A stretch of DNA of 64,000 bases from an uncultured Chloroflexia bacterium. GTDB taxonomy: Bacteria > Chloroflexota > Limnocylindria > Limnocylindrales > CSP1-4. The translations under genes and the position numbers were made by a program. The stretch lies in NCBI GenBank assembly GCA_963813335.1, contig CAWEYL010000003.1, forward strand, positions 1-64,000. The letters run 5' to 3'. Shown piece after piece: positions 1-64,000 of this stretch; position 1 is the stretch's first letter; every line of letters begins with the position of its first letter. The notes beneath the pieces were generated by a model that ran no database searches, was not told where the DNA came from, and worked only from the letters and a program-made list of their open reading frames with translations.

Positions 1-506
1 CCGAGGAACGCCGCCACTCGGTCCAGCGCGTCGTCGAGGACCGGCTTGAGCCCGTGCCCCAGGCGCGGGTAGGTCACGAGCTCGGCATCGCGCAGGAGCG
101 GGACCTTGGCCCGCAGCAGGTCGATCCTGGCGAACGGGTCGCTCTCGCCTGACAGGAGCAGCACCGGACAGGCGATCGACGGCCAGTGGGCGATCCGGGC
201 GTCGGTGCGCTCGGGTGCGCCCGGCGGGTGGAGCGGGTAGCTGAACAGGACCAGGGCCGCGTAGGGCGAGTCCGGCTCCGCCGCGGCCAGGCTCGCGACG
301 CGGCCGCCATAGGAGTGGCCGCCGACCACGACATCGGCCGCCGACGGCACCACGAGATGGAACGCGGGCACAGCGTCCTCGGCCTTGCGCTTCGGGAGGT
401 CGATGGCCGTGGCGTCCAGACCGCGCCGTCGCAGGCCGTCGACGAATGGCGCCATGCTCGCGGCCGTGCCGCTCGCGCCATGCCCCAGGAAGATGCGCGG
501 ACCCAT
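1..506 (-). CDS. alpha/beta hydrolase (KANL3/Tex30-like), 3' end runs off the window
   Basis: Manual translation (not in the ORF track): MGPRIFLGHGASG...VGGHSYGGRVAS (nucleophile elbow GxSxG)...FSYPLHPPG...SGESDPF...GHGL; ATG at 506 with TACGCT 6 nt upstream. Confidence 0.85.
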   Translation of the reverse strand, partial: MGPRIFLGHGASGTAASMAPFVDGLRRRGLDATAIDLPKRKAEDAVPAFHLVVPSAADVVVGGHSYGGRVASLAAAEPDSPYAALVLFSYPLHPPGAPERTDARIAHWPSIACPVLLLSGESDPFARIDLLRAKVPLLRDAELVTYPRLGHGLKPVLDDALDRVAAFL

Positions 507-618
507 CGCGGAAGCGTAGCCTTGGTGGGCCGTTCGGGTGGCAAGGTCATGGTCCGGTCGGGTCATGGCTGGTCCCCGGGGCGGTGGTCATCCTCGGGTC
601 GTGCCACTCGAAGGAGCC

Positions 619-1986
619 ATGCCGATCGCCGCTGCCCGCCACCGCGTCCGCCGGACCCTCGCGCTGCCGCTCGTCCTGATGCTCGCGGGCATGGGCTCGG
701 CGGTCCCCGGGGCGGCGCTGGCCGCCGCGCCGGTGCCACCGGCGTCGGTCGCCCCCGTCATCCCGCCCGGCGCGACCGTCCTGGGCGACACGGTCACCTT
801 CGCCGGCCGCGGCTACGGCCACGGCGTCGGCATGTCGCAGTACGGCGCGCGGGGCCGCGCGCTCGACGGGCAGGACGCAGCGACGATCCTCGCCCACTAT
901 TACGCGGGGACGACCCTCTCGCCGTTGCCGGCCAGCCGGATCCGCGTTCTCGTGCTGTCGTCGTTCGCCGCCACCAGCGCCAAGCCGCTCGTCGTCTTTG
1001 GCCGGGCGACCCCGTGGACCATCGACGGCGTCAGCGGCACGTTCCCACCGGACGCGAAGCTCCGCCTGATCCCCACCACGACGGTCACGGCCGGTGTCGG
1101 GCGCACGTCCTGGCGCATCCGGGTCGATTCGCTGAAGGGCGCCCTCCTCCTGAACGTTCGCGCGCGGGGCGAGGTGGTCGTCCGTGCCGGCGGCGCCCAC
1201 GGCCGGCTGCAGCTCTGGTCGAAGCCCGGGACCTACGACACCTATCGCGGCGTCCTGCGGCTCCGCCCGGCGACCACCAGGTCGGTGGTCAGCGTCGTCA
1301 ACGACGTCACCCTCGAGCTCTACCTGCGCGGCGTCGTCCCGGCCGAGATGCCCGTCTCCTGGCCCGCGGCCGCGCTCCAGGCGCAGGCGGTGGCCGCCCG
1401 CTCCTATGCGGCCCGACGACTACGGCCCGGGGTCTCGTACTACGACATCGTCGACGACAGCCGCGCCCAGGTGTACCGCGGGTCGCTGGGCGAGAAGTCG
1501 GCGTCGAGCGCCGCGGTGGTGGCCACGACCGGGCTCGTGCTCAAGAGCGGCTCGGCGATCGCCAACACCCTCTACCACTCGACCGGCGGCGGCGCGACCG
1601 AGGACAACGAGAACGTCTTCACGTCGGCCACGGGCGCGCAGGTGGCCGGGCCGGTCAGCTATCTCCGCGGCTCCATGGACCGGCGCGAGGACGGCACGGC
1701 CTACGACGACGCCGCGCCGTACGCGACGTGGTCGATGGCGACCTACACGCGGGCGCAGCTCGCAGGCTGGTTCGCCGCCGACGCGCGGACCGATGTCGGC
1801 GACCTGGTTGCGCTCGACCTGACCGATCGCGGCGTCTCCGGCCGGCTGGTGAGCGTCACGCTCATCGGCTCGGACGGGACGAGGACCGTCTCGGGCGAGG
1901 TCTTCCGCACGATCCTGAACGCGGCGCGACCGCCGGCCGATCCGATGCTCCGGAGCACGCTCTTCGACACGGCGCCCATCCCGTAG
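619..1986 (+). CDS. SpoIID/LytB domain protein (secreted peptidoglycan lytic transglycosylase-like)
   Basis: GYGHGVGMSQYGA, ILAHYY, YLRGVVPAEMP, ALQAQAVAARSYA, QVYRG motifs; signal peptide; AAGGAG RBS before ATG 619. Confidence 0.9.
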   Translation: MPIAAARHRVRRTLALPLVLMLAGMGSAVPGAALAAAPVPPASVAPVIPPGATVLGDTVTFAGRGYGHGVGMSQYGARGRALDGQDAATILAHYYAGTTLSPLPASRIRVLVLSSFAATSAKPLVVFGRATPWTIDGVSGTFPPDAKLRLIPTTTVTAGVGRTSWRIRVDSLKGALLLNVRARGEVVVRAGGAHGRLQLWSKPGTYDTYRGVLRLRPATTRSVVSVVNDVTLELYLRGVVPAEMPVSWPAAALQAQAVAARSYAARRLRPGVSYYDIVDDSRAQVYRGSLGEKSASSAAVVATTGLVLKSGSAIANTLYHSTGGGATEDNENVFTSATGAQVAGPVSYLRGSMDRREDGTAYDDAAPYATWSMATYTRAQLAGWFAADARTDVGDLVALDLTDRGVSGRLVSVTLIGSDGTRTVSGEVFRTILNAARPPADPMLRSTLFDTAPIP

Positions 1987-2003
1987 CGGCTATCCTCGCG
2001 GGC

Positions 2004-2594
2004 ATGCCCGACGAGCGAGCGCGGTGCGCCTGGGCCGGCGCGGACGGCCCGAACCCCGACCTGCTGATGGTCGAGTACCACGACCTCGAATGGGGCACGC
2101 CCGTCGACGACGACCTCGAGCTCTTCGAGCGACTCGCCCTCGAGTCGTTCCAGGCGGGGCTCTCATGGTCGACGATCCTGCGCAAGCGCGAGTCGTTCCG
2201 GGCGGCGTTCCGCGGCTTCGACCCGCGGGTCGTGGCCGCCTTCGACGACGGCGACCGGGCACGGCTCATGGCCGACGCCGGGATCGTCCGCAACCGCGCC
2301 AAGATCGACGCGACGATCGGCAATGCTGCCGCGTTCCTCGCGGTCGGCGGCGAGGCCGGCTCGTTCGGCGCGTACCTGGCGACGATCGTGCCGTCGCCGC
2401 CCGCCCGACTCGGACCGGACGCCGGGCCGGGGAACGTGCCGGCCACGACCCCGGTCTCCGATGCGCTGTCGACGGACCTCAAGCGGCGCGGGTTCCGGTT
2501 CGTCGGCTCGACGATCGTCTACGCGTTCATGCAGAGCGTCGGGCTCGTCGACGACCACGTCGCGGGCTGTTTCCGGTACCGCGGACCGTCGTGA
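2004..2594 (+). CDS. tag: DNA-3-methyladenine glycosylase I
   Basis: RCAW...YHDLEWG...LFERLALESFQAGLSWSTIL, GIVRNRAKI, GFRFVGSTIVYAFMQSVG..DDH...C. Confidence 0.95.
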   Translation: MPDERARCAWAGADGPNPDLLMVEYHDLEWGTPVDDDLELFERLALESFQAGLSWSTILRKRESFRAAFRGFDPRVVAAFDDGDRARLMADAGIVRNRAKIDATIGNAAAFLAVGGEAGSFGAYLATIVPSPPARLGPDAGPGNVPATTPVSDALSTDLKRRGFRFVGSTIVYAFMQSVGLVDDHVAGCFRYRGPS

Positions 2595-2658
2595 CAGGGT
2601 AGGTGTCACAGGGGTGGCGGAAGGTTCGGCCATCGAACCCGCGCTGGAGACCCACCTG

Positions 2659-2796
2659 ATGCTCACCACCGACTGCCCCTGGTGCGACGGCCCGATGGCC
2701 GTCGACGCGACCTCGGCGGAGGTCGTCTGCGACGCATGCGACGTGCACGAGTCGATCGCCCCGGACGTCGCCGCACCGCTCGCCGAGGCGGCCTGA
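2659..2796 (+). CDS. 45-aa zinc-ribbon microprotein
   Basis: GGAGA RBS; MLTTDCPWCDG...VVCDACDV with two CxxC pairs; GC3-rich codons. Confidence 0.65.
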   Translation: MLTTDCPWCDGPMAVDATSAEVVCDACDVHESIAPDVAAPLAEAA

Positions 2797-2805
2797 CCCC
2801 TCGCG

Positions 2806-4050
2806 CTAGGCCAGGCGTCGCGACGGCGCGAGTGTCGCGCGCCGGAGCGCGCCGACCGGCGCGAACACGAGGCAGGTCAGCAGGATCGCGATGCCCATCA
2901 GGGCGATCGTGATCGAGCCGCTGGTGAGGTCGATCAGCGCCCCGCCGATGAGCAGGCCCACGGGCTGGAGACCGAGCGAGATCGTTCGGGCGGTACTGCC
3001 GATCCGGCCCAGCAGCTCGTCCGGGCTGTACGCGGCGCGCAGCGTGACGTAGGTGACGAGGACCATCGACTGGGCGAACCCGGCCATGACCGCGACGCCG
3101 ACCACCACCGGGATCGAGGCGACGACCGAGACGAGCAGCAGTGCGATCCCGAAGATCAGGTTCCCGCCGAAGAGCATGGGGGCGACCAGCCGTCGAGCGC
3201 CGCGCCGCGAGATGAACAACGCGCCGGTCACGGTCCCGACGCCATACGCCGTCAGCACGATGCCGAGGGCCGAGGCCGTGTCGCCGAGGTCGCGCGTGAT
3301 GTGGACCGCGAGGGCCGTCACGAGCGGCGCGTTGATGATCGAGGTCGCGCCCCAGAACAGGATCGCGGCCCGGAGCACCGGCTGGCCGACGATGTACTCG
3401 ATGCCTTCGCGGATCTCGGTCAGCAAGCGCTGCCGCGGCCGGTCGATCGGGGCGCGCAGCTCGCGGCGCACGAACGCCAGGCCGATGGCCGACAGCGCGA
3501 ACGAGGCGGCGTCGATGGCCAGCGTCGCCCCGGGCCCGATGGTCGTCGCGAGGAGGCCAGCGATGGCCGGTCCGACGATGTAGCCAAGCGAGTAGACGGC
3601 CTCGAAGTACGAGTTCGCGCGGGCCATCAATGGACGTCCGACCAGCCCGGGGATCGACGCGGTGTAGCCCGCCAGGAAGAACGAACGGAGCACGCTCATC
3701 GGCGCCGCCACGATCAGGATCACGGCGAGCGTCGGCCCGTGGAGGTAGACCGACAAGGGGATCAAGGCGGTCAGCACCGCCCGGCCGAGGTCGGCCAGGA
3801 ACATCATCCGCTTGCGGTCGTTGCGGTCCGCGAGCGCGCCGGCCACCATCCCGAACACGAGGTCCGGCAGTGTCTGGAGCGCCCCGACCACGCCCATCGC
3901 CAGCCCCGAGCCGGTCAGCGCGAGGACGAGCAGCGGCAGCGCGGTGAAGCTGACGGCATCCCCGAGCGACGAGATGCCCTGCGTCGAGAGGAGCACCTTG
4001 AAGTCGCGGTTGCGCGAGAGCGGTTCGAGGTTCGGGTCCCCGTCGGGCAT
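2806..4050 (-). CDS. MFS transporter (DHA3/MFS_3-like)
   Basis: About 12 hydrophobic segments; NRDF..L..QGISSLGD; motif A GALADRNDRKRMM; LLGRI. Confidence 0.92.
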   Translation of the reverse strand: MPDGDPNLEPLSRNRDFKVLLSTQGISSLGDAVSFTALPLLVLALTGSGLAMGVVGALQTLPDLVFGMVAGALADRNDRKRMMFLADLGRAVLTALIPLSVYLHGPTLAVILIVAAPMSVLRSFFLAGYTASIPGLVGRPLMARANSYFEAVYSLGYIVGPAIAGLLATTIGPGATLAIDAASFALSAIGLAFVRRELRAPIDRPRQRLLTEIREGIEYIVGQPVLRAAILFWGATSIINAPLVTALAVHITRDLGDTASALGIVLTAYGVGTVTGALFISRRGARRLVAPMLFGGNLIFGIALLLVSVVASIPVVVGVAVMAGFAQSMVLVTYVTLRAAYSPDELLGRIGSTARTISLGLQPVGLLIGGALIDLTSGSITIALMGIAILLTCLVFAPVGALRRATLAPSRRLA

Positions 4051-4115
4051 CGTTTCGATGGTAGCGGCGCGGTATCGTGGTCGGCAGCGGGGGAAGCGGA
4101 GTGGAGGAACAGCCC

Positions 4116-4787
4116 ATGAATAGCCGCGCATATCTCGCCGAGCTGGTCGGCACGTTCGTGTTCATGTCGATCGGCTATGCCTCGGTGCCGGCATTCGCGG
4201 CTGCGAGTGCGCCGACGCCGAACCTGCTGGTCGTGCCGTTCGCGTTCGGCCTCGGCCTGCTGGCCGCGATCTTCGCCTTCGGGCACATCTCGGGCGGCCA
4301 TTTCAATCCGGCCGTGACGATCGCGATGGTGCTCGACAAGCGGACCACCCCCATCGATGCCGTCGGCTACATCGCCGCGCAGGTCATCGGGGCGCTGGGT
4401 GCCGGGCTCCTGATCCTGGTCGCCCTGAACCAGGGGGCCGTGAAGGCCGGCATCACCGCACCCGGGACCGGCGTGTCCGACACGGGCGCGCTCATCCTCG
4501 AGATCGCGTTCACGGCGTTCTTCCTGGCCGTGATCCTGGCGGCGACCAAGCGGGCGCCGGCGCTCGCGGCGCTCGCCATCCCCCTCACGCTGGTGGCGAT
4601 CCACTTCGGCATCGCCAGCCTGAGCGGCTCGTCGGTCAACCCGGCCCGTTCCATCGGGTCCGCGGTGGTCGGCGGCGACCTGAGCCACCTGTGGATCTAC
4701 CTCGTCGGGCCGGTCGTGGGCGGGATCATCGGTTGGGGCGCGTGGCGCCTCATCGATGGCGGCGCGGAGGAGCCGGCCGCGGCCTGA
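4116..4787 (+). CDS. MIP family channel (aquaporin)
   Basis: AELVGTF, SGGHFNPAVT and SVNPARS (two NPA boxes); GGAGG RBS. Confidence 0.95.
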   Translation: MNSRAYLAELVGTFVFMSIGYASVPAFAAASAPTPNLLVVPFAFGLGLLAAIFAFGHISGGHFNPAVTIAMVLDKRTTPIDAVGYIAAQVIGALGAGLLILVALNQGAVKAGITAPGTGVSDTGALILEIAFTAFFLAVILAATKRAPALAALAIPLTLVAIHFGIASLSGSSVNPARSIGSAVVGGDLSHLWIYLVGPVVGGIIGWGAWRLIDGGAEEPAAA

Positions 4788-4849
4788 ACCATCGGGGGTG
4801 CCGCGGCCGGCAGCGCGGCACCCGGCCGGCGGACGTCGGCGCCCGCCGG

Positions 4850-4996
4850 TATGCACGATCTGCGCCGGGGTGCCCGTCCGCCGTGACGATGCACCTCGGC
4901 TGCATACCGGCACGTGGTGGAGCCGTCGTCCGCGCGCGATATGCATCCGAGGTGCATCACTCGCGAGAAAGCACCTCCCCGCGGAGAAGGTGCATA
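4850..4996. repeat. nested imperfect inverted repeat (palindromic intergenic element)
   Basis: GATGCACCTCGGCTGCATA (4888-4906) versus TATGCATCCGAGGTGCATC (4940-4958), 18/19 complementary; outer TATGCAC...GTGCATA arms; lies between convergent genes. Confidence 0.75.
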
Positions 4997-5064
4997 TCCG
5001 TGGACGGCGTCCCGGTGACCGAGGCGTCCGGCGACCGACGGCCTCGAGCGCGCCGTGAGCGCCG

Positions 5065-5634
5065 CTACAGGTCCTCGAGGCTGAACCGTCGGGCGTTGCC
5101 CATCTGACCCCACACCCGCGCCTGCGTCACCGCGAGCATCTGCCGGATGTGGTTCCGGTCGTGGTGGACCCATTCGCCGAGGAGCTCGTCCACCCGGAGG
5201 AGCCCGACTTCGGGGTGCATGCCCTGCCGGGCCAGGTCGGCGGGCCCGAGCCCGCGGACGAGCTCGATGCCGTCCGCGCGCAGGGCCGCGAACTCCGCGG
5301 CGAGCTCGCCGGCGTCGCGCAGGTCGTCGCGTCGGGCCTCGGCGACGGCCGGCGGGTCCCAGTCTTCGAGGTCGGGCGGGATGGCCGGCACGCTGCCACC
5401 GGGGCCGCCGACGAGGATCGTCCGGATCCGTCCCGCGAACCCGCGGCGCTCGGCCTCGATCAGGTGGCCGACGCATTCGTTGGCGCTCCACTCCCCCGGC
5501 TCCGGCCGCCAGCCGCCGACGGCGCCGAGCGCGGTCAGCTCGGCCACCACGGTCTCGGCGCTCGCGGCGAGCAGGTCGGCGACGGTCGCCGGCTCGAGTG
5601 CGGCGATGGCCGGGCTCGCCCGGTCGTCGGTCAT
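5065..5634 (-). CDS. DinB family protein
   Basis: WRPEPGEWSANECVGHL...GMHPEVG...WVHHDRNHIRQM (His triad). Confidence 0.88.
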   Translation of the reverse strand: MTDDRASPAIAALEPATVADLLAASAETVVAELTALGAVGGWRPEPGEWSANECVGHLIEAERRGFAGRIRTILVGGPGGSVPAIPPDLEDWDPPAVAEARRDDLRDAGELAAEFAALRADGIELVRGLGPADLARQGMHPEVGLLRVDELLGEWVHHDRNHIRQMLAVTQARVWGQMGNARRFSLEDL

Positions 5635-6772
5635 GCTGCGGGTCCATCGATGGCGGCCGTTTCCGGCGACGGGCGGCGACGTCCGGCGGCGGCGCGGCGA
5701 TGTGCGGCACGACCGGCGTTCCCGGCATGACCGGCAGCGACCGGCCGCCCTCGGCCAGCCAGCACGCTGCGGACTGGCCGCCGCCCACGTCGAACAACGG
5801 CGGCTCCTCGGTCGTGCAGCGGTCGAACGCCAGCGGGCAGCGGGGATGGAAGCGACAGCCGGTCGGGATCCGGGCCGCGTCCGGCGTCTCACCGACGAGG
5901 ATCGTCCGGCGCGGGCCGCCGACCGACGGCGGGACCGGCGTGGGCGAGACCGAGACCAGTGCCGCGGTATAGGGATGGTGCGGCGCCTTGATGACCCGGT
6001 CCGCCGGCCCGATCTCCATGATCCGTCCGAGGTACATCACCGCGATCCGATCGGCGATGACCCACGCGAGCGACAGGTCGTGGGTGATGAACAGGTAGGT
6101 CAGGCCCCGCTCCTGGCGCAGGTCGAGCATCAGCCGGAGCAGCTCGGTGCGGATCGACACGTCGAGCATCGAGACCGGCTCGTCGGCGACGATGACCTCG
6201 GGGTCGAGGACCAGCGCACCGGCGATGACGACACGCTGACGCTGACCGCCCGACAGTTCGTGCGGATAGCGCGCGGCGAAGTCCGCTCCCGGCCGGAGAC
6301 CCGCGGCCTCGAGCGCTGCGATGGCCATCGCCTCGCGCTGATTACGCTCGCCGATCCTGTTCACGATCAGCGGCTCCATCACGAAGTCCAGGATCGTCTG
6401 CTTCGGGTCGAGGGTCTCGTATGGGTCCTGGAAGATCAGTTGGATGCGCTGACGCAGGGGCCGCAGCTCGCCCTGGCTCCACAGGTCCGTGACATCGGCG
6501 CCGTCGAACCGCATCCGACCACCCGTCTGGCGCGTGAGCTTGACGATGACCCGCCCGGTCGTGGTCTTCCCGCTCCCGGACTCACCGACGAGGGCAAGGA
6601 CCTCGCCCCGGGCGAGCGTGAGGTCGATGCCGTCGACGGCGCGGACGACCATGCGAGGCTGCCGCCGGATCGAATCCAGGAGCCTGCCGTGCACGGGGAA
6701 GTGGACCTCCAACCCCGACAACTCGATGAGTGGCGGGTCGCCCTTCCGGCCCGCCTCGTTCGGGGCGGTCAT
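5631..6772 (-). CDS. oligopeptide/dipeptide ABC transporter ATP-binding subunit (AppF/OppF-like); apparent 1-bp deletion near 5672
   Basis: [34 protein letters not shown]; adding one base in the G run at ~5671-5673 gives ...[13 protein letters not shown] ending in an ATGA overlap with the DinB gene. Confidence 0.9.
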
Positions 6773-7851
6773 CCGGTGACCACCGCGGGTCGGGCGGCCA
6801 TGGTCGGCTGGACCGCGTCGCCCGTCGGATACAGGTGGCAGGCGACCCGGACGCCGTCGAGCGTCACCTCAGCCGGGACGACCGTCCGGCAGATGTCCAT
6901 CGCCGATGCGCAGCGCGGCGCGAAGCGGCATCCGGGCGGTGGATCGCGCAGGTCCGGCGGCGACCCGGGGATCACCTCGAGCGAGCGACGGTCCGCGTGG
7001 ATATTCGGGAATGCCGCGAGCAACTTCTGCGTGTACGGGTGACGCGGCGAGCCGAACACCTTCCTGACCGGTCCCTCCTCCGCGACGCGGCCGGCATACA
7101 TGATCATGATCCGATCGCACGTCTCGGCGAGCACGGACAGGTCGTGGGTGATGAGGATCAGCGACAGCCCGAGCTTGTGGCGGAGACCCTCCAGGAGCTC
7201 GAGGATCTGCGCCTGGACCATCACGTCGAGCGCGGTCGTCGGCTCGTCGCCGATGACGATGGCCGGATCGCAGGCCAGGGCCATCGCGATCATCACGCGC
7301 TGGCGCATCCCGCCGGACAGCTCGTGCGGATAGGCGCCGCCGCGGCGGCGCGGGATCCCCACCAGTTCCAGGAGCTCGGCGGCACGGTCCTGCGCGGCGT
7401 CCGCGGGTGTCCCGAGGCGCTCTTCGATCGGCTCCGCGATCTGGTCGCGGATGCGCTGGACCGGGTTGAGGGCATTCATCGCGCCCTGGAAGACGATCGA
7501 GATCTCGCGCCACCGATAGCGGCGCAACGCCTCGTCGGACTTCTGGACGAGATCGATCCCCATGAACTTGACGCTGCCTTCCACGATCCGTCCGTTGGCT
7601 GGAAGGATCCGCACCAGCGACAGCGCCGTCGTCGTCTTGCCGCAGCCCGACTCCCCGGCGATCCCCAGGGCCTCGCCGTTGTCAAGCCGGAAGCTGACGC
7701 CGTCGACCGCCTTGACCGAGCCGGAGGCGAGCGAGAACTGGGTCCTCAGCCCCTCCACGACGAGGAGCGGGGCGTTCGGGTCGGCCTGCTTCGGCAGCGT
7801 TCGCGAGCGCGGCGGGACGGCAACCTGGTGCCTGGCAGCGTCGTCGATCAT
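6769..7851 (-). CDS. oligopeptide/dipeptide ABC transporter ATP-binding subunit (AppD/OppD-like)
   Basis: [37 protein letters not shown]; 4-bp overlaps on both sides. Confidence 0.93.
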
Positions 7852-8789
7852 CGTCGTGCCCGCCCCTTCGGATTCAGCAGGTCGTCGAGCGCACCGCCGA
7901 TCAGCGTGAAGGCGAGGACCACCAGGACGATGCAGACGCCCGGCGAGACGTACCACCACCAGGCGCCGAGGCCCGGCGCCCCGGCGTCCTGCGAGGCGCC
8001 CAGGATCTGGCCCCACGACGGGGCGAACGGGTCGCCGAGACCGATGAAGGCGAGGGTCGTCTCGGTCAGGATCGCCCCGGCGAAGATCAGCACCGCGTTC
8101 GCGACGATCAGGCCGGTGACATTGGGCAGGATGTGCACGCGCATCATCCGCCAGCGCCCCGAGCCGATGACCCGCGCCCGGTCGACGAAGGGACGTTCCT
8201 TGACCGAGAGCGTCTGCGACCGGATGATCCTCGCCGTCGTCGCCCAGCTCGTGATCCCGATGACGATGACGATGACGAACAGCGTCGTGCGGATGCCGAG
8301 GATCTCGCCGGTGCCGATGATGTCGAGGACGATCGGCGCGATGATCAATGCGAGGACGAAGGTCGGCAGCACGAGGAAGAAGTCGGTGACGCGCATGATC
8401 GCCGTGTCGGTCCGGCCCCCGACGAACCCCGACACGATGCCGAGCACCACGCCGATGAAGAGCGTCACCATGGTGGCCAGGAACCCGATGAGCATCGAGA
8501 TCCTCGCGCCGTGGACGGTCAGGTTGAGGACGTCACGACCGAGGTTGTCCGTCCCGAGCAGGTGAGCAAGGGACGGTGGCTCGAGGCGTTCGCCGCTCGC
8601 GTTGGTGACCGTCTCCAGCGGGCCGACGAGCAGGGACGGAACGAGCGCCAGGACGACGAAGAACCCGATGATGACCACGCCGGCCAAACCTTCGGGGCGG
8701 CGGACGAGACGGCCCAGGAAGTCCCACATCGAACCGAGCCGAAGCATCCATCGGCCCCGGGGGCGCACGCTCGCGGGCGCGGCGGTCAT
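7848..8789 (-). CDS. peptide ABC transporter permease (OppC/DppC-like)
   Basis: HLLGTDNLGRD, ARIIRSQTLS, FVDRARVIG (EAA loop), HILPN, SWGQIL. Confidence 0.93.
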   Translation of the reverse strand: MTAAPASVRPRGRWMLRLGSMWDFLGRLVRRPEGLAGVVIIGFFVVLALVPSLLVGPLETVTNASGERLEPPSLAHLLGTDNLGRDVLNLTVHGARISMLIGFLATMVTLFIGVVLGIVSGFVGGRTDTAIMRVTDFFLVLPTFVLALIIAPIVLDIIGTGEILGIRTTLFVIVIVIGITSWATTARIIRSQTLSVKERPFVDRARVIGSGRWRMMRVHILPNVTGLIVANAVLIFAGAILTETTLAFIGLGDPFAPSWGQILGASQDAGAPGLGAWWWYVSPGVCIVLVVLAFTLIGGALDDLLNPKGRARR

Positions 8790-9757
8790 GACCGGACTCT
8801 CGGGTCGAGGCGGGCGTAGACGAGGTCGGCGCCGAAGTTCGCTGCGACGACCGTCACCGCGAGGAGCAGGAAGATCGCCTGGAGGACCGGATAGTCGCGA
8901 GCCTCGAGGGCTTCCTGGGTCAAGGTCCCGAGACCCGGCCAGCTGAAGACGACCTCCACCGTGATGGCGCCGGCGATGATGAAGCCGAGGTTGATCCCGA
9001 TGAGCGAAACGGTCGGGAGCAGCGCATTGGGTACGGCGTGGTTGCGCAGGACGCGTGCGTCGCTGATGCCCTTGGCCTTCGCTGTGGTGACGTAGTCCTC
9101 GTTCCGCGTCTCGATGACCGATGAACGCATGAGGATCGAATACTGGCCGATGAGCCCGAGGCTGACCGCGGCGAGCGGCAGGACCAGGTGGTGTCCGAAA
9201 TCCAGGAGCTGGTCGACGAACGACGAGTAGGTCTCACCGAGCGTGAACATGCCCGACGTCGGGAACCATCCGAGGGCCGTCGCGAAGACGACCAGGAGGA
9301 TCATCCCCAGCAGGAAATACGGCATCGAATACAGGGTGAGCGAGAGGCCGTTGCCCGCGTAGTCGACCAGGCCGCCGCGTTTCCAGCCGCTGTACGCGCC
9401 AAGGATGAGGCCGACGACGATGGCGATGAGCTCGCCCAGGCCGAACAGGATGAGCGTCGGCCAGACCCGGTTCGCGATGACGTCGGTGACGTCCTGGCCC
9501 TTGTATTTGAAGGACTGCCCGAAGTCACCGCTGAGCGTGCTCGAGAGATAGCGGACGAACTGGTTCGGGATCAGGGGCTCGTCCAGGCCCCATCGGGCAC
9601 GCAGCTCCGCGCGAGCGGCGGCCGACGCATTCGGGTTGTGCGAAAGCCGTTCCGGGGATCCGGGCATCGCGCGGAACAGGATGAAGTTCAGGACGACGAT
9701 CCCGGCGATCGTCAGGATCGCCTGGACGAACCGGCGCGCCAGGTAGCGTGACCCCAT
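8786..9757 (-). CDS. peptide ABC transporter permease (OppB/DppB-like)
   Basis: GDFGQSF, DYVTTAKAKG, HAVPNALLP, EVVFSWPGLG, RDYPVLQ. Confidence 0.93.
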   Translation of the reverse strand: MGSRYLARRFVQAILTIAGIVVLNFILFRAMPGSPERLSHNPNASAAARAELRARWGLDEPLIPNQFVRYLSSTLSGDFGQSFKYKGQDVTDVIANRVWPTLILFGLGELIAIVVGLILGAYSGWKRGGLVDYAGNGLSLTLYSMPYFLLGMILLVVFATALGWFPTSGMFTLGETYSSFVDQLLDFGHHLVLPLAAVSLGLIGQYSILMRSSVIETRNEDYVTTAKAKGISDARVLRNHAVPNALLPTVSLIGINLGFIIAGAITVEVVFSWPGLGTLTQEALEARDYPVLQAIFLLLAVTVVAANFGADLVYARLDPRVRS

Positions 9758-9801
9758 CCTGGGCGATCCGCGTCAGCGCCGATCCCGGCGCTGCTCCACG
9801 C

Positions 9802-11727
9802 TCACTCCTCCTCGTCGGCCGAACTGGGTCGCCTGGACCGGGCGATCAGGACACCCGCCACGATGAGCACGATCCCGATGACACCGATGATCAGCAAGGT
9901 GCTGGTCCCGCCGCTGGTCGTCGAGGAGTCCGTCGGACCGCTTGGCGCCGGTGTCGCCGGTGCCACCGATGCACCGGGCGACGTTGCGGCCGACGCGGCG
10001 GCCGGGGGCGACGCGGTCGGAGCCGGACCGGGCGCTGTCAGGTAGTCATAGCCCGCGGTCCCGTAGGCGAAGAACGGCAGGCCATCCTTCTCCGGCGACA
10101 GGCGCCAGCCGCCGAAGCGGTCCGTCCGGTACGCCGACAGCGCCGCGTCGTAGAACAGCACGTGATACGGCGCCTTGTCGTACAGGATCTGCTGCATCTC
10201 GTTGATGAGCGCCTGGCGCTTGGTCGGATCGTTCTCGGCGCCCTGGAGCTTGAACAACTCGTCGTAGCGGGGGTCCGAGAAGAAGCTGTCATTGCCGCCG
10301 CTGGGAATGCTCTCCGTGGTGGCGATCTTCAGCAGCGAGTTCGGATCGACGTCGCCGGCCCAGTTCCAGACGATCACGTCGAACGAGGCCTTGCCGGGCG
10401 GGCTGGCTTCGGGTGGCTTCTGGAGTGCCGACACCGCGTCGGCATCCAGCGACTGTGTCGTGACGCCGATCCCGAGCTCCTTCCACCAGGCTGCGAGGAA
10501 CTCGGCACTCTGGCTGTAGGTCGTCGACGACGATGGCACGACCATCTTGAGGTTGATCGGCTTCGATTCGTGGTCGAGGAGCTTGCCGCTCGCGTCAAGC
10601 TTGTACCCGGCATCCGCGAGCTTCTGCTTGGCAAGGGCGATGTCGAAGGTCCGCAGGTTCTTCGGTTCCAGGTGCCAGAACCCGCCCGACATCGCGGGCG
10701 GGATGATCGTGCTGCCGACGAGACCGTGACCACCGAGGACCTTGTCGACGAGAGCGGCCTTGTCGATCGCATACCCGAGTGCGTCGCGGAACGCAGGATC
10801 TCGCACCGCCGAGGTCGACGCGCCGCCGCCGTCGATCGGCTTGCTATACGTATTGAAGACCATGTGCGTGAACGCGTTCGCCTCCGCCGCCGTCGTCGAC
10901 TCGAGAGCCACGATGTCCTTCGTGCCCTTGAGCGCCGCGAACTGGTCGGCCGTCACGTTGCGGGCGTAGTCGATGTCACCCGACTTGAGCGCTTCGACCA
11001 TCGCCGCTTCATTCTTGAAGAATTGGATGTAGGTCTCGTCCTGGTACGACTTCGGGGTCGGACCGAGGTAATTGGGATTGCGGACCATCCGGACGTACTC
11101 GCCGGGCTTCCACTCCACGGCCTGATAGGGCCCGGTCCCGACGACCGGTACGTTGTTCGGGTCGGTGTTGATGTCCCGCTTCTCCCAGATGTGCTTCGGG
11201 AGGATCGGCAGGTATGAGGTGAGGATCTGCTGGTTGGGGGTCTTGGTCTTCAGGACGAGCGTCTGTGCGTCCGGCGCGCTGACCGATGTGACCCCGGCGT
11301 AGGTGAGGTACACGTCGAGGTAGCCGACGCCGACGTATCCGCGGCCCGCCTGCTCGTCGAGCAGCTTCTGGATGGTCCACAGCGCATCTGCCGATGTGGC
11401 CGGCTGGCCATCCGACCACTTGAGGTTCGGGTCGATCTTGAACGTCCACGTCGTGCCGTCCTGGGTCCACGACTTGGCGAAGCCCCCGATGGGTTCGGCA
11501 TTCAGGCCGAAGTCGACCAGGCCCTGATAGTTGAGATTGAAGACCTCCCAACCGACGTAGTACTCGGTCAGGTAGGGGTTCATGGCGTCCAGGTCCTGGA
11601 CCGTGCCGACCCGGAGGACGACGGGATCCGCCGCGTGGATGGAGGCCGCCCCCGGCAGCAGGAGCGCCGCCGTCAGGCCGGCTGTGGCCACGATCCTGAC
11701 GAGCCGAGCGCGCGCGGACAGTCGCAT
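9802..11727 (-). CDS. ABC substrate-binding protein family 5 with C-terminal membrane anchor
   Basis: KWSDGQP.TSADA, VGTGPY, FRDAL.YAIDK; SPase I-type signal peptide; P/A/S/T linker then TM helix and RSRR; GGAGGAGG RBS. Confidence 0.92.
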   Translation of the reverse strand: MRLSARARLVRIVATAGLTAALLLPGAASIHAADPVVLRVGTVQDLDAMNPYLTEYYVGWEVFNLNYQGLVDFGLNAEPIGGFAKSWTQDGTTWTFKIDPNLKWSDGQPATSADALWTIQKLLDEQAGRGYVGVGYLDVYLTYAGVTSVSAPDAQTLVLKTKTPNQQILTSYLPILPKHIWEKRDINTDPNNVPVVGTGPYQAVEWKPGEYVRMVRNPNYLGPTPKSYQDETYIQFFKNEAAMVEALKSGDIDYARNVTADQFAALKGTKDIVALESTTAAEANAFTHMVFNTYSKPIDGGGASTSAVRDPAFRDALGYAIDKAALVDKVLGGHGLVGSTIIPPAMSGGFWHLEPKNLRTFDIALAKQKLADAGYKLDASGKLLDHESKPINLKMVVPSSSTTYSQSAEFLAAWWKELGIGVTTQSLDADAVSALQKPPEASPPGKASFDVIVWNWAGDVDPNSLLKIATTESIPSGGNDSFFSDPRYDELFKLQGAENDPTKRQALINEMQQILYDKAPYHVLFYDAALSAYRTDRFGGWRLSPEKDGLPFFAYGTAGYDYLTAPGPAPTASPPAAASAATSPGASVAPATPAPSGPTDSSTTSGGTSTLLIIGVIGIVLIVAGVLIARSRRPSSADEEE

Positions 11728-11843
11728 CGAGTCCTCCTCCGACGGCGGTCCGTCGCCTCCCCGGATCACCGCGTCATCTGGCGTTTGGGTGGCGGTACGT
11801 TGGCACAGGTCGCGCAACCGTGCAACGGCCGCCCCACTATGCG

Positions 11844-13025
11844 CTACACCATCCAGGACGTCGCCGGTTCCCGCTCGAGCAGGATGGGCCGATCGATGCC
11901 GAATCGCGCCAGCTCGGGCGCCGACGGCGTTGTCCCGTCGAGCCCCATCTCGGCCGCGATCCGGCCGAGCACCGACGCGAACTTGAACGCATGGGCGGCG
12001 CCCAGCAGCACGATGACGCCGGGCGCCTCGGGCAGCCGGTCCACCACGAAGTCGCGGTCCGGCGTCAGGGTGTACAGGCAGGTCTTCGTGTAGATCGCCG
12101 GGGCGAGAGCCGTCGGGAGGTGGCGGCCCATGAACGCTCGCAGGCGGGCGTCGGCGCCCTCGTCGAGCTCGAAGGTGCGCTCCGCCGGCGTCGTCGCCTG
12201 GCCGCCGCAGTCCTGGGCGGCCTTCGGGCCGGCCTCACCGTAGGTCGGGAAGCCGTAGAACGACGGGTCGTCCATCCAGATCCAGACCGGGAAGCGGTCG
12301 GGCGCGAAGGCGGCGGGGTCCGCCGCCGCGAAGTAGGTGACCTGCTCCTTGGTGATCGTCAGCGGCAGGCGGCGCCCGAACGGCTCGAGCAGCTCGTTGG
12401 TCCAGGCGTCGGCCGCGACGACGACGCTCCGGGCGCGGTGGGTCACGCCGCCGGCGACCAGCTCCACCTCACCGCCGACGTCGCGCAGCGAGGTCACGGG
12501 CGTCCGGTCGAGGAGCGTCGCCCCATGGGCCTGGGCGAGCCGGCGGTGGGCGGCGTTCCCCTTGAACGGGTCCGCGAGCCCGCCCTGGGCCTGGAACATC
12601 GCGGTCGTGCCCGGATCAAGGCGCCACTGCGGCCAGCGGCGCATCACCTCGTCGCCGTCGAGGAGCTCGAACGGGACGCCTTCCGCGGCGAGGCTGTCGG
12701 TGTAGTCCGCCTTGGGGATCGCGGGGTTCGCGGGCCACAGGTCGAGGCCGCCGGTCACGGTCACGACCCGGTCGCCGGACTCGGCCTCCACCTCGGCCCA
12801 GGTCTCGTAGGCGCGCCTGGCGAGGCGGACGTAGTCGGGCCGGTGGTAGGAGAGCCGGATGATCCGGCTGTGGTCCGCCGAGGCGCCGTTGGCGTGACCG
12901 AACTCGAACTGCTCGAGACCGAGGACGCGGGCGCCCGGATGGGTCGACGCCCAGTAGGCGGCGCCGGAGCCCAGCGCGCCGAGCCCGACCACGATCAGGT
13001 CCCACTCGTTCCGTTCGGCGGTCAT
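11844..13025 (-). CDS. solA: N-methyl-L-tryptophan oxidase / monomeric sarcosine oxidase family
   Basis: DLIVVGLGALGS, GASADHSRIIR, TCLYTLTPDRDFVVD, AHAFKFASVLG. Confidence 0.85.
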   Translation of the reverse strand: MTAERNEWDLIVVGLGALGSGAAYWASTHPGARVLGLEQFEFGHANGASADHSRIIRLSYHRPDYVRLARRAYETWAEVEAESGDRVVTVTGGLDLWPANPAIPKADYTDSLAAEGVPFELLDGDEVMRRWPQWRLDPGTTAMFQAQGGLADPFKGNAAHRRLAQAHGATLLDRTPVTSLRDVGGEVELVAGGVTHRARSVVVAADAWTNELLEPFGRRLPLTITKEQVTYFAAADPAAFAPDRFPVWIWMDDPSFYGFPTYGEAGPKAAQDCGGQATTPAERTFELDEGADARLRAFMGRHLPTALAPAIYTKTCLYTLTPDRDFVVDRLPEAPGVIVLLGAAHAFKFASVLGRIAAEMGLDGTTPSAPELARFGIDRPILLEREPATSWMV

Positions 13026-13082
13026 CGATCGATGGTAGGTGGCCGCGGTCCGGCGCCGCCCGCCTGTCCCGTTCGCCGGTCT

Positions 13083-13126
13083 GTGCGCACGGTCGTGTGC
13101 TATGGTGTGCGCATGAACGTGCGCAC
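13083..13126 (+). promoter_or_regulatory. probable vapBC autoregulatory operator and leaderless promoter
   Basis: GTGCGCAC palindromes at 13083-13090 and 13119-13126 plus GTGCGCAT over the ATG; TATGGT -10 at 13101-13106. Confidence 0.55.
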
Positions 13127-13376
13127 GAACCTCATGCTCCCCGAGGAGCTGGTCAAGGACATCGATCATTTCGCCGGGCCCCGCGGCCGCAGCCGGTATG
13201 TCGCCGAGGCGCTCGCCGCCAAGGTCAAGCGGGACCACCTTCGCGAAGCGATCGCCGAGACGGCCGGCATCTGGACGGCCGAGGAGTATCCGGAGTTCGC
13301 GACGTCCGAGATGGTGGTCGAATGGGTGCGCGAGGGCCGACGAGCGACCAGGGATCCCTGGTCAGACGAACGCTGA
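13113..13376 (+). CDS. vapB: ribbon-helix-helix antitoxin (VapB-like)
   Basis: MNVRTNLMLPEELVKDIDHFAG..GRSRYVAEAL (RHH); TGATG overlap with the PIN gene. Confidence 0.8.
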   Translation: MNVRTNLMLPEELVKDIDHFAGPRGRSRYVAEALAAKVKRDHLREAIAETAGIWTAEEYPEFATSEMVVEWVREGRRATRDPWSDER

Positions 13377-13756
13377 TGGTCGCCTACCTGCTGGATTCCT
13401 CGTTCCTGATCGACCACCTCCGCGGGTTCCCGCCCGCGACCGAGCGTTTCAACGCGCTCAATGAGGTGGGCGACACGCTGATGATCTGCGACATCACGGC
13501 CGCCGAGGTCTGGTCGGGACGAGCCTCCGAGCACGCCCGGATCGAACGGTTGCTGCGGTACCTGGAGTTCGTCCAGCCTGGCCCTCCGACATCGATGCGC
13601 GCAGGGATCTGGCGCGCCGAGGCCCGTGATCGGGGCCGCACGCTCGACATCCCGGACGCACTCATCGCCGCGACCGCATACGACCTCAAGGCAACGTTGC
13701 TGACCCGGAATGTCCGCGATTTCGAGCTGACGTCCGTCCGCATCGAGACCTACTGA
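13376..13756 (+). CDS. vapC: PIN-domain toxin (VapC)
   Basis: YLLDSSFLID, TAAEV, DALIAATA, LLTRNVRDF. Confidence 0.9.
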   Translation: MVAYLLDSSFLIDHLRGFPPATERFNALNEVGDTLMICDITAAEVWSGRASEHARIERLLRYLEFVQPGPPTSMRAGIWRAEARDRGRTLDIPDALIAATAYDLKATLLTRNVRDFELTSVRIETY

Positions 13757-14328
13757 CGGCCCTCCCGGAGCAGCGCCACCCGCTGGATGGCGAGCATGCT
13801 CATCGCGTCGGCGATGCGGCCGTCCAGGGTCATCGCCAGCGCCTCGTCGAATGGCACCCAGCGGACCTCGAGCGCCTCGCTCGGCTCGGGCGACGACAGA
13901 CCATGGGTCAGCCCGGTCGCGAGATAGAGGAACGCGACCTCGTCGGTGACCGAGTTCGAGAGCTCGACGCGGGCGAGCTCCCGCCATTCCGCCGCTTCGA
14001 GGCCGGTCTCCTCGCGCAGCTCGCGCTTCGAGCCTTCGAGCGGGTCCTCGCCGTCGGGGACGCCGCCCTCGGGGATCTCCCAGGAATAGGCGTCGAGCGT
14101 GTAGCGGTGCTGGCCGACGAGGACGACGCGGTCCTGGTCATCGATCGCCAGGACGCCCGCCGCGACGTTCTCGAAGTGGACCACGCCGTAGATGCCGGGA
14201 CTGCCGTCCGGGCGGGTGACGTCGTCGTGCCAGATCGTCAGCCACGGGTTCTCGTAGGCGGTCCGGCGTGACCGGCGCACCCACGGGCCGGACTCGACCG
14301 GCGGCTCGTCGCGGGGCGGCTCGTCCAT
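13750..14328 (-). CDS. NUDIX hydrolase (ADP-ribose pyrophosphatase-like)
   Basis: Nudix box GGVPDGEDPLEGSKRELREETG; QHRY...WEIPEG. Confidence 0.92.
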   Translation of the reverse strand: MDEPPRDEPPVESGPWVRRSRRTAYENPWLTIWHDDVTRPDGSPGIYGVVHFENVAAGVLAIDDQDRVVLVGQHRYTLDAYSWEIPEGGVPDGEDPLEGSKRELREETGLEAAEWRELARVELSNSVTDEVAFLYLATGLTHGLSSPEPSEALEVRWVPFDEALAMTLDGRIADAMSMLAIQRVALLREGRQ

Positions 14329-14397
14329 CGCCGCATCGTCGCACGCGGCGAGCTGGACTGTCGGCGGGCCGGCGTTGGCCCCTAGACTCGGGCGACG

Positions 14398-16462
14398 ATG
14401 CCGACCGAGCGAACCGCCAGCCAACCGCGCTTCGAGCCCGCCGTCCATCGGGACGTCCGCATCCCCGCGCGCGACGGTGTCGAACTGTCGGCCAACCTCT
14501 GGCGTCCGGCCAGCGAGGCGGCCGGACCCGTGCCGGCGATCCTCGAGATGATCCCGTACGGCAAGGACAACTGGCGCCGCAATGCGGATACGGCCCGCGG
14601 CGAGTGGTTCGCGGCACGCGGCTACGCGCTCTGCCGGGTCGACGTTCGCGGAACGGGGTCATCGGGCGGCGTCGCGCTCGACGAGTACACCGAGGACGAG
14701 ACGCGCGACGGCTTCGATGCCGTCGAATGGCTGGCCGCCCAGTCGTGGTGCACGGGCGCGGTCGGGATGTGGGGCATCTCGTACGGCGGCTTCACCGCGA
14801 TCCAGGTCGCCAAGCTGCGCCCGCCGCACCTGCGGGCGATCGTGCCGGTCCAGGCGACCGACGACCGGTACCGCACCGACGTCCACTACATCGGCGGGTG
14901 CGTCACCGCCAGCGAGCTCTCGCAGTACGCGGTCAGCCAGGTCGCGATGAACGCGATGCCGCCGGATGCCGGGTTCCGCGGCGAAGCCTGGCTCGACGAG
15001 TGGCGCGGACGACTCGAGGCGACGCCGCCATGGCTCATCGCGTGGCTGCGCCAGCAGACCGACGGGCCGTACTGGCGGCCCGGCTCCCTGGCGCCGGACT
15101 ACGACGCGATCGACGCGGCGATCCTCAGCATCGGCGGCTGGTGCGACGCGTATGTCGATGCGGCGTTCCGGATGCAGGCGCGATGCACCGCGCCGACGCG
15201 GACCCTCGTCGGCAACTGGGTCCACGGCTGGCCCCACGACTCGCCGCCGGGGCCGACCCTCGACGAGCTCCACGAGGTCGTCCGGTTCTTCGACCGATGG
15301 CTGCGCGATGTACCCAACGGGCTCGACGAGGAGCCTGCGGTCGTCTGGTTCGAGCGGGAGTACGCGGAGCCGGAGGCGTTCCCCGAATCGTGGCCCGGGC
15401 GGTGGCGGGCGGCCGACGCCTTTCCGCATCCGGCGACGATGGTCCGGCCGTTCCTCTTCGAAGGCGGAGCGGTGGCACTCGCCGGCCGGCTCGTGGAGCG
15501 GGGTCCGGTGACGCGCGGCGTGGACACCTATCGGCACCGAGCGACGGTCGGCACCGGCGGGAGCCTGTCCTGGGGCGCCGGCGGGATCCCCAACGGCCTG
15601 GCGCGCGACCTCCGGCCGGACGAAGCGATGGGGCCGGTCTTCACGAGCGCTCCCCTCGTCGAGCCGCTGTCCATCCTGGGCGAGCCGGTCGCGGTCCTGC
15701 ACCTCGCGGTCGACGCGCCCGTCGCGACCGCCGTGGTCCGCCTTGCCGACGTGGCGCCCGACGGGACGTCCGCGTGGGTCTCTGCCGGGATCCTGAACCT
15801 CACGCATCGCCGATCGGACACGGATCCGGAGCCACTCGTGCCCGGCGAGCTGGTCGAGGTACGGGTGCCGCTGCGGCACGCCGGCTACCGGTTCGCGCCG
15901 GGACATTCGATCCGGGTCTCCGTGGCGTCCTCGGCGTGGCCGGTGATCTGGCCGTCTCCCGTTGCCCGCCGACGTTCTCGCTGCACCGCGGGCGACGCGA
16001 CCCCGTCGCGGGTCGAGCTGCCGGTGATCACCGGCGGCCGGCGGTCCGAGCGACCGGCCGGTACCGGCGTTCAAGACGACGCCGCCGGAGCTGCGCGAGG
16101 TCGGTGGTGGCGGGCCTTCGGACGAGCCGCAGTGGCGGATCGAGGAGGACGTGATCCGCGGCACGACGACGGTCACGATCCACGACGGCGGCGAGGACAT
16201 CCTCGAGGACGGCCGGCGGCTCTACGCGGCGGAGACACTGCGACTGACCGCGTCCGACCGCGACCCCGCCCTGGCCACCCTCGACGCCGACGTCGTCTAC
16301 CGCTGGACCGATGCCGGTCATGCCATCGAGATCCGCGCGAAGAGCCTGCAGACCAGCGATCTCGAAGCGTTCGACCTGGGCGTCGACCTCACGGTCGACC
16401 TCGATGGCGAGCGCTTCTTCGAGCGCTCATGGCAGGAGCGGATCCCGCGGCATCTGGTATGA
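14398..16462 (+). CDS. CocE/NonD family hydrolase (Xaa-Pro dipeptidyl-peptidase-like), with several indels at ~15955-16035
   Basis: IPARDGVELSA, PYGK, VDVRGTGSSGG, GMWGISYGG, GGWCDAY, GNWVHG; the C-terminus continues in another frame (…FKTTPPEL…WQERIPRHLV*). Confidence 0.85.
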
Positions 16463-16490
16463 CGCTTGCACGGCGACGTACCGTCGCACG

Positions 16491-17009
16491 ATGACGGTCG
16501 AGATCGAGTTCCTGCCGGACCAGCGTGAGGCGGATCTCGCCGAAGCCACCGATCCGGTCGAGCTCTTCGGCGAGACGCTGCTCCTGGTCCGCGTCCGGTT
16601 CAGGGTGGATGGCCAAGACGTGATCCCGCTCGTTCGGGCGACGGTCGATCGATGGGTCGTCGACGAGGCCGGCGTCGCTGACCGCTCGGAGCCGACGTCC
16701 GAGGAGATCTGGCGCCAGCAGCCGCTGATCGGGCTGCTCACCGGCCTGGAGCGCGCCGTACGGGAAGCGAGCCAGCGCGGCTCATCGACCTGCTACCTGA
16801 TCGAGTCTGCCGATCTCACCTTCGTCCGACGAGGCGGAGCAGCGCTTGCGGTGACATCGCCCGATCGGACGAGGACCGCGATCGCTGCGGTCGACGAGTT
16901 CACTGGGGCGCTTGCGACCTTCCGTGGAGCCGCGCGATCCTGGCTCGAAGAGGCGGCCCCGCAGCTGGCCGCCCACCTGTCCTGGGTCGAGTGGTTCCCG
17001 CCAGTCTGA
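16491..17009 (+). CDS. hypothetical protein
   Basis: 172-aa ORF with plausible codon usage; TACCGT 6 nt before ATG; no recognised motif. Confidence 0.65.
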   Translation: MTVEIEFLPDQREADLAEATDPVELFGETLLLVRVRFRVDGQDVIPLVRATVDRWVVDEAGVADRSEPTSEEIWRQQPLIGLLTGLERAVREASQRGSSTCYLIESADLTFVRRGGAALAVTSPDRTRTAIAAVDEFTGALATFRGAARSWLEEAAPQLAAHLSWVEWFPPV

Positions 17010-17037
17010 TCTCGCCCCGCCTCGATAGACTGCCGGC

Positions 17038-17775
17038 GTGAACGACGACGGCTATTTCGGCGAAGAGGTCGCCGCCCGGTATGACGACCCGGACGACGAG
17101 GCGTCGTCGCCGGACGCGATCGAGCCCGTCGTCGACCTCCTGGCCGACCTTGCCGGGAGCGGTCGAGCCCTGGAATTCGCCATCGGGACCGGCCGGATCG
17201 CCCTGCCGCTCGCGGCGCGGGGCGTGCCGGTCGCCGGCATCGACATCTCGCGAGCGATGGTCGCGCGGCTGCGCACCAAGCCGGGCGGCGATGCCATCGA
17301 GGTCGCCATCGGCGACATCGCGACCACCCGCGTCGACGGCTCGTTCTCGCTCGTCTACCTCGTCTTCAACACGATCATGAACCTGACCACGCAGGCGGCC
17401 CAGGTCGCCTGCTTCCGGAATGCCGCGGCGCACCTCGCGCCGGGCGGTTGCTTCGTGATCGAGACGATGATCCCCGAGCTGCAGCGGCTGCCGCCGGGAG
17501 AGACCTTCCGGACATACGGCGTCCCCGAGGCCTCCTGGTCGTTCGACGAGTACGACGTCGCGAACCAGGGGCTGATCTCGCACCACTTCGACACGGTGGA
17601 CGGTGTGGTGGTGCGCAACTCGATCCCGTTCCGCTATGTCTGGCCCGCCGAGCTCGACCTGATGGCCGAGATGGCCGGCATGCGTCTGCGCGAACGCTGG
17701 GGCGACTGGCACGGCGCCCCGTTCACGGGCGACAGCCCGAAGCACGTCTCGGTCTGGGAGAAGCCCAGGCCATAG
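17038..17775 (+). CDS. class I SAM-dependent methyltransferase
   Basis: ALEFAIGTGR, GIDISRAM, VYLVFNTIMNL, HLAPGGCFV, ELDLMA. Confidence 0.92.
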   Translation: MNDDGYFGEEVAARYDDPDDEASSPDAIEPVVDLLADLAGSGRALEFAIGTGRIALPLAARGVPVAGIDISRAMVARLRTKPGGDAIEVAIGDIATTRVDGSFSLVYLVFNTIMNLTTQAAQVACFRNAAAHLAPGGCFVIETMIPELQRLPPGETFRTYGVPEASWSFDEYDVANQGLISHHFDTVDGVVVRNSIPFRYVWPAELDLMAEMAGMRLRERWGDWHGAPFTGDSPKHVSVWEKPRP

Positions 17776-17865
17776 GCCCGATCAGCCGGGCTCGAGGTCG
17801 CCGGACGATCCGGTCACGCGGGTCGCGACGGAATCGAACGGCACCGGGCGTAGGCTCACGTCGAC

Positions 17866-18474
17866 ATGGAAGAGACGACCGGCCAGTCACCCGACCCGCC
17901 GAGCGTGTGGCAACGGCCACCGCCCGGTCCGGTCCGCGGCCCGCTGGCGCGTCCCATCGGCTGGGTCCGCCGGCCGCTCGGACCCTACGTGTTGGCCGTC
18001 CTGCTCGCACTGCTCTCGCTGCCGGTGGTCCTGCTCGATGTCAAGGCGTGGGCGGCGCCGTACACGGACTATCGCGACCTCCCCTTGCCGCCGACTGATC
18101 CGGGTGCGATCAGCGCCGCGCTGCTCGCCGTCGTGCTCGCCGCGATCGCGGGGTCGCTCGTCGGCCTTCGCTTCGTTCGGAGCAACGCCGTCGGCGGATG
18201 GGTCGTGACCGTCGTCGTGGCATGGTTCACCGCGATCCTCGTGCTCCCGGTCGGGCCGACCCTCGCCGGCCTGCCCTATCACACGGCCCAGGTGTGCATC
18301 GACGGTTGCCGTGCCTGGATCACCTCGCCCGGGATCGGCGCGGAAGCGCTGGCGCTGGGGTGGTGGCTGTCACCGTTCTACGCGCCCTGGACGCTGCTCG
18401 CGCTTGCCGTTGGCGCCGCCATCTGGGCCTGGATCGTGCGCCTGTCGATGCGACCCGTCGACGCCGCCCCGTAG
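17866..18474 (+). CDS. hypothetical membrane protein (about 5 TM helices, CxxxC loop)
   Basis: Several long hydrophobic stretches; VCIDGC. Confidence 0.65.
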   Translation: MEETTGQSPDPPSVWQRPPPGPVRGPLARPIGWVRRPLGPYVLAVLLALLSLPVVLLDVKAWAAPYTDYRDLPLPPTDPGAISAALLAVVLAAIAGSLVGLRFVRSNAVGGWVVTVVVAWFTAILVLPVGPTLAGLPYHTAQVCIDGCRAWITSPGIGAEALALGWWLSPFYAPWTLLALAVGAAIWAWIVRLSMRPVDAAP

Positions 18475-18484
18475 ACTGCGCGGC

Positions 18485-19663
18485 ATGACGCACCCGCGCA
18501 TCTCGGCCAGGGCCGCCAGCTTCACCGAATCGGTCATCCGCGAGATGAACCGGCTGGCCGTGATCGAGGGTGCCGTCAGCCTGGCCCAGGGCTTCCCCGA
18601 CTTCGCCTGCCCGCCCGAGCTGAAGGACGCCGCCGCGCGGGCCCTCCACGACGACATCAACCAGTACGCGACGACCTGGGGCGCCAAGCCGCTCCGCGAT
18701 GCGATCGCGACCTCGACGGTCGAGCACTTCCCGGGCTGGTCGCCGATCGATCCCGAGACGATGGTGACCGTTACGTGCGGCGCGACCGAGGCGATGGTCG
18801 CCGCGATGCTGGCGCTGCTCGACCCGGGCGACGAGGTGATCGTCTTCGAGCCCTACTACGAGAACTACGGCCCCGACGCGATCCTGTCCGGCGCGGTCCC
18901 CCGCTACGTGACCCTCCACGAGCCGGACTGGTCGATCGACCCGGACGAGCTGCGCGCGGCCTTCGGGCCGCGGACGCGCGGGCTGGTCCTCAACTCGCCG
19001 CACAACCCGACGGGCAAGGTGTTCACGCGCGCGGAGCTCGAGCTGATCGCGTCGCTCTGCATCGAGTTCGACGCCATCGCCTTCACCGACGACATCTACG
19101 AGCACATCGTGTTCGAGGGCGAGCACATCCCGCTCGCGACGCTCCCCGGGATGGCCGAGCGGACCGTCTCGATCCACTCGATGTCGAAGTCGTACTCGGT
19201 CACCGGCTGGCGCATCGGCTGGGCGATCGCCGCGCCCGACCTGACCGTCGGCATCCGGCGCGTCCACGACTTCCTCACGGTCGGCGCGGCGGCGCCACTC
19301 CAGGCGGCCGCCGTGGTGGCGCTCCAGTTCCCGCCGGCCTACTACACCGACCTCGTCGACGGCTACCGCCAGCGGCGGGACCATCTGCTCCCCGCCCTGC
19401 GCGCGGCCGGCTTCCGCGTCTCGGATCCCGCCGGCGCCTACTACGTGATGACCGACACCTCGGACCTGACCGACGAGGACGACGTCACCTTCGCGATGCG
19501 CCTGATCCGCGACCCCGGCGTCGCGGCCGTGCCGGGCTCGTCGTTCTTCTCGCGGCCGGAGCTGGGCCGCTCGAAGCTGCGCTTCGCGTTCCCGAAGCGC
19601 ATCGAGACGCTCGATGCCGCCGCGGAGCGCCTGGCGAGGATCGGCTCGACGGTCTCGGCCTAG
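18485..19663 (+). CDS. PLP-dependent aminotransferase class I/II
   Basis: LAQGFPD, TCGATEA, NSPHNPTG, DDIYEH, SMSKSYSVTGWRIG. Confidence 0.93.
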   Translation: MTHPRISARAASFTESVIREMNRLAVIEGAVSLAQGFPDFACPPELKDAAARALHDDINQYATTWGAKPLRDAIATSTVEHFPGWSPIDPETMVTVTCGATEAMVAAMLALLDPGDEVIVFEPYYENYGPDAILSGAVPRYVTLHEPDWSIDPDELRAAFGPRTRGLVLNSPHNPTGKVFTRAELELIASLCIEFDAIAFTDDIYEHIVFEGEHIPLATLPGMAERTVSIHSMSKSYSVTGWRIGWAIAAPDLTVGIRRVHDFLTVGAAAPLQAAAVVALQFPPAYYTDLVDGYRQRRDHLLPALRAAGFRVSDPAGAYYVMTDTSDLTDEDDVTFAMRLIRDPGVAAVPGSSFFSRPELGRSKLRFAFPKRIETLDAAAERLARIGSTVSA

Positions 19664-19704
19664 ACCGGGACCACCCGGGGTGACCCGGCCGGATCCGCCC
19701 GTTG

Positions 19705-19835
19705 ACCATGCGACGAACGACGACCGCGGATCCCGGCTCCTGAGTCTCACCGCGGGCGTTCCCGCGTCGTTCGGTCGTGCGGGGAGCCGATCGGCGCCTG
19801 ACGCGAGGTTCGGCGCGGTTCGTCCGTCGGATGGT
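19705..19835. repeat. imperfect inverted repeat between convergent genes
   Basis: ACCATGCGACGAACGACGACCGCG versus CGCGGTTCGTCCGTCGGATGGT. Confidence 0.45.
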
Positions 19836-19879
19836 GCCGAAGGTGGTCCAGGCGGTCGACCCGGCATCGCCGCGCGGAG

Positions 19880-21397
19880 CTAGACCCGGACGACCCGGCC
19901 GACGGCCTCGGACAGCGCGGCGCGCGAATCCGGCGTGTCGTGGCGGCCCAGCGGGTCAGGCGAGATCATCCGCTCGCTGATGACCCCGGCGCGGCGCGTG
20001 AAGACCACCGGGTAGATCGCGCCGCTGCCGTCCGCCTCGAGGGTGATCGCCACCGCGTCCGGCCCGCCCGAGTCGAGGACGTGCGCCAACGGCTGGACGC
20101 CGTCGTCGCGCAGGCCGCCGTCCGGATCGGCGGTGAGGACGTGCGCCAGGTAGCCGCGCTGGTGGAACAGCTCGGAGCCGTCGGCCAGCTCGGTCGCCAG
20201 CCAGCCAGCCGCCTTGGCCGGGGCGATCGTCGGCCGCGCCGGTTCGATGCCGAACCGCGTCCGCGCGATGTGGCCCGCCAGGACCCGGGCGTTGTAGCGC
20301 GCCCCATGGACCGCGCCGGAGTTCGCCGGCAGCCCGTGCCGCTGGAGGCCCTTGGCCGCCTGCCCGAGGGTCCCCGCGACGAAGATCCCCTCCACGCTCG
20401 TGCTCTCCCACCACGGGCTGACGACGGGCAGCCCACTCGCCCCGAAGGTTGCGACGCCGAGCGCCGGAAGGTCGAGCAGTGGGGCGACGAACCCGGTCGC
20501 CGAGATGACGTCGTCGGCCTCGACCAGGAGGTCCCCGCCGCCATCGGTGCGTCGCAGGTTGACGGCCAGCGCGCCGTCGGCATGGCGCTCCACGCGGTCG
20601 ATCGCCGCGTCGAGGATCGTGACGCCGCCGCCCAGGACGTTGTCCTCGTAGGGCTGGAGGTAGCGCGCCCGGACGCCGACGAGGGAGTTGGTGTCGACCG
20701 AGAGCTTCGCGTGCGACGGCGAGACCAGCACGAGCTGGCGCGCCCACGGGAGCAGCCCGTTCGCGAGCTCGAAGCCGGAGTTCTGCTTGCCGATGATCAG
20801 AACGCGCCGGCCCGCGTAGGTCTCCGCCGGGCGGACGTCGGCGTAGTGATACGCGTGCTCCATCCCGAGCCCGGGCGGGATGTATGGCTGGGCGACGCCG
20901 ACGGCCATGATCAGCGTCCCGCAGGTGTAGCGGCCGTCGACGGTCTCGACCTCGAAGCGGTCCGCGCCCTCCGGTCCGTCGAGCAACCGCGTCGCCGTCC
21001 AGGCGCAGTCGTAGCGGACCTGGAGCGCGGCCCGGTCCGCGAACGTGACGAGGTTGGCCTCCATCTCGGGGCGAGATGGGAAATACGAGGTCCCGTCCAT
21101 CAGCGTCGGCGCGATCGCCCGGGTCGTCTCCTCGTCGCCGAGCAGGCTGTTCCAGTCGTAGCGCTCGTACGCGCGCGTGCCGCGCTCGACCGGGGCGTAT
21201 GGCTTGGTCCACGACAGCAGCCGCTGGAAGAACGGCCAGCGCCGGAACATCCCGCCCGGCGACGGGTCCGCCGACAGCACCGCGTGTGGCACGCCCAGGG
21301 TCCGCAGCGAGTACGAGACCTGGAGCCCGCCGGGTCCGCTGCCGATGACGATGACCGGATAGGACCCCGGCGGGAACGGGCGCGTCAGCTCCGCCAT
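19880..21397 (-). CDS. FAD/NAD(P)-dependent oxidoreductase, FOXRED2/ERFAD-like
   Basis: IVIGSGPGG (FAD), RYDWNSLL, YFP, VLIIGKQNSGFE (NAD(P)H), ISATGF, FVAGTL. Confidence 0.8.
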   Translation of the reverse strand: MAELTRPFPPGSYPVIVIGSGPGGLQVSYSLRTLGVPHAVLSADPSPGGMFRRWPFFQRLLSWTKPYAPVERGTRAYERYDWNSLLGDEETTRAIAPTLMDGTSYFPSRPEMEANLVTFADRAALQVRYDCAWTATRLLDGPEGADRFEVETVDGRYTCGTLIMAVGVAQPYIPPGLGMEHAYHYADVRPAETYAGRRVLIIGKQNSGFELANGLLPWARQLVLVSPSHAKLSVDTNSLVGVRARYLQPYEDNVLGGGVTILDAAIDRVERHADGALAVNLRRTDGGGDLLVEADDVISATGFVAPLLDLPALGVATFGASGLPVVSPWWESTSVEGIFVAGTLGQAAKGLQRHGLPANSGAVHGARYNARVLAGHIARTRFGIEPARPTIAPAKAAGWLATELADGSELFHQRGYLAHVLTADPDGGLRDDGVQPLAHVLDSGGPDAVAITLEADGSGAIYPVVFTRRAGVISERMISPDPLGRHDTPDSRAALSEAVGRVVRV

Positions 21398-21807
21398 CGG
21401 TTCGCGGCCCGCAGCCGCCGGGCCTGCGCCTGGAGCATCCGGAACATGACCCGCGGGTGGGCGATGAGGAACGCCTCGGTGGACGACGCGGAGAGGACCA
21501 GGCAGCGCATCGGCCGGGTGGCGACGACGTCGGCGATGGGTGTCTCGCCGAGGAGGATCGAGACCTCCCCGAAGAAGTCGCCCCGCCCCAGCCGCGCGCG
21601 TTCCGTGCCGTCGACCACGATGGCCGCCTCGCCGTCGAGGATCACGTGGAACCCGGACCCGCTGATGCCCTGGCGGAGGATGCGCTCGCCTTCGCCGAAG
21701 ACCGCCTCGTCGAAGGTGTGGACGATCCCCTCGAGCTGTGGCGCGGTCAGGTCCGCGAACAGCGCAAAGCCGGCGATCGCATCCGCCAGTTCCTCTCGAG
21801 AGGCCAT
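21385..21807 (-). CDS. stand-alone cyclic nucleotide-binding domain protein (degenerate phosphate-binding cassette)
   Basis: LFADL, ILRQG..GSGFHVILDG, GDFFGEVSILLGETPIA; overlaps the oxidoreductase start by 13 bp. Confidence 0.85.
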   Translation of the reverse strand: MASREELADAIAGFALFADLTAPQLEGIVHTFDEAVFGEGERILRQGISGSGFHVILDGEAAIVVDGTERARLGRGDFFGEVSILLGETPIADVVATRPMRCLVLSASSTEAFLIAHPRVMFRMLQAQARRLRAANRWRS

Positions 21808-21945
21808 ACCGGGCTCCCTTCGACGGCGCGTCATGGAGACGTCGCGTGATGATGGCATCGTGCCAGACCTGCGCGGTTGACGCCCGCCGTCCGTGCGGCG
21901 CAGCATGGCGGTCGAGCCGCCCCCAGACGGCCGTTCGGAGGACGC

Positions 21946-22374
21946 ATGACCCTCACCGCCGATCGTCGCGTCGAGCTGCTGGCCGCGGCCGGGCTCTTCG
22001 CCGAGGTCGACGCCGCCGGGATGGAGCGGATCGCGGCGCGCGCGGTCGAGGTCGAGTTCCCCGCCGACCACGTCATCGCCCGGCAGGGCGAGATCGGCAC
22101 CGGGTTCTTCATGGTCGTCGACGGCGGGGTCCGGGTCGTCCGCGACGGCGAGGTGCTGGCCCGGCTCGGCCCCGGCGAGTTCTTCGGCGAGCTGTCCGTG
22201 CTCGATGGCCGGCCGCGCGTCGCCCAGGTCGTCGCCGACGGTCCCACGACCTGTCTGGCCCTGGCGACCTGGGACTTCGAGGCCGTGCTGCGCGAGGAGC
22301 CCGCCGTCGCGCTGGCCGTCGTGCGGGAGCTGGCGCGCCGGCTGCGCGACGTGACGGAAGCCCGCCATCACTGA
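21946..22374 (+). CDS. stand-alone cyclic nucleotide-binding domain protein (canonical cassette, no HTH)
   Basis: IARQGEIG..FFMVVDG, GEFFGELSVLDGRPRVAQV; GGAGG RBS. Confidence 0.88.
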   Translation: MTLTADRRVELLAAAGLFAEVDAAGMERIAARAVEVEFPADHVIARQGEIGTGFFMVVDGGVRVVRDGEVLARLGPGEFFGELSVLDGRPRVAQVVADGPTTCLALATWDFEAVLREEPAVALAVVRELARRLRDVTEARHH

Positions 22375-22381
22375 CCCGTCG

Positions 22382-25141
22382 ATGACGACCGAGCCCGCCG
22401 CGACACCCGCGCCGGCGCTGCCGACCAACGGCACAGCGACCTTCCTGTTCAGCGACATCGAGGGCTCGACGAGCCTCGAGGAGCGGATCGGGACGACCCG
22501 CTACGCCGAAGTGCGCGAGCGGCACCGGGCGATCCTGCGCGCCGCGTTCTCGGGGCACGGCGGCAGCGAGCAGGGCACCGAGGGCGATTCCTTCTTCGTG
22601 GTCTTCGCCAGCGCCCGCGAGGCGGTCGCTGCTGCGGTCGACGCGCAACGGGCGCTCGCCGCGGAACCGTGGGCCGAGGACGCGCGGGTCGCGGTCAGGA
22701 TGGGCCTCCATTCGGGCGAGGCCGGGATGGCCGGCGGCAGCCTCGTGGGCCTCGACGTCAACCGCGCGGCACGCATCGCCGCGGCCGGCCACGGCGGCCA
22801 GATCCTCGCCTCGGAGGCGACCCGGGGGCTGGTCGCCTCCGCCCTGCCAACCGGCGTCAGCCTGCGCGAGCTTGGCGAGTACCGCCTGCGGGACCTGCTC
22901 GCCCCGGAGCGGATCTACCAGGTGGAGGGCGAGGGGCTCGCGACGGCCTTCCCGAAGCTGCGCACACCGGACGTCCGCCCGAACAACCTGCCGACCCAGC
23001 TGACGACGTTCGTCGGCCGCGACGACGAGCTGGAGGAGGCCCGCCGCCTGTTCGAGACGACCCGGCTGCTCACGATGACCGGGCCGGGCGGGACCGGGAA
23101 GACGCGCCTTTCGCTGCAGCTGGCGACGACCGTCGCCGACGCCTTCCCCGACGGCGTGTTCTTCGTGCCCCTCGAGCCCATCCGCGACCAGATGCTCGTG
23201 GCTCCACGGATCGCGTCCGCGGTGGGCGTGGTCGAAGCCGGCGGCCAGCCGATCTCGGAGACCCTCGAGGCGTGGCTGGCGAACCGGCGCGTGCTCCTCG
23301 TGCTCGACAACTTCGAGCAGGTCGTCGACGCGGGGCCGATCGTCGCCGGTCTCCTGCGGGCCGCGCCGCAGCTCAAGGTCATCGCCACGAGCCGGGCGGC
23401 GCTCCACGTCTCGGGGGAGCAGGAATACCCGGTCCCCGGCCTGCCGACGCCGCCCGATCCGTCGAGCCTCTCCGGTCGGGAGCGCATGCAGCTACCGGGC
23501 GGCGCCCGCGGCCTCGATGCGGCCGCCGTCGGCCAGTACGCGGCGGTCCGCCTCTTCGTCGAGCGGGCGGTCGCCGTCCGGCCGACCTTCAGCGTCACCA
23601 ACGAGAACGCGCCGGCGGTCGCCGCGATCGCCGCCCGGCTGCACGGGATGCCGCTGGCGATCGAGCTCGCGGCCGCCCGCATCAAACTGCTCTCCCCCGA
23701 CGCGATCCTCACACGGCTCGAGCACCAGCTGGACGTCCTGTCGGCCGGCGGCCGGGACCTGCCCGCCCGGCAGCAGACGCTGCGCGGCGCGATCGCGTGG
23801 AGCTACGAGCTGCTCGACGACGGGAGCCGGCAGCTGCTCGACCGGCTGTCCGTCTTCGCCGGGAGCGCCGACGTCGAGTCGGCCGATGCGATCACCGGGC
23901 CGGGCTCAGAGCTGGGCATCGACATCGTCGACGGGCTGATGGCGCTCGCCGACCAGAGCCTGGTCCGCGTCGACGAGACGCCCGACGGCGAGCCGCGGTT
24001 CGTGCTGCTCGAGTCGATCCGCGAATACGCCGAGGAGCGCCTCGAGACGCGAGGTGAGCGCGACCTGATCCTGGCGCGGCACGAGGCGTGGTTCGTGGCC
24101 CTTGCCGAGCAAGCGGCGCAGGAGCTCTCCGGGGACGACCAGCGGCGCTGGCTCGAGCGGCTGGAGCTCGCCCACGACGACATCCGCGCGGTCCTCGATC
24201 GGGTGGTCGCCCGTCCGGACCCGGCCGTGGCGATCGGGCTCGGCTTCACGATGTGGCGCTTCTGGCAGAAGCACGGGCACCTCGGCGAGGCGCGCCGACG
24301 GCTGGACGCCATCGATGCCGCCGCGTGGTCGCACGACGATCCGATGCTCCGCGCCCGTCTGCTCGAGGCGCTGGGTGGCGTCTGCTGGTGGCAGGGCGAC
24401 GTCGCCACGATGCAGCGCCACTACGAGGAGGCGCTCGCGATCTGGGAAGGGATCGGCGACGACCGCGAGCTGGCGAACGCGTACTACAACGCGTCGTTCT
24501 CGTATGCGCTCGGTCCCGACGGGAAGTTCGGGGCCGGCGACCCGGAGGGGCAGGGCGAGGCCTACGTCCGCGCCGCCCTCGAAGCGTTCCGCCGTATCGG
24601 CGATGCGCGCGGCGAGGCGAACGCCCTGTGGGGCCTCGGGACCATGCACTACTTCCAGGGCGACTTCGAGACGAGCGCCGACGAGAACCGCACCTCGCTC
24701 GACCTCTTCCGCGCGGTCGGCGACCGAACGATGGAGAGTTGGGCACGGCACATGCTCAGCCTCTCGCTCATCAGCCAGCAGCGGACCGGGGAGGCCAAGG
24801 TCCACGCCGTCCACGCGGTGCGCCATTTCTACGAGGCCGGCGATGTCGCCGGGCTCTCGCTGACGCTCTACGACCTGTCCTCGATCGCCGTCCAGGAGGG
24901 CGATCTCGAGCGGGCGGCCCGGCTCCGCGGCGCCGCGACCAACCTCGCCAACGAGACCGGCACGACCCTCGGGGTGTTCACGGAGGAGGCGTTCGAGGCA
25001 GCGCGGCTGCGACCGAACGTCCGCGAGCAGATGTCCGTCGCCGAGGTCGAGCGCCTGGGCGCCGAGGGCGCGGCGATGACCCTGGACGAGGCGATCGCTT
25101 ACGCGTTCGAGGGCGCGCCGCCCGACGAGGATGAGGAATGA
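22382..25141 (+). CDS. class III nucleotidyl cyclase + STAND (NB-ARC-like) ATPase + TPR
   Basis: FLFSDIEGST, TEGDSF, VRMGLHSGE, VNRAARI; FVGR, TGPGGTGKTRL, LVLDNFEQV, GMPLAIELAAAR; C-terminal helical repeats. Confidence 0.92.
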   Translation: MTTEPAATPAPALPTNGTATFLFSDIEGSTSLEERIGTTRYAEVRERHRAILRAAFSGHGGSEQGTEGDSFFVVFASAREAVAAAVDAQRALAAEPWAEDARVAVRMGLHSGEAGMAGGSLVGLDVNRAARIAAAGHGGQILASEATRGLVASALPTGVSLRELGEYRLRDLLAPERIYQVEGEGLATAFPKLRTPDVRPNNLPTQLTTFVGRDDELEEARRLFETTRLLTMTGPGGTGKTRLSLQLATTVADAFPDGVFFVPLEPIRDQMLVAPRIASAVGVVEAGGQPISETLEAWLANRRVLLVLDNFEQVVDAGPIVAGLLRAAPQLKVIATSRAALHVSGEQEYPVPGLPTPPDPSSLSGRERMQLPGGARGLDAAAVGQYAAVRLFVERAVAVRPTFSVTNENAPAVAAIAARLHGMPLAIELAAARIKLLSPDAILTRLEHQLDVLSAGGRDLPARQQTLRGAIAWSYELLDDGSRQLLDRLSVFAGSADVESADAITGPGSELGIDIVDGLMALADQSLVRVDETPDGEPRFVLLESIREYAEERLETRGERDLILARHEAWFVALAEQAAQELSGDDQRRWLERLELAHDDIRAVLDRVVARPDPAVAIGLGFTMWRFWQKHGHLGEARRRLDAIDAAAWSHDDPMLRARLLEALGGVCWWQGDVATMQRHYEEALAIWEGIGDDRELANAYYNASFSYALGPDGKFGAGDPEGQGEAYVRAALEAFRRIGDARGEANALWGLGTMHYFQGDFETSADENRTSLDLFRAVGDRTMESWARHMLSLSLISQQRTGEAKVHAVHAVRHFYEAGDVAGLSLTLYDLSSIAVQEGDLERAARLRGAATNLANETGTTLGVFTEEAFEAARLRPNVREQMSVAEVERLGAEGAAMTLDEAIAYAFEGAPPDEDEE

Positions 25142-25212
25142 TCTTCGACAGGGCGGGCCGGCCGCAGCCGATCCAGCTCCTCGGGGCCGCCCTCGGCTAG
25201 ACTGGCGGTCCG

Positions 25213-26049
25213 ATGACGAGCACCTCGACGATCCCGAAGAATCCCGGCCGCCGCGACCTCGGGATGAAGGTCACGCTGCTGTTCCCGGACCGGGAGATCG
25301 TCGAGAAGTCCTACGTCCCGATCGTCTACACGGCGTGCCGGACGTGCTACTCGGAGGAGCCGCCCGAGGAGATCTACCGGCGCGCGGTCGCGGGCGACTT
25401 CGATCCGGTCAAGATGCAGAAGCTCATCTCGTCGGTGATCGAATCCGGGCACGGCTCGACCATCGAGCACATCGTGTTCACGTTCGCCATCACCGGCGTC
25501 TCGCGGACGCTGTCGCACCAGCTCGTCCGGCACCGCGCGGGCGTGGCCTTCGACCAGCAGAGCCAGCGCTACGTCAAGTTCAAGGACCAGGCGACGATGC
25601 TCCCGCACTCGATCGCCGAGGGCGACCCGGTCCTGCGCGAGCGCTACGAGGAGCAGATCGCCGGGTCGCTCGAGCTGTACGGCGACATGCTCCAGGCCGG
25701 CCTCCCCGGCGAGGACGCTCGCTTCGTCTTCCCCAACGCCGCGCGGACCAACCTGGTGATGACGACCAACCTGCGCGCCCTGATCCACATGTCCGGGCTG
25801 CGCCTGTGCACGATGGCCCAGTGGGAGATCCGCCGGCTCTTCCAGCTGGTCCGCCACGAGGTGTTCGGGGTGTCGCCGTTCCTCGGGTCGTTCCTCGCCC
25901 CCAAGTGCGTCGCCCTGGGCTACTGCGACGAGTTCAAGAACCGCGACGAGCACTGCCCGATCCGCCCGCACAAGGACAACGTCCTGGCCGCCTGGGCCGA
26001 GAAGTCCGCCGCGGCCAAGGCCGCCGGCCGGGAGCTGCCCCAGGTCTGA
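25213..26049 (+). CDS. thyX: FAD-dependent thymidylate synthase
   Basis: GHGSTIEH, SHQLVRHRAGVAFDQQSQRY, EDARFVFP, NLRAL, AQWEIR. Confidence 0.93.
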   Translation: MTSTSTIPKNPGRRDLGMKVTLLFPDREIVEKSYVPIVYTACRTCYSEEPPEEIYRRAVAGDFDPVKMQKLISSVIESGHGSTIEHIVFTFAITGVSRTLSHQLVRHRAGVAFDQQSQRYVKFKDQATMLPHSIAEGDPVLRERYEEQIAGSLELYGDMLQAGLPGEDARFVFPNAARTNLVMTTNLRALIHMSGLRLCTMAQWEIRRLFQLVRHEVFGVSPFLGSFLAPKCVALGYCDEFKNRDEHCPIRPHKDNVLAAWAEKSAAAKAAGRELPQV

Positions 26050-26055
26050 CCCGGC

Positions 26056-27160
26056 TCAGGCCGGCGGGACCAGCACCGCCACCGCGCGCGACCGGTCCGG
26101 ATCGAGGAACGCCCCAAGGCGCTCCGCCTCCTCATCGAGTTCCCGCCGCTCCGATGTCGAGAGCACCCGGCCGAGCTCGATGGTCATCGTCGCGTCCTTG
26201 CCCGCCCGGCGCACGCGCCACGCCCCGGCGATCCCGCCGTCGACCAGGATCACGCCCTTCCAGACGAAGTCGCCGCCCCACGACAGCTCTCCTGAGATCC
26301 GCGAGCGGTCGTCGTGCGAGAGGAAGACGTTGTCGTACTGGGGGAGGAAGCGGACCGGGGCCGGCAGGTCGGGGTCCGCGATCGACGCATCGGGCAGATC
26401 GAACAGCTCGCGGCCGGCCTCGTCGCGGTAGGTCACGAGGGTCGGCCGCATCCGCTCGAGGACCGCGCGCACGCCGGTCAGCCACGACCAGGTCCGGACG
26501 TCGGCCGGGGTCGCGGGACCGAAGGCCGCGAGGTAGCGGCGGATCAGGGGTGCCGGGTCGTCGTCGGTGCCCATGGGGACACCGAGCCACGCCTGCGCCG
26601 TCGTGTTCACGGTCCGGCCGGTCTGGCGCCACAGGCCGCGCGGCGGCACCTGGACCAGGGGCAGCAGGATCCGTGCCGCGTAGGCCAGCGAGGCGCGGTC
26701 GCGATCCGGCCAGCGCTTCGCCAGGTCCTCGCCGAGCGCGGCGTGCGATCTTGGCTCGCGCTCGAGCGCTTCGCGGCCGGCCTCGACGACCTCGTCGATA
26801 TCGAGGCCGGCGAGCTGCTTCGCGAACGGCGAGCCTCGCCACACCCGTTCGCGGTTCCCGGCGAGCACCGGCACCATCGCAACGCAATCCGCCGCCGTGA
26901 CGAGGTGCAACGTCCCGCGGAGCAACCCCATCCGGACCGCCTTGCGATGCTCGATGAGGCCGCTCAGCTCGCAGCGGGTCGAACCCGTCGATGCGCGTCC
27001 AAAGGCCGACGTAGGGATCGATCGGCTCCTGCGCCTGGAGCCCCACCAGCCGTTCGATCACCTCGCTGGCCGGCAGGCGCTCCCGGGCCAGCAGACCCTG
27101 CCGCGCGAGGAGCGTCCGGTTGAGGGTGCGCCGGGAGAGGACGGTCCCGCTCCGGGGCAT
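26056..27160 (-). CDS. AlkZ/YcaQ-like winged-helix (HTH_42) DNA glycosylase family; 1-bp frameshift near 26971
   Basis: [17 protein letters not shown] (QxQ motif), [28 protein letters not shown], split over two frames. Confidence 0.85.
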
Positions 27161-27164
27161 CCGG

Positions 27165-28037
27165 TCAGGCGTCCTCGCCCGGCAGGTCGGCAAGGAACCG
27201 ACGGATGACGCGCGCCAGCCGGGGGCCGGCGACAGCGCCAGCCTCCAGGACCTCCTCGTGGGTCAGCGGCTCGCCGCTGTAGCCGGCCCCCGCATTGGTC
27301 ACCAGCGAGACGCCGCACACCTCGAGCCCGACCCAGCGAGCGGCGATGCACTCCAGGACCGTCGACATCCCGATGGCGTGGCCGCCCAGCCCCGCGAACA
27401 TGCGGACCTCGGCCGGGGTCTCGTAGTTGGGGCCGGTCAGGCCGACGTAGACGCCCTCGGCCAGGGCGACGCCCTCGGCGGCCCCGGCGGCGTGCAGTCG
27501 CGCGCGCAGGCGCGGGCTCCACGCGTCGGTCAGGTCGGTGAAGCGCTCGCCGAGCGCGTCCGCGTTGTGGCCGATGAGCGGGTTCTGGCCGGTCAGGTTG
27601 ATGTGATCGGACATCACCATCAGCGTGCCCGGGCCGAACGACGGGTCGAGCCCGCCGGCCGCGTTCGTCAGCACGACCACGGTCGCGCCGAGCGCGTGGA
27701 AGAGCAGCACCGGCTGGATGACCAGCCCCGGATGGTTGCCCTCATAGAGGTGGAACCGGCCCTGGAGCATGACGACCGGCGTCCCGGCCAGGGTGCCGAG
27801 CAGCAGGCGGCCGGCATGCCCCGGAGCGGTCGCGGCGGGCCAGCCCGGCAGGTCCGCGAACGGGATGGCGACCGGGTCCTCGAGGTCGTCGGCGAGGCCG
27901 CCCAGCCCGGAGCCGAGCACGATGCCGACGGCCGGGACCAGCGGCGAGCGCTCGCGGACGGCCGCCACGAGCGCGGCCAGGCGCGCGGGCTGGTCCTCGG
28001 GGGTGATCGGGAGGGTCGGATCGACGGGATCGGACAT
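27165..28037 (-). CDS. punA: purine nucleoside phosphorylase (trimeric family)
   Basis: [52 protein letters not shown]. Confidence 0.93.
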
Positions 28038-28274
28038 GCGGGCCTCCAGGATCGCGTCCAGGGGGTAGACGGCCGAGGCCCGCAGACTTCGTCGGCCCGA
28101 CGGAAGTATCGACACCGGGATGCCGATCACGTCCCGTCGGGCGCGAACCCGCGGGCGGACCGTGGTGAGACAGCCACCCGAGCCGGGCAACGAAGCGCCC
28201 GAAGCGACCGGCGGCGGATCGAAGGTCCTTGATGCGATCTCGGTTCCTGCGTTCCTGTCGGCCCCTTCGGGCAA
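28038..28274 (-). ncRNA. candidate structured 5' leader or ncRNA upstream of PNP
   Basis: Run of hairpins, including GCGGGCCTC...GAGGCCCGC occluding the GGAGG RBS and mutually exclusive CCCGACGGGA/TTCCGTCGGG versus ACTTCCGTCGG/CCGACGAAGT pairings; no known riboswitch motif recognised. Confidence 0.4.
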
Positions 28275-28279
28275 GACCT

Positions 28280-28309
28280 ACGGTAGGGCCGGGCGGTGTG
28301 GACGGTCAA
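28280..28309 (-). promoter_or_regulatory. sigma70-type promoter TTGACC-N18-TACCGT
   Basis: Minus-strand -35 at 28309-28304 and -10 at 28285-28280. Confidence 0.55.
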
Positions 28310-28389
28310 CGCGGTTATCCACCTTTTCCGCCCAAAGGCTCGTTCGCGTATCCACGAGATGGCAACGGCTGTGGACAAGCTGTGGATGA
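28297..28389. promoter_or_regulatory. cluster of five DnaA-box-like 9-mers
   Basis: TGTGGACGG 28297, TTATCCACC 28315, GTATCCACG 28348, TGTGGACAA 28370 (=TTGTCCACA), TGTGGATGA 28381. Confidence 0.65.
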
Positions 28390-28396
28390 ACCCGGC

Positions 28397-29449
28397 TCAG
28401 CCACCCATCGCGAACATCTCGACCTTGGGCAGCGCCGAGGTCGTCGCGCGCGAGCGCAGCTCCGAATATCGGTCGTCGCGGCGCGTCCAGATGCCCGCCA
28501 GGAACGCGGCTAGCGCCTCGTCGTCCGCGCCGCTGCGCAGCTCGGCCCGGACGTCGCGCCCGTCGACCGCGAAGAGGCAGGTGTACAGCTTGCCCTCCGC
28601 CGACAGGCGCGCGCGCGTGCAGTCGCGGCAGAACGGCTCGGTGACCGACGAGATGACGCCGAACTCGCCGCCGCCGTCGAGGTAGCGCCAGCGGTCGGCG
28701 ACCTCGCCGCGGTACGACGGGTCCGCCGGCTCGATCGCCCAGCGCTCCCGGATCGCGGCGATCAGGTCCGCGGCGGGGACCACCTCGTCGAGGCGCCAGC
28801 CGTTCGAGTGCCCGACGTCCATGTACTCGATGAAGCGCAGGATCACGCCGGTCTCGCGCGCCCAGGCCGCCATCGGGACGATGCTCGATTCGTTGATCCC
28901 GCGGCGCACGACCATGTTGACCTTGACCGGGGCGAGCCCGGCGTCGATCGCGGCGTCGATCCCGTCGAGCACCTTGGCCACCGGGAAGTCGATCCCGTTC
29001 ATCGCGCCGAAGACGGCATCGTCGAGCGAGTCCAGGCTGACGGTGACGCGCCGCAGGCCGGCGTCCACCAGCGCCGGGGCATGCATCCGCAGAGCCGACC
29101 CGTTGGTGGTCAGCGTCAGGTCCAGCGCCTCGCCATCGGGACGCCGGATGCCGGCGAGCATGCCGATCAGGCTCGGCAGGTCCCGTCGGACCAGCGGCTC
29201 CCCGCCGGTGATGCGCAGCTTCTCGACCCCCAGCCCGACCGCGCTGCGGGCCACCCGGGTGATCTCCTCGAACGTCAGGACCTCGTCATGGGGCAGGAAG
29301 GCGAAGTCGCGGCCGAAGACCTCCTTGGGCATGCAGTACGTGCAGCGGAAGTTGCAGCGGTCCGTGACCGAGATGCGCAGGTCGCGCAACGCCCGTCCCA
29401 GCGTGTCGGTCACGCCCGGGCGCCCGTCGAAGGTGGCCGGCAGGTCCAT
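28397..29449 (-). CDS. moaA: GTP 3',8-cyclase (molybdenum cofactor biosynthesis, radical SAM)
   Basis: LRISVTDRCNFRCTYCMP, ITGGEPL, TTNG, FIEYMDVG, FCRDCTRARL, terminal MFAMGG. Confidence 0.97.
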   Translation of the reverse strand: MDLPATFDGRPGVTDTLGRALRDLRISVTDRCNFRCTYCMPKEVFGRDFAFLPHDEVLTFEEITRVARSAVGLGVEKLRITGGEPLVRRDLPSLIGMLAGIRRPDGEALDLTLTTNGSALRMHAPALVDAGLRRVTVSLDSLDDAVFGAMNGIDFPVAKVLDGIDAAIDAGLAPVKVNMVVRRGINESSIVPMAAWARETGVILRFIEYMDVGHSNGWRLDEVVPAADLIAAIRERWAIEPADPSYRGEVADRWRYLDGGGEFGVISSVTEPFCRDCTRARLSAEGKLYTCLFAVDGRDVRAELRSGADDEALAAFLAGIWTRRDDRYSELRSRATTSALPKVEMFAMGG

Positions 29450-29676
29450 CGGCACATCGTACCCCGCGTGCGGTGCCGGGCCCGCCACCGCCGGCGGACA
29501 GGTCGGGACTCCCCGCCGGTACCACCGGCGCACACCGCTGGTACCTCTAGCCAACTGCACCTTACTCACCACCGCTGGCACGATGCCTCCACGTCCCGGA
29601 TGCCCGGCCCACCTTGGCCGTCCACCCAGACCGGCCGCCACATCGACCAACTCGAACGAGCGAGGACTTCTGATCC

Positions 29677-31128
29677 ATGGCCACGACCGACACCAAACCC
29701 GGATTCCGGCTTCCCTGGGCCTCTGACCGTGGCGAAGCCGATCAGGAAAGTGCTCCGGCCGACGCCACCACCAAGACTGGCGACCCTGTCGCCGAGGAGA
29801 CCGACGCTGCTGCCATGATCGACGTCGAGCCCGCCACCGCGGACCAGGTCGAACCGACCGGGACCGCCGACTTCGAACCCGTCCGGACCGACAGCGCCTC
29901 CGCGTCCGTGGATGCCAGCGTCGAGACGGCGTCGGGGGCGGAGTCTGCCCAGGTGGCCGAGGCCGCGGCGGCCGAGTCGGCCTCCCCCGCCCGAGCCGCT
30001 GCCGGTGCGCGCAAGCCGAGCAAGTTCCTGGCCGACCTGACCAAGGCCATGCAGGCGACGGCCGAGGCCGCGCGCAACGAGACCATGGAGCGCTTCACCG
30101 CCGAGGCCAAGGCCGCCAGCGAGCGCGTCCACGCCGACGCGGCCGAGGAGATCACCGAGCTGCGTCGGAACGCCGACGACGACGTCGCCTCCATCCGCGA
30201 CTGGTCGAAGGGCGAGATCGCCCGGATCCGCGAGGAGACCGAGACCAAGATCACCGCCCGCAAGAACGACCTCGAGAGCGAGCTCGAGGCGCACGCCGGC
30301 GTCGTCGAGCGCCGGGTCGAGCGGGTCAGTGCCGCCGTCGCGGCGTTCGAGCTCGAGATGGCGGCCTTCTTCGAGCGCCTCCTCGCCGAGGACGACCCGT
30401 CCGCCTTCGCCACGATGGCCGAGCGCATCCCGGAGCCGCCGAGCCTCGATGGCAGCGCGGTCGACGACCACGCACCTGCCCCGAAGGCGACCGCGCCGAC
30501 CGTCGAGGCACCCGTCGCCGAGGCCGTGGTCGAGGCGACCGCCGACGCCCCGGAGCCCGTCGCCGAGACCGCGGCCACGGCTGATGCCCCCGAGGCTGCC
30601 ACCGAAACGACCGGCGACACGGTCGGCCAGATCGACGATGCCGCGGCCGCCGAGGCGGAGGCCGCGGCTGGCGCCGACGACCCCCGGCTCACGATGCTGG
30701 ACGGCGCCACCGACTTCGACGCGGCGGAGGCCGAGGCGGCCCTGTCGGCCGCCGAGGCGGAGGCCGCCCACGACGGGCCGAGCGAGATCCCGGCGATCGC
30801 CGAGGAAGTCGTCGCCGCCCGCCTGGCCGGCCTGGTGCCGCCGAGCGAGGGCAATCCCGAGCAGCAGACCGCGCGCGTCGTGGTGACCGGCCTGGTCAGC
30901 GTCGCGAGCATCGCCGGCTTCAAGCGCGGCCTCGCCCGCACGAGCGGCGTGGGTGCGGTCGGCGTGACCTCCGGACCGGACGGGGAGTTCGTCTTCAACG
31001 TCAGCCACGCGGCCGACATCGACCTCAAGGCCGCCATCGCCGCGCTGCCCGGCTTCGACGCGAAGGTCACCAGCGAGAGCGCCGACGGCTTCGAAGTCGC
31101 CGCCCGCGATCCCGAGGCGCGCGATTAG
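29677..31128 (+). CDS. acidic, Ala/Glu-rich coiled-coil protein with small C-terminal alpha/beta domain
   Basis: GAGGA RBS; heptad-rich central region (aa ~115-230); low-complexity acidic flanks; compact C-terminal domain. Confidence 0.75.
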   Translation: MATTDTKPGFRLPWASDRGEADQESAPADATTKTGDPVAEETDAAAMIDVEPATADQVEPTGTADFEPVRTDSASASVDASVETASGAESAQVAEAAAAESASPARAAAGARKPSKFLADLTKAMQATAEAARNETMERFTAEAKAASERVHADAAEEITELRRNADDDVASIRDWSKGEIARIREETETKITARKNDLESELEAHAGVVERRVERVSAAVAAFELEMAAFFERLLAEDDPSAFATMAERIPEPPSLDGSAVDDHAPAPKATAPTVEAPVAEAVVEATADAPEPVAETAATADAPEAATETTGDTVGQIDDAAAAEAEAAAGADDPRLTMLDGATDFDAAEAEAALSAAEAEAAHDGPSEIPAIAEEVVAARLAGLVPPSEGNPEQQTARVVVTGLVSVASIAGFKRGLARTSGVGAVGVTSGPDGEFVFNVSHAADIDLKAAIAALPGFDAKVTSESADGFEVAARDPEARD

Positions 31129-31155
31129 CGTCGTCGATCACGGAGAGGAGCCAAC

Positions 31156-32382
31156 GTGACCCGTCCGAGCGTCGTCGTCGCTCTGCCAGCGGCAGAGTCA
31201 GAGCCGGTCCTCGCCGAACTGGCGGGGGCTGGCTTCGACGTCGTCGAGGTGCGCTCGCCGGGTGCCCTCGAAGCGGTCCTCGCCACGCGCTCCGATATCG
31301 CCGTGGCCATCCTCGACGGCGAGACCGACTTCGACGAGTCGCTCGAGTACTACGCGGTCCTCCACGACGGCCAGCGCCATATCCCGGCACTGATGGTCGT
31401 CTCGACCAGCTCGTTCGAGCGTTGGACGGGCAGCTCGCACGGCGCCGACGACGAGTACCTGACCCGCCCGCTCGATGCCGAATCGATCCGCTGGCGCATC
31501 GAGGCGATGTGCATCCGCAGCCAGACGGTCGACGACGGCAGCGGGCCGATCCTCCAGAACGGCGACATGGGCGAGGGCTGGACCTCGCGCCGCGCGACCG
31601 TCATCGCCGTATTCAACCCGAAGGGCGGCGTCGGCAAGACGACCATCGCCACGAACCTGGCCGCCGTCCTGCAGACGCGGCGCGGTCGCTCGGTGCTGCT
31701 CATCGACGCCGACACCGTCACCGGCCACGTCAGCACGTCGCTCGCCATCGAGGCGGTCCGCAGCGTGTCCGACAGCTGGCGCGACGAGGCCGAGGGCGGC
31801 CATCCCGAGGCGCTGATGGACATCGCGTCCGCGCACGGCTCCGGGATGAAGGTGATCTCGCTGACCAATTCGCCGCTCAACATGGAGCTGCTCGACCCGT
31901 CCCGCGTCTCGGCTGAGATCAATGCGGCGCGCGGCTCCTACGACGTGATCATCATCGACCTGCACCCGTCGTACAGCGCGATCAACCAAGCCATCTTCGA
32001 GCTCGCCGACAAGATCCTCGTGCCGGTCACCCCGGACGTCCCCGCGCTGCGCGCCGCGGTCCAGTTCCGCGACGTCTCGATCACGCTGGGCTGCCGCGAG
32101 AAGATCGCCCTGCTGATCAACCGCGCCAACAGCGGGGTCTCCGTCGCCGACATCGAGCGGACCGTCGGCATGCCGGCCATCGCGCTGGTCCGCTCCGGCG
32201 GACTGCTCTTCGTCCGAGCGGCCAATGAGGGCCGGACGGTCGCCGAGATGTTCCCCAAGGAACGGGTCACCGCCGACTTCGACAACCTGGCCGACGCGCT
32301 CTTCGGCGTGGCGCCGACGACGGCCGCGGCCAAGCCGGCGATGCGAATATTCGCCCGCCAGAAGGAAGCCGCGAGCGCCTGA
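31156..32382 (+). CDS. receiver-like domain + MinD/ParA ATPase (CpaE/TadZ-like)
   Basis: N-terminal REC-like region (VAILD...EYLTRP); deviant Walker A NPKGGVGKTT, LLIDAD, IIIDL, LINR; GGAGAGGAG RBS. Confidence 0.85.
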   Translation: MTRPSVVVALPAAESEPVLAELAGAGFDVVEVRSPGALEAVLATRSDIAVAILDGETDFDESLEYYAVLHDGQRHIPALMVVSTSSFERWTGSSHGADDEYLTRPLDAESIRWRIEAMCIRSQTVDDGSGPILQNGDMGEGWTSRRATVIAVFNPKGGVGKTTIATNLAAVLQTRRGRSVLLIDADTVTGHVSTSLAIEAVRSVSDSWRDEAEGGHPEALMDIASAHGSGMKVISLTNSPLNMELLDPSRVSAEINAARGSYDVIIIDLHPSYSAINQAIFELADKILVPVTPDVPALRAAVQFRDVSITLGCREKIALLINRANSGVSVADIERTVGMPAIALVRSGGLLFVRAANEGRTVAEMFPKERVTADFDNLADALFGVAPTTAAAKPAMRIFARQKEAASA

Positions 32383-32423
32383 TCCCGGCGGCTCCCGCCG
32401 GTCACGAGCATCTCGCCGCGGGG

Positions 32424-33062
32424 CTACCCGCCCCCCGGACCGCCCGGTGTCAGGTCGGGCAACGGCTGCGCGCGCTCGCCGGCCATGCTGTCCACCTGGT
32501 CCACCCCGCGCAGGTAGAACCGGTTCAACAGGATGACGGTCGCCTCGCCGCCGTCGATCGCGTCGTTTCCGAGCATGGCCCTGGCGTCGGTGACCGGGAT
32601 GAACATGTCGCCCGAGCGGTCGAGCAGCCGCGACGGGTCCGTCCCCGGATAGAGGTAGACGGTCCCGACCACCCTGTACGGCGGGGCTTCGAGCGCGAGG
32701 TCGTAGCGGACCTTGTGGATCCGGTGGGCCGTCTTCTCGTCCTCGGTCATCGGCGGCAGCGTCGTCTCGCCGGCGAGCACGAGGATCAGGTCGTAGGGGT
32801 CGATGGCCCGCAGGCCCGGCGCCTCCGTCATCGGCCCGGAGCCGTCGACCGGGGCCCAGCGGACGTCGTCGATGGGCACGGACTCGCGCTTGTTGAGGAC
32901 GTCCGAGAGGCGGCCGTCGACGTCCATCCGGCCCGTCAGGCGCCATTCCTCGGTCACCGCGTCGAACGCGATGCCCCGTCCGGGAGCTGCGGCGGGCGCG
33001 GCCGACGGCGCCGGCTCGGCGGCCGGCTCGTCTTTCCTGCGCTTCAGGAAATCGAACGGCAC
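32424..33062 (-). CDS. hypothetical protein (two similar beta-rich modules, DUF6812-like)
   Basis: GTG start 1 nt after the acs stop with GAGGAG RBS; WRLTGRM...RLSDVLN and YRVVGTV...FIPVTDA...ILLNR. Confidence 0.7.
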   Translation of the reverse strand: MPFDFLKRRKDEPAAEPAPSAAPAAAPGRGIAFDAVTEEWRLTGRMDVDGRLSDVLNKRESVPIDDVRWAPVDGSGPMTEAPGLRAIDPYDLILVLAGETTLPPMTEDEKTAHRIHKVRYDLALEAPPYRVVGTVYLYPGTDPSRLLDRSGDMFIPVTDARAMLGNDAIDGGEATVILLNRFYLRGVDQVDSMAGERAQPLPDLTPGGPGGG

Positions 33063-33063
33063 G

Positions 33064-35040
<1,977 letters not shown>

Positions 35041-35128
35041 GTGGCCTCCTGCTACGACGGTCGCCCCATTCTAGCCAGCCGCCCGGCGGACCGGTCCGGC
35101 GCGCTCCGGACTCGCGGTGCGCGGACGC

Positions 35129-36070
35129 CTACTCGTCGGGGAGCAGGTCGTCGTCGCTGGGGCCGGCCTCGGTGGTCGCGGCGTCCGCGAACGGACCCGG
35201 CTCACGCGCCAGCACGACGCGCTGCGGGCGGGGGATCTCGATGCCGTTGGCGGTGAACGCGGCGAGCAGGCGCTTGCGCAGCTCGCCGCTGGCGGCCCAC
35301 TGGTCGGGCGCCCGCACGCTGCCCAGGATCTTGAGCGTGACGCCGTGCTCGGCGAGGGCCTCGACGCGCTCGACGCGCGGCGCCTCGAGGATCCGCCGAT
35401 GCCACAGCGGCTCGGCGGCCATCTCGCGGCCGACCGCGTCGACCACCTCGATCGCCTTGTCGATGTCGGTGCCGTAGGCCACGGTCACGTCCTGGTTGAT
35501 CCGCGACCAGACCCGGGTCAGGTTGGAGGCCACCTTGACCTCGCCGTTGGGCACGGTGTGGACGATGCCGTCGAGGTCGCGCAGCGTCGTGCGCCGCAGG
35601 GTGAAGTCCTCGACCGTGCCCGCCACCCCGCCGATGCGCACGACGTCACCCTTCGCGTACTGGTTCTCGACGAGGATGAGCGCGCCATTGAGGTAGTCGC
35701 GGACCATGCTCTGCGCCCCGAAGCCGACCGCGATGCTGACGACCCCGAGGCCCGCGAGCGCGGGCCCGATGTTGAGCCCGAGCTCGCCCATGATCATCAA
35801 GCCGGCGATGACGAGGATGAAGAAGCGGAGGGCGTTGCCGAGGAGGGCATCGAGCGTATCCATCCGCTTGGCGATCTCGACGGCGCTCAGCTCCTGGGCC
35901 GTCCCCTCGGTGGTCTCCCGGTCGAGCAGCGTCTTGACGATGCCGTGCACGAAGATCCGGGCGAGTCGCAGCGCGATGACCGCGACGACCACGATGAGCA
36001 GGAGCGGCAGCACCTCGGCCTTGATCCAGGCGACGAGGTCGCTCCAGGGCGGCTTGTCCAGGTCGGGCAC
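35129..36070 (-). CDS. mscS: small-conductance mechanosensitive channel family
   Basis: AVGFGAQ..VRDY..G..IL.ENQY..GD, GTVE..TLRRT.LRD..G..H.VPNG. Confidence 0.9.
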   Translation of the reverse strand: MPDLDKPPWSDLVAWIKAEVLPLLLIVVVAVIALRLARIFVHGIVKTLLDRETTEGTAQELSAVEIAKRMDTLDALLGNALRFFILVIAGLMIMGELGLNIGPALAGLGVVSIAVGFGAQSMVRDYLNGALILVENQYAKGDVVRIGGVAGTVEDFTLRRTTLRDLDGIVHTVPNGEVKVASNLTRVWSRINQDVTVAYGTDIDKAIEVVDAVGREMAAEPLWHRRILEAPRVERVEALAEHGVTLKILGSVRAPDQWAASGELRKRLLAAFTANGIEIPRPQRVVLAREPGPFADAATTEAGPSDDDLLPDE

Positions 36071-36107
36071 GACGACAGCGTAGCGCGTGGGCCGCGTCGG
36101 CCGGGCG

Positions 36108-36914
36108 TCAGGCCGTGGCGGAGACCGGCTGGGGCGTCGGGCGGTCGGGGGCGGTGCCGCCGAGGCGGACCGAGATAGCCGCGGCGGCCTCGCGCGCCTG
36201 CGCCGCGAGCTCCGGGACGCGCCGCGGGGTCAGGCGAAACGCGGGACCCCAGATGTCGACGGCGGCGATGACGTTGCCACGGGCGTCGTGCACCGGTGCG
36301 GCGACGGCGTTGAGGCCCAGCTCGTACTCGCCGATGGCGGTGGCGTACCCGCGGCGGCGGATGCGCGCCAGCTCCTCGAGCAGCGGCTCGAGCTGCGTGA
36401 TGGTCCGCTCCGTGTAGCTGGCGAGGCCGCGCCGGACGATGCGGAGCACCTCGCGCTCGGCGAGGGCCGCCAGCAGGACCTTGCCCGACGCGACGCAGTG
36501 GAGCGGCGTCGCCCGACCGGTCCAGTCGCCGACCGCGATCAGGTTGGGGCCGTCCGCCTGGGCGACCGCGAGCATCGAGTCGCCGTCGAGGACGCCCAGT
36601 CCGGTCGTCTCATGGGTGAGGCGGGCAAGCCGCTCGAGCTCGGGCAGCGAGATGCCGCGCAGGTCGAGCGTCCGCTCAGCACGCTCGGCGAGCCGGATGA
36701 CGACCAAGCCGAGGCGGTACTTGCCCGTCTCGCCGTCCTGCTCGACGAGGCCCCGCTTCTGGAGCGTCGCGAGCAGCCGCGAGGCGGTCGACTTGTGCAG
36801 GCCGAGTCGGCGCGCCAGCTCGGTCACGCCGGCCTCGCCCTGGCTGTCGCCGAGGGCCAGCAGGAGCGCCGCGGCCCGGTCGACCGAGCGGACCGCGTTC
36901 CCGTCAAGCACCAT
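36108..36914 (-). CDS. IclR family transcriptional regulator
   Basis: VRSVDRA, GVTELARRLGLHKSTASRLL, PLHCVASGKVLLA, IRRRGYA, AVAAPV. Confidence 0.95.
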   Translation of the reverse strand: MVLDGNAVRSVDRAAALLLALGDSQGEAGVTELARRLGLHKSTASRLLATLQKRGLVEQDGETGKYRLGLVVIRLAERAERTLDLRGISLPELERLARLTHETTGLGVLDGDSMLAVAQADGPNLIAVGDWTGRATPLHCVASGKVLLAALAEREVLRIVRRGLASYTERTITQLEPLLEELARIRRRGYATAIGEYELGLNAVAAPVHDARGNVIAAVDIWGPAFRLTPRRVPELAAQAREAAAAISVRLGGTAPDRPTPQPVSATA

Positions 36915-36925
36915 CGTGGCCCCGC

Positions 36926-38326
36926 TCAGCCCGCGGCCGGGGCGGCCATGCCGCCGTGGGGATGGGGTGGCGGGGCACCGTGGGCGCGGGCCTCGAGCGC
37001 GGCGTCGAGCGAATCGGCGAAGATCGAGACGATCCGGTCGACCGTGTCGCCGCCGGCGTGCGCCTCGCACATGAACCACGGCTCGCGCGAGTCGGGCTCC
37101 GGCATCGCGCCACGGGCGTGCATGCCGATGGCGATGGCGTCGTACAGCTCGTGGTCCGTGGTGGCCCAGTCGCGGTACTCGGTCGCCTCCTCCTCACGGA
37201 ACATGATCCCGAACATCGAGGGGTGCCCGGTGAAGTGGTACGGCAGCCCGGTCGGGTTGAGGATCTCGCGCAGGCCGTCCTGGATGCGCCGGCCGGTCGC
37301 GTGGACGGTCTCGAGGGCGTCCGTCTCCTTGATGATCGAGAGCGTCTTCACCGCGGCCGCGGCGGCCACCCGGTTCCCGGCGTACGTGCCGCCGTGGCTG
37401 ACCTTGTCGGGGAGGACGCTCATGACCTCGGCCCGGCCGCCGAATGCCGCTGCCGGATAGCCATTGCCCATCGCCTTGGCGTAGGTCGCGAGGTCCGGCT
37501 TGATGCCGAAGAACTCGGCCGCGCCGCCGCGCGCGAAGCGGAAGCCGGTCTTGACCTCGTCGAAGATCAGCAGGATCCCGAACTCCTGGGTGAGCGCTCG
37601 CATCGCCTGGTGGAACCCGGGCTTGGGCATGATCCCCTGGGCGTTGCCGAGCACCGGCTCGACGATGACCGCCGCGATCTGGTCGCCCTCGCGCTCGAAC
37701 AGGCGGCGCAGGAAGTCGATGTTGTTGTAGCGCGCCGGGATGATCGTGTCCGCGACGGCGCCGGGGATGCCGCGACCCCAGGCCAGGCGGACGGGGTTGT
37801 CCTCGTCGCCGAGCTCGGACATGTCGTCCGGCGAGACGCTGATCAGCGCGTAGTCGTGGACGCCGTGGTATTGGCCCTCGAACTTCACGATCTTCTCGCG
37901 CCCCGTGTACGCCCGGGCGATGCGCATCGCGTGCATCGTCGCCTCGGTGCCCGACACGGTCATGCGCGCCTGCTCGACCCAGCCCGTGAGCTCGCAAACG
38001 AGCTCCATCGCCCTGACTTCGTCCTCGGTCGTCAGGCTGAAGCTGACGCCGCGGCGCATGCGCTCGTTGACGTAGTCGTCGACCCGGGGGTCGCCGTGGC
38101 CGAGGATCACCGGGCCGTAGCCCATGCGCAGGTCGATGAACTCGTTGCCGTCCTGGTCCCAGACCATCCCGCCCTGGCCGCGATCGACATAGATCGTGTC
38201 CTCACCCCAGGCGCGGAAGTTCGAGTCCGTGCCGCCGGGCATCACGGCGAGCGCGCGCCGGTACATGGCGTGCTGCTGCTCTCGTCGGAGCGGTGGGACG
38301 GTTCGGGCGGCGGGTTCGGTGGCCAT
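36926..38326 (-). CDS. class III PLP aminotransferase (glutamate-1-semialdehyde aminomutase-like)
   Basis: MPGG, GPVILGH, SGTEATMHA, KFEGQYHG, FDEVKTGFR, YAKAMGNG, HGGTYAGN. Confidence 0.88.
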   Translation of the reverse strand: MATEPAARTVPPLRREQQHAMYRRALAVMPGGTDSNFRAWGEDTIYVDRGQGGMVWDQDGNEFIDLRMGYGPVILGHGDPRVDDYVNERMRRGVSFSLTTEDEVRAMELVCELTGWVEQARMTVSGTEATMHAMRIARAYTGREKIVKFEGQYHGVHDYALISVSPDDMSELGDEDNPVRLAWGRGIPGAVADTIIPARYNNIDFLRRLFEREGDQIAAVIVEPVLGNAQGIMPKPGFHQAMRALTQEFGILLIFDEVKTGFRFARGGAAEFFGIKPDLATYAKAMGNGYPAAAFGGRAEVMSVLPDKVSHGGTYAGNRVAAAAAVKTLSIIKETDALETVHATGRRIQDGLREILNPTGLPYHFTGHPSMFGIMFREEEATEYRDWATTDHELYDAIAIGMHARGAMPEPDSREPWFMCEAHAGGDTVDRIVSIFADSLDAALEARAHGAPPPHPHGGMAAPAAG

Positions 38327-38409
38327 GAAGGTCCTCAGCTGCGGGTTCGGGCCGCGCGACGACCCGCGGCGTGGGACGGGCGTTGCGCGATACGGGACGG
38401 AACCCGGGC

Positions 38410-38439
38410 ATCGTGCCATACGGCTCAGGCCAGCGTCAA
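38410..38439 (-). promoter_or_regulatory. sigma70-type promoter TTGACG-N18-CACGAT for the aminotransferase-iclR operon
   Basis: Minus-strand -35 at 38439-38434 and -10 at 38415-38410; a semi-palindrome at 38382-38398 lies just downstream. Confidence 0.45.
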
Positions 38440-38557
38440 CGCGACATTCGTACGAGATGGCTGCGAACCGTGCGAATCACGGCGGCTGCAGGTCCGTCCC
38501 CGACGGGATGCGTGCCGGAGCGCCGATCGCGCATCCGGCCCGGCGGGCCGTGTCACC

Positions 38558-39982
38558 ATGGCCGACGTGACCACGCGGCCCGACGCCACCCATCGCCGCG
38601 ACCCCGCCGAACCGGTCAGCTACTGGCTGCGCGGCCCGTCCCCGGTCATGGATCCCCAGCTCGTGGCCGGCGACGCGCTCGACGTGGACGTCGCCATCGT
38701 CGGAGGCGGCTTCACCGGCCTGTGGACCGCGATCGCCCTGACCGACACGGACCCGGGCCTGCGGATCGCCGTCCTCGAGGCCGAGACCGTCGCCTTCGGG
38801 GCCAGCGGCCGCAACGGCGGCTTCTGCGAGGCCAGCCTGACCCACGGACTGGCCAACGGGATCCGCCACTTCCCCGACGAGCTCGAGCGGCTCGAGCGCG
38901 AGGGGATCGACAACCTGCAGGGGCTGATCGCGTTCACCCGCGAGCACGCGATCGAGTGCGACCTCGAGGAGACCGGCACCCTGGCCCTCGCCGACCAGCC
39001 GCACCAGGTCGAGGAGTTCCGCGCCTGGGTGGACGAGGCGGCCGCGCACGGCGAGCACCTCGAGTTCCTCGACCGCGACGCCGTGCAGGCGGAGATCCAC
39101 TCCCCGCTCTGGCAGGCAGGGCTGTACCGGCCGCCCGGTCGCGACGTGGTGCTCGACCCGGCGGCGCTCTGCCGCGGGATCGCGCGAGTGGCACGCGAGC
39201 GCGGCGTCCGGGTGCACGAGGGGACGAGGGTCGCCCGCCTGGAACGCCGGGCCGGCGGCGTCCTGGTCCGGACGGCCGCGGGAGCGACGGTGCGGGCAGG
39301 GCAGGTCGTCGTGGCCACCTCGGCCTACTCGGGCTGGCTGCGCCGCCTGTCATCGCAGTTCGTGCCGGTCTACGACTACGTCCTGGTCTCGGAGCCGCTG
39401 GCGCCCGACGAGCGGCGCGCCATCGGCTGGGCGCGGCGCCAGGGCCTGTCGGACGCGAACAACCAGTTCCACTACTTCCGCCTCACCGCCGACGACCGGA
39501 TCCTGTGGGGCGGCTACGACGCCATCCACTACCCGGGCAGCCGGGTCGGGCCGGAGCTCGACCGCCGGCCGGCGACGTTCGAGAAGCTCGAGGCGCAGTT
39601 CTTCCGCGCGTTCCCGCAGCTCGAGGGCCTGGCCTTCCCGTACCGCTGGGGCGGCGCGATCGACACGACCTCGCGCTTCACGGTGACCTTCGGCCAGACC
39701 ATGGGCGGCCGGGTCACCTACGCGCTCGGCTACACCGGCCTGGGCGTCGGGACCAGCCGCTGGGCGGCCGGCGTGGTCCGGGACATCCTGCTGCGGCCCG
39801 ACGAGGACCGCCTGCGGCTCCGCATCGTGAGCAGCCCGCCGTTCCCGTTCCCGCCCGAGCCCATCCGCTCGATCGCGGTCGACACCGTGCGCCGCGAGCT
39901 CGACCGCGCGGACCGCGAGGAAGGGCGCCGCTCGGTCATCCTGCGGACGCTCGACGCCCTGGGGATCGGCTTCGACTCCTAG
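38558..39982 (+). CDS. FAD-dependent oxidoreductase (PuuB/OrdL, DAO family)
   Basis: SYWL, DVAIVGGGFTGLWTA, GASGRNGGF, YFRLTADDRILWGG, WGGAID, GYTGLGV. Confidence 0.9.
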   Translation: MADVTTRPDATHRRDPAEPVSYWLRGPSPVMDPQLVAGDALDVDVAIVGGGFTGLWTAIALTDTDPGLRIAVLEAETVAFGASGRNGGFCEASLTHGLANGIRHFPDELERLEREGIDNLQGLIAFTREHAIECDLEETGTLALADQPHQVEEFRAWVDEAAAHGEHLEFLDRDAVQAEIHSPLWQAGLYRPPGRDVVLDPAALCRGIARVARERGVRVHEGTRVARLERRAGGVLVRTAAGATVRAGQVVVATSAYSGWLRRLSSQFVPVYDYVLVSEPLAPDERRAIGWARRQGLSDANNQFHYFRLTADDRILWGGYDAIHYPGSRVGPELDRRPATFEKLEAQFFRAFPQLEGLAFPYRWGGAIDTTSRFTVTFGQTMGGRVTYALGYTGLGVGTSRWAAGVVRDILLRPDEDRLRLRIVSSPPFPFPPEPIRSIAVDTVRRELDRADREEGRRSVILRTLDALGIGFDS

Positions 39983-40012
39983 CGGTCGTCGAGGCCCGTC
40001 CTCGGCGGCTCG

Positions 40013-41698
40013 TCAGGCCGGGGTGGCCACCCACGTGGGGAGCTCGCTGCGCAGGGTGGCCAGCGGCATGGAGCCATGGCCGAGGACCGCGTCATGGAAG
40101 GCGCGCAGGTCGAACGCCGACCCGTCGCGCGCGCCGATCTCGCGGCGCAGCGCCTCGATGGCGCGCTGGCCGATCTTGTAGGTCAGGGCCTGGCCGGGCC
40201 AGCAGATGTAGCGGTCGGTCTCGATCTCGGCGTCCGTCACCGACAGGCCGGCCGAGCGGAGGAAGTCCACCGAGCGCTGGCGCGGCCAGCGCAGCGCATG
40301 CAATCCGGTGTCGACCACGAGCCGGGCCGCGCGCCACGCCTGGGCGTCGAGCATCCCGAAGCGCTCGGCCTCGTTGCGGAAGAGGCCCATCTCGTCGGCC
40401 AGGCGCTCGCTGTAGAGGCCCCAGCCCTCGACATACGCCCCGCCGACGCTGCGCACGCCGAGGCGGCGGAACGGGATGAGGTTGGGGTTCTCCATCTCGA
40501 GGGCGATCTGGAAGTGGTGGCCGGGGACCGCTTCGTGGTACGTCGTCGAGCCCAGCTTCGAGTACTTGCGGCTCGGCAGGTCGTAGCCGTTGGCGTAGTA
40601 GATCCCCGGCCGCGAGCCATCGGCCGCCGGCGGGAAGTAGTAGGCGAACGGCGCGTCGCGCTCCTTGTACTCCTCGACCGCGCGGACCTCGCAGGCGGAC
40701 TTCGGCAGCACGCCGAAGTACCGCGGCGCGATCGCCATGGCCCGCTCGATGTCCTCCTCGGCGCGGCCGACGAGCTCGGCCTTGGTCGACGGGGTGTTCT
40801 GAGGGTCGTCGTCGAGGGCGGCGCGATATGCGGCCGTGTCGTCGCCGAACCCGGCGGCGGACGCGATCTCGCGGCGCTCCTCCTCGATCGACTCGAGCTC
40901 CTCGAGGCCGATCCGGTGGACCTCCGCCGGGTCGAGCTCGAGGGTGGTCCAGCTGCGGATCTGGGTCCGGTAGATGGTGTCGCCGTCGGGCGCCGACCAG
41001 ATGCCCGGCTCCTCGCGACTGGCGTAGCGGTACTCGCCGCGAAGCGTGTCGAGGAAGGCGGCGTCCGCGGGCACGACCACGTCGCGCACGATCTCGCGGA
41101 TCCGCTCACGGTCCGCCTCCGATGCCACCTTGACCATCGACGGGACGATGGCCTGATCGATCGGGACGGCGAGCATCCGCTCGATCTGGGCGATGGTCCG
41201 CTCGGTGACGATGCGCGGCGCGGTCAGGCCGGACGCCAGCCCGTCGCGCAGCAGCTGGGCGTTGGCGGCCATGAAAGTGGGATAGGCATGCAGCCGGGCC
41301 ACGAACGCCTCGAAGCGCTCGGGGGTGTCGGCGGGCTGGAACTGGGTCAGTTGCGGCAGCAGCTGCTGCGGCCCGCCCATCTGGTCCACGACCCTGAGCT
41401 GCTCGAGGTGCTGCTGGTCCTCCTCCAGGTGGAGCGCGGCGATGACCAGCAGCATGTCGCGGGTGATGCGCGCCTCCGTCGGCAGGCCGTCGATCGGGAT
41501 GGCCTCGGCCTCGGCGGCCGTGCGCTCCATCAGCGAGCGGAGCGCCGCGCGGCCGTCCGGCCCCGGGTCGGGCAGCCGGTCCGCGTAGCGCGGGTCGCCG
41601 TAAACGGTGGCGATCGTCGGCTCGAGGGCGAGGGTCGCCTCCCAGTAGCGGTCGGCGAGGTCGTCGACGGGTGCGGCGAGCGGATCGGTCGATGCCAC
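40013..41698 (-). CDS. DUF885 family protein (putative metallopeptidase)
   Basis: HEAVPGHHFQ, YVEGWGLYSE, WRAARLVVDTGLH, PGQALTYKIG, FHDAVL; GTG start with AGGAGG RBS. Confidence 0.92.
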   Translation of the reverse strand: MASTDPLAAPVDDLADRYWEATLALEPTIATVYGDPRYADRLPDPGPDGRAALRSLMERTAAEAEAIPIDGLPTEARITRDMLLVIAALHLEEDQQHLEQLRVVDQMGGPQQLLPQLTQFQPADTPERFEAFVARLHAYPTFMAANAQLLRDGLASGLTAPRIVTERTIAQIERMLAVPIDQAIVPSMVKVASEADRERIREIVRDVVVPADAAFLDTLRGEYRYASREEPGIWSAPDGDTIYRTQIRSWTTLELDPAEVHRIGLEELESIEEERREIASAAGFGDDTAAYRAALDDDPQNTPSTKAELVGRAEEDIERAMAIAPRYFGVLPKSACEVRAVEEYKERDAPFAYYFPPAADGSRPGIYYANGYDLPSRKYSKLGSTTYHEAVPGHHFQIALEMENPNLIPFRRLGVRSVGGAYVEGWGLYSERLADEMGLFRNEAERFGMLDAQAWRAARLVVDTGLHALRWPRQRSVDFLRSAGLSVTDAEIETDRYICWPGQALTYKIGQRAIEALRREIGARDGSAFDLRAFHDAVLGHGSMPLATLRSELPTWVATPA

Positions 41699-41815
41699 GG
41701 TTCTCGGATCCTCCTGGGTACGGGCGCGCGCGTCAGGCGTCGGCAAGGGCCACCGGGGACGACAGCGTACCGCGTGCGGGACGGCCGCCATGTCGGCTGC
41801 GAGACACTCGTCGGG

Positions 41816-44646
41816 TCAGCCGCCGAAGAGCGGCATCTGGTCGCCGCGGCGCTCGATCATCGGGTCGAGGCCGAGGAGCGGCTCCAGATCGGCCAGGTCC
41901 GGTTGCTCGGCGGCGAGGAACCGGCCCAGGTGGTTCGACTTGATGATATTGAACCCGCCGTTCTCGAGCGCGGCGCGCAGCAGCGGCGAGCGGTCCAGCT
42001 TGTAGCGGACCAGCTCGGTCCGCTCGGGCGCGATGACGAGGAAGCGCACCAGCGAATCGTCGGCCGGGATCCGGTCGTGGCGGCGCAGCAGCGGCTCGCC
42101 CAGCATCGCGGTCCACTCGACCTCCCACAGGAGCGCCACCTTGCCGCGGATGTACCAGATGCAGTCGACGTCGCCGAGCTCCTCCGACGCCCGGCTGATG
42201 CCGCCCAGGTAGGCACGCTGCTCGCGGCCGTCGAGCCGGTCGCCGAGGAGCTCGCCATCGATCCGCCGCGTCTGCTCGCGGCGGGCGAGCCAGATGCGCA
42301 TCCCCAGGCGGTGGCCGGCGTCGGCGAGCTCGGCCAGGAGCGCGGTGTGCTCGTGGCTGCGCCGCAGGAGGTCCTCGCCGGTGACCAGGCGGTCCGGGGT
42401 GCTGGCCATGCTGCGGTAGCTCTCGAGGCAGGCGCGGACGAGCCCCTCGTCGGGCAGGTCGTGACCGGTGAAGAGGGTCGGCGATCCGGTCGAAGAACGC
42501 CAGCTCCGAGAGCGGGCCCGCCGTCGAGAGCAGGCTGAAGACCGCCCATTCCACGCGGTCGGCGAGCGGGACCGCGGCAGCCTCGCGGTCGGCCGGGTCG
42601 CCCAGCCACCAGCGGCCCGGCTCGATCTCCTGGAGGCGGGCGTTGGTCGGCCGGCTCATCTCGTCGCGGACCAGCGCCAGGAGCCGGTCGACCGGATCCG
42701 GCGCTGGCTTGCGGGCGCTGGCGATCCGGGGCGGGGCGACCGGCTCGCTCGGCGGGGCGCCGGCGGCTCGTTCGGCGGACCCGTCCGGTCGGGCGGGACC
42801 GGCGGTCCAGGTGCCGCCCTCGCCGGGCTCCGTCGCACCCGGGCGGTCCTCGTTCGGTGGCTCGGCGAGCGCGGTCGCCGTCCCGGGGGCCCCGATCTCC
42901 TCGTCGGCCGCGGGCTCGAGCGTCGCGAGCCGGCGGAGCTGCCCGGCGCGGTCGAGGCCGACGAGCACCTCGCCGAGCAACCGCTCGTAGCGGGCCGGCT
43001 CGCCGCGGGCGCGCAAGGTCTCGACCGCGACCTCGGTCACGGTCTTGGCCGCCTCGGCCGGCGAGAACGGCCGCTGGTCGAACCGCTCCGGCGCGGAGAA
43101 GAGGCCGGGGCCCGGGACCAGGTCGGGGTCGCCGGACCCGCCCGGGATCGGCGGGAGCGTCACATTCCCTCGCGTCCGCGGCGCCGGCGGCCGGGCGGCG
43201 CCCGGCGGCAGGAACTCGACGGACCCGCCGATGTCGTCGTCGCCGTCCGCCAGCCGTGCGCTGACGAGCCGGTAGCCGGCCCCGGCGCCGCCCAGGACGG
43301 CCGCGGCGAGGGCCTCGGGGCCGCCGTCCACGAGGAAGACCGCCCGCCCGTCACGGGCCATGACCGGGGTCGTCGCCTCGAGGGAGCGCCCGATGGTCGC
43401 CGCCTGCCAGCTCCACGGCGGCCGCAGCGAGGTCCCGCTCAGCGCGTCGATCGGCAGCAGGACCGCGGCCTCGTGCCCGAGGACCCACGAGGTCGCGTGA
43501 TAGGCGGCCGACAGCCGCTCCATGCTCGGGCGGACCGGGAGCTGGCCGAGCACGAGCCGGAGCCGCGGCGCCGGCAGGCCGCGACCCCCGGGCGCGGGCT
43601 CGTCCTGGAGCAGCCGCAACCCCGAGGGGCTCGACAGCGCCAGGACCGCGGTGGCGGTCCCCTCCCCCAGGCTGCGCAGGTCCTCGCCGAGGCGCGCCTG
43701 CAGCGGGCCGAGGGCGCCGCCCTCGAGCCGCTGGACGAACCCGCGCACGAGACGGACCGCATCCTCGAAGGCGAGCCACGGGTTGCGCTCGCGCCACTCG
43801 TCGGCCGCGGGCAGCTTCACGTGGCCGCCGACGATCCGCAGCGGCGCCGTCCGCCCCGGCCCGAGCGTCAGGCGGCTCGCCGGGAGGATCGAGTGCAGGA
43901 AGGCGAGCCGCAGCGCCGCGAGCACGGGCGCGGCCCGCAGGTCGCTCTCGATCCGGTCGATGATCGCCGCCAGGCCCACCAGCTGGCGCGGCGTATGCAG
44001 GGCGAGCAGCTCGTCGACCAGGTCCTCGGCCCCGTGGACGGCCGGGAACCGGCTGCGCAGGCCCGCGCGGACCGCCTCGAGGCCGACATCGGCGTGGAGC
44101 CGGACGAGGTCCTCCTCGTCGAGCGGCGCCTGGCGCTGCTCGCTGCCGCCCCGCTGGTCGCGGCAGACCGTGCAGCGGTAGTGCCGGGCGACCGGTCGCG
44201 GCTCGGCCGCTGCGGAACCGGGCTCCGCGGTCGGGTCGACGGCCCACGAGATCTCGTCGATGACGAGCGTCCGCGAGCACGTCGCGCAGCGCGTGGCGTA
44301 CAGGTCGCCGAGGGAGACCTTGAGGCTCGACTCCCGGCGGGGCGACGCCGCCATCGCCCTGGAACGCGGCGTCGAGGTGGCGGACATCGGGCGGGCGCAG
44401 GACGACGTCGGCGAGGACGCGGGTCAGCGGGCTCGATTCGAGGGAGATCGCCCGGCGCTGCCGGTCGACGGCCGCGCGGGCCACCCAGCCGCCACGGCCG
44501 AACAGGTCGGCGACGACGTCACCGGCGCTCGAATACAGGTCGATGCGCGAGGCGACGAGGGCCGGTGGCGGTGGCGGCGCCGCTCGCTCGAACGCCGGGA
44601 GGGAGAACCCGGGCTCGTTGTCGGAGGGCGAGGCGCGGCCGCTCAT
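41816..44646 (-). CDS. ~940-aa degenerate DNA methyltransferase-like protein with Zn ribbon and C-terminal PD-(D/E)xK-like domain; frameshifts near 44358 and 42481
   Basis: VVADLFGRGG (motif I-like), CATC...CTVC, VLGQLP where DPPY is expected, C-terminal GMRIWLARREQ...DVDCIW...WEVEW; removing two single extra bases joins three ORFs. Confidence 0.65.
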
Positions 44647-44734
44647 CGGACGATGCTAGCGGATGGTCCGCGCGGGATGTCCAGTGCGATGGTCCGGTCC
44701 GGCGTAGCCCTCGCGGCCCGCCGGCTCGACGGCC

Positions 44735-45592
44735 TTACGGCTCGTCGAGCTCGTCCGGCTCCTCCTCGAAGGCCTCGTCCGTGGTCGATTCGGGCGGGAG
44801 CACGCGATCGAGGTCCTCGATCTCGTCGTCCTCGTCGTCGTCCTCGAGGTCCTCCTCGAGGTCCATCTCCTCGCGGACGAGGGTGCCCTTGGTGTACGGG
44901 CGCAGGTCGGTCGACTTGGCGGCGGTCGGGAAGCTGACCTTGCCGTAGTTGCGCGGGTCCTGGAAGACCTCGCGGATGATGATCCGCACGTCCTTGTCGC
45001 CGAGCGAGGTCACGCCCGCGGCGTACTTGTTGCCATCGGCCATGAGCTTGAGCAGGCGGGCCGCCACGCGCGGCTCGACCACGCCGATGCGCTTGCCGTT
45101 GCTGATCGCGATCAGGCGGTTGCCCTCGGGGATCAGCTCGACGTTGTCGCCCGGGTTGATCTGGGCCAGCTCGCGTGGCGTGGCGAGATCGGTCAGGAAG
45201 GCGAACCCGGTCTTGCCGGTCTCCTCGACGAAGATCGAGACCGGCGCCTTGCTGCCCTCCTGGGCCGGGACCGTCTTCTCGCCGGCGGCCACGAGGAGCA
45301 TCTTCAGCCGGTCGATGTTCCGTTCGGCGATCCGGTTGGTGGGGTCGAGCGCCAGCGCCGTCTGGTAGTGCTCGCGGGCCGAGCCGAGCTCGCCCAGCTC
45401 CCAGAGGGCCTTCGCGAGGCGGTTCTCCGCCTCGGCGTCCGGGCCGAGCTCGAGGAGCTTGCGGTTGGTGGCGGCGGCATCGGCCCACTGGGCCGCCGAC
45501 GCCTGGGCGATCGCCTGGTCCGCCAGCTGGCGCTTCGTGCGCGTGAGGTTGACGGGGCTCTGGGCCTGGGTCTCGACGTCGGGGAAGGTCAC
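44735..45592 (-). CDS. TPR + HIRAN-like domain protein with acidic tail
   Basis: AENRLAKA..ELG...AREHYQTALALDPTN; FVEETGKT; GDNVELIPEG..L.....GKRIG.V...AARLLKLM..GNKY; D/E-rich C-terminus. Confidence 0.8.
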   Translation of the reverse strand: MTFPDVETQAQSPVNLTRTKRQLADQAIAQASAAQWADAAATNRKLLELGPDAEAENRLAKALWELGELGSAREHYQTALALDPTNRIAERNIDRLKMLLVAAGEKTVPAQEGSKAPVSIFVEETGKTGFAFLTDLATPRELAQINPGDNVELIPEGNRLIAISNGKRIGVVEPRVAARLLKLMADGNKYAAGVTSLGDKDVRIIIREVFQDPRNYGKVSFPTAAKSTDLRPYTKGTLVREEMDLEEDLEDDDEDDEIEDLDRVLPPESTTDEAFEEEPDELDEP

Positions 45593-45774
45593 GAGGGCGT
45601 ACGTCCTTTCGGGGCGCGGCGGACCCGGGCGCGGGTCATCGGAGGGAGCGCGCGGCGGCCGCGGCGCAAGCAAGGCTTTCTACCACCGGGCGGCCGGGAC
45701 GTCAAACGTCCGGGTGGTCGGAGGTCGGTCTGGTGGGCGCCTGGCACGTTGCCCATCGGGACTCCTGCGGACCG

Positions 45775-45981
45775 GGCCTAACCGGGCAGGATGCTCATGA
45801 GGAGAACGTTAGGGCCGATCTCAGGAGCGGACCGGCAGGTCCGCCGATCCCCGACGTCCGCGCCGCGATGGATCCGTGCGTGAAACCGCTGGCGATCGCC
45901 GCTCCTGCCGGCCGGGTTCGCGCTCGGGCAAGGCCGGATCGGCCATAACGTTCTGCCGGTGAACGTCGTGCCGGGTCGGCC
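45775..45981. repeat. ~207-bp element with ~45-bp imperfect terminal inverted repeats
   Basis: AGAACGTTAGGGCCGATC (45803-45820) versus GATCGGCCATAACGTTCT (45937-45954), 17/18; inner CAGGAGCGG/CCGCTCCTG stem. Confidence 0.7.
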
Positions 45982-46046
45982 ACGTGGGCACGGGATCCGC
46001 GACCGGGCGCGTCCTGCGGCTGGGCCGCCCGGCGCCCGGTGCGCCG

Positions 46047-46895
46047 CTAGCCGCGGAGCAGCAGGTTCCAGGCGATCACGATGGCCCCGAGCACGGCCAG
46101 CAGCACGATCTGCCACAGCCAGGTGATGTCGCGGCGGCGCGCGGGCGAGGAGCCATGGACCGCATCCCACAGGTAGAAGGCAAGCGTGAGAAGCGCCGGG
46201 CCGATCAATCGCGGGATGGCCATCGCCCGGATGGCGGCAGCGCCGATCGCGATGGCGGCGGCATAGGTCAGCGCGGACCAGAAGGCGTCGCGCAGGTTGG
46301 TCAGCCGCAACGCCGCCGCCCGATATCCGAGCAGGAAGGCGATCACCGCGTCGCCCGCGGCCAGGATCAGGAGGCTGCCCTCCGGGATCGGCTTGGGGGT
46401 CGCGCCCGAGCCCACCGGTTGGGCGAGCCCGCCCGGGACGATCGCGGCGATCCCGGTGAAACCGATGAACGCCACGACCAGGATCGTGATGAGCACGGAG
46501 GTCCGGTCGGCGTCCGAGATCCCCTCGGGGGCGAGGTGGATCCGCGCCTCGAGCGCGAGCGAGCGCGAGACGAGGTACGCGGTGAGCAGCAGCGCCGGCG
46601 CCAGCCACAGGCCGAACGGGACCAGGCGGATCGCCCCGAGGCAGGCGACCGCGGACACCGAGGGCAGGATCAGCGACTCGATCGGCACGCCCGCCGCGGC
46701 CTCGGACGGCGGGAGCAGGTCCGCCAGCACCTGGAGCGTGCCGAACAGCATCGCGATCAGCAGCAGGACGGCGACCAGCCACAGTGCCGGCGGCTCGAGC
46801 AGGCGCGACAGCCCGACGATCGTCACCGCGGCGAGGGCCAGGTCGCGTCGGGCGTTCCGCTCGTCCATCGCCGGGATGGTACGCGAGGCGGTCAT
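46047..46895 (-). CDS. polytopic membrane protein of unknown function
   Basis: About 8-9 TM helices; ATGA overlap with the polX stop. Confidence 0.8.
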   Translation of the reverse strand: MTASRTIPAMDERNARRDLALAAVTIVGLSRLLEPPALWLVAVLLLIAMLFGTLQVLADLLPPSEAAAGVPIESLILPSVSAVACLGAIRLVPFGLWLAPALLLTAYLVSRSLALEARIHLAPEGISDADRTSVLITILVVAFIGFTGIAAIVPGGLAQPVGSGATPKPIPEGSLLILAAGDAVIAFLLGYRAAALRLTNLRDAFWSALTYAAAIAIGAAAIRAMAIPRLIGPALLTLAFYLWDAVHGSSPARRRDITWLWQIVLLAVLGAIVIAWNLLLRG

Positions 46896-48714
46896 GTCCG
46901 CTCCGGCTTCGAGCCCGCCCAGGCGAGCAGCGCGGCGCGATCGCGGGTGTTCACGACGTTCGCGGGCTCGACCCAGGCCCGCCGCGCCTGGCTGATCCCC
47001 CAGCGCACGTAGTCCAGCTCGTCGGTGCGGTGCGCGTCGGAGTCGATCGAGAGGAGGCAGCCGTCGGCGACCGCGCGACGGGCGCGCTCGACGGCGAGGT
47101 CGAGTCGGTGCGGCGAGCCGTTCATCTCGAGCGCGGTCCCGGTCCGCGCGGCCTCGGCATAGACCTGGTCCCACTCGAGGTCGAGGTCGTCGCGGGTGTC
47201 GATCATCCGGCCGGCGGGGTGGGCGATGACGTCGACATGCGGGCTGCGGATCGCGGTGAGCGTCCGCCTGGTCAGCTCGGCCCGCGGCTGGCGCCGGGAG
47301 ACGTGCAGCGAGGCGACGACGAGGTCGAAGCCGGCAAGCAGGTCGTCCTCGTAGTCGAGGTCGCCATCGGCGCGGATCTCCAGCTCGCAGCCGTGGAGCA
47401 GCCGGAAGCCGCCGGGCGGGGTCTCGGGGGCGCGGTCCCGGCCGCCTCCTCGGCGGCGAACCGCGCGTTCAGCGCGGCGATGATCTCGCGCTGCTCGGCG
47501 ACGCGCTCGGGCGTGAGCCCGCGGGCGATCGCCAGCGACTGCGAGTGGTCGGTCAGCACCTGGTAGGCGTAGCCGCGCCGCCGGGCGGCCTCGGCCATGA
47601 CCTCGATGGCGTGCGTCCCGTCGGACCAGTCGGAGTGGCTGTGCAGGTCGCCGCGCAGGTCGGCCAGGGCGATCAGTGCCGGCAGCCGACCGGCCAGCGC
47701 GGCCTCGATCTCGCCGCCGTCCTCGCGCAGCTCGGGCTCGATGAAGGGCAGGCCCAGGAAGGCGTAGGCCTCGGGCTCGGTCGCGACCGTGCGCAGCTCC
47801 GCGGCGTCGCCGGTCAGCGGCGCGCCGTCCTCGCCGATGCGCAGGAAGCCCTTCTCCGAGAGGCTCCAGCCCTGGTCGCGGGCCATCGCCCGCAAGCGGA
47901 CGTTGTGCTCCTTGGAGCCGGTGAAGTGGACGAGATACGTGCCGGCCTCGCCGGGCGGCATGATCATCAGGTCCACCTGCGGGCCGCGCAGCAGCCGGAC
48001 CGCGGCCTTGTAGCCGCCCTGGTTCACGACATGGTCGACGACGCCGAGACCCGTGAACCGCCCGATCAGGCTCGCCGCGTCGTCGGTCTCGGCGAGCAGG
48101 TCGAGATCGCCGATCGATTCCTTGCGACGCCGGAACGAGCCGGCGGGCTCGAGGCGGCGGACGCCCGGCGTGCTGGCCAGGGCCGCGATCATGTCGTCGA
48201 CGTAGCCCTCGGCCTTGTCGAGCAGCATCCGGCCCGGGTTCGCGTCGAGCCGGGCGATGCCCTCGAGCACGAGCACCTCGGTCCTGGCCGACATGCCGCG
48301 CAGGCCGCGCAGGCGCCCGCCCTCGGCGGCCGCGCGCAGCTCGTCCATCGAGGCGATGCCCAGCTCCTCGTGGAGCTGGCGGACGGTCTTGGGGCCGAGG
48401 CCCGGGATGCGCAGCAGGTCGACCAGGCCGGGCGGGATCTCGGCCTTGAGCCGCTCGTGGTACGCGAGCCGCCCGGTCGTGGCCAGCTCGGCGACCTTGT
48501 CGCTGATCGCAGCGCCGACGCCCGGGATCCGCGGCGGCGTGCCGGAGCGGTAGGCCGCGACGAGGTCGACCGGGCTGCGCCCGATGGCGTCCGCGGCGCG
48601 GTGGTAGGCGACGGTCTTGAAGACGAGCTCGCCCTTGACCTCGAGCATGTCGCCGATCTCGTGGAAGATCCGGGCGAGGTCGCCGTTGGTCAGCTCGGCG
48701 GGGTCGTCGGTCAC
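46892..48714 (-). CDS. polX: DNA polymerase X / PHP 3'-5' exonuclease; 1-bp frameshift in the G run at ~47426-47430
   Basis: IPGLGPKT HhH, AGSFRRRKESIGDLDLL, QVDL, HFTGSKEHNV, DLHSHSDWSDG, TDHS, IDSDAH. Confidence 0.92.
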
Positions 48715-48730
48715 GCCCCGATGGTAGCGG

Positions 48731-50134
48731 CTACGCGGCGACGACCCGGTTGCGGCCGGCCCGCTTCGCGCGGTAGAGCGCCCGGTCGGCCCGCTCGACG
48801 AGGTCGCCGATGGGCTCGTCCTCGTACTCGGCGACGGCGACGCCGACGGAGACCGTGACCGAGGGCAGGCGCAGCGCGGTCAGGTCGAGCCCCGCCACCG
48901 CGGCGCGGACGCGCTCGCCGACCTCGAGGGCGACCGCCGGACCCGGGTTGCGCAGCAGCACGACGAACTCCTCGCCGCCGTAGCGCGCCGGGACGTCATC
49001 GTCGCGGACCGCGCGGACGATGGACCCGCCGACCGCCCGCAACACCTCGTCCCCGACGCCGTGGCCGTGGCGGTCGTTGAGGGCCTTGAACCGGTCGATG
49101 TCGATCATCAGCACCCCGACCGCGTCCTCGGCCCGGCGACGGCGGGCCAGCAACGCGCAGAACTCGTCGAAGTAGCGGCGGTTGGGGAGCCCGGTCAGCG
49201 CGTCGGTCGAGGCGTGCAGCTCGGCGGTCCGCTGCGAGCCCGCCCGCGACATGGCGACGGACGCTTCCGCGGCGGCGCCCTGGAGCAGCCGCCTGGTGGC
49301 CTCGGGCCACGGCTCCGGCGAGCGGCGCGACAGCACGATCGCCCCGGCCATCCCGTCGCGGGCGATGAGCGGGACGGCGAGCGTGTTGCCGAGGCCATAG
49401 ACGCCGCGGACGCGGTCCGCTATCCGGTCCGCGATCGCCTGCGCGGTGAGGTCCGCGATCGTGGGTGCGGCGGCTGTCCGGGCGGGGCCGCGGTCGAGCC
49501 GCTGCGGGATGCCGCTGACCCTCGAAGCGAAGCCGCTCCAGCGGCTCCCGGCCCCCACCGGGACGCGGGCCTCCGCCCGGACGCCGGCCCGCTCGGGGAC
49601 GGCCGCCTCGACCTCGGCGACGATGGGGATCGCGACCGGCGTCCTGGCCCGGGTCGGGGCGTCCACCGGGTCGGACAGGTCCGAGATCGGGAGCAGGGTC
49701 GTCGACGGCGGCACACCCCGGCGGACGCTGATCAGCGTGGCCTGCAGGGCCCGCGCATCGGGGCGGCGCAGGGCGACCACCAGGTGGTCAGCGCCGCTTG
49801 CGGCGGCCAGCTCCTCGACGATGGCGCCGACGATCGCGTCCTCGGACACGGAGCGCGACAGCCCGGACATGATCCGCGCGAACGATTCGGCCTCGGCCCG
49901 ACGGCCCTGCTCGAGGGCGATGACGGCTTCGTGGTGGCGGAGCGCGGCCAGGCCGGCGATGGCGACGAGGCCCGCGACGATCCAGTCGAGGGGGCGGGCC
50001 TGCTCGGCGAGCAGCCGGAGGACGAGCAGGGATCCGAGGAGGGCGAACGTGCCGGCGAAGACCCACCAGGAGCGGCGGATCCGTCGGTCCGTCGTCGCTC
50101 CGTCACGACCTGGGCGCAGGTTCGGTTCGCTCAC
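48731..50134 (-). CDS. membrane-anchored GAF-like + GGDEF diguanylate cyclase
   Basis: Two N-terminal TM helices; DALTGLPNRR, DIDRFKALND..GH..GD, RDDD I-site, RYGGEEF. Confidence 0.9.
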   Translation of the reverse strand: MSEPNLRPGRDGATTDRRIRRSWWVFAGTFALLGSLLVLRLLAEQARPLDWIVAGLVAIAGLAALRHHEAVIALEQGRRAEAESFARIMSGLSRSVSEDAIVGAIVEELAAASGADHLVVALRRPDARALQATLISVRRGVPPSTTLLPISDLSDPVDAPTRARTPVAIPIVAEVEAAVPERAGVRAEARVPVGAGSRWSGFASRVSGIPQRLDRGPARTAAAPTIADLTAQAIADRIADRVRGVYGLGNTLAVPLIARDGMAGAIVLSRRSPEPWPEATRRLLQGAAAEASVAMSRAGSQRTAELHASTDALTGLPNRRYFDEFCALLARRRRAEDAVGVLMIDIDRFKALNDRHGHGVGDEVLRAVGGSIVRAVRDDDVPARYGGEEFVVLLRNPGPAVALEVGERVRAAVAGLDLTALRLPSVTVSVGVAVAEYEDEPIGDLVERADRALYRAKRAGRNRVVAA

Positions 50135-50221
50135 GTCGGATATGGAGGATGGCAGTCCCGAGGCGTCCCGTCCATCCCCCGAGTAGGACCATGGTCCCGG
50201 GTCGGGACCAGTACCTTCGTC

Positions 50222-52414
50222 CTAGGCGGCCTCGGAGGCGGCCGCGGCGGCATGGCCGCCGTCGCGCTTGACCCGGTAGAGCGCCCGGTCCGCGGCCGCG
50301 ATCAGGTCGGTCGGGGTGCGGCCGTCGTCGGGGAAGGTCGCGACCCCGATGGATGCGGCGATCGGCACCGGGCCGCGCTGCTCGCCGACGTACGGGTGGT
50401 CGCGGAACGCGTCGAGGATGCGCCGCGCCGTGGAGGCGGCCTCGGCGGCGTCGGTCTCGGGCAGGATGATCGCGAATTCGTCCCCGCCGTAGCGGGCCGG
50501 GATGTCGGACGCCCGGAGGGTCGAGCGGATCAGCTCCCCCGTCCACGTCAGCACCCGGTCGCCGAAGAGGTGGCCGAAGGTGTCGTTCACCAGCTTGAAG
50601 TCGTCCAGGTCGAGCATCAGGACGCTCAGCGGGCGACGGGCCCGCTGCGCCCGGACGACCTCCTCGCCGAGCCGTTCGTGCAGGAAGCGGTGGTTGTAGA
50701 AGCCAGTCAGCAGGTCGCGGTCAGCGCGGTTGCGGGCGTCCTCGTAGAGGCGCGCGTTCTCGAGGGCCATCGCCGCCTCGTTGGCCATCGTCCTGGCCAG
50801 CTGCAGCCGCTCGAGGTCCCAGGTGATCGGCGTCCGCGAGAAGAGCTCGACGAGGCCGATGGCCTGGCCCTTGGCGACGAGCGGCAGCATCGCGAGGACG
50901 TGGTTGCCGTCGTGGACGAGCAGCTCGACTTCGGCGCGATCCGCCCGCGGGTCGTCGACGTCGATGATCACGGGCTCCTGGTGGGTGAGCACGCGCAGGG
51001 TCTCCGGGTACCCGGAGACGTCGTAGTACGGGTCCATCGTGTCGATCCGCGACTCGGGGTAGTAGCCGAGCGAGTCGACCCGGCCGGCGGGCCGGTCCCA
51101 GTAGCTGATGGCGCACTCGTCGACGCCCATGGCGCGGGCGAGATGGCCGGCCATCAGGTTGGCGACCTGCCGCGGGTCCAGGCTCTCGGACAGCTCGGCG
51201 CTCATGTCGAGCAGCCGCCGCAGCTCGCCGGCGAGGTCCTGGGTCCGAGCCAGCAGCCGGGCGGACTCGATGGCCGTGGCGGCCTGGTCGGCGAGGATCG
51301 TGAGGAGCCGGAGGTCATCGTCGTCGAACTGGCGCAGCCCGAGCTTCGAGAGGGTGATGACGCCGACCGTCGCCTCGTCGTAGCGCATCGGCACGACGAG
51401 CATCGATTCGTCGACGTCGTCCGTGCCCGGGATCGTCGAGCCGCGAGAGTCGAGGTTGGCGTCGTTGATGAGGAGTGGCTTGCCGCGCTGGGCGACCCAG
51501 CCCGTGAACCCCTCGCCGAGCTTGCAGCGGAGGACCTCGAAGTCGACCTGCTCATACGCGCCGACGGTCCCCTCGAACGCGATCGGCACGACGTCGCCGC
51601 CCTCGAGGACGTAGACGCGGGCGTTGTGGTAGTCGATGATCCGCCGGGTCTCCTCGACCACGGTCCGGCCGATGCCCTCGATGGTCCCGGCCCGGCTCAG
51701 CCGGGCGGAGGCCGCCTGGAGGACGCCGAGCTGCGCGGCGCGCGCCTCGGTCTGCTCGAAGAGCTCGGCATTCGTGAGCGCGATGGCCGCATGCGTTGCC
51801 AGGGTGGTGATGAACGCCACGTCGCTGTCGGTCCACTCGCGCGGCTCGAACGTGACGGCCGCCAGCGAGCCGATGACCCGGTCGTGATGGATGAGCGGCG
51901 CGATCAGCTCGCCGGCGAACTCGAGGACCCCGTCGTAGCGCTCGTAGCCATGCTTCCGGACCCCGCGCACGTCGTCGCGGGCGACCACCCGGCCGGAGCG
52001 CAGCACCTCGCCGGCCCAGCCCTCATCGCGGTGGAAGACGGGGAGGCTGGCCGCGACCTCGTCGCCGATGCCGGCCCAGGCCGCGACATCGAGCCGGTCG
52101 TCACGGAGGATCCGGATGGTCGTGCTGTCCGCGCGGAGGGCGCGCATGGTCTCGTCGACGATCGTGCGGAACAGCTCCTGGCGGTCGTGCGAAGCCGCCA
52201 GCCGCTCGGCGATGCCGAGCACCGAATCGAGGCGCTCGGCGAGCTCGACCTCGAGCGGGCGGGCCTTGGCCGCCGGCAGCGCGGCCAGCGGTTCGCCCTG
52301 CGCCCGCAGCAGGCCGCGGAAGAGCGCCGGCCCGCCGCCGCCCTTGGACGCGTCGGACCGAGCGGACCCGGGCAGCCCGGGTTCGCGCTCGTCGCTGGCC
52401 TGACGCACGCTCAC
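50222..52414 (-). CDS. triple-GAF + GGDEF diguanylate cyclase
   Basis: Three GAF-like repeats ending AAIALTNAELF / AATAIESARL / AAMALENARLY; DLDDFKLVND, RASD I-site, RYGGDEF. Confidence 0.92.
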   Translation of the reverse strand: MSVRQASDEREPGLPGSARSDASKGGGGPALFRGLLRAQGEPLAALPAAKARPLEVELAERLDSVLGIAERLAASHDRQELFRTIVDETMRALRADSTTIRILRDDRLDVAAWAGIGDEVAASLPVFHRDEGWAGEVLRSGRVVARDDVRGVRKHGYERYDGVLEFAGELIAPLIHHDRVIGSLAAVTFEPREWTDSDVAFITTLATHAAIALTNAELFEQTEARAAQLGVLQAASARLSRAGTIEGIGRTVVEETRRIIDYHNARVYVLEGGDVVPIAFEGTVGAYEQVDFEVLRCKLGEGFTGWVAQRGKPLLINDANLDSRGSTIPGTDDVDESMLVVPMRYDEATVGVITLSKLGLRQFDDDDLRLLTILADQAATAIESARLLARTQDLAGELRRLLDMSAELSESLDPRQVANLMAGHLARAMGVDECAISYWDRPAGRVDSLGYYPESRIDTMDPYYDVSGYPETLRVLTHQEPVIIDVDDPRADRAEVELLVHDGNHVLAMLPLVAKGQAIGLVELFSRTPITWDLERLQLARTMANEAAMALENARLYEDARNRADRDLLTGFYNHRFLHERLGEEVVRAQRARRPLSVLMLDLDDFKLVNDTFGHLFGDRVLTWTGELIRSTLRASDIPARYGGDEFAIILPETDAAEAASTARRILDAFRDHPYVGEQRGPVPIAASIGVATFPDDGRTPTDLIAAADRALYRVKRDGGHAAAAASEAA

Positions 52415-52511
52415 GTCCCGATGGTGGCACCGCGGGGCCGTTCCATCGGCACGCCAGCGGTCAGGACGTGGCCCGTACGGACGTACCGGGTGCCGGCCGA
52501 CACCGGGCTCG

Positions 52512-52541
52512 TTGACCGTCCCGGAAGGCCGGGTCTACACT
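52512..52541 (+). promoter_or_regulatory. sigma70-type promoter TTGACC-N18-TACACT, implying a ~210-nt leader
   Basis: TTGACC 52512-52517 and TACACT 52536-52541; next start codon at 52758. Confidence 0.6.
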
Positions 52542-52757
52542 CCGCCCGGGCCGACTCCCGGAACGCCGCGGAACCGGCCGTCCCATCCCGTACCCAAGAG
52601 GTCAGCGCCCCATCGTGGACGACGGTCCCAGTCGACGCGACGCCGCCCGAGGCGTCGTCACCAGGCACTCGGTCCGCTCCGCTCCCTGACGGCTGACCGC
52701 GGCCCCGCAAGGGTCGCGCCACCCGCGGCGGACCGGTCCGACCGTGAGGTGGTATCC

Positions 52758-54017
52758 ATGCTCTACCTGAGCCAGGCCATCGGCCGACCCGTGCTCGACG
52801 CCGATGGCGTGCCGCTCGGCCGGGTGGACGATCTCATCGTCGCCCTCGGCGACCGCTATCCGCCCGTGACCGGGCTGGTCCTGCGCACGGACCAGCGCCG
52901 GATCTTCCTGCCCTGGACGTCCGTTGCCACCTTCGATGCCTCCGGTGGCCGGCTGTCGACCGACAAGATCGACATCACCTCCTTCAAGCAGCGCCCGAAC
53001 GAGATCCAGCTGCGCGCCGACCTCCTCGACAAGCAGATCGTCGACATCGACGGCCGCAAGGTCGTGCGCGTCAACGACCTGCGTCTCGACGACGTCGAGG
53101 GGAAGCTCCACCTCGTGGCGGTCGATGTCGGGGCCGCCGGGCTGCTGCGCCGGCTCGGCGTCGAGGGTGCCTTCCGCGTCCTGGCCCGCAACGTCGGCTT
53201 GTCGACCCCGGAGCGCTACATCGACTGGGAGGACGTCGACCCGGTCGAGACCAGCATCGCCTCGATCAAGCTGCGCGTGCCGCACGCGGGCCTCGCCGAG
53301 CTCCACCCGGCCGACCTCGCGACGATCATCGACCAGCTCGCCCCGCGCGACCGCGCCGGCGTCCTGGCGTCACTGGACGACGAGGCCGCGGCCGACGCGA
53401 TCGAGGAGATGGAGCCCGACACCCAGGTCGAGGTCCTCGAGGACCTCGCCCCGGAGCGTGCCGCCGACATCCTCGAGGAGATGTCGCCGGACGACGCGGC
53501 GGACCTCGTGGCCGACCTCTCGGACGAGACCCGCGCGGAGCTGCTGGCGCTCATGGAGCGCGACGAGGCCGACGAGCTCGGCGAGCTGCTCCGCTATCCC
53601 GAGGACACCGCGGGCGGCACGATGACCACGGAGTTCGTCGCCGTGCCGGCCGACCTGTCGGCGGCGGCCACCATCGACCGGCTGCGCGAGCTGGAGCCCG
53701 ACGCCGAGACCATCTACTACGTCTACGTGGTCGACGCCGCGGAGCGGCTGGTGGGGGTCCTCTCGCTGCGTGACCTGATCGTCGCGCCGCCGGCCAGCCC
53801 GATCGGCGAGGTGATGATCCCGGAGCCGGTCGCCGTGGACGTGCTGGCCGATCGCGACGAGGTCGCCACGGTGGTCGCCCGCTACAACCTCCTCGCCGTT
53901 CCCGTGGTGGACGAGGAGAACCGGCTCGTCGGGATCGTCACCGTCGACGACGCGATGGACACCATCCTGCCCGCCGGCTGGCGGCGCCGGCTGCCGCGAC
54001 CCGTCGGGCGCGGCTAG
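52758..54017 (+). CDS. PRC-barrel + MgtE intracellular N domain + CBS pair (no TM domain)
   Basis: LLDKQIVDIDGRKVVRVND, LHPADLA, EMSPDDAADL, YPEDTAGGTMTTEFV, IYYVYVVD, GIVTVDD. Confidence 0.9.
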   Translation: MLYLSQAIGRPVLDADGVPLGRVDDLIVALGDRYPPVTGLVLRTDQRRIFLPWTSVATFDASGGRLSTDKIDITSFKQRPNEIQLRADLLDKQIVDIDGRKVVRVNDLRLDDVEGKLHLVAVDVGAAGLLRRLGVEGAFRVLARNVGLSTPERYIDWEDVDPVETSIASIKLRVPHAGLAELHPADLATIIDQLAPRDRAGVLASLDDEAAADAIEEMEPDTQVEVLEDLAPERAADILEEMSPDDAADLVADLSDETRAELLALMERDEADELGELLRYPEDTAGGTMTTEFVAVPADLSAAATIDRLRELEPDAETIYYVYVVDAAERLVGVLSLRDLIVAPPASPIGEVMIPEPVAVDVLADRDEVATVVARYNLLAVPVVDEENRLVGIVTVDDAMDTILPAGWRRRLPRPVGRG

Positions 54018-54029
54018 GAGCCCGGTCCG

Positions 54030-55376
54030 ATGCGCCGGCCGCCGCCGATCGCCCTGCGCCGCCCGCGACCGATCATGCGATTGCGTGACCGGCTCGCACT
54101 CGGGCGCCGCGTGCGCCTGCGTGGGCGGTTCCGCGGTCGGCGCGGGCTCCTGGCATTCCTCGCCGTGATGGGCCCCGGCCTGATCGCCGGCATCGCCGGC
54201 AACGACGCGGGCGGCATCACCACATACAGCGTGCTGGGCGCGGAGACGGGTCTCACGCTCCTCTGGCTGTTCCCGATCACGATCGTGATCCTGGCCATCG
54301 TCCAGGAGATGGCGGCGCGGCTCGGCGTCGTGACCGGCCAGGGGCTGTCCGACCTCATCCGCGACCGGTTCGGGGTCCGGCCCACGGCGTTCGCCATGTT
54401 GGTGCTGCTGGTCGCGAACGTGGCCAACACCGTCGCGGAGTTCTCGGGAGCGGCGGCGGCCCTCGAGATCTTCGGGATCTCGCGCTATCTCGCGGTGCCG
54501 ATCACCGCGATCGCCATCTGGGCGCTCGTGATCAAGGCCTCGTACAAGACCATCGAGCGCGTCTTCCTCTCGGTGATCGTGGTCTTCCTCGCCTACATCG
54601 CGTCGGCGATCCTCGCGCGGCCGGACTGGGGCGAGGTCGGCAAGGCGCTCGTGACGCCTTCGTTCGACTGGTCGACCACGACGCTGCTCCTGATGGTCGC
54701 GCTGGTGGGCACCACCGTGACCCCGTACATGCAGTTCTACCTGACCAGCGCGGTCGCCGAGAAGGGCATCGGCGAGGACGAGCTGAGCCTCGAGCGCGCC
54801 GACGCCATCGGCGGGTCGATCTGGACCAATGTCATCGCCATCTTCATCGTCGTCGCGACCGCGACGACCATCTACGCGACCGGCGGGTCCATCGAGACGG
54901 CCGCGGACGCGGCGGCCGGGCTCGAGCCGGTGGCCGGGAGGCTGGCCGAGGCGCTGTTCGCGGTGGGCCTGTTCGGGGCGAGCGTGCTGGCCGCGACGAT
55001 CATGCCGCTCTCGACAGCCTTCGTCGTGTGCGAGGCGTTCGGCTGGGAATCCGGCGTCGACCACCGCTTCTCGGACGCCCGGGCGTTCTTCTCGATCTAC
55101 ACGTTCGTGCTGGCCGTCGGCGCGCTGGTCGTGCTGATCCCGGGGCTGGACCTGCTGCCGCTGATCATCGGCTCGCAGAACCTGCAGGGCCTACTGCTGC
55201 CGGTCGTGCTGGTGTTCATGGTCGTGCTGGTCAATGACAAGCGGCTGATGGGCGACCACCGCAACGGCCGGACCGCCAACGTGCTGGCCTGGGGCGCTGT
55301 CGGGCTCGTGGTCGTGCTCGACGCGGTGCTCCTCGCGGTGAGCGCAGCCGGCGCGCTCGGGATCACGATCGCGTAG
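54030..55376 (+). CDS. NRAMP-related divalent metal (probably Mg2+) transporter
   Basis: MGPGLI...GNDAGGITTYS, QEMAARLG.VTGQGL, GTTVTPYMQF; start could instead be ATG 54075. Confidence 0.88.
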   Translation: MRRPPPIALRRPRPIMRLRDRLALGRRVRLRGRFRGRRGLLAFLAVMGPGLIAGIAGNDAGGITTYSVLGAETGLTLLWLFPITIVILAIVQEMAARLGVVTGQGLSDLIRDRFGVRPTAFAMLVLLVANVANTVAEFSGAAAALEIFGISRYLAVPITAIAIWALVIKASYKTIERVFLSVIVVFLAYIASAILARPDWGEVGKALVTPSFDWSTTTLLLMVALVGTTVTPYMQFYLTSAVAEKGIGEDELSLERADAIGGSIWTNVIAIFIVVATATTIYATGGSIETAADAAAGLEPVAGRLAEALFAVGLFGASVLAATIMPLSTAFVVCEAFGWESGVDHRFSDARAFFSIYTFVLAVGALVVLIPGLDLLPLIIGSQNLQGLLLPVVLVFMVVLVNDKRLMGDHRNGRTANVLAWGAVGLVVVLDAVLLAVSAAGALGITIA

Positions 55377-55421
55377 CAGCCCTCGCGACCCGTGCCGCCG
55401 GCCCGTGCTGCGTGACTACCC

Positions 55422-55609
55422 GGCCTAACGCTCACCCACGGAACGTTATGGTTGATCCGAGGGACGCAGCGCCCGGATCCGACCCGAGCCATGAGGTACG
55501 GGGGCGCCACGACCGGCAAGTCTGTGCTCAGGTTGCAGTGAGCGCCGGTTGCTGGATCGGGCGGCCAAGCAGCTACCCGCCATAAGGTTCTGTGGGCGAG
55601 CGTTGTGCC
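55422..55609. repeat. 188-bp element with 30-bp terminal inverted repeats, foldable into a long rod (repeat element or ncRNA)
   Basis: GGCCTAACGCTCACCCACGGAACGTTATGG versus CCATAAGGTTCTGTGGGCGAGCGTTGTGCC; inner stems GATCC/GGATC, GCAGC/GTTGC, GACCCGAGC/GCTCAGGTT. Confidence 0.7.
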
Positions 55610-55708
55610 AGGTCCCGCGGCGCCATGACGGCCCGATCCCGGAGGCCGGGCGCCGGGAGGCCGGGGACCGCTCGAGCTGCCGCCATCGCCGCGCCGCGTG
55701 ACGATCGC

Positions 55709-57115
55709 CTAGCGGCCCTCGCCGGTCTCGACCGGGAGGCCCGCGGCGCGCCAGGCCGGGAAGCCGGCACCGACCCACGACGCGTGCTCGAAGCCGGACG
55801 CGCGCAGCAGCGAGGTGCCGATCGACGCGCGGAAGCCCGCCTCGCAGATCACCGCGATCGGGCGGTCGCGGGGCAGGTCGGCGAGGCGGTCCGGCAGCGA
55901 GCCGCCGTTGATGTGCCAGGCGCCCGGGACGTGGCCGGCCGCGTACTCGTTCATCTGCCGGACATCGATGACGAGCGGGGCCTCGGCGGCGCCCGAGCCC
56001 GCCAGCGCGGCGGCCAGCTCCTCGATCGACAGCCGGCCGCTGGCCTCGACCGGACGCCCGGACGCGGCCCACGCCTCGACCCCGCCGTCGAGATAGCCGG
56101 CCATGTCGTCACGTCCGATCCGGATCGCCTGGCGCATGAGCGGGTCGAGGTCACCGGGCCGCTCGGCGAGCAGCACGACCGGCCGGTCGAGGTCGACCAC
56201 CCAGCCGAGCCAGGTCCCGAACGAGTCCTCGAGCGGGATCGAGATCGAGCCAGGGATATGCCCGGCGACGTGGACCGCCGCCGGTCGCGCGTCGACGAGC
56301 GTCGCGCCCTCGTCCATGGCGGTCTCGACCGCCGCCGGGTCCAGCGGCGGCGGCATCGGGATCCGGCCACCCAGCAGCGGCGGCCCGCCCTGGTTCGCCG
56401 GGCGCATCCGCGCGAAGTAGCGCGGGATCGCCGGCTGGCCGGCGAGCAGCGCCCGCGCGAAGGCATCGACGTCCATCGGCGAGAGCAGCGGGTCGAACCG
56501 GCGCTCCTGGCCGAGCGTGGTGGTGGCCGCCTCGCCGATCCCGGTCGAGCACAGCGACCCGGCGCCGTGGGTCGGGTGGACGTGCGTGCCGTCGCCGAGC
56601 GGCAGCAGGACGTCGTGGATCGAGTGGTACATGTCGTGGGCGTACGCGACCGCATGGTCCGCGCCGAGCAGGTCGGTCCGCCCGACCGCGCCGACCAGGA
56701 TCGAGCCGCCGCTCAACAGCGTCCCCGGATCGTCGGACACCGACCCGTCGACGACCCGGTACGACACGTGCTCGGGCGTGTGCCCGGGCGTGTCGAGGAC
56801 CTCGAAGTGCAGCCGCCCGACGTCGAAGCCCGCCCCGCCCGCCAGCCCGGCGTGCTCGTAGCGGAGCTCGGCGCCCGCCCCGATCACGTGCGTCGCCCCT
56901 GTCAACGCCGCCAGGTCGCGCCCGCCCGACACGTAATCGTTGTGCAGGTGGGTCTCGACGACGTGGCTGATCCGCAGGCCTCGCTCGGCCGCGGCGGCCA
57001 GGTAGATGTCGACATCGCGCCGCGGATCGACGATCGCGGCGACGCCCGCGTCCTCGTCCGCGATGAGCGTCGACAGGTGGCCCAGCCCGCGGATCGAGAA
57101 CGACTCGAGTCGCAT
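55709..57115 (-). CDS. MBL-fold hydrolase + two rhodanese domains (persulfide dioxygenase-sulfurtransferase-like)
   Basis: VDPRRD, ETHLHNDYVSG, TPGHTPEH, GRTDL, PTHGAGSLC, GHIPGS, VICEAGFRA. Confidence 0.92.
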   Translation of the reverse strand: MRLESFSIRGLGHLSTLIADEDAGVAAIVDPRRDVDIYLAAAAERGLRISHVVETHLHNDYVSGGRDLAALTGATHVIGAGAELRYEHAGLAGGAGFDVGRLHFEVLDTPGHTPEHVSYRVVDGSVSDDPGTLLSGGSILVGAVGRTDLLGADHAVAYAHDMYHSIHDVLLPLGDGTHVHPTHGAGSLCSTGIGEAATTTLGQERRFDPLLSPMDVDAFARALLAGQPAIPRYFARMRPANQGGPPLLGGRIPMPPPLDPAAVETAMDEGATLVDARPAAVHVAGHIPGSISIPLEDSFGTWLGWVVDLDRPVVLLAERPGDLDPLMRQAIRIGRDDMAGYLDGGVEAWAASGRPVEASGRLSIEELAAALAGSGAAEAPLVIDVRQMNEYAAGHVPGAWHINGGSLPDRLADLPRDRPIAVICEAGFRASIGTSLLRASGFEHASWVGAGFPAWRAAGLPVETGEGR

Positions 57116-57118
57116 CCG

Positions 57119-57868
57119 CTACATCATCACGAGGCCGCCGTCGACCGCCAGCACGTGGCCGGTGATGTACCCGGCCTCGTCCGAGGCGAGGAACGCGACG
57201 GCGTCGGCGATCTCCTGGGTGGTGCCGAAGCGCGCGAGCGGCGTGCGGTTGGTGATCTCGTCCATGAGCGGCTGCGGCAGGTCCTGGGTCAGCTCGGTCA
57301 GCACGAACCCTGGCGCGACGGCGTTGACCGTGATCCCGCGCGAGGCGAGCTCGCGGGCGGAGGCCTTGGTCAGCCCGATCAGCCCGGCCTTCGCCGACGA
57401 GTAGTTCGCCTGGCCCATCTGGCCGGCCTGGCCGGACACCGAGGTGATGTTGACGATCCGCCCGGCGCGCGCCTTGAGCATCGGCCGGGTCACGGCCTTG
57501 GTCATCCAGAACGCCCCGAAGAGGTTGGTCTCGAGGACTTCGCGCCAGGCCTCCTCGGTCATCCGCATGATCAGGTCGTCGCGGGTGACGCCGGCGTTGT
57601 TGACGAGGATATCGACCTTCCCGAACGCCTCGAGCACGGCCTTGACGACGCCGTCGGCGGCCTCCGGCGCGCGGGCATCGGCCTGGATCGAGACCGCCCG
57701 GCGGCCGAGCCCTTCGATGATGGCCACGGTCTCCGCGGCCGCCGCGGCATTGCCCTTGTACGTGAACGCCACGTCCGCGCCCTGCGTCGCGAGGCGGGTC
57801 GCGATCGCGCGGCCGATCCCCCGCGAGCCGCCGGTCACGAGGGCGCTCTTGCCGGTCAGGTCGATCAT
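57119..57868 (-). CDS. fabG: 3-oxoacyl-ACP reductase
   Basis: TGGSRGIG, LVNNAGVTRD, GQANYSSAKAG, NAVAPGF, ITGHVLAVDGG. Confidence 0.95.
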   Translation of the reverse strand: MIDLTGKSALVTGGSRGIGRAIATRLATQGADVAFTYKGNAAAAAETVAIIEGLGRRAVSIQADARAPEAADGVVKAVLEAFGKVDILVNNAGVTRDDLIMRMTEEAWREVLETNLFGAFWMTKAVTRPMLKARAGRIVNITSVSGQAGQMGQANYSSAKAGLIGLTKASARELASRGITVNAVAPGFVLTELTQDLPQPLMDEITNRTPLARFGTTQEIADAVAFLASDEAGYITGHVLAVDGGLVMM

Positions 57869-59061
57869 GCGTGCGTCTCCTGGCGGGCGGGCCCGGGCTC
57901 GCCGGGGACGACATCGTCGAGCGGGACGTCGACCGTGCCGGGCTGGGCCATGATGCGCGCGAGCGCGTCGGGGATCGGGTCCACCGAGTCCCAGTCGACC
58001 GGCGCCCGGATGACGAGGTCCGCCGGGTCGACGGCCGCGTCGCCGGCGATCCCGCGTGCCGGGTCGGCGGTCCATTCGATCGTCACCGCGCCGCTCGTGA
58101 AGCCGGCCCCGAAGGCCACGATCACGATCCGGTCGCCGACCTTGACCCGGCCCTCGTTGACCGCCTCGGCCAGGGCGATCGGCACGGACGCGGCCGACGT
58201 GTTCCCGTATTTGTGGAGGTTGACGAACATCTTCTCCATCGGCAGGTCCAGGCCCTTGGCCACCGCGTCGATGATGCGGATGTTGGCCTGGTGCGGGATG
58301 AACAGGTCGATGTCGGACGGCTGGAGGCCGGCCTTCCGGATCGACTCGAGCGCCGTGGACGCCAGCGTCCGCGTCGCGAACCGATAGGTCTCCTTGCCCT
58401 CCATCCGGATGTAGTGCTCGCCGCGGGCGATGGTGTCGGCCGAGGGCGGGCTCTTGGCGCCGCCGGCGGGCAGCCAGATCATGTAGGCGCCCTGCGGCTC
58501 GGTCGTCATCTCGATGCCGAGCCCGCCGCCCGGCTCGTCCGACGCGGACAGGACGACCGCCCCGGCCCCGTCGCCGAAGAGGATGCAGGTGTTGCGGTCC
58601 GTGTAGTCGAGGAAGCGGGTCAGCAGCTCGGCCCCGATGACCAGCACGTGCTTCGCCAGCCCGCTCGTGATGTAGGCGTGCGCGGTCGCGTACGCGTAGA
58701 CGAAGCCGGAGCATGCCGCGGCGACGTCCATCGCGGCGGCCTTCGTGTTGCCGATGGCCTCCTTGACCAGCGCCGCGGTCGAGGGCATCCAGTAGTCGGG
58801 CGTCAGCGTGGCGAGCAGGATCAGGTCGATGTCGTCCGGCTCGATGCCGGCCGTGCGGATCGCGCGCATCGACGCGACCGCGGCCATCGAGGCGGTCGTC
58901 TCGTGCGCGGCCGCGACCCGTCGCTCGCGGATCCCGGTGCGGGTGACGATCCACTCATCCGAGGTATCGACGATCCGCTCGAGGTCCTGGTTGGTGAGCA
59001 CCTGCGACGGGGCGTAGCGGCCCCAGCCGGTGACATGGGCGTAGCGCGCGACCTGACTCAC
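57865..59061 (-). CDS. fabH: 3-oxoacyl-ACP synthase III, with C-terminal extension
   Basis: DTSDEWIVTRTGIRERR, AACSGF, LFGDGAGA, PHQANIRI, YGNTSAAS, AFGAG. Confidence 0.95.
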   Translation of the reverse strand: MSQVARYAHVTGWGRYAPSQVLTNQDLERIVDTSDEWIVTRTGIRERRVAAAHETTASMAAVASMRAIRTAGIEPDDIDLILLATLTPDYWMPSTAALVKEAIGNTKAAAMDVAAACSGFVYAYATAHAYITSGLAKHVLVIGAELLTRFLDYTDRNTCILFGDGAGAVVLSASDEPGGGLGIEMTTEPQGAYMIWLPAGGAKSPPSADTIARGEHYIRMEGKETYRFATRTLASTALESIRKAGLQPSDIDLFIPHQANIRIIDAVAKGLDLPMEKMFVNLHKYGNTSAASVPIALAEAVNEGRVKVGDRIVIVAFGAGFTSGAVTIEWTADPARGIAGDAAVDPADLVIRAPVDWDSVDPIPDALARIMAQPGTVDVPLDDVVPGEPGPARQETHA

Positions 59062-59609
59062 AGCGGTTCCACCTCGACCAGTGGCTGCTTCGCCTTGACC
59101 AGTGTGCCGCTTTCGGGGATGACCTTGACCACGCGGCCGGCCAGGTCCGACTTGATCTCGTTGAACAGCTTCATCGCCTCGATCAGCCCCACCACCTGCC
59201 CGACCGCGATCTCGCCGCCGACGGTCACGTAGGGGGCCGAACCGGGCGCCGGCGAGCCGTAGAAGATGCCGGTCAGCGGCGCCTTGACCGATGGCTTCGA
59301 CGGTGCGCCCGGGTCGCGACCGGCCGCGGCCGGCTCGCCGGGACCGTGCCCGTCGGCGGAGGCCGCCACCGCGGCCGACGGCGGCGCCGGCTCCGCGACC
59401 GCGGTCGCGAACGCGGACGGCTTGCGCAGGACGAGCCCGGTCCCGCCCGACTCGACCTCGAGCTCGGTCAGGTCCGACCGGTCGAGGAGGTCCGCGAGCC
59501 GGTCGATGAGCGCCAGCAGCCCGGCGTCGCCGTCGTCGCGGACCGCGACCTCGGCCGGCGCCTCCGGCTCGGGGACGGCCCCGTCCGGGGCCTTCTCCTT
59601 GCCGGTCAT
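59058..59609 (-). CDS. accB: acetyl-CoA carboxylase biotin carboxyl carrier protein
   Basis: DLTELEV, APLTGIFY.SPAPG, IEAMKLFNEI (biotinyl Lys present). Confidence 0.93.
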   Translation of the reverse strand: MTGKEKAPDGAVPEPEAPAEVAVRDDGDAGLLALIDRLADLLDRSDLTELEVESGGTGLVLRKPSAFATAVAEPAPPSAAVAASADGHGPGEPAAAGRDPGAPSKPSVKAPLTGIFYGSPAPGSAPYVTVGGEIAVGQVVGLIEAMKLFNEIKSDLAGRVVKVIPESGTLVKAKQPLVEVEPL

Positions 59610-60862
59610 GCGTCGAACCGGGTGAAGACGAGCGCCGTGTTCTGGCCGCCGAAGCCGAAGGAGTTGCTGATCGCCGTCCGGATCTCGCGCGACGCGGCGA
59701 CGTTCGGCGTCAGGTCCAGGCCGACGCTCTCCGGGTCCGGGTCGACGAGGTTGATGGTCGGCGGCACGCAGCCGGTCAGGATCGACTGGATCGTGACGAT
59801 CGCCTCGATCGCGCCCGCGGCCCCGAGGGTGTGCCCGAGCATCGACTTGTTCGCCGTGATCGCCACCCGGGACGCGCCGTCGCCGAAGATCGTGCGCATC
59901 GCCTGGAGCTCGGCCTTGTCGCCCTCCGGGGTCGAGGTGGCGTGGGCGTTGACGTGGTCGATGTCGGCCGGCTCGAGCCCGGCCTTGCCGAGCGCGATCC
60001 GGGCGGCGCGCACCGCACCGATGCCGCCCGGCGCCGGCAGCGTGATGTGCGAGGCGTCCGCCGTCGCGCCGTAGCCCACGAGCTCGGCATAGATGGTCGC
60101 CCCGCGCGCCTCGGCGTGCTCGAGGGCCTCGAGGATCACGACGCCGGACCCCTCGCCGATGACGAACCCGTCGCGTCCGGAATCGAACGGGCGCGAGGCG
60201 CCTTCCGGGTCGTCGTTCCGGGTCGACAGCGCGCGCATCGCCGCGAACCCGCCGACGAGCGGCTCGAAGATGCCGGCCTCGGTGCCGCCCGCGACCATGA
60301 CGTCGGCGTCGCCGCGGCGGATGATCTCCGACGATTCGCCGAGGGCGTGGCCGCCCGAGGCACAGGCCGAGACCGTCGTGAAGTTCGGGCCGGTCATCCC
60401 GAACGAGATCGCGATCTGGCCGGCACCGATGTTGGGGATGCCCATCGGGACGAGGAACGGGCTGATGCGGTCCGGACCGCGCAAGGCGTTCGTGGAGATG
60501 CCCTCGACGAGCGTCCCGACGCCGCCCAGCCCGGTGGCGAGGATCACCCCGGTCCGCTCGGCGAGCTCGCCCTCGAACCGCGCCGGGAGCCCCGCCTGGT
60601 CGAGCGCCTCGCGGGCGGCCACGAGCCCGAACTGGATGTAGCGGTCGGTCCGCCGGATGTCCTTCCTGTCGAGGATGTGCGACGCGTCGAAGTCGCGGAC
60701 CTCGGCGGCGATCCGCGAGGTCAGCCGCGACGGGTCCCAGGCCTCGATGGTGCGCACGCCGGACCGGCCGGCGACGAGGCCCGCCCAGGTCGTCGCCACG
60801 TCGTTGCCGAGGGCCGTCACGGCCCCCATCCCGGTCACGACCACGCGCCGCCGCTCGCTCAT
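59606..60862 (-). CDS. fabF: 3-oxoacyl-ACP synthase II
   Basis: RRVVVTGMG, SACASG, SRPFD..RDGFVIGEG, NAHATST, KSMLGHTLGAAG, NSFGFGG. Confidence 0.96.
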   Translation of the reverse strand: MSERRRVVVTGMGAVTALGNDVATTWAGLVAGRSGVRTIEAWDPSRLTSRIAAEVRDFDASHILDRKDIRRTDRYIQFGLVAAREALDQAGLPARFEGELAERTGVILATGLGGVGTLVEGISTNALRGPDRISPFLVPMGIPNIGAGQIAISFGMTGPNFTTVSACASGGHALGESSEIIRRGDADVMVAGGTEAGIFEPLVGGFAAMRALSTRNDDPEGASRPFDSGRDGFVIGEGSGVVILEALEHAEARGATIYAELVGYGATADASHITLPAPGGIGAVRAARIALGKAGLEPADIDHVNAHATSTPEGDKAELQAMRTIFGDGASRVAITANKSMLGHTLGAAGAIEAIVTIQSILTGCVPPTINLVDPDPESVGLDLTPNVAASREIRTAISNSFGFGGQNTALVFTRFDA

Positions 60863-61605
60863 CGCACGAGCTTGCCGGTGCGGACCGTGGCCGCGCGATA
60901 GACGTCGCCGGGGAGGCCGCGTGCCGAGATCGCGTTGGCGACCGAGAGCGCGTCGAACTCGGTCCGCTTGATCTCCGCCTCGACGTTGCCGTCGACCAGG
61001 TCGACCAGCGCCCAGGACGCCGTCGGGTCGCCATCGAAGACGTAGCCCGCCGACCCGGCGTTCACGATGATCTTCCAGCCCAGGTCGCGCACCTCGGGGA
61101 GGTGGGTGTGGCCGCAGGCGATGACCCGCGCGTCGGTCCGCGACACCCGCTCGAGGATGACGTTGGGGTCGAGCGCCTGGTCGAAGCCCGCGGTCTGCGA
61201 CCCGGGGGACGCGTGGCAGGCGAGGATCAGCGTGTCGTCGGTCGAGCGCGCCCGGCGCTCGTTCGGGAGGCGGCGCAGCCAGGCCAGCCGCTCGTCGCCG
61301 AGCGCGTCGTTGGCCCATTCGGCCGCGGCGAGGTACGTCTCGGGGACGCCGTCGGTCATCCACGGGAACGCCGCGGCGTAGTCGAAGTCGGCGACCGCGA
61401 CGTCCGTGTTCCCGGCGACCACCATCGCGCCGTCGGACTCCATCGTCCGCAGCAGGTCGATCACGCCGGCCGGGTCCGGTCCGTTGTAGACGAGGTCGCC
61501 GGCGACCGCGACGAGGTCCGGCCGGCTCGCGTGGACCGCCTTGCGGACGGCCTCGAGCGCCGGGAGGTTGCCGTGGATGTCGGAGATGATCGCGAGCCGG
61601 GTCAT
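60859..61605 (-). CDS. calcineurin-like metallophosphoesterase (YfcE/MJ0936-like)
   Basis: ISDIHGN, AGDLV, AGNTD, CHASP, CGHTH, VNAGS; 4-bp overlaps with fabZ and fabF. Confidence 0.9.
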   Translation of the reverse strand: MTRLAIISDIHGNLPALEAVRKAVHASRPDLVAVAGDLVYNGPDPAGVIDLLRTMESDGAMVVAGNTDVAVADFDYAAAFPWMTDGVPETYLAAAEWANDALGDERLAWLRRLPNERRARSTDDTLILACHASPGSQTAGFDQALDPNVILERVSRTDARVIACGHTHLPEVRDLGWKIIVNAGSAGYVFDGDPTASWALVDLVDGNVEAEIKRTEFDALSVANAISARGLPGDVYRAATVRTGKLVR

Positions 61606-62069
61606 CGGAGCACGCCCTCGCCCGGGATGATGAAGCTGATCGTGGTCTCGCAGGCGACCTCGCCGTCGACGCTGGCGACGCCGCGGCCGCGCCCGAAGCG
61701 GCCACCGAGCTTCTCCATCGTGACCTCGAGGCGGAGCGTGTCGCCCGGCACGACGATCCGCTTGAAGCGCGTGTCGTCGATCCCCGCGAAGAGCCCGATC
61801 CGGTCCCCGAAGCCGGGCTGCTTGGCGACGTAGATCGCCATGGTCTGGGCGAGCGCCTCCACCTGGAGGACGCCCGGCATGACCGGCAGGCCCGGGAAGT
61901 GGCCCTGGAAGAACCACTCCGTGGCGGTGACGCCCTTGATCCCCACGATCCGCTTCGCCTCGGGCTCGTACTCGACGATCCGGTCGACGAGGAGGAACGG
62001 CCAGCGATGCGGGATCAGTGCTTCGATCTCGCGGACCGAGTGGATCGTGGCGGGTGGCGCGTCGGTCAC
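61602..62069 (-). CDS. fabZ: 3-hydroxyacyl-ACP dehydratase
   Basis: IPHRWPFLLVDR, FFQGHFP..PVMPGVL.VEALAQ, FKRIVVPGD. Confidence 0.96.
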   Translation of the reverse strand: MTDAPPATIHSVREIEALIPHRWPFLLVDRIVEYEPEAKRIVGIKGVTATEWFFQGHFPGLPVMPGVLQVEALAQTMAIYVAKQPGFGDRIGLFAGIDDTRFKRIVVPGDTLRLEVTMEKLGGRFGRGRGVASVDGEVACETTISFIIPGEGVLR

Positions 62070-62148
62070 GGACAGCTCCTGGGGTGGGTTGACGGTCAGT
62101 CTGGCCGCTGCCGCGCGGGCCGAGCGGCGAGATGCGTGCAGGTATGCA

Positions 62149-63520
62149 TCACGTACGGGCGGCGGCGGTCAGGAAGGCGGCGCTCCCGATGCGGTCGAGC
62201 AGGTTCGTCGTGAACCGCCCGTCCAGGAAGACCTCGTTGGCCAGCAGGGCGCGCTGGATCGCGACGTTCGTGACGAGGCCGTCGATGACGAGCTCCTCGA
62301 GGGCCACCCGCCCGCGGGCGATGGCCGTCGCCCGGTCCGGGCCCCAGACGACCAGCTTGCCGAGGAGCGAGTCGTAGAACGGCGGGACTTCGTAGCCGGT
62401 GTACAGGTGCGAGTCCATCCGGACCCCGGGCCCGCCGGGCGCGTGGTAGCGCTCGACGATGCCGGCACCCGGGCGGAAGTCCGCCTCGGGATCCTCGGCG
62501 TTGATGCGGAACTCGATGACGTGGCCGCTGAACGCGACGTCCGCCTGGCTGAACCCGAGCGGCTCCCCGGCCGCGATGCGGATCTGGGTCGTCAGGAGGT
62601 CGATCCCGGTCAGCATCTCGGTGACCGGGTGCTCGACCTGGACGCGGCAGTTGATCTCGATGAAGTAGAAGCCGCCCGCGCTGTCCACCAGGAACTCGAG
62701 CGTCCCGACGTTCTCGTAGCCGGCCGCCACGACCGCCCGGAGGGCCCGCTCGGCGAGGTCCGCGCGAGCCGCCTCGGACAGCGCCGGCGTCGGCGCCTCC
62801 TCGAGGATCTTCTGGTGGCGGCGCTGGACGGAGCAGTCGCGCTCGCCGAGGTGGACGCCGTGGCCGTAGCGGTCGACCGCGACCTGGACCTCGACGTGGC
62901 GGTTCTCGTCGAGCCACTTCTCGAGGTAGAGCGAGTCGTCGCCGAAGGCCGCCTTCGCCTCGGAGCGGCAGACCTTGAGCACCGATTCGAGCTCGCGGGC
63001 CGTGCGCACCATGCGCATCCCCTTGCCGCCACCGCCCGCCGACGGCTTGATGAGGACCGGGTAACCGAGCCGCTCCGCCTCCGCGAGGGCGTGGGTCTCA
63101 TCGCGGAGCATGCCGTCGGAGCCCGGGATCGTCGGCAGGCCGTGCGCGCCCAGCAGCCGGCGGGTCGCCTCCTTGCTGGCGAACCGCTCGAGGACCGGGC
63201 CGGGCGGGCCGATGAAGGTGATGCCGTGGGCCGCGACGACGTCGGCGAAGCCCTCGTCCTCGGACAGGAAGCCGTAGCCCGGGTGGATGCCGTCGCAGCC
63301 GGTCACCAATGCGGCCGAGATGACCGCCGGCGCCGACAGGTACGAGCGCTTGGCGTCGGCCGGGCCGATGCAGATCGCCTCGTCGGCGAGCTGGACCGGC
63401 AGCGAGTCGCGGTCCGCCTCGCTGTAGGCCACGACCGCCTCGACACCGAGCGTCCGGCACGCCGCGCAGGATGCGCAGGGCGATCTCGCCGCGGTTGGCG
63501 ATGAGGATCTTGCGGAACAT
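62149..63520 (-). CDS. accC: acetyl-CoA carboxylase biotin carboxylase; one extra base near 63462
   Basis: MFRKILIANRGEIA, IHPGYGFLSE, GGGGKGMR, ERDCSVQRRHQK, VQVEHPVTE, RINAED, YDSLLGKL. Confidence 0.93.
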
Positions 63521-63523
63521 CGG

Positions 63524-64000
63524 TCAGGCGTCCCCGCCCGGGGCCGCGGCCGTGACGAGCTCGATGACGATCAGCTCCTGGCCGTATTCGACCGCGTCGC
63601 CGGGCTCGACGAGGCTCGCCCCGACCAGGCCGTCGACCGGGGTCACGACCTCCTGGGCGACCCCGAGCATGTCGACGATGCCGAGCCGGTCGCCGGCGCG
63701 GACCTTGGTCCCGGCACGGACCCCCGTCCGCGGCTGGAAGATGCCGACCGCCGGCGAGGTCGCGACGGAGCGGCGCGGGTCCGCACCGTCACGCCCATCA
63801 CGGCCGTCCCGGCCGGGGCCGACCGGCGTCAGCGTGGCGACCGCCGGATGGCTCGCGTGCGCTGACGATCCGCGGCTCGACCGCTCCGAGGAGCGCTTGC
63901 CGGCAGGGGTGGCCGGGCGGCGCAGGCGGACCTTCCAGTCGCCCTCGCGGACCTCGAGCTCGCCGAGGCCGGTCGCCGCGAGCTTGGCGATCAGCGCCGG
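63524..64000 (-). CDS. BCCP-like protein lacking the biotinylation lysine (5' end outside the window)
   Basis: Manual translation (not in the ORF track): ...LGELEVREGDWKVRLRR...ATSPAVGIF...VRAGDRLGIVDMLGVAQEV..PVDG....LVEPGDAVEYGQEL..IE; stop 3 nt before the accC ATG. Confidence 0.85.
   Translation of the reverse strand, partial: PALIAKLAATGLGELEVREGDWKVRLRRPATPAGKRSSERSSRGSSAHASHPAVATLTPVGPGRDGRDGRDGADPRRSVATSPAVGIFQPRTGVRAGTKVRAGDRLGIVDMLGVAQEVVTPVDGLVGASLVEPGDAVEYGQELIVIELVTAAAPGGDA

Follow-up and report, generated by a model that had tools for sequence, protein, structure and literature searches.

[quoted passage not shown] We refer to this protein as BCCPx. The gene lies at the edge of a 64,000-nt stretch of DNA from an uncultured Chloroflexia bacterium (contig CAWEYL010000003.1; hereafter the window). 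BCCPx is under purifying selection. Its sequence, conservation and gene neighbourhood, together with a predicted fold and a modelled complex with AccC, lead us to propose, with moderate, about even confidence, that BCCPx is a non-catalytic, non-biotinylatable BCCP paralogue that serves as a structural partner of acetyl-CoA carboxylase (ACC), similar to the BADC proteins of plants.

The gene order accDA-BCCPx-accC-fabZ-MPE-fabF-accB-fabH-fabG (MPE, metallophosphoesterase) was found in 80/80 loci, as far as each contig reaches (Table 1). The preliminary description of this DNA had placed BCCPx at the head of the operon; it is in fact the second gene, preceded by the fused accD-accA, which ends 3 nt upstream. 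Given the 3-nt spacers at both the accDA/BCCPx and the BCCPx/accC junctions, the three genes are probably translationally coupled. The canonical accB with an EAMKL motif, said to lie 4 kb downstream in the same operon, was located 3.9 kb from BCCPx. An IEAMKL-bearing accB is present in 64/64 loci that are long enough, and the remaining 16 contigs stop before it. The 456-aa accC is intact in 67/80 related loci. The same acc/fab order occurs in two other examined families of the class (f2 and f3) and partially in a third (f4). Two loci labelled Patescibacteria (L066) and Methylomirabilota (L077) were considered as a spread to other phyla; both carry the full Limnocylindria gene order with an AccC identity of 83–86%, and we read them as mis-binned contigs. 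Elsewhere in the genome, a weak biotin-ligase-like gene fragment, which scores 19 bits with PF03099 and misses the cut-off of 21 bits, is separated from accD-accA by one gene on the upstream side (second gene upstream), and a further biotin carboxylase-like sequence is found at C1:436377.

Table 1. Positions of BCCPx, its segments and the downstream acc/fab genes in the window.
Feature	Position	Strand	Remark
BCCPx (Lys-less BCCP paralogue)	63524..64000	(-)	3' 477 nt (158 codons + stop); 5'-open ORF
BCCPx N-terminal segment ELEVREGDWKVRLRR	63917..63961	(-)	BCCP N-terminal beta-hairpin
BCCPx linker motif LTPVGPGRDGRDGRDG	63785..63832	(-)	Pro/Gly/Arg-rich linker
BCCPx biotinyl-domain-like C-terminal domain	63560..63757	(-)	SPAVG...IVIE, 66 codons
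BCCPx hairpin IVDMLGV	63659..63679	(-)	Leu codon 63665-63667 = canonical biotinyl-Lys position
accC (biotin carboxylase)	62149..63520	(-)	starts 3 nt after BCCPx stop; split by extra base here
fabZ	61602..62069	(-)	
Metallophosphoesterase (MPE) gene	60859..61605	(-)	conserved within operon
fabF	59606..60862	(-)	
Canonical accB	59058..59609	(-)	183 aa; IEAMKL 59166-59183, Lys codon 59169-59171
fabH	57865..59061	(-)	
fabG	57119..57868	(-)	

The BCCPx reading frame extends past the window edge to about C3:64091, and an intact 188-aa form of the protein (P0001) shares 99% identity with it. The full BCCP architecture claimed in the preliminary description was borne out by the predicted fold (see below) and by the two profiles proposed there for comparison, both of which match. 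TIGR00531 (NCBIfam) aligns over profile positions 8–155 of 156 with 49.2 bits (E 7.4e-13), under its cut-off of 115.2, and PF00364 (Pfam profile search) scores 23.3 bits (E 5.9e-5), just over its cut-off of 22.1. The real AccB of this genome also remains under the TIGR00531 cut-off, with 106 bits, and reaches 47.2 bits with PF00364. BCCPx and this AccB share 27% identity.

The N-terminal segment ELEVREGDWKVRLRR is predicted to form two strands that follow one helix, and the alignment shows E50, E52–E55, R61 and R64 to be invariant (30/30). It is followed by the linker motif LTPVGPGRDGRDGRDG, with Gly at every third residue, which is predicted to be disordered and whose VGPG is found in 119/120 close homologues. 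The C-terminal domain then runs in the order SPAVGIF...GDRLGIVDMLGV...VEYGQELIVIE. At the hairpin tip, where (A/V/S)-M-K would be expected of a biotinylated carrier, the window reads IVDMLGV, and [AS]MK occurs in 0/120 homologues. The frame is open across this site, so that the Lys-less hairpin and the intact frame reported earlier hold at the coordinates given in Table 1. The segment that holds the 'thumb' (G-x-F to hairpin) measures 21 residues in 120/120 BCCPx homologues versus 27 in the genome's AccB. The thumb of E. coli BCCP is reported as functionally important in passages of PMC11926652.

Loss of the lysine is a conserved trait of the family. The hairpin lysine is absent from 120/120 closest homologues, 80/80 genome loci and 145/150 cluster representatives, the remaining five being broken or chimeric gene calls. 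An MK in orthologues, which would mean error or decay, was thus not encountered in these sets, and the survey of relatives that had been suggested found the Lys loss conserved and the synteny with accC fixed (accDA-BCCPx-accC, with 3-nt spacers). The lysine of GTKVRAGD is variable (K, R, S, T or P). The median dN/dS of BCCPx is 0.22 in the C-domain (2997/3003 pairs used) and 0.14 in the N-domain, compared with 0.12 (AccB C-domain) and 0.14 (AccC); the C-domain of BCCPx therefore evolves about twice as fast as that of AccB. Four RNA-labelled runs contained just 0.05–0.07 of the sampled words. Contigs of one RNA-labelled run (X16) cover the 5' end of accC and a short part of BCCPx (depth ~4, with indels); they belong to a relative and give no evidence of transcription.

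In the AF2 model, the biotinyl-like domain of BCCPx (residues ~123–193) adopts the flattened β-barrel fold of BCCP biotinyl domains, with a mean pLDDT per 10-residue block of 95–98 over residues 121–190. The model further comprises a helix (16–44), two strands (48–53 and 56–61) and a low-confidence linker (62–120). Foldseek returned E. coli BCCP (1BDO) as the best PDB match of the domain, with a TM of 0.83 on the target and an rmsd of 1.3 Å over 76 columns; 5GUA and 4HR7 were among the other top matches.

The preliminary description had also proposed modelling the complex with AccC. For the natural pair of AccC and BCCPx from one locus (L003), the model gave an ipSAE of 0.71 versus 0.00 for the best of three controls. 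The mark applied to this score is reached by 58/80 solved complexes and 2/110 mismatched pairs, counts that apply approximately here, our own alignments having been used. At least 40% of the contacts agreed between runs, and the partner pLDDT was at least 61. The modelled contacts join residues 130–133, 157–160, 182 and 184–187 of BCCPx to residues 34, 49–53, 59, 64–73 and 98 of AccC, and the BCCPx side of this interface falls for the most part on columns that vary little or not at all within the family. The E. coli BC-BCCP complex has already been solved (4HR7), and the score may stem from the predictor having learned it; the pass shows likeness, not binding of this particular copy. Judging from the complex model, BCCPx may bind AccC.

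The closest functional parallel is found in plants and green algae. According to parts of PMC11926652, BADC proteins (BADC1–3 in Arabidopsis) are BCCP-like and 25–30% identical to BCCP, are without the AMKL biotinylation motif, are neither biotinylated nor catalytic, and interact with both BC and BCCP. The abstract of the same paper terms them 'unique to the plant htACCase', and there is a recorded dispute over whether they act as assembly activators (the 'glue' model) or as inhibitors. BCCPx shares the BCCP-like build without the biotinylation motif, a comparably low identity to its own AccB and a modelled position on AccC. Unlike BADC, it is bacterial and operon-encoded, and its thumb segment is six residues shorter. 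Compared with canonical AccB/BCCP (TIGR00531; E. coli 1BDO and 4HR7), BCCPx has the same N-terminal helix and hairpin, flexible linker and biotinyl domain in the same fold, whereas it lacks the hairpin MK, has a shortened thumb segment and carries a conserved linker motif of its own, VGPG(RDG)n. Epsilon (AccE-type) subunits of actinobacterial acyl-CoA carboxylases are not known to have any sequence or fold kinship with BCCP or to be derived from it. They resemble the role proposed for BCCPx in being small non-catalytic subunits, and are described as the 'glue' of the holoenzyme in a passage of PMC11926652 citing Gago et al. The mycobacterial proteins MSMEG_0435-0436 were considered as relatives and rejected: they bind a carboxylase and sequester biotin, but sections of 10.1101/2025.10.28.685139 class them with the KipA/KipI type and not as BCCP-like. 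Parts of a paper on the ACC of C. aurantiacus (PMC11077971) describe BC1, BC2 and a canonical BCCP, and its passages on lysine and biotinylation make no mention of a Lys-less paralogue. A literature search, mostly outside subscription journals and supplements, brought up no paper that describes a Lys-less BCCP from bacteria.

We hypothesise that BCCPx would be made together with the catalytic subunits of ACC. Its biotinyl-like domain may dock on the N-terminal domain of AccC via its most conserved surface, formed by AVG, the Lys-less hairpin and VEYGQ. The retained N-terminal helix and β-hairpin could then bring BCCPx into the BC-BCCP subcomplex beside the real carrier AccB. There it would be a fixed component with a structural role, a 'fifth subunit', and would organise or tune ACC as in the 'glue' model of BADC; it would carry no CO2. 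We offer its joint assembly with AccB, and any particular effect on ACC activity, as conjecture. Several observations weigh against this reading: the thumb segment shorter by six residues, the rate of change of the C-domain at about twice that of AccB, the position of the orthologous genes away from acc genes in the other Chloroflexota classes examined, and the dispute over what BADC itself does. The earlier suggestion of a non-biotinylated ACC subunit or regulator beside accC appears to fit the Lys loss, gene order, selection, predicted fold and complex model; what did not stand of it is the place at the head of the operon.

The same modelling, fold and Lys-loss data are compatible with an inhibitory role, in which BCCPx, as a competitive 'dummy carrier', would take the place of BCCP at AccC or at the carboxyltransferase and lower the flux, the negative regulation first proposed for BADC. 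The modelled contact uses the very hairpin face that a real carrier presents, an inhibitor model of BADC is described in parts of PMC11926652, and other classes encode the paralogue away from the acc genes, so that separate regulation would be possible there. In Limnocylindria, however, the gene lies 3 nt from its catalytic neighbours, which implies a fixed ratio to the enzyme to be inhibited and would be odd for a regulator. BCCPx is also found throughout the class, and selection on it is purifying. We consider competitive inhibition rather unlikely.

Lys-less BCCP paralogues are not restricted to Limnocylindria. They also occur in other Chloroflexota classes, including cultured Ktedonobacteria, where they adjoin efp; examples are Thermogemmatispora tikiterensis, T. 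argillosa and Dictyobacter arantiisoli. Their source annotation reads 'acetyl-CoA carboxylase biotin carboxyl carrier protein'. Gene neighbours were read at six loci of other Chloroflexota families, and there the Lys-less gene adjoins efp, pepP and xseA; 0/8 such loci searched had any acc/fab gene within reach. An efp-linked Lys-less paralogue and a fabF-linked canonical accB coexist in 5/5 genomes checked. The efp-linked proteins differ from BCCPx in several respects. Their hairpins bear Asn, Ala, Arg or Gly (EALNV or QSLNV in 118/120), their thumb length is retained at 27–28 residues in 118/120, the VGPG linker motif is found in 0/120, and their genes are not adjacent to accC. A literature search returned no paper on these efp-linked paralogues.

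In a rooted tree with E. coli BCCP as single outgroup, with hairpin columns kept, one long-branch row (L106) left out and no plant sequences, the efp-linked paralogues and BCCPx fall into one clade that comprises 30/30 Lys-less rows (support 99/93). This clade neighbours the fabF-linked Chloroflexota AccB clade, a pairing that is weakly supported (91/61). Among the matches listed by an Atlas search, every cluster was from Chloroflexota and none was of plant BADC, which is not evidence of absence. Because the Lys-less proteins form a Chloroflexota-internal clade in this tree without plant sequences, BCCPx probably arose independently of plant BADC. The likeness to BADC drawn in the preliminary description is therefore best taken as a likeness of function and probably not one of descent.

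Since the Lys-less gene lies away from the acc genes in other classes, gene order does not require the function of the family to be tied to ACC. BCCPx could accordingly have a role outside ACC, its place in the acc operon being secondary: as a permanent mimic of apo-BCCP it might engage biotin protein ligase or a regulator of the biotin-sensing or PII type, or it might be an adaptor for another carboxylase. The linkage to efp, pepP and xseA, the sub-threshold biotin-ligase-like fragment near accD-accA and the additional biotin carboxylase-like sequence all lend themselves to this reading. In many bacteria, however, a working accB is classically found linked to efp, so the efp context is inherited and no evidence of a new role. 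Moreover, the modelled docking surface for AccC coincides with the most conserved part of BCCPx. We regard a role outside ACC as distinctly improbable.

It is more improbable still, and by our estimate very much so, that BCCPx carries a prosthetic group after all, whether through another lysine that takes biotin or lipoate or through some other modification. A single lysine is invariant, K42 (in the 194-aa reading); it lies within the N-terminal helix and might be considered, whereas the biotinyl-like domain is without a conserved lysine and the last 85 residues are Lys-free in 62/120 homologues. In the biotinyl-domain fold, it is the hairpin lysine that biotin and lipoyl ligases recognise.

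The assembly contains 1-base frameshifts in accC, with one extra base at window positions 63461–63464, and in the 5' part of BCCPx at C3:64013–64014. Near-identical contigs of other public runs have one base fewer at both sites, and both frameshifts are probably assembly errors; accD and lysC are likewise split. The idea that BCCPx itself reflects sequencing error or a strain-specific decaying pseudogene, to which these indels lend its only footing, has practically no probability: they leave the hairpin untouched, a Lys codon (AAR) turns into the Leu codon CTC only through several substitutions, contigs of other runs that span the hairpin (X2 and X4) show no difference there among those listed, the dN/dS is 0.14–0.22, and the reading is already refuted by the missing hairpin lysine in every orthologue examined.

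Returning to BCCPx as a structural ACC partner, we tentatively extend this reading to a five-component ACC throughout Chloroflexota, a scenario that is possible and that we think less than even in likelihood. An ancient accB duplication and a single loss of the biotinyl lysine would have yielded a dedicated, permanently docked structural BCCP with the classical VEYGQ-type BC-binding face, leaving the fabF-linked AccB, whose face diverged, as the free-swinging carrier. Such a division of labour within BCCP would have evolved independently of BADC, and perhaps long before it. The Limnocylindria copy would later have moved between accD-accA and accC and gained the VGPG(RDG)n motif with a partner of its own.

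In the abstract of PMC11926652, non-biotinylated look-alikes of BCCP are regarded as particular to the heteromeric ACCase of plants. A bacterial family of the same design would offer a simpler, operon-encoded system for studying the effect of a 'dummy carrier' on a carboxylase of several subunits. The Lys-less family is conserved across a phylum and has cultured members in Thermogemmatispora and Dictyobacter. As sources label these Lys-less proteins as working BCCPs, their annotation would mislead metabolic reconstructions that count biotin-dependent carriers.

The lysine-less BCCP paralogue BCCPx lies at the end of the window, in a 2.54-Mb genome of seven contigs that is 81% complete. Its minus-strand reading frame, open at the 5′ end, spans 158 residues between 64000 and the stop codon at 63526–63524, and the flanking contig sequence extends the gene past the window end to about position 64091. 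A leucine codon (63665–63667) occupies the position of the biotinyl-lysine of BCCPs. The protein matches the Pfam profile PF00364 with 23.3 bits, slightly over the cut-off of 22.1, and the NCBIfam BCCP profile TIGR00531 over positions 8–155 of 156 (49.2 bits, E = 7.4e-13), far under the equivalog cut-off of 115.2. It is 27% identical, over 188 columns, to the canonical AccB of the same genome. Because the coordinates, the profile matches and both hairpins (IVDMLGV and IEAMKL) agree, every sequence detail of the preliminary description, which had reported a lysine-less BCCP architecture alongside a canonical accB, proved correct.

Features of BCCPx and of two further genes of its operon
Feature	Coordinates	Strand	Basis
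N-terminal segment ELEVREGDWKVRLRR	63917–63961	minus	BCCPx translation
Linker with LTPVGPGRDGRDGRDG	63785–63832	minus	BCCPx translation
C-terminal domain, 66 residues, SPAVG...VEYGQELIVIE	63560–63757	minus	BCCPx translation
Hairpin IVDMLGV	63659–63679	minus	BCCPx translation
Canonical accB with IEAMKL (Lys codon 59169–59171)	59058–59609	minus	PF00364, 47.2 bits; TIGR00531, 106 bits
Metallophosphoesterase gene between fabZ and fabF	60859–61605	minus	PF12850, 69.8 bits; PF00149

A survey of relatives for lysine loss and synteny with accC, as had been proposed, bore out both. A word-indexed search returned 3161 proteins at E ≤ 1e-3; the best 120, which are 56–99% identical, all carry [VI]D[MV]LG[VI] and none carries [AS]MK. 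Scanning 185,579 species genomes revealed 221 stretches encoding a relative, and the hairpin is lysine-less in each of the best 80 loci, nearly all labelled as Limnocylindria, Chloroflexota or ‘Chloroflexia’ MAGs. The order accDA-BCCPx-accC-fabZ-metallophosphoesterase-fabF-accB-fabH-fabG is kept throughout the 80 loci, up to the end of each contig, with a canonical accB (IEAMKL) in the 64 that reach far enough; the other 16 contigs stop before accB. When 1.84 billion representatives were searched with a profile, 144 proteins matched at E ≤ 1e-30 and 397 at E ≤ 1e-10. Among the matches listed, 145 of 150 representatives have the lysine-less hairpin and none of the 150 has MK there, the remaining five being frameshifted or chimeric calls. 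Median pairwise dN/dS values, obtained by NG86 on GC-rich genes and therefore serving comparison only, are 0.22 for the BCCPx C-terminal domain, 0.14 for its N-terminal segment, 0.12 for the AccB C-terminal domain and 0.14 for AccC. BCCPx is a maintained protein, under somewhat weaker constraint than the true carrier AccB. Two loci titled Patescibacteria (L066) and Methylomirabilota (L077) contain the complete Limnocylindria operon and are probably mis-binned contigs.

The preliminary description had placed BCCPx at the head of the operon. In the sequence beyond the window, a fused accD-accA gene precedes it (accA models, 386 and 357 bits; accD part, 119 bits; the AccD N-terminus with its Zn-ribbon is in a shifted frame), so BCCPx is the second gene. 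BCCPx starts only 3 nt after the accD-accA stop codon, and accC in turn begins 3 nt after BCCPx ends. Downstream follow accC, fabZ, the metallophosphoesterase gene, fabF, accB, fabH and fabG, with 4-nt overlaps between several adjacent operon genes. A metallophosphoesterase would not be expected in an acc/fab operon; the gene occupies the same place in all of the 80 related loci reaching that far and in family f2 of the same class, and is absent there in the locus of family f3 examined. The minus strand upstream of accD-accA (3699–4250 and 2552–3694 of the upstream stretch L162, contig positions about 66051–67749) carries two more features. One is a gene for an ECF-type sigma factor (Sigma70_r2, 38 bits), which seems to be either fused to a downstream part or frameshifted against it; the other, two genes upstream of the accD-accA fusion, is a biotin-ligase-like fragment with a KWPNDL-type motif (PF03099, 19 bits, below cut-off). 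Directly downstream of fabG, a 468-aa ORF (55709–57115) looks, by eye from its translation, like a protein of metallo-beta-lactamase fold to which rhodanese-like domains are fused.

The AlphaFold2 model of an orthologue from locus L003 (P0015), built on an 84-row alignment, averages pLDDT 77. Its parts are a helix (residues 16–44), a β-hairpin (48–61), a linker of low confidence and a C-terminal domain in which 10-residue blocks average pLDDT 95–98 across residues 121–190. The top Foldseek match in the PDB is the E. coli BCCP biotinyl domain 1BDO (TM 0.83 on the target, RMSD 1.3 Å, 30% identity), followed by the BCCP of Pyrococcus and by 4HR7, the BC-BCCP complex of E. coli. Modelling the natural AccC and BCCPx pair of L003 yielded an ipSAE of 0.71 in three runs, versus 0.00 for the best of three controls; 58 of the 80 solved complexes reach the mark applied, as do 2 of the 110 mismatched pairs, counts that are rough since own alignments were used. 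At least 40% of contacts agree between runs, with a partner pLDDT of at least 61. Confident contacts join BCCPx residues 130–133 (AVGI), 157–160 (MLGV, in the hairpin), 182 and 184–187 (EYGQ) to AccC residues 34, 49–53, 59, 64–73 and 98, and most of these BCCPx positions vary little or not at all in the family alignment of 84 rows. The model supports the predicted binding, although, since 4HR7 is already solved, its pass may reflect likeness to that complex. VEYGQ is kept in nearly all lysine-less proteins inspected (VEFGM in one), whereas fabF-linked AccBs have VKAKQ, VQKGD and similar at this place, which raises the reading that the two proteins may divide the labour.

The explanation that we favour, with doubt and conviction in equal parts, is that BCCPx is a non-catalytic partner of the biotin-carboxylase component of ACC. 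It would be produced at a constant ratio to AccD-AccA and AccC, would dock on AccC as modelled, would probably co-assemble with AccB via the retained N-terminal hairpin, and would fill the ‘glue’ role proposed for BADC, the non-biotinylated BCCP-like proteins of plants and green algae. An inhibitory dummy carrier would make the same predicted AccC contacts, but the gene sits wedged between catalytic genes, 3 nt from its neighbours; we therefore rank this alternative below the glue role and regard it as rather unlikely.

Of 401 Chloroflexota genomes searched with a profile, 179 gave a match at E ≤ 1e-5, among them every genome of families f1 (23/23), f2 (4/4), f3 (16/16) and f4 (2/2) of the window’s class. 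The hairpin is lysine-less in 29 of the 30 f1 and f3 loci read (f1, 23/24; f3, 6/6), the pattern giving no match in one f1 locus (L105), and six further loci of f2 and f4 are all without the lysine; the accDA-BCCPx-accC order is kept in f2, f3 and f4. For 14 genomes from families outside the class, the best match is canonical in one and lysine-less in 13, the hairpins of the latter being VDVLGV, [VI]ETLGI, VEALNV, IQSLNV, IEALGM, IEVLGM, VEALAI, IETLRV and VEVLRM. These lineages include Ktedonobacteria with cultured members (homologues named by NCBI or UniRef belong to Thermogemmatispora tikiterensis, T. argillosa and Dictyobacter arantiisoli), and 118 of 120 Ktedonobacteria-type matches have Asn, Ala or Asp instead of the hairpin lysine. 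Outside the class, no acc or fab gene lies near the paralogue in any of eight loci fetched with flanks. Six loci (L133–L138), with neighbours named from the look of the ORF sequences rather than a family scan, share a conserved string of Xaa-Pro aminopeptidase, elongation factor P (efp), BCCP-like gene and exonuclease VII large subunit (xseA), from which accC is absent. The efp-linked spot is the classical accB position in many bacteria; the working accB of this phylum follows fabF instead. In five of five genomes checked outside the class, the paralogue is accompanied by a canonical accB (I/VEAMK or IESMK), which directly follows fabF, just as it does in the window. A role of BCCPx outside ACC, which we consider improbable, would fit the efp linkage in other parts of the phylum together with the weak biotin-ligase-like fragment.

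In a maximum-likelihood tree of 46 rows and 167 columns, with E. coli BCCP (annotated K-12 record) as outgroup, all 30 lysine-less proteins form one clade (99/93), inside which the window’s class is a long-branched subclade (18 rows, 100/98); next to the lysine-less clade stands that of the fabF-linked canonical proteins. Since the lysine-less proteins are a single clade, one duplication and one lysine loss would be enough to explain them, on a tree with a single outgroup, a short alignment, the hairpin columns kept in and one long-branch row omitted. In ACC-type BCCPs, the segment from G-x-F to the hairpin holds the ‘thumb’; its length is 21 residues in 120 of 120 close homologues of BCCPx, compared with 27 in the AccB of the window’s genome and 27–28 in 118 of 120 Ktedonobacteria-type paralogues. 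VGPG stands in the otherwise variable linker, predicted to be disordered in BCCPx, in 119 of 120 close homologues and 52 of the 150 representatives listed, and in none of 120 Ktedonobacteria-type or 63 f21-type proteins. Gly-Arg-Asp/Glu repeats often follow it (84/120 close homologues), and glycine recurs at each third residue of the window’s linker. By its look, VGPG may be a short docking motif.

That another lysine of BCCPx is modified is hard to credit, as the domain has no conserved lysine, and a sequencing error or pseudogene is as good as refuted by the lysine-less orthologues, which rule out error or decay as the source of the loss. The window’s accC is split into ORFs 63098–63520 and 62149–63432, and the first ~26 BCCPx codons are in a different frame compared with P0001, the intact 188-aa form. 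Logan contigs from four public runs were compared with this stretch. Contigs of X1, X2, X4 and X16 omit one accC base at 63461–63464 (1662–1665 of L001, the stretch around BCCPx), one of them being 144 nt long with a single other difference. In the 5′ part of BCCPx, one base at contig positions 64013–64014 (L001 2214–2215) is missing from contigs of two runs, X2 (362 nt, with one further difference) and X4 (613 nt, with four further differences). Given these near-identical contigs of other runs, both frameshifts are explained most simply by an extra base in the window’s assembly. accD and lysC are split as well (L162 about 2300–2340 and about 4900–5300), several one-base frameshifts thus falling in essential genes inside ~6 kb; in 67 of the 80 related loci, AccC is encoded by an unbroken ORF of 456 aa. 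All four genes very probably carry assembly indels, and other ‘broken’ genes of the genome therefore need careful reading. The hairpin is untouched by any frameshift, and a change from Lys to Leu would take several substitutions.

The available text of PMC11926652 describes BADC as non-catalytic subunits ‘unique to the plant htACCase’ that are 25–30% identical to BCCP, without AMKL and not biotinylated, and that bind BC and BCCP; both glue and inhibitor models are argued. BCCPx is like BADC on the features compared, and on these may work like it, while the tree argues for an origin inside Chloroflexota rather than common descent. No description of a bacterial lysine-less BCCP paralogue was found in the literature searched, mostly outside subscription journals and without supplements, including the available text of a Chloroflexus ACC paper (PMC11077971). 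BCCPx fails the defining feature of BCCP, the lysine, and should therefore not be annotated as BCCP, the label that source databases give such proteins nonetheless. BCCPx is a real, conserved feature of ordinary fold and unusual kind: a bacterial, operon-encoded and, judging from its hairpin, biotin-less BCCP paralogue.
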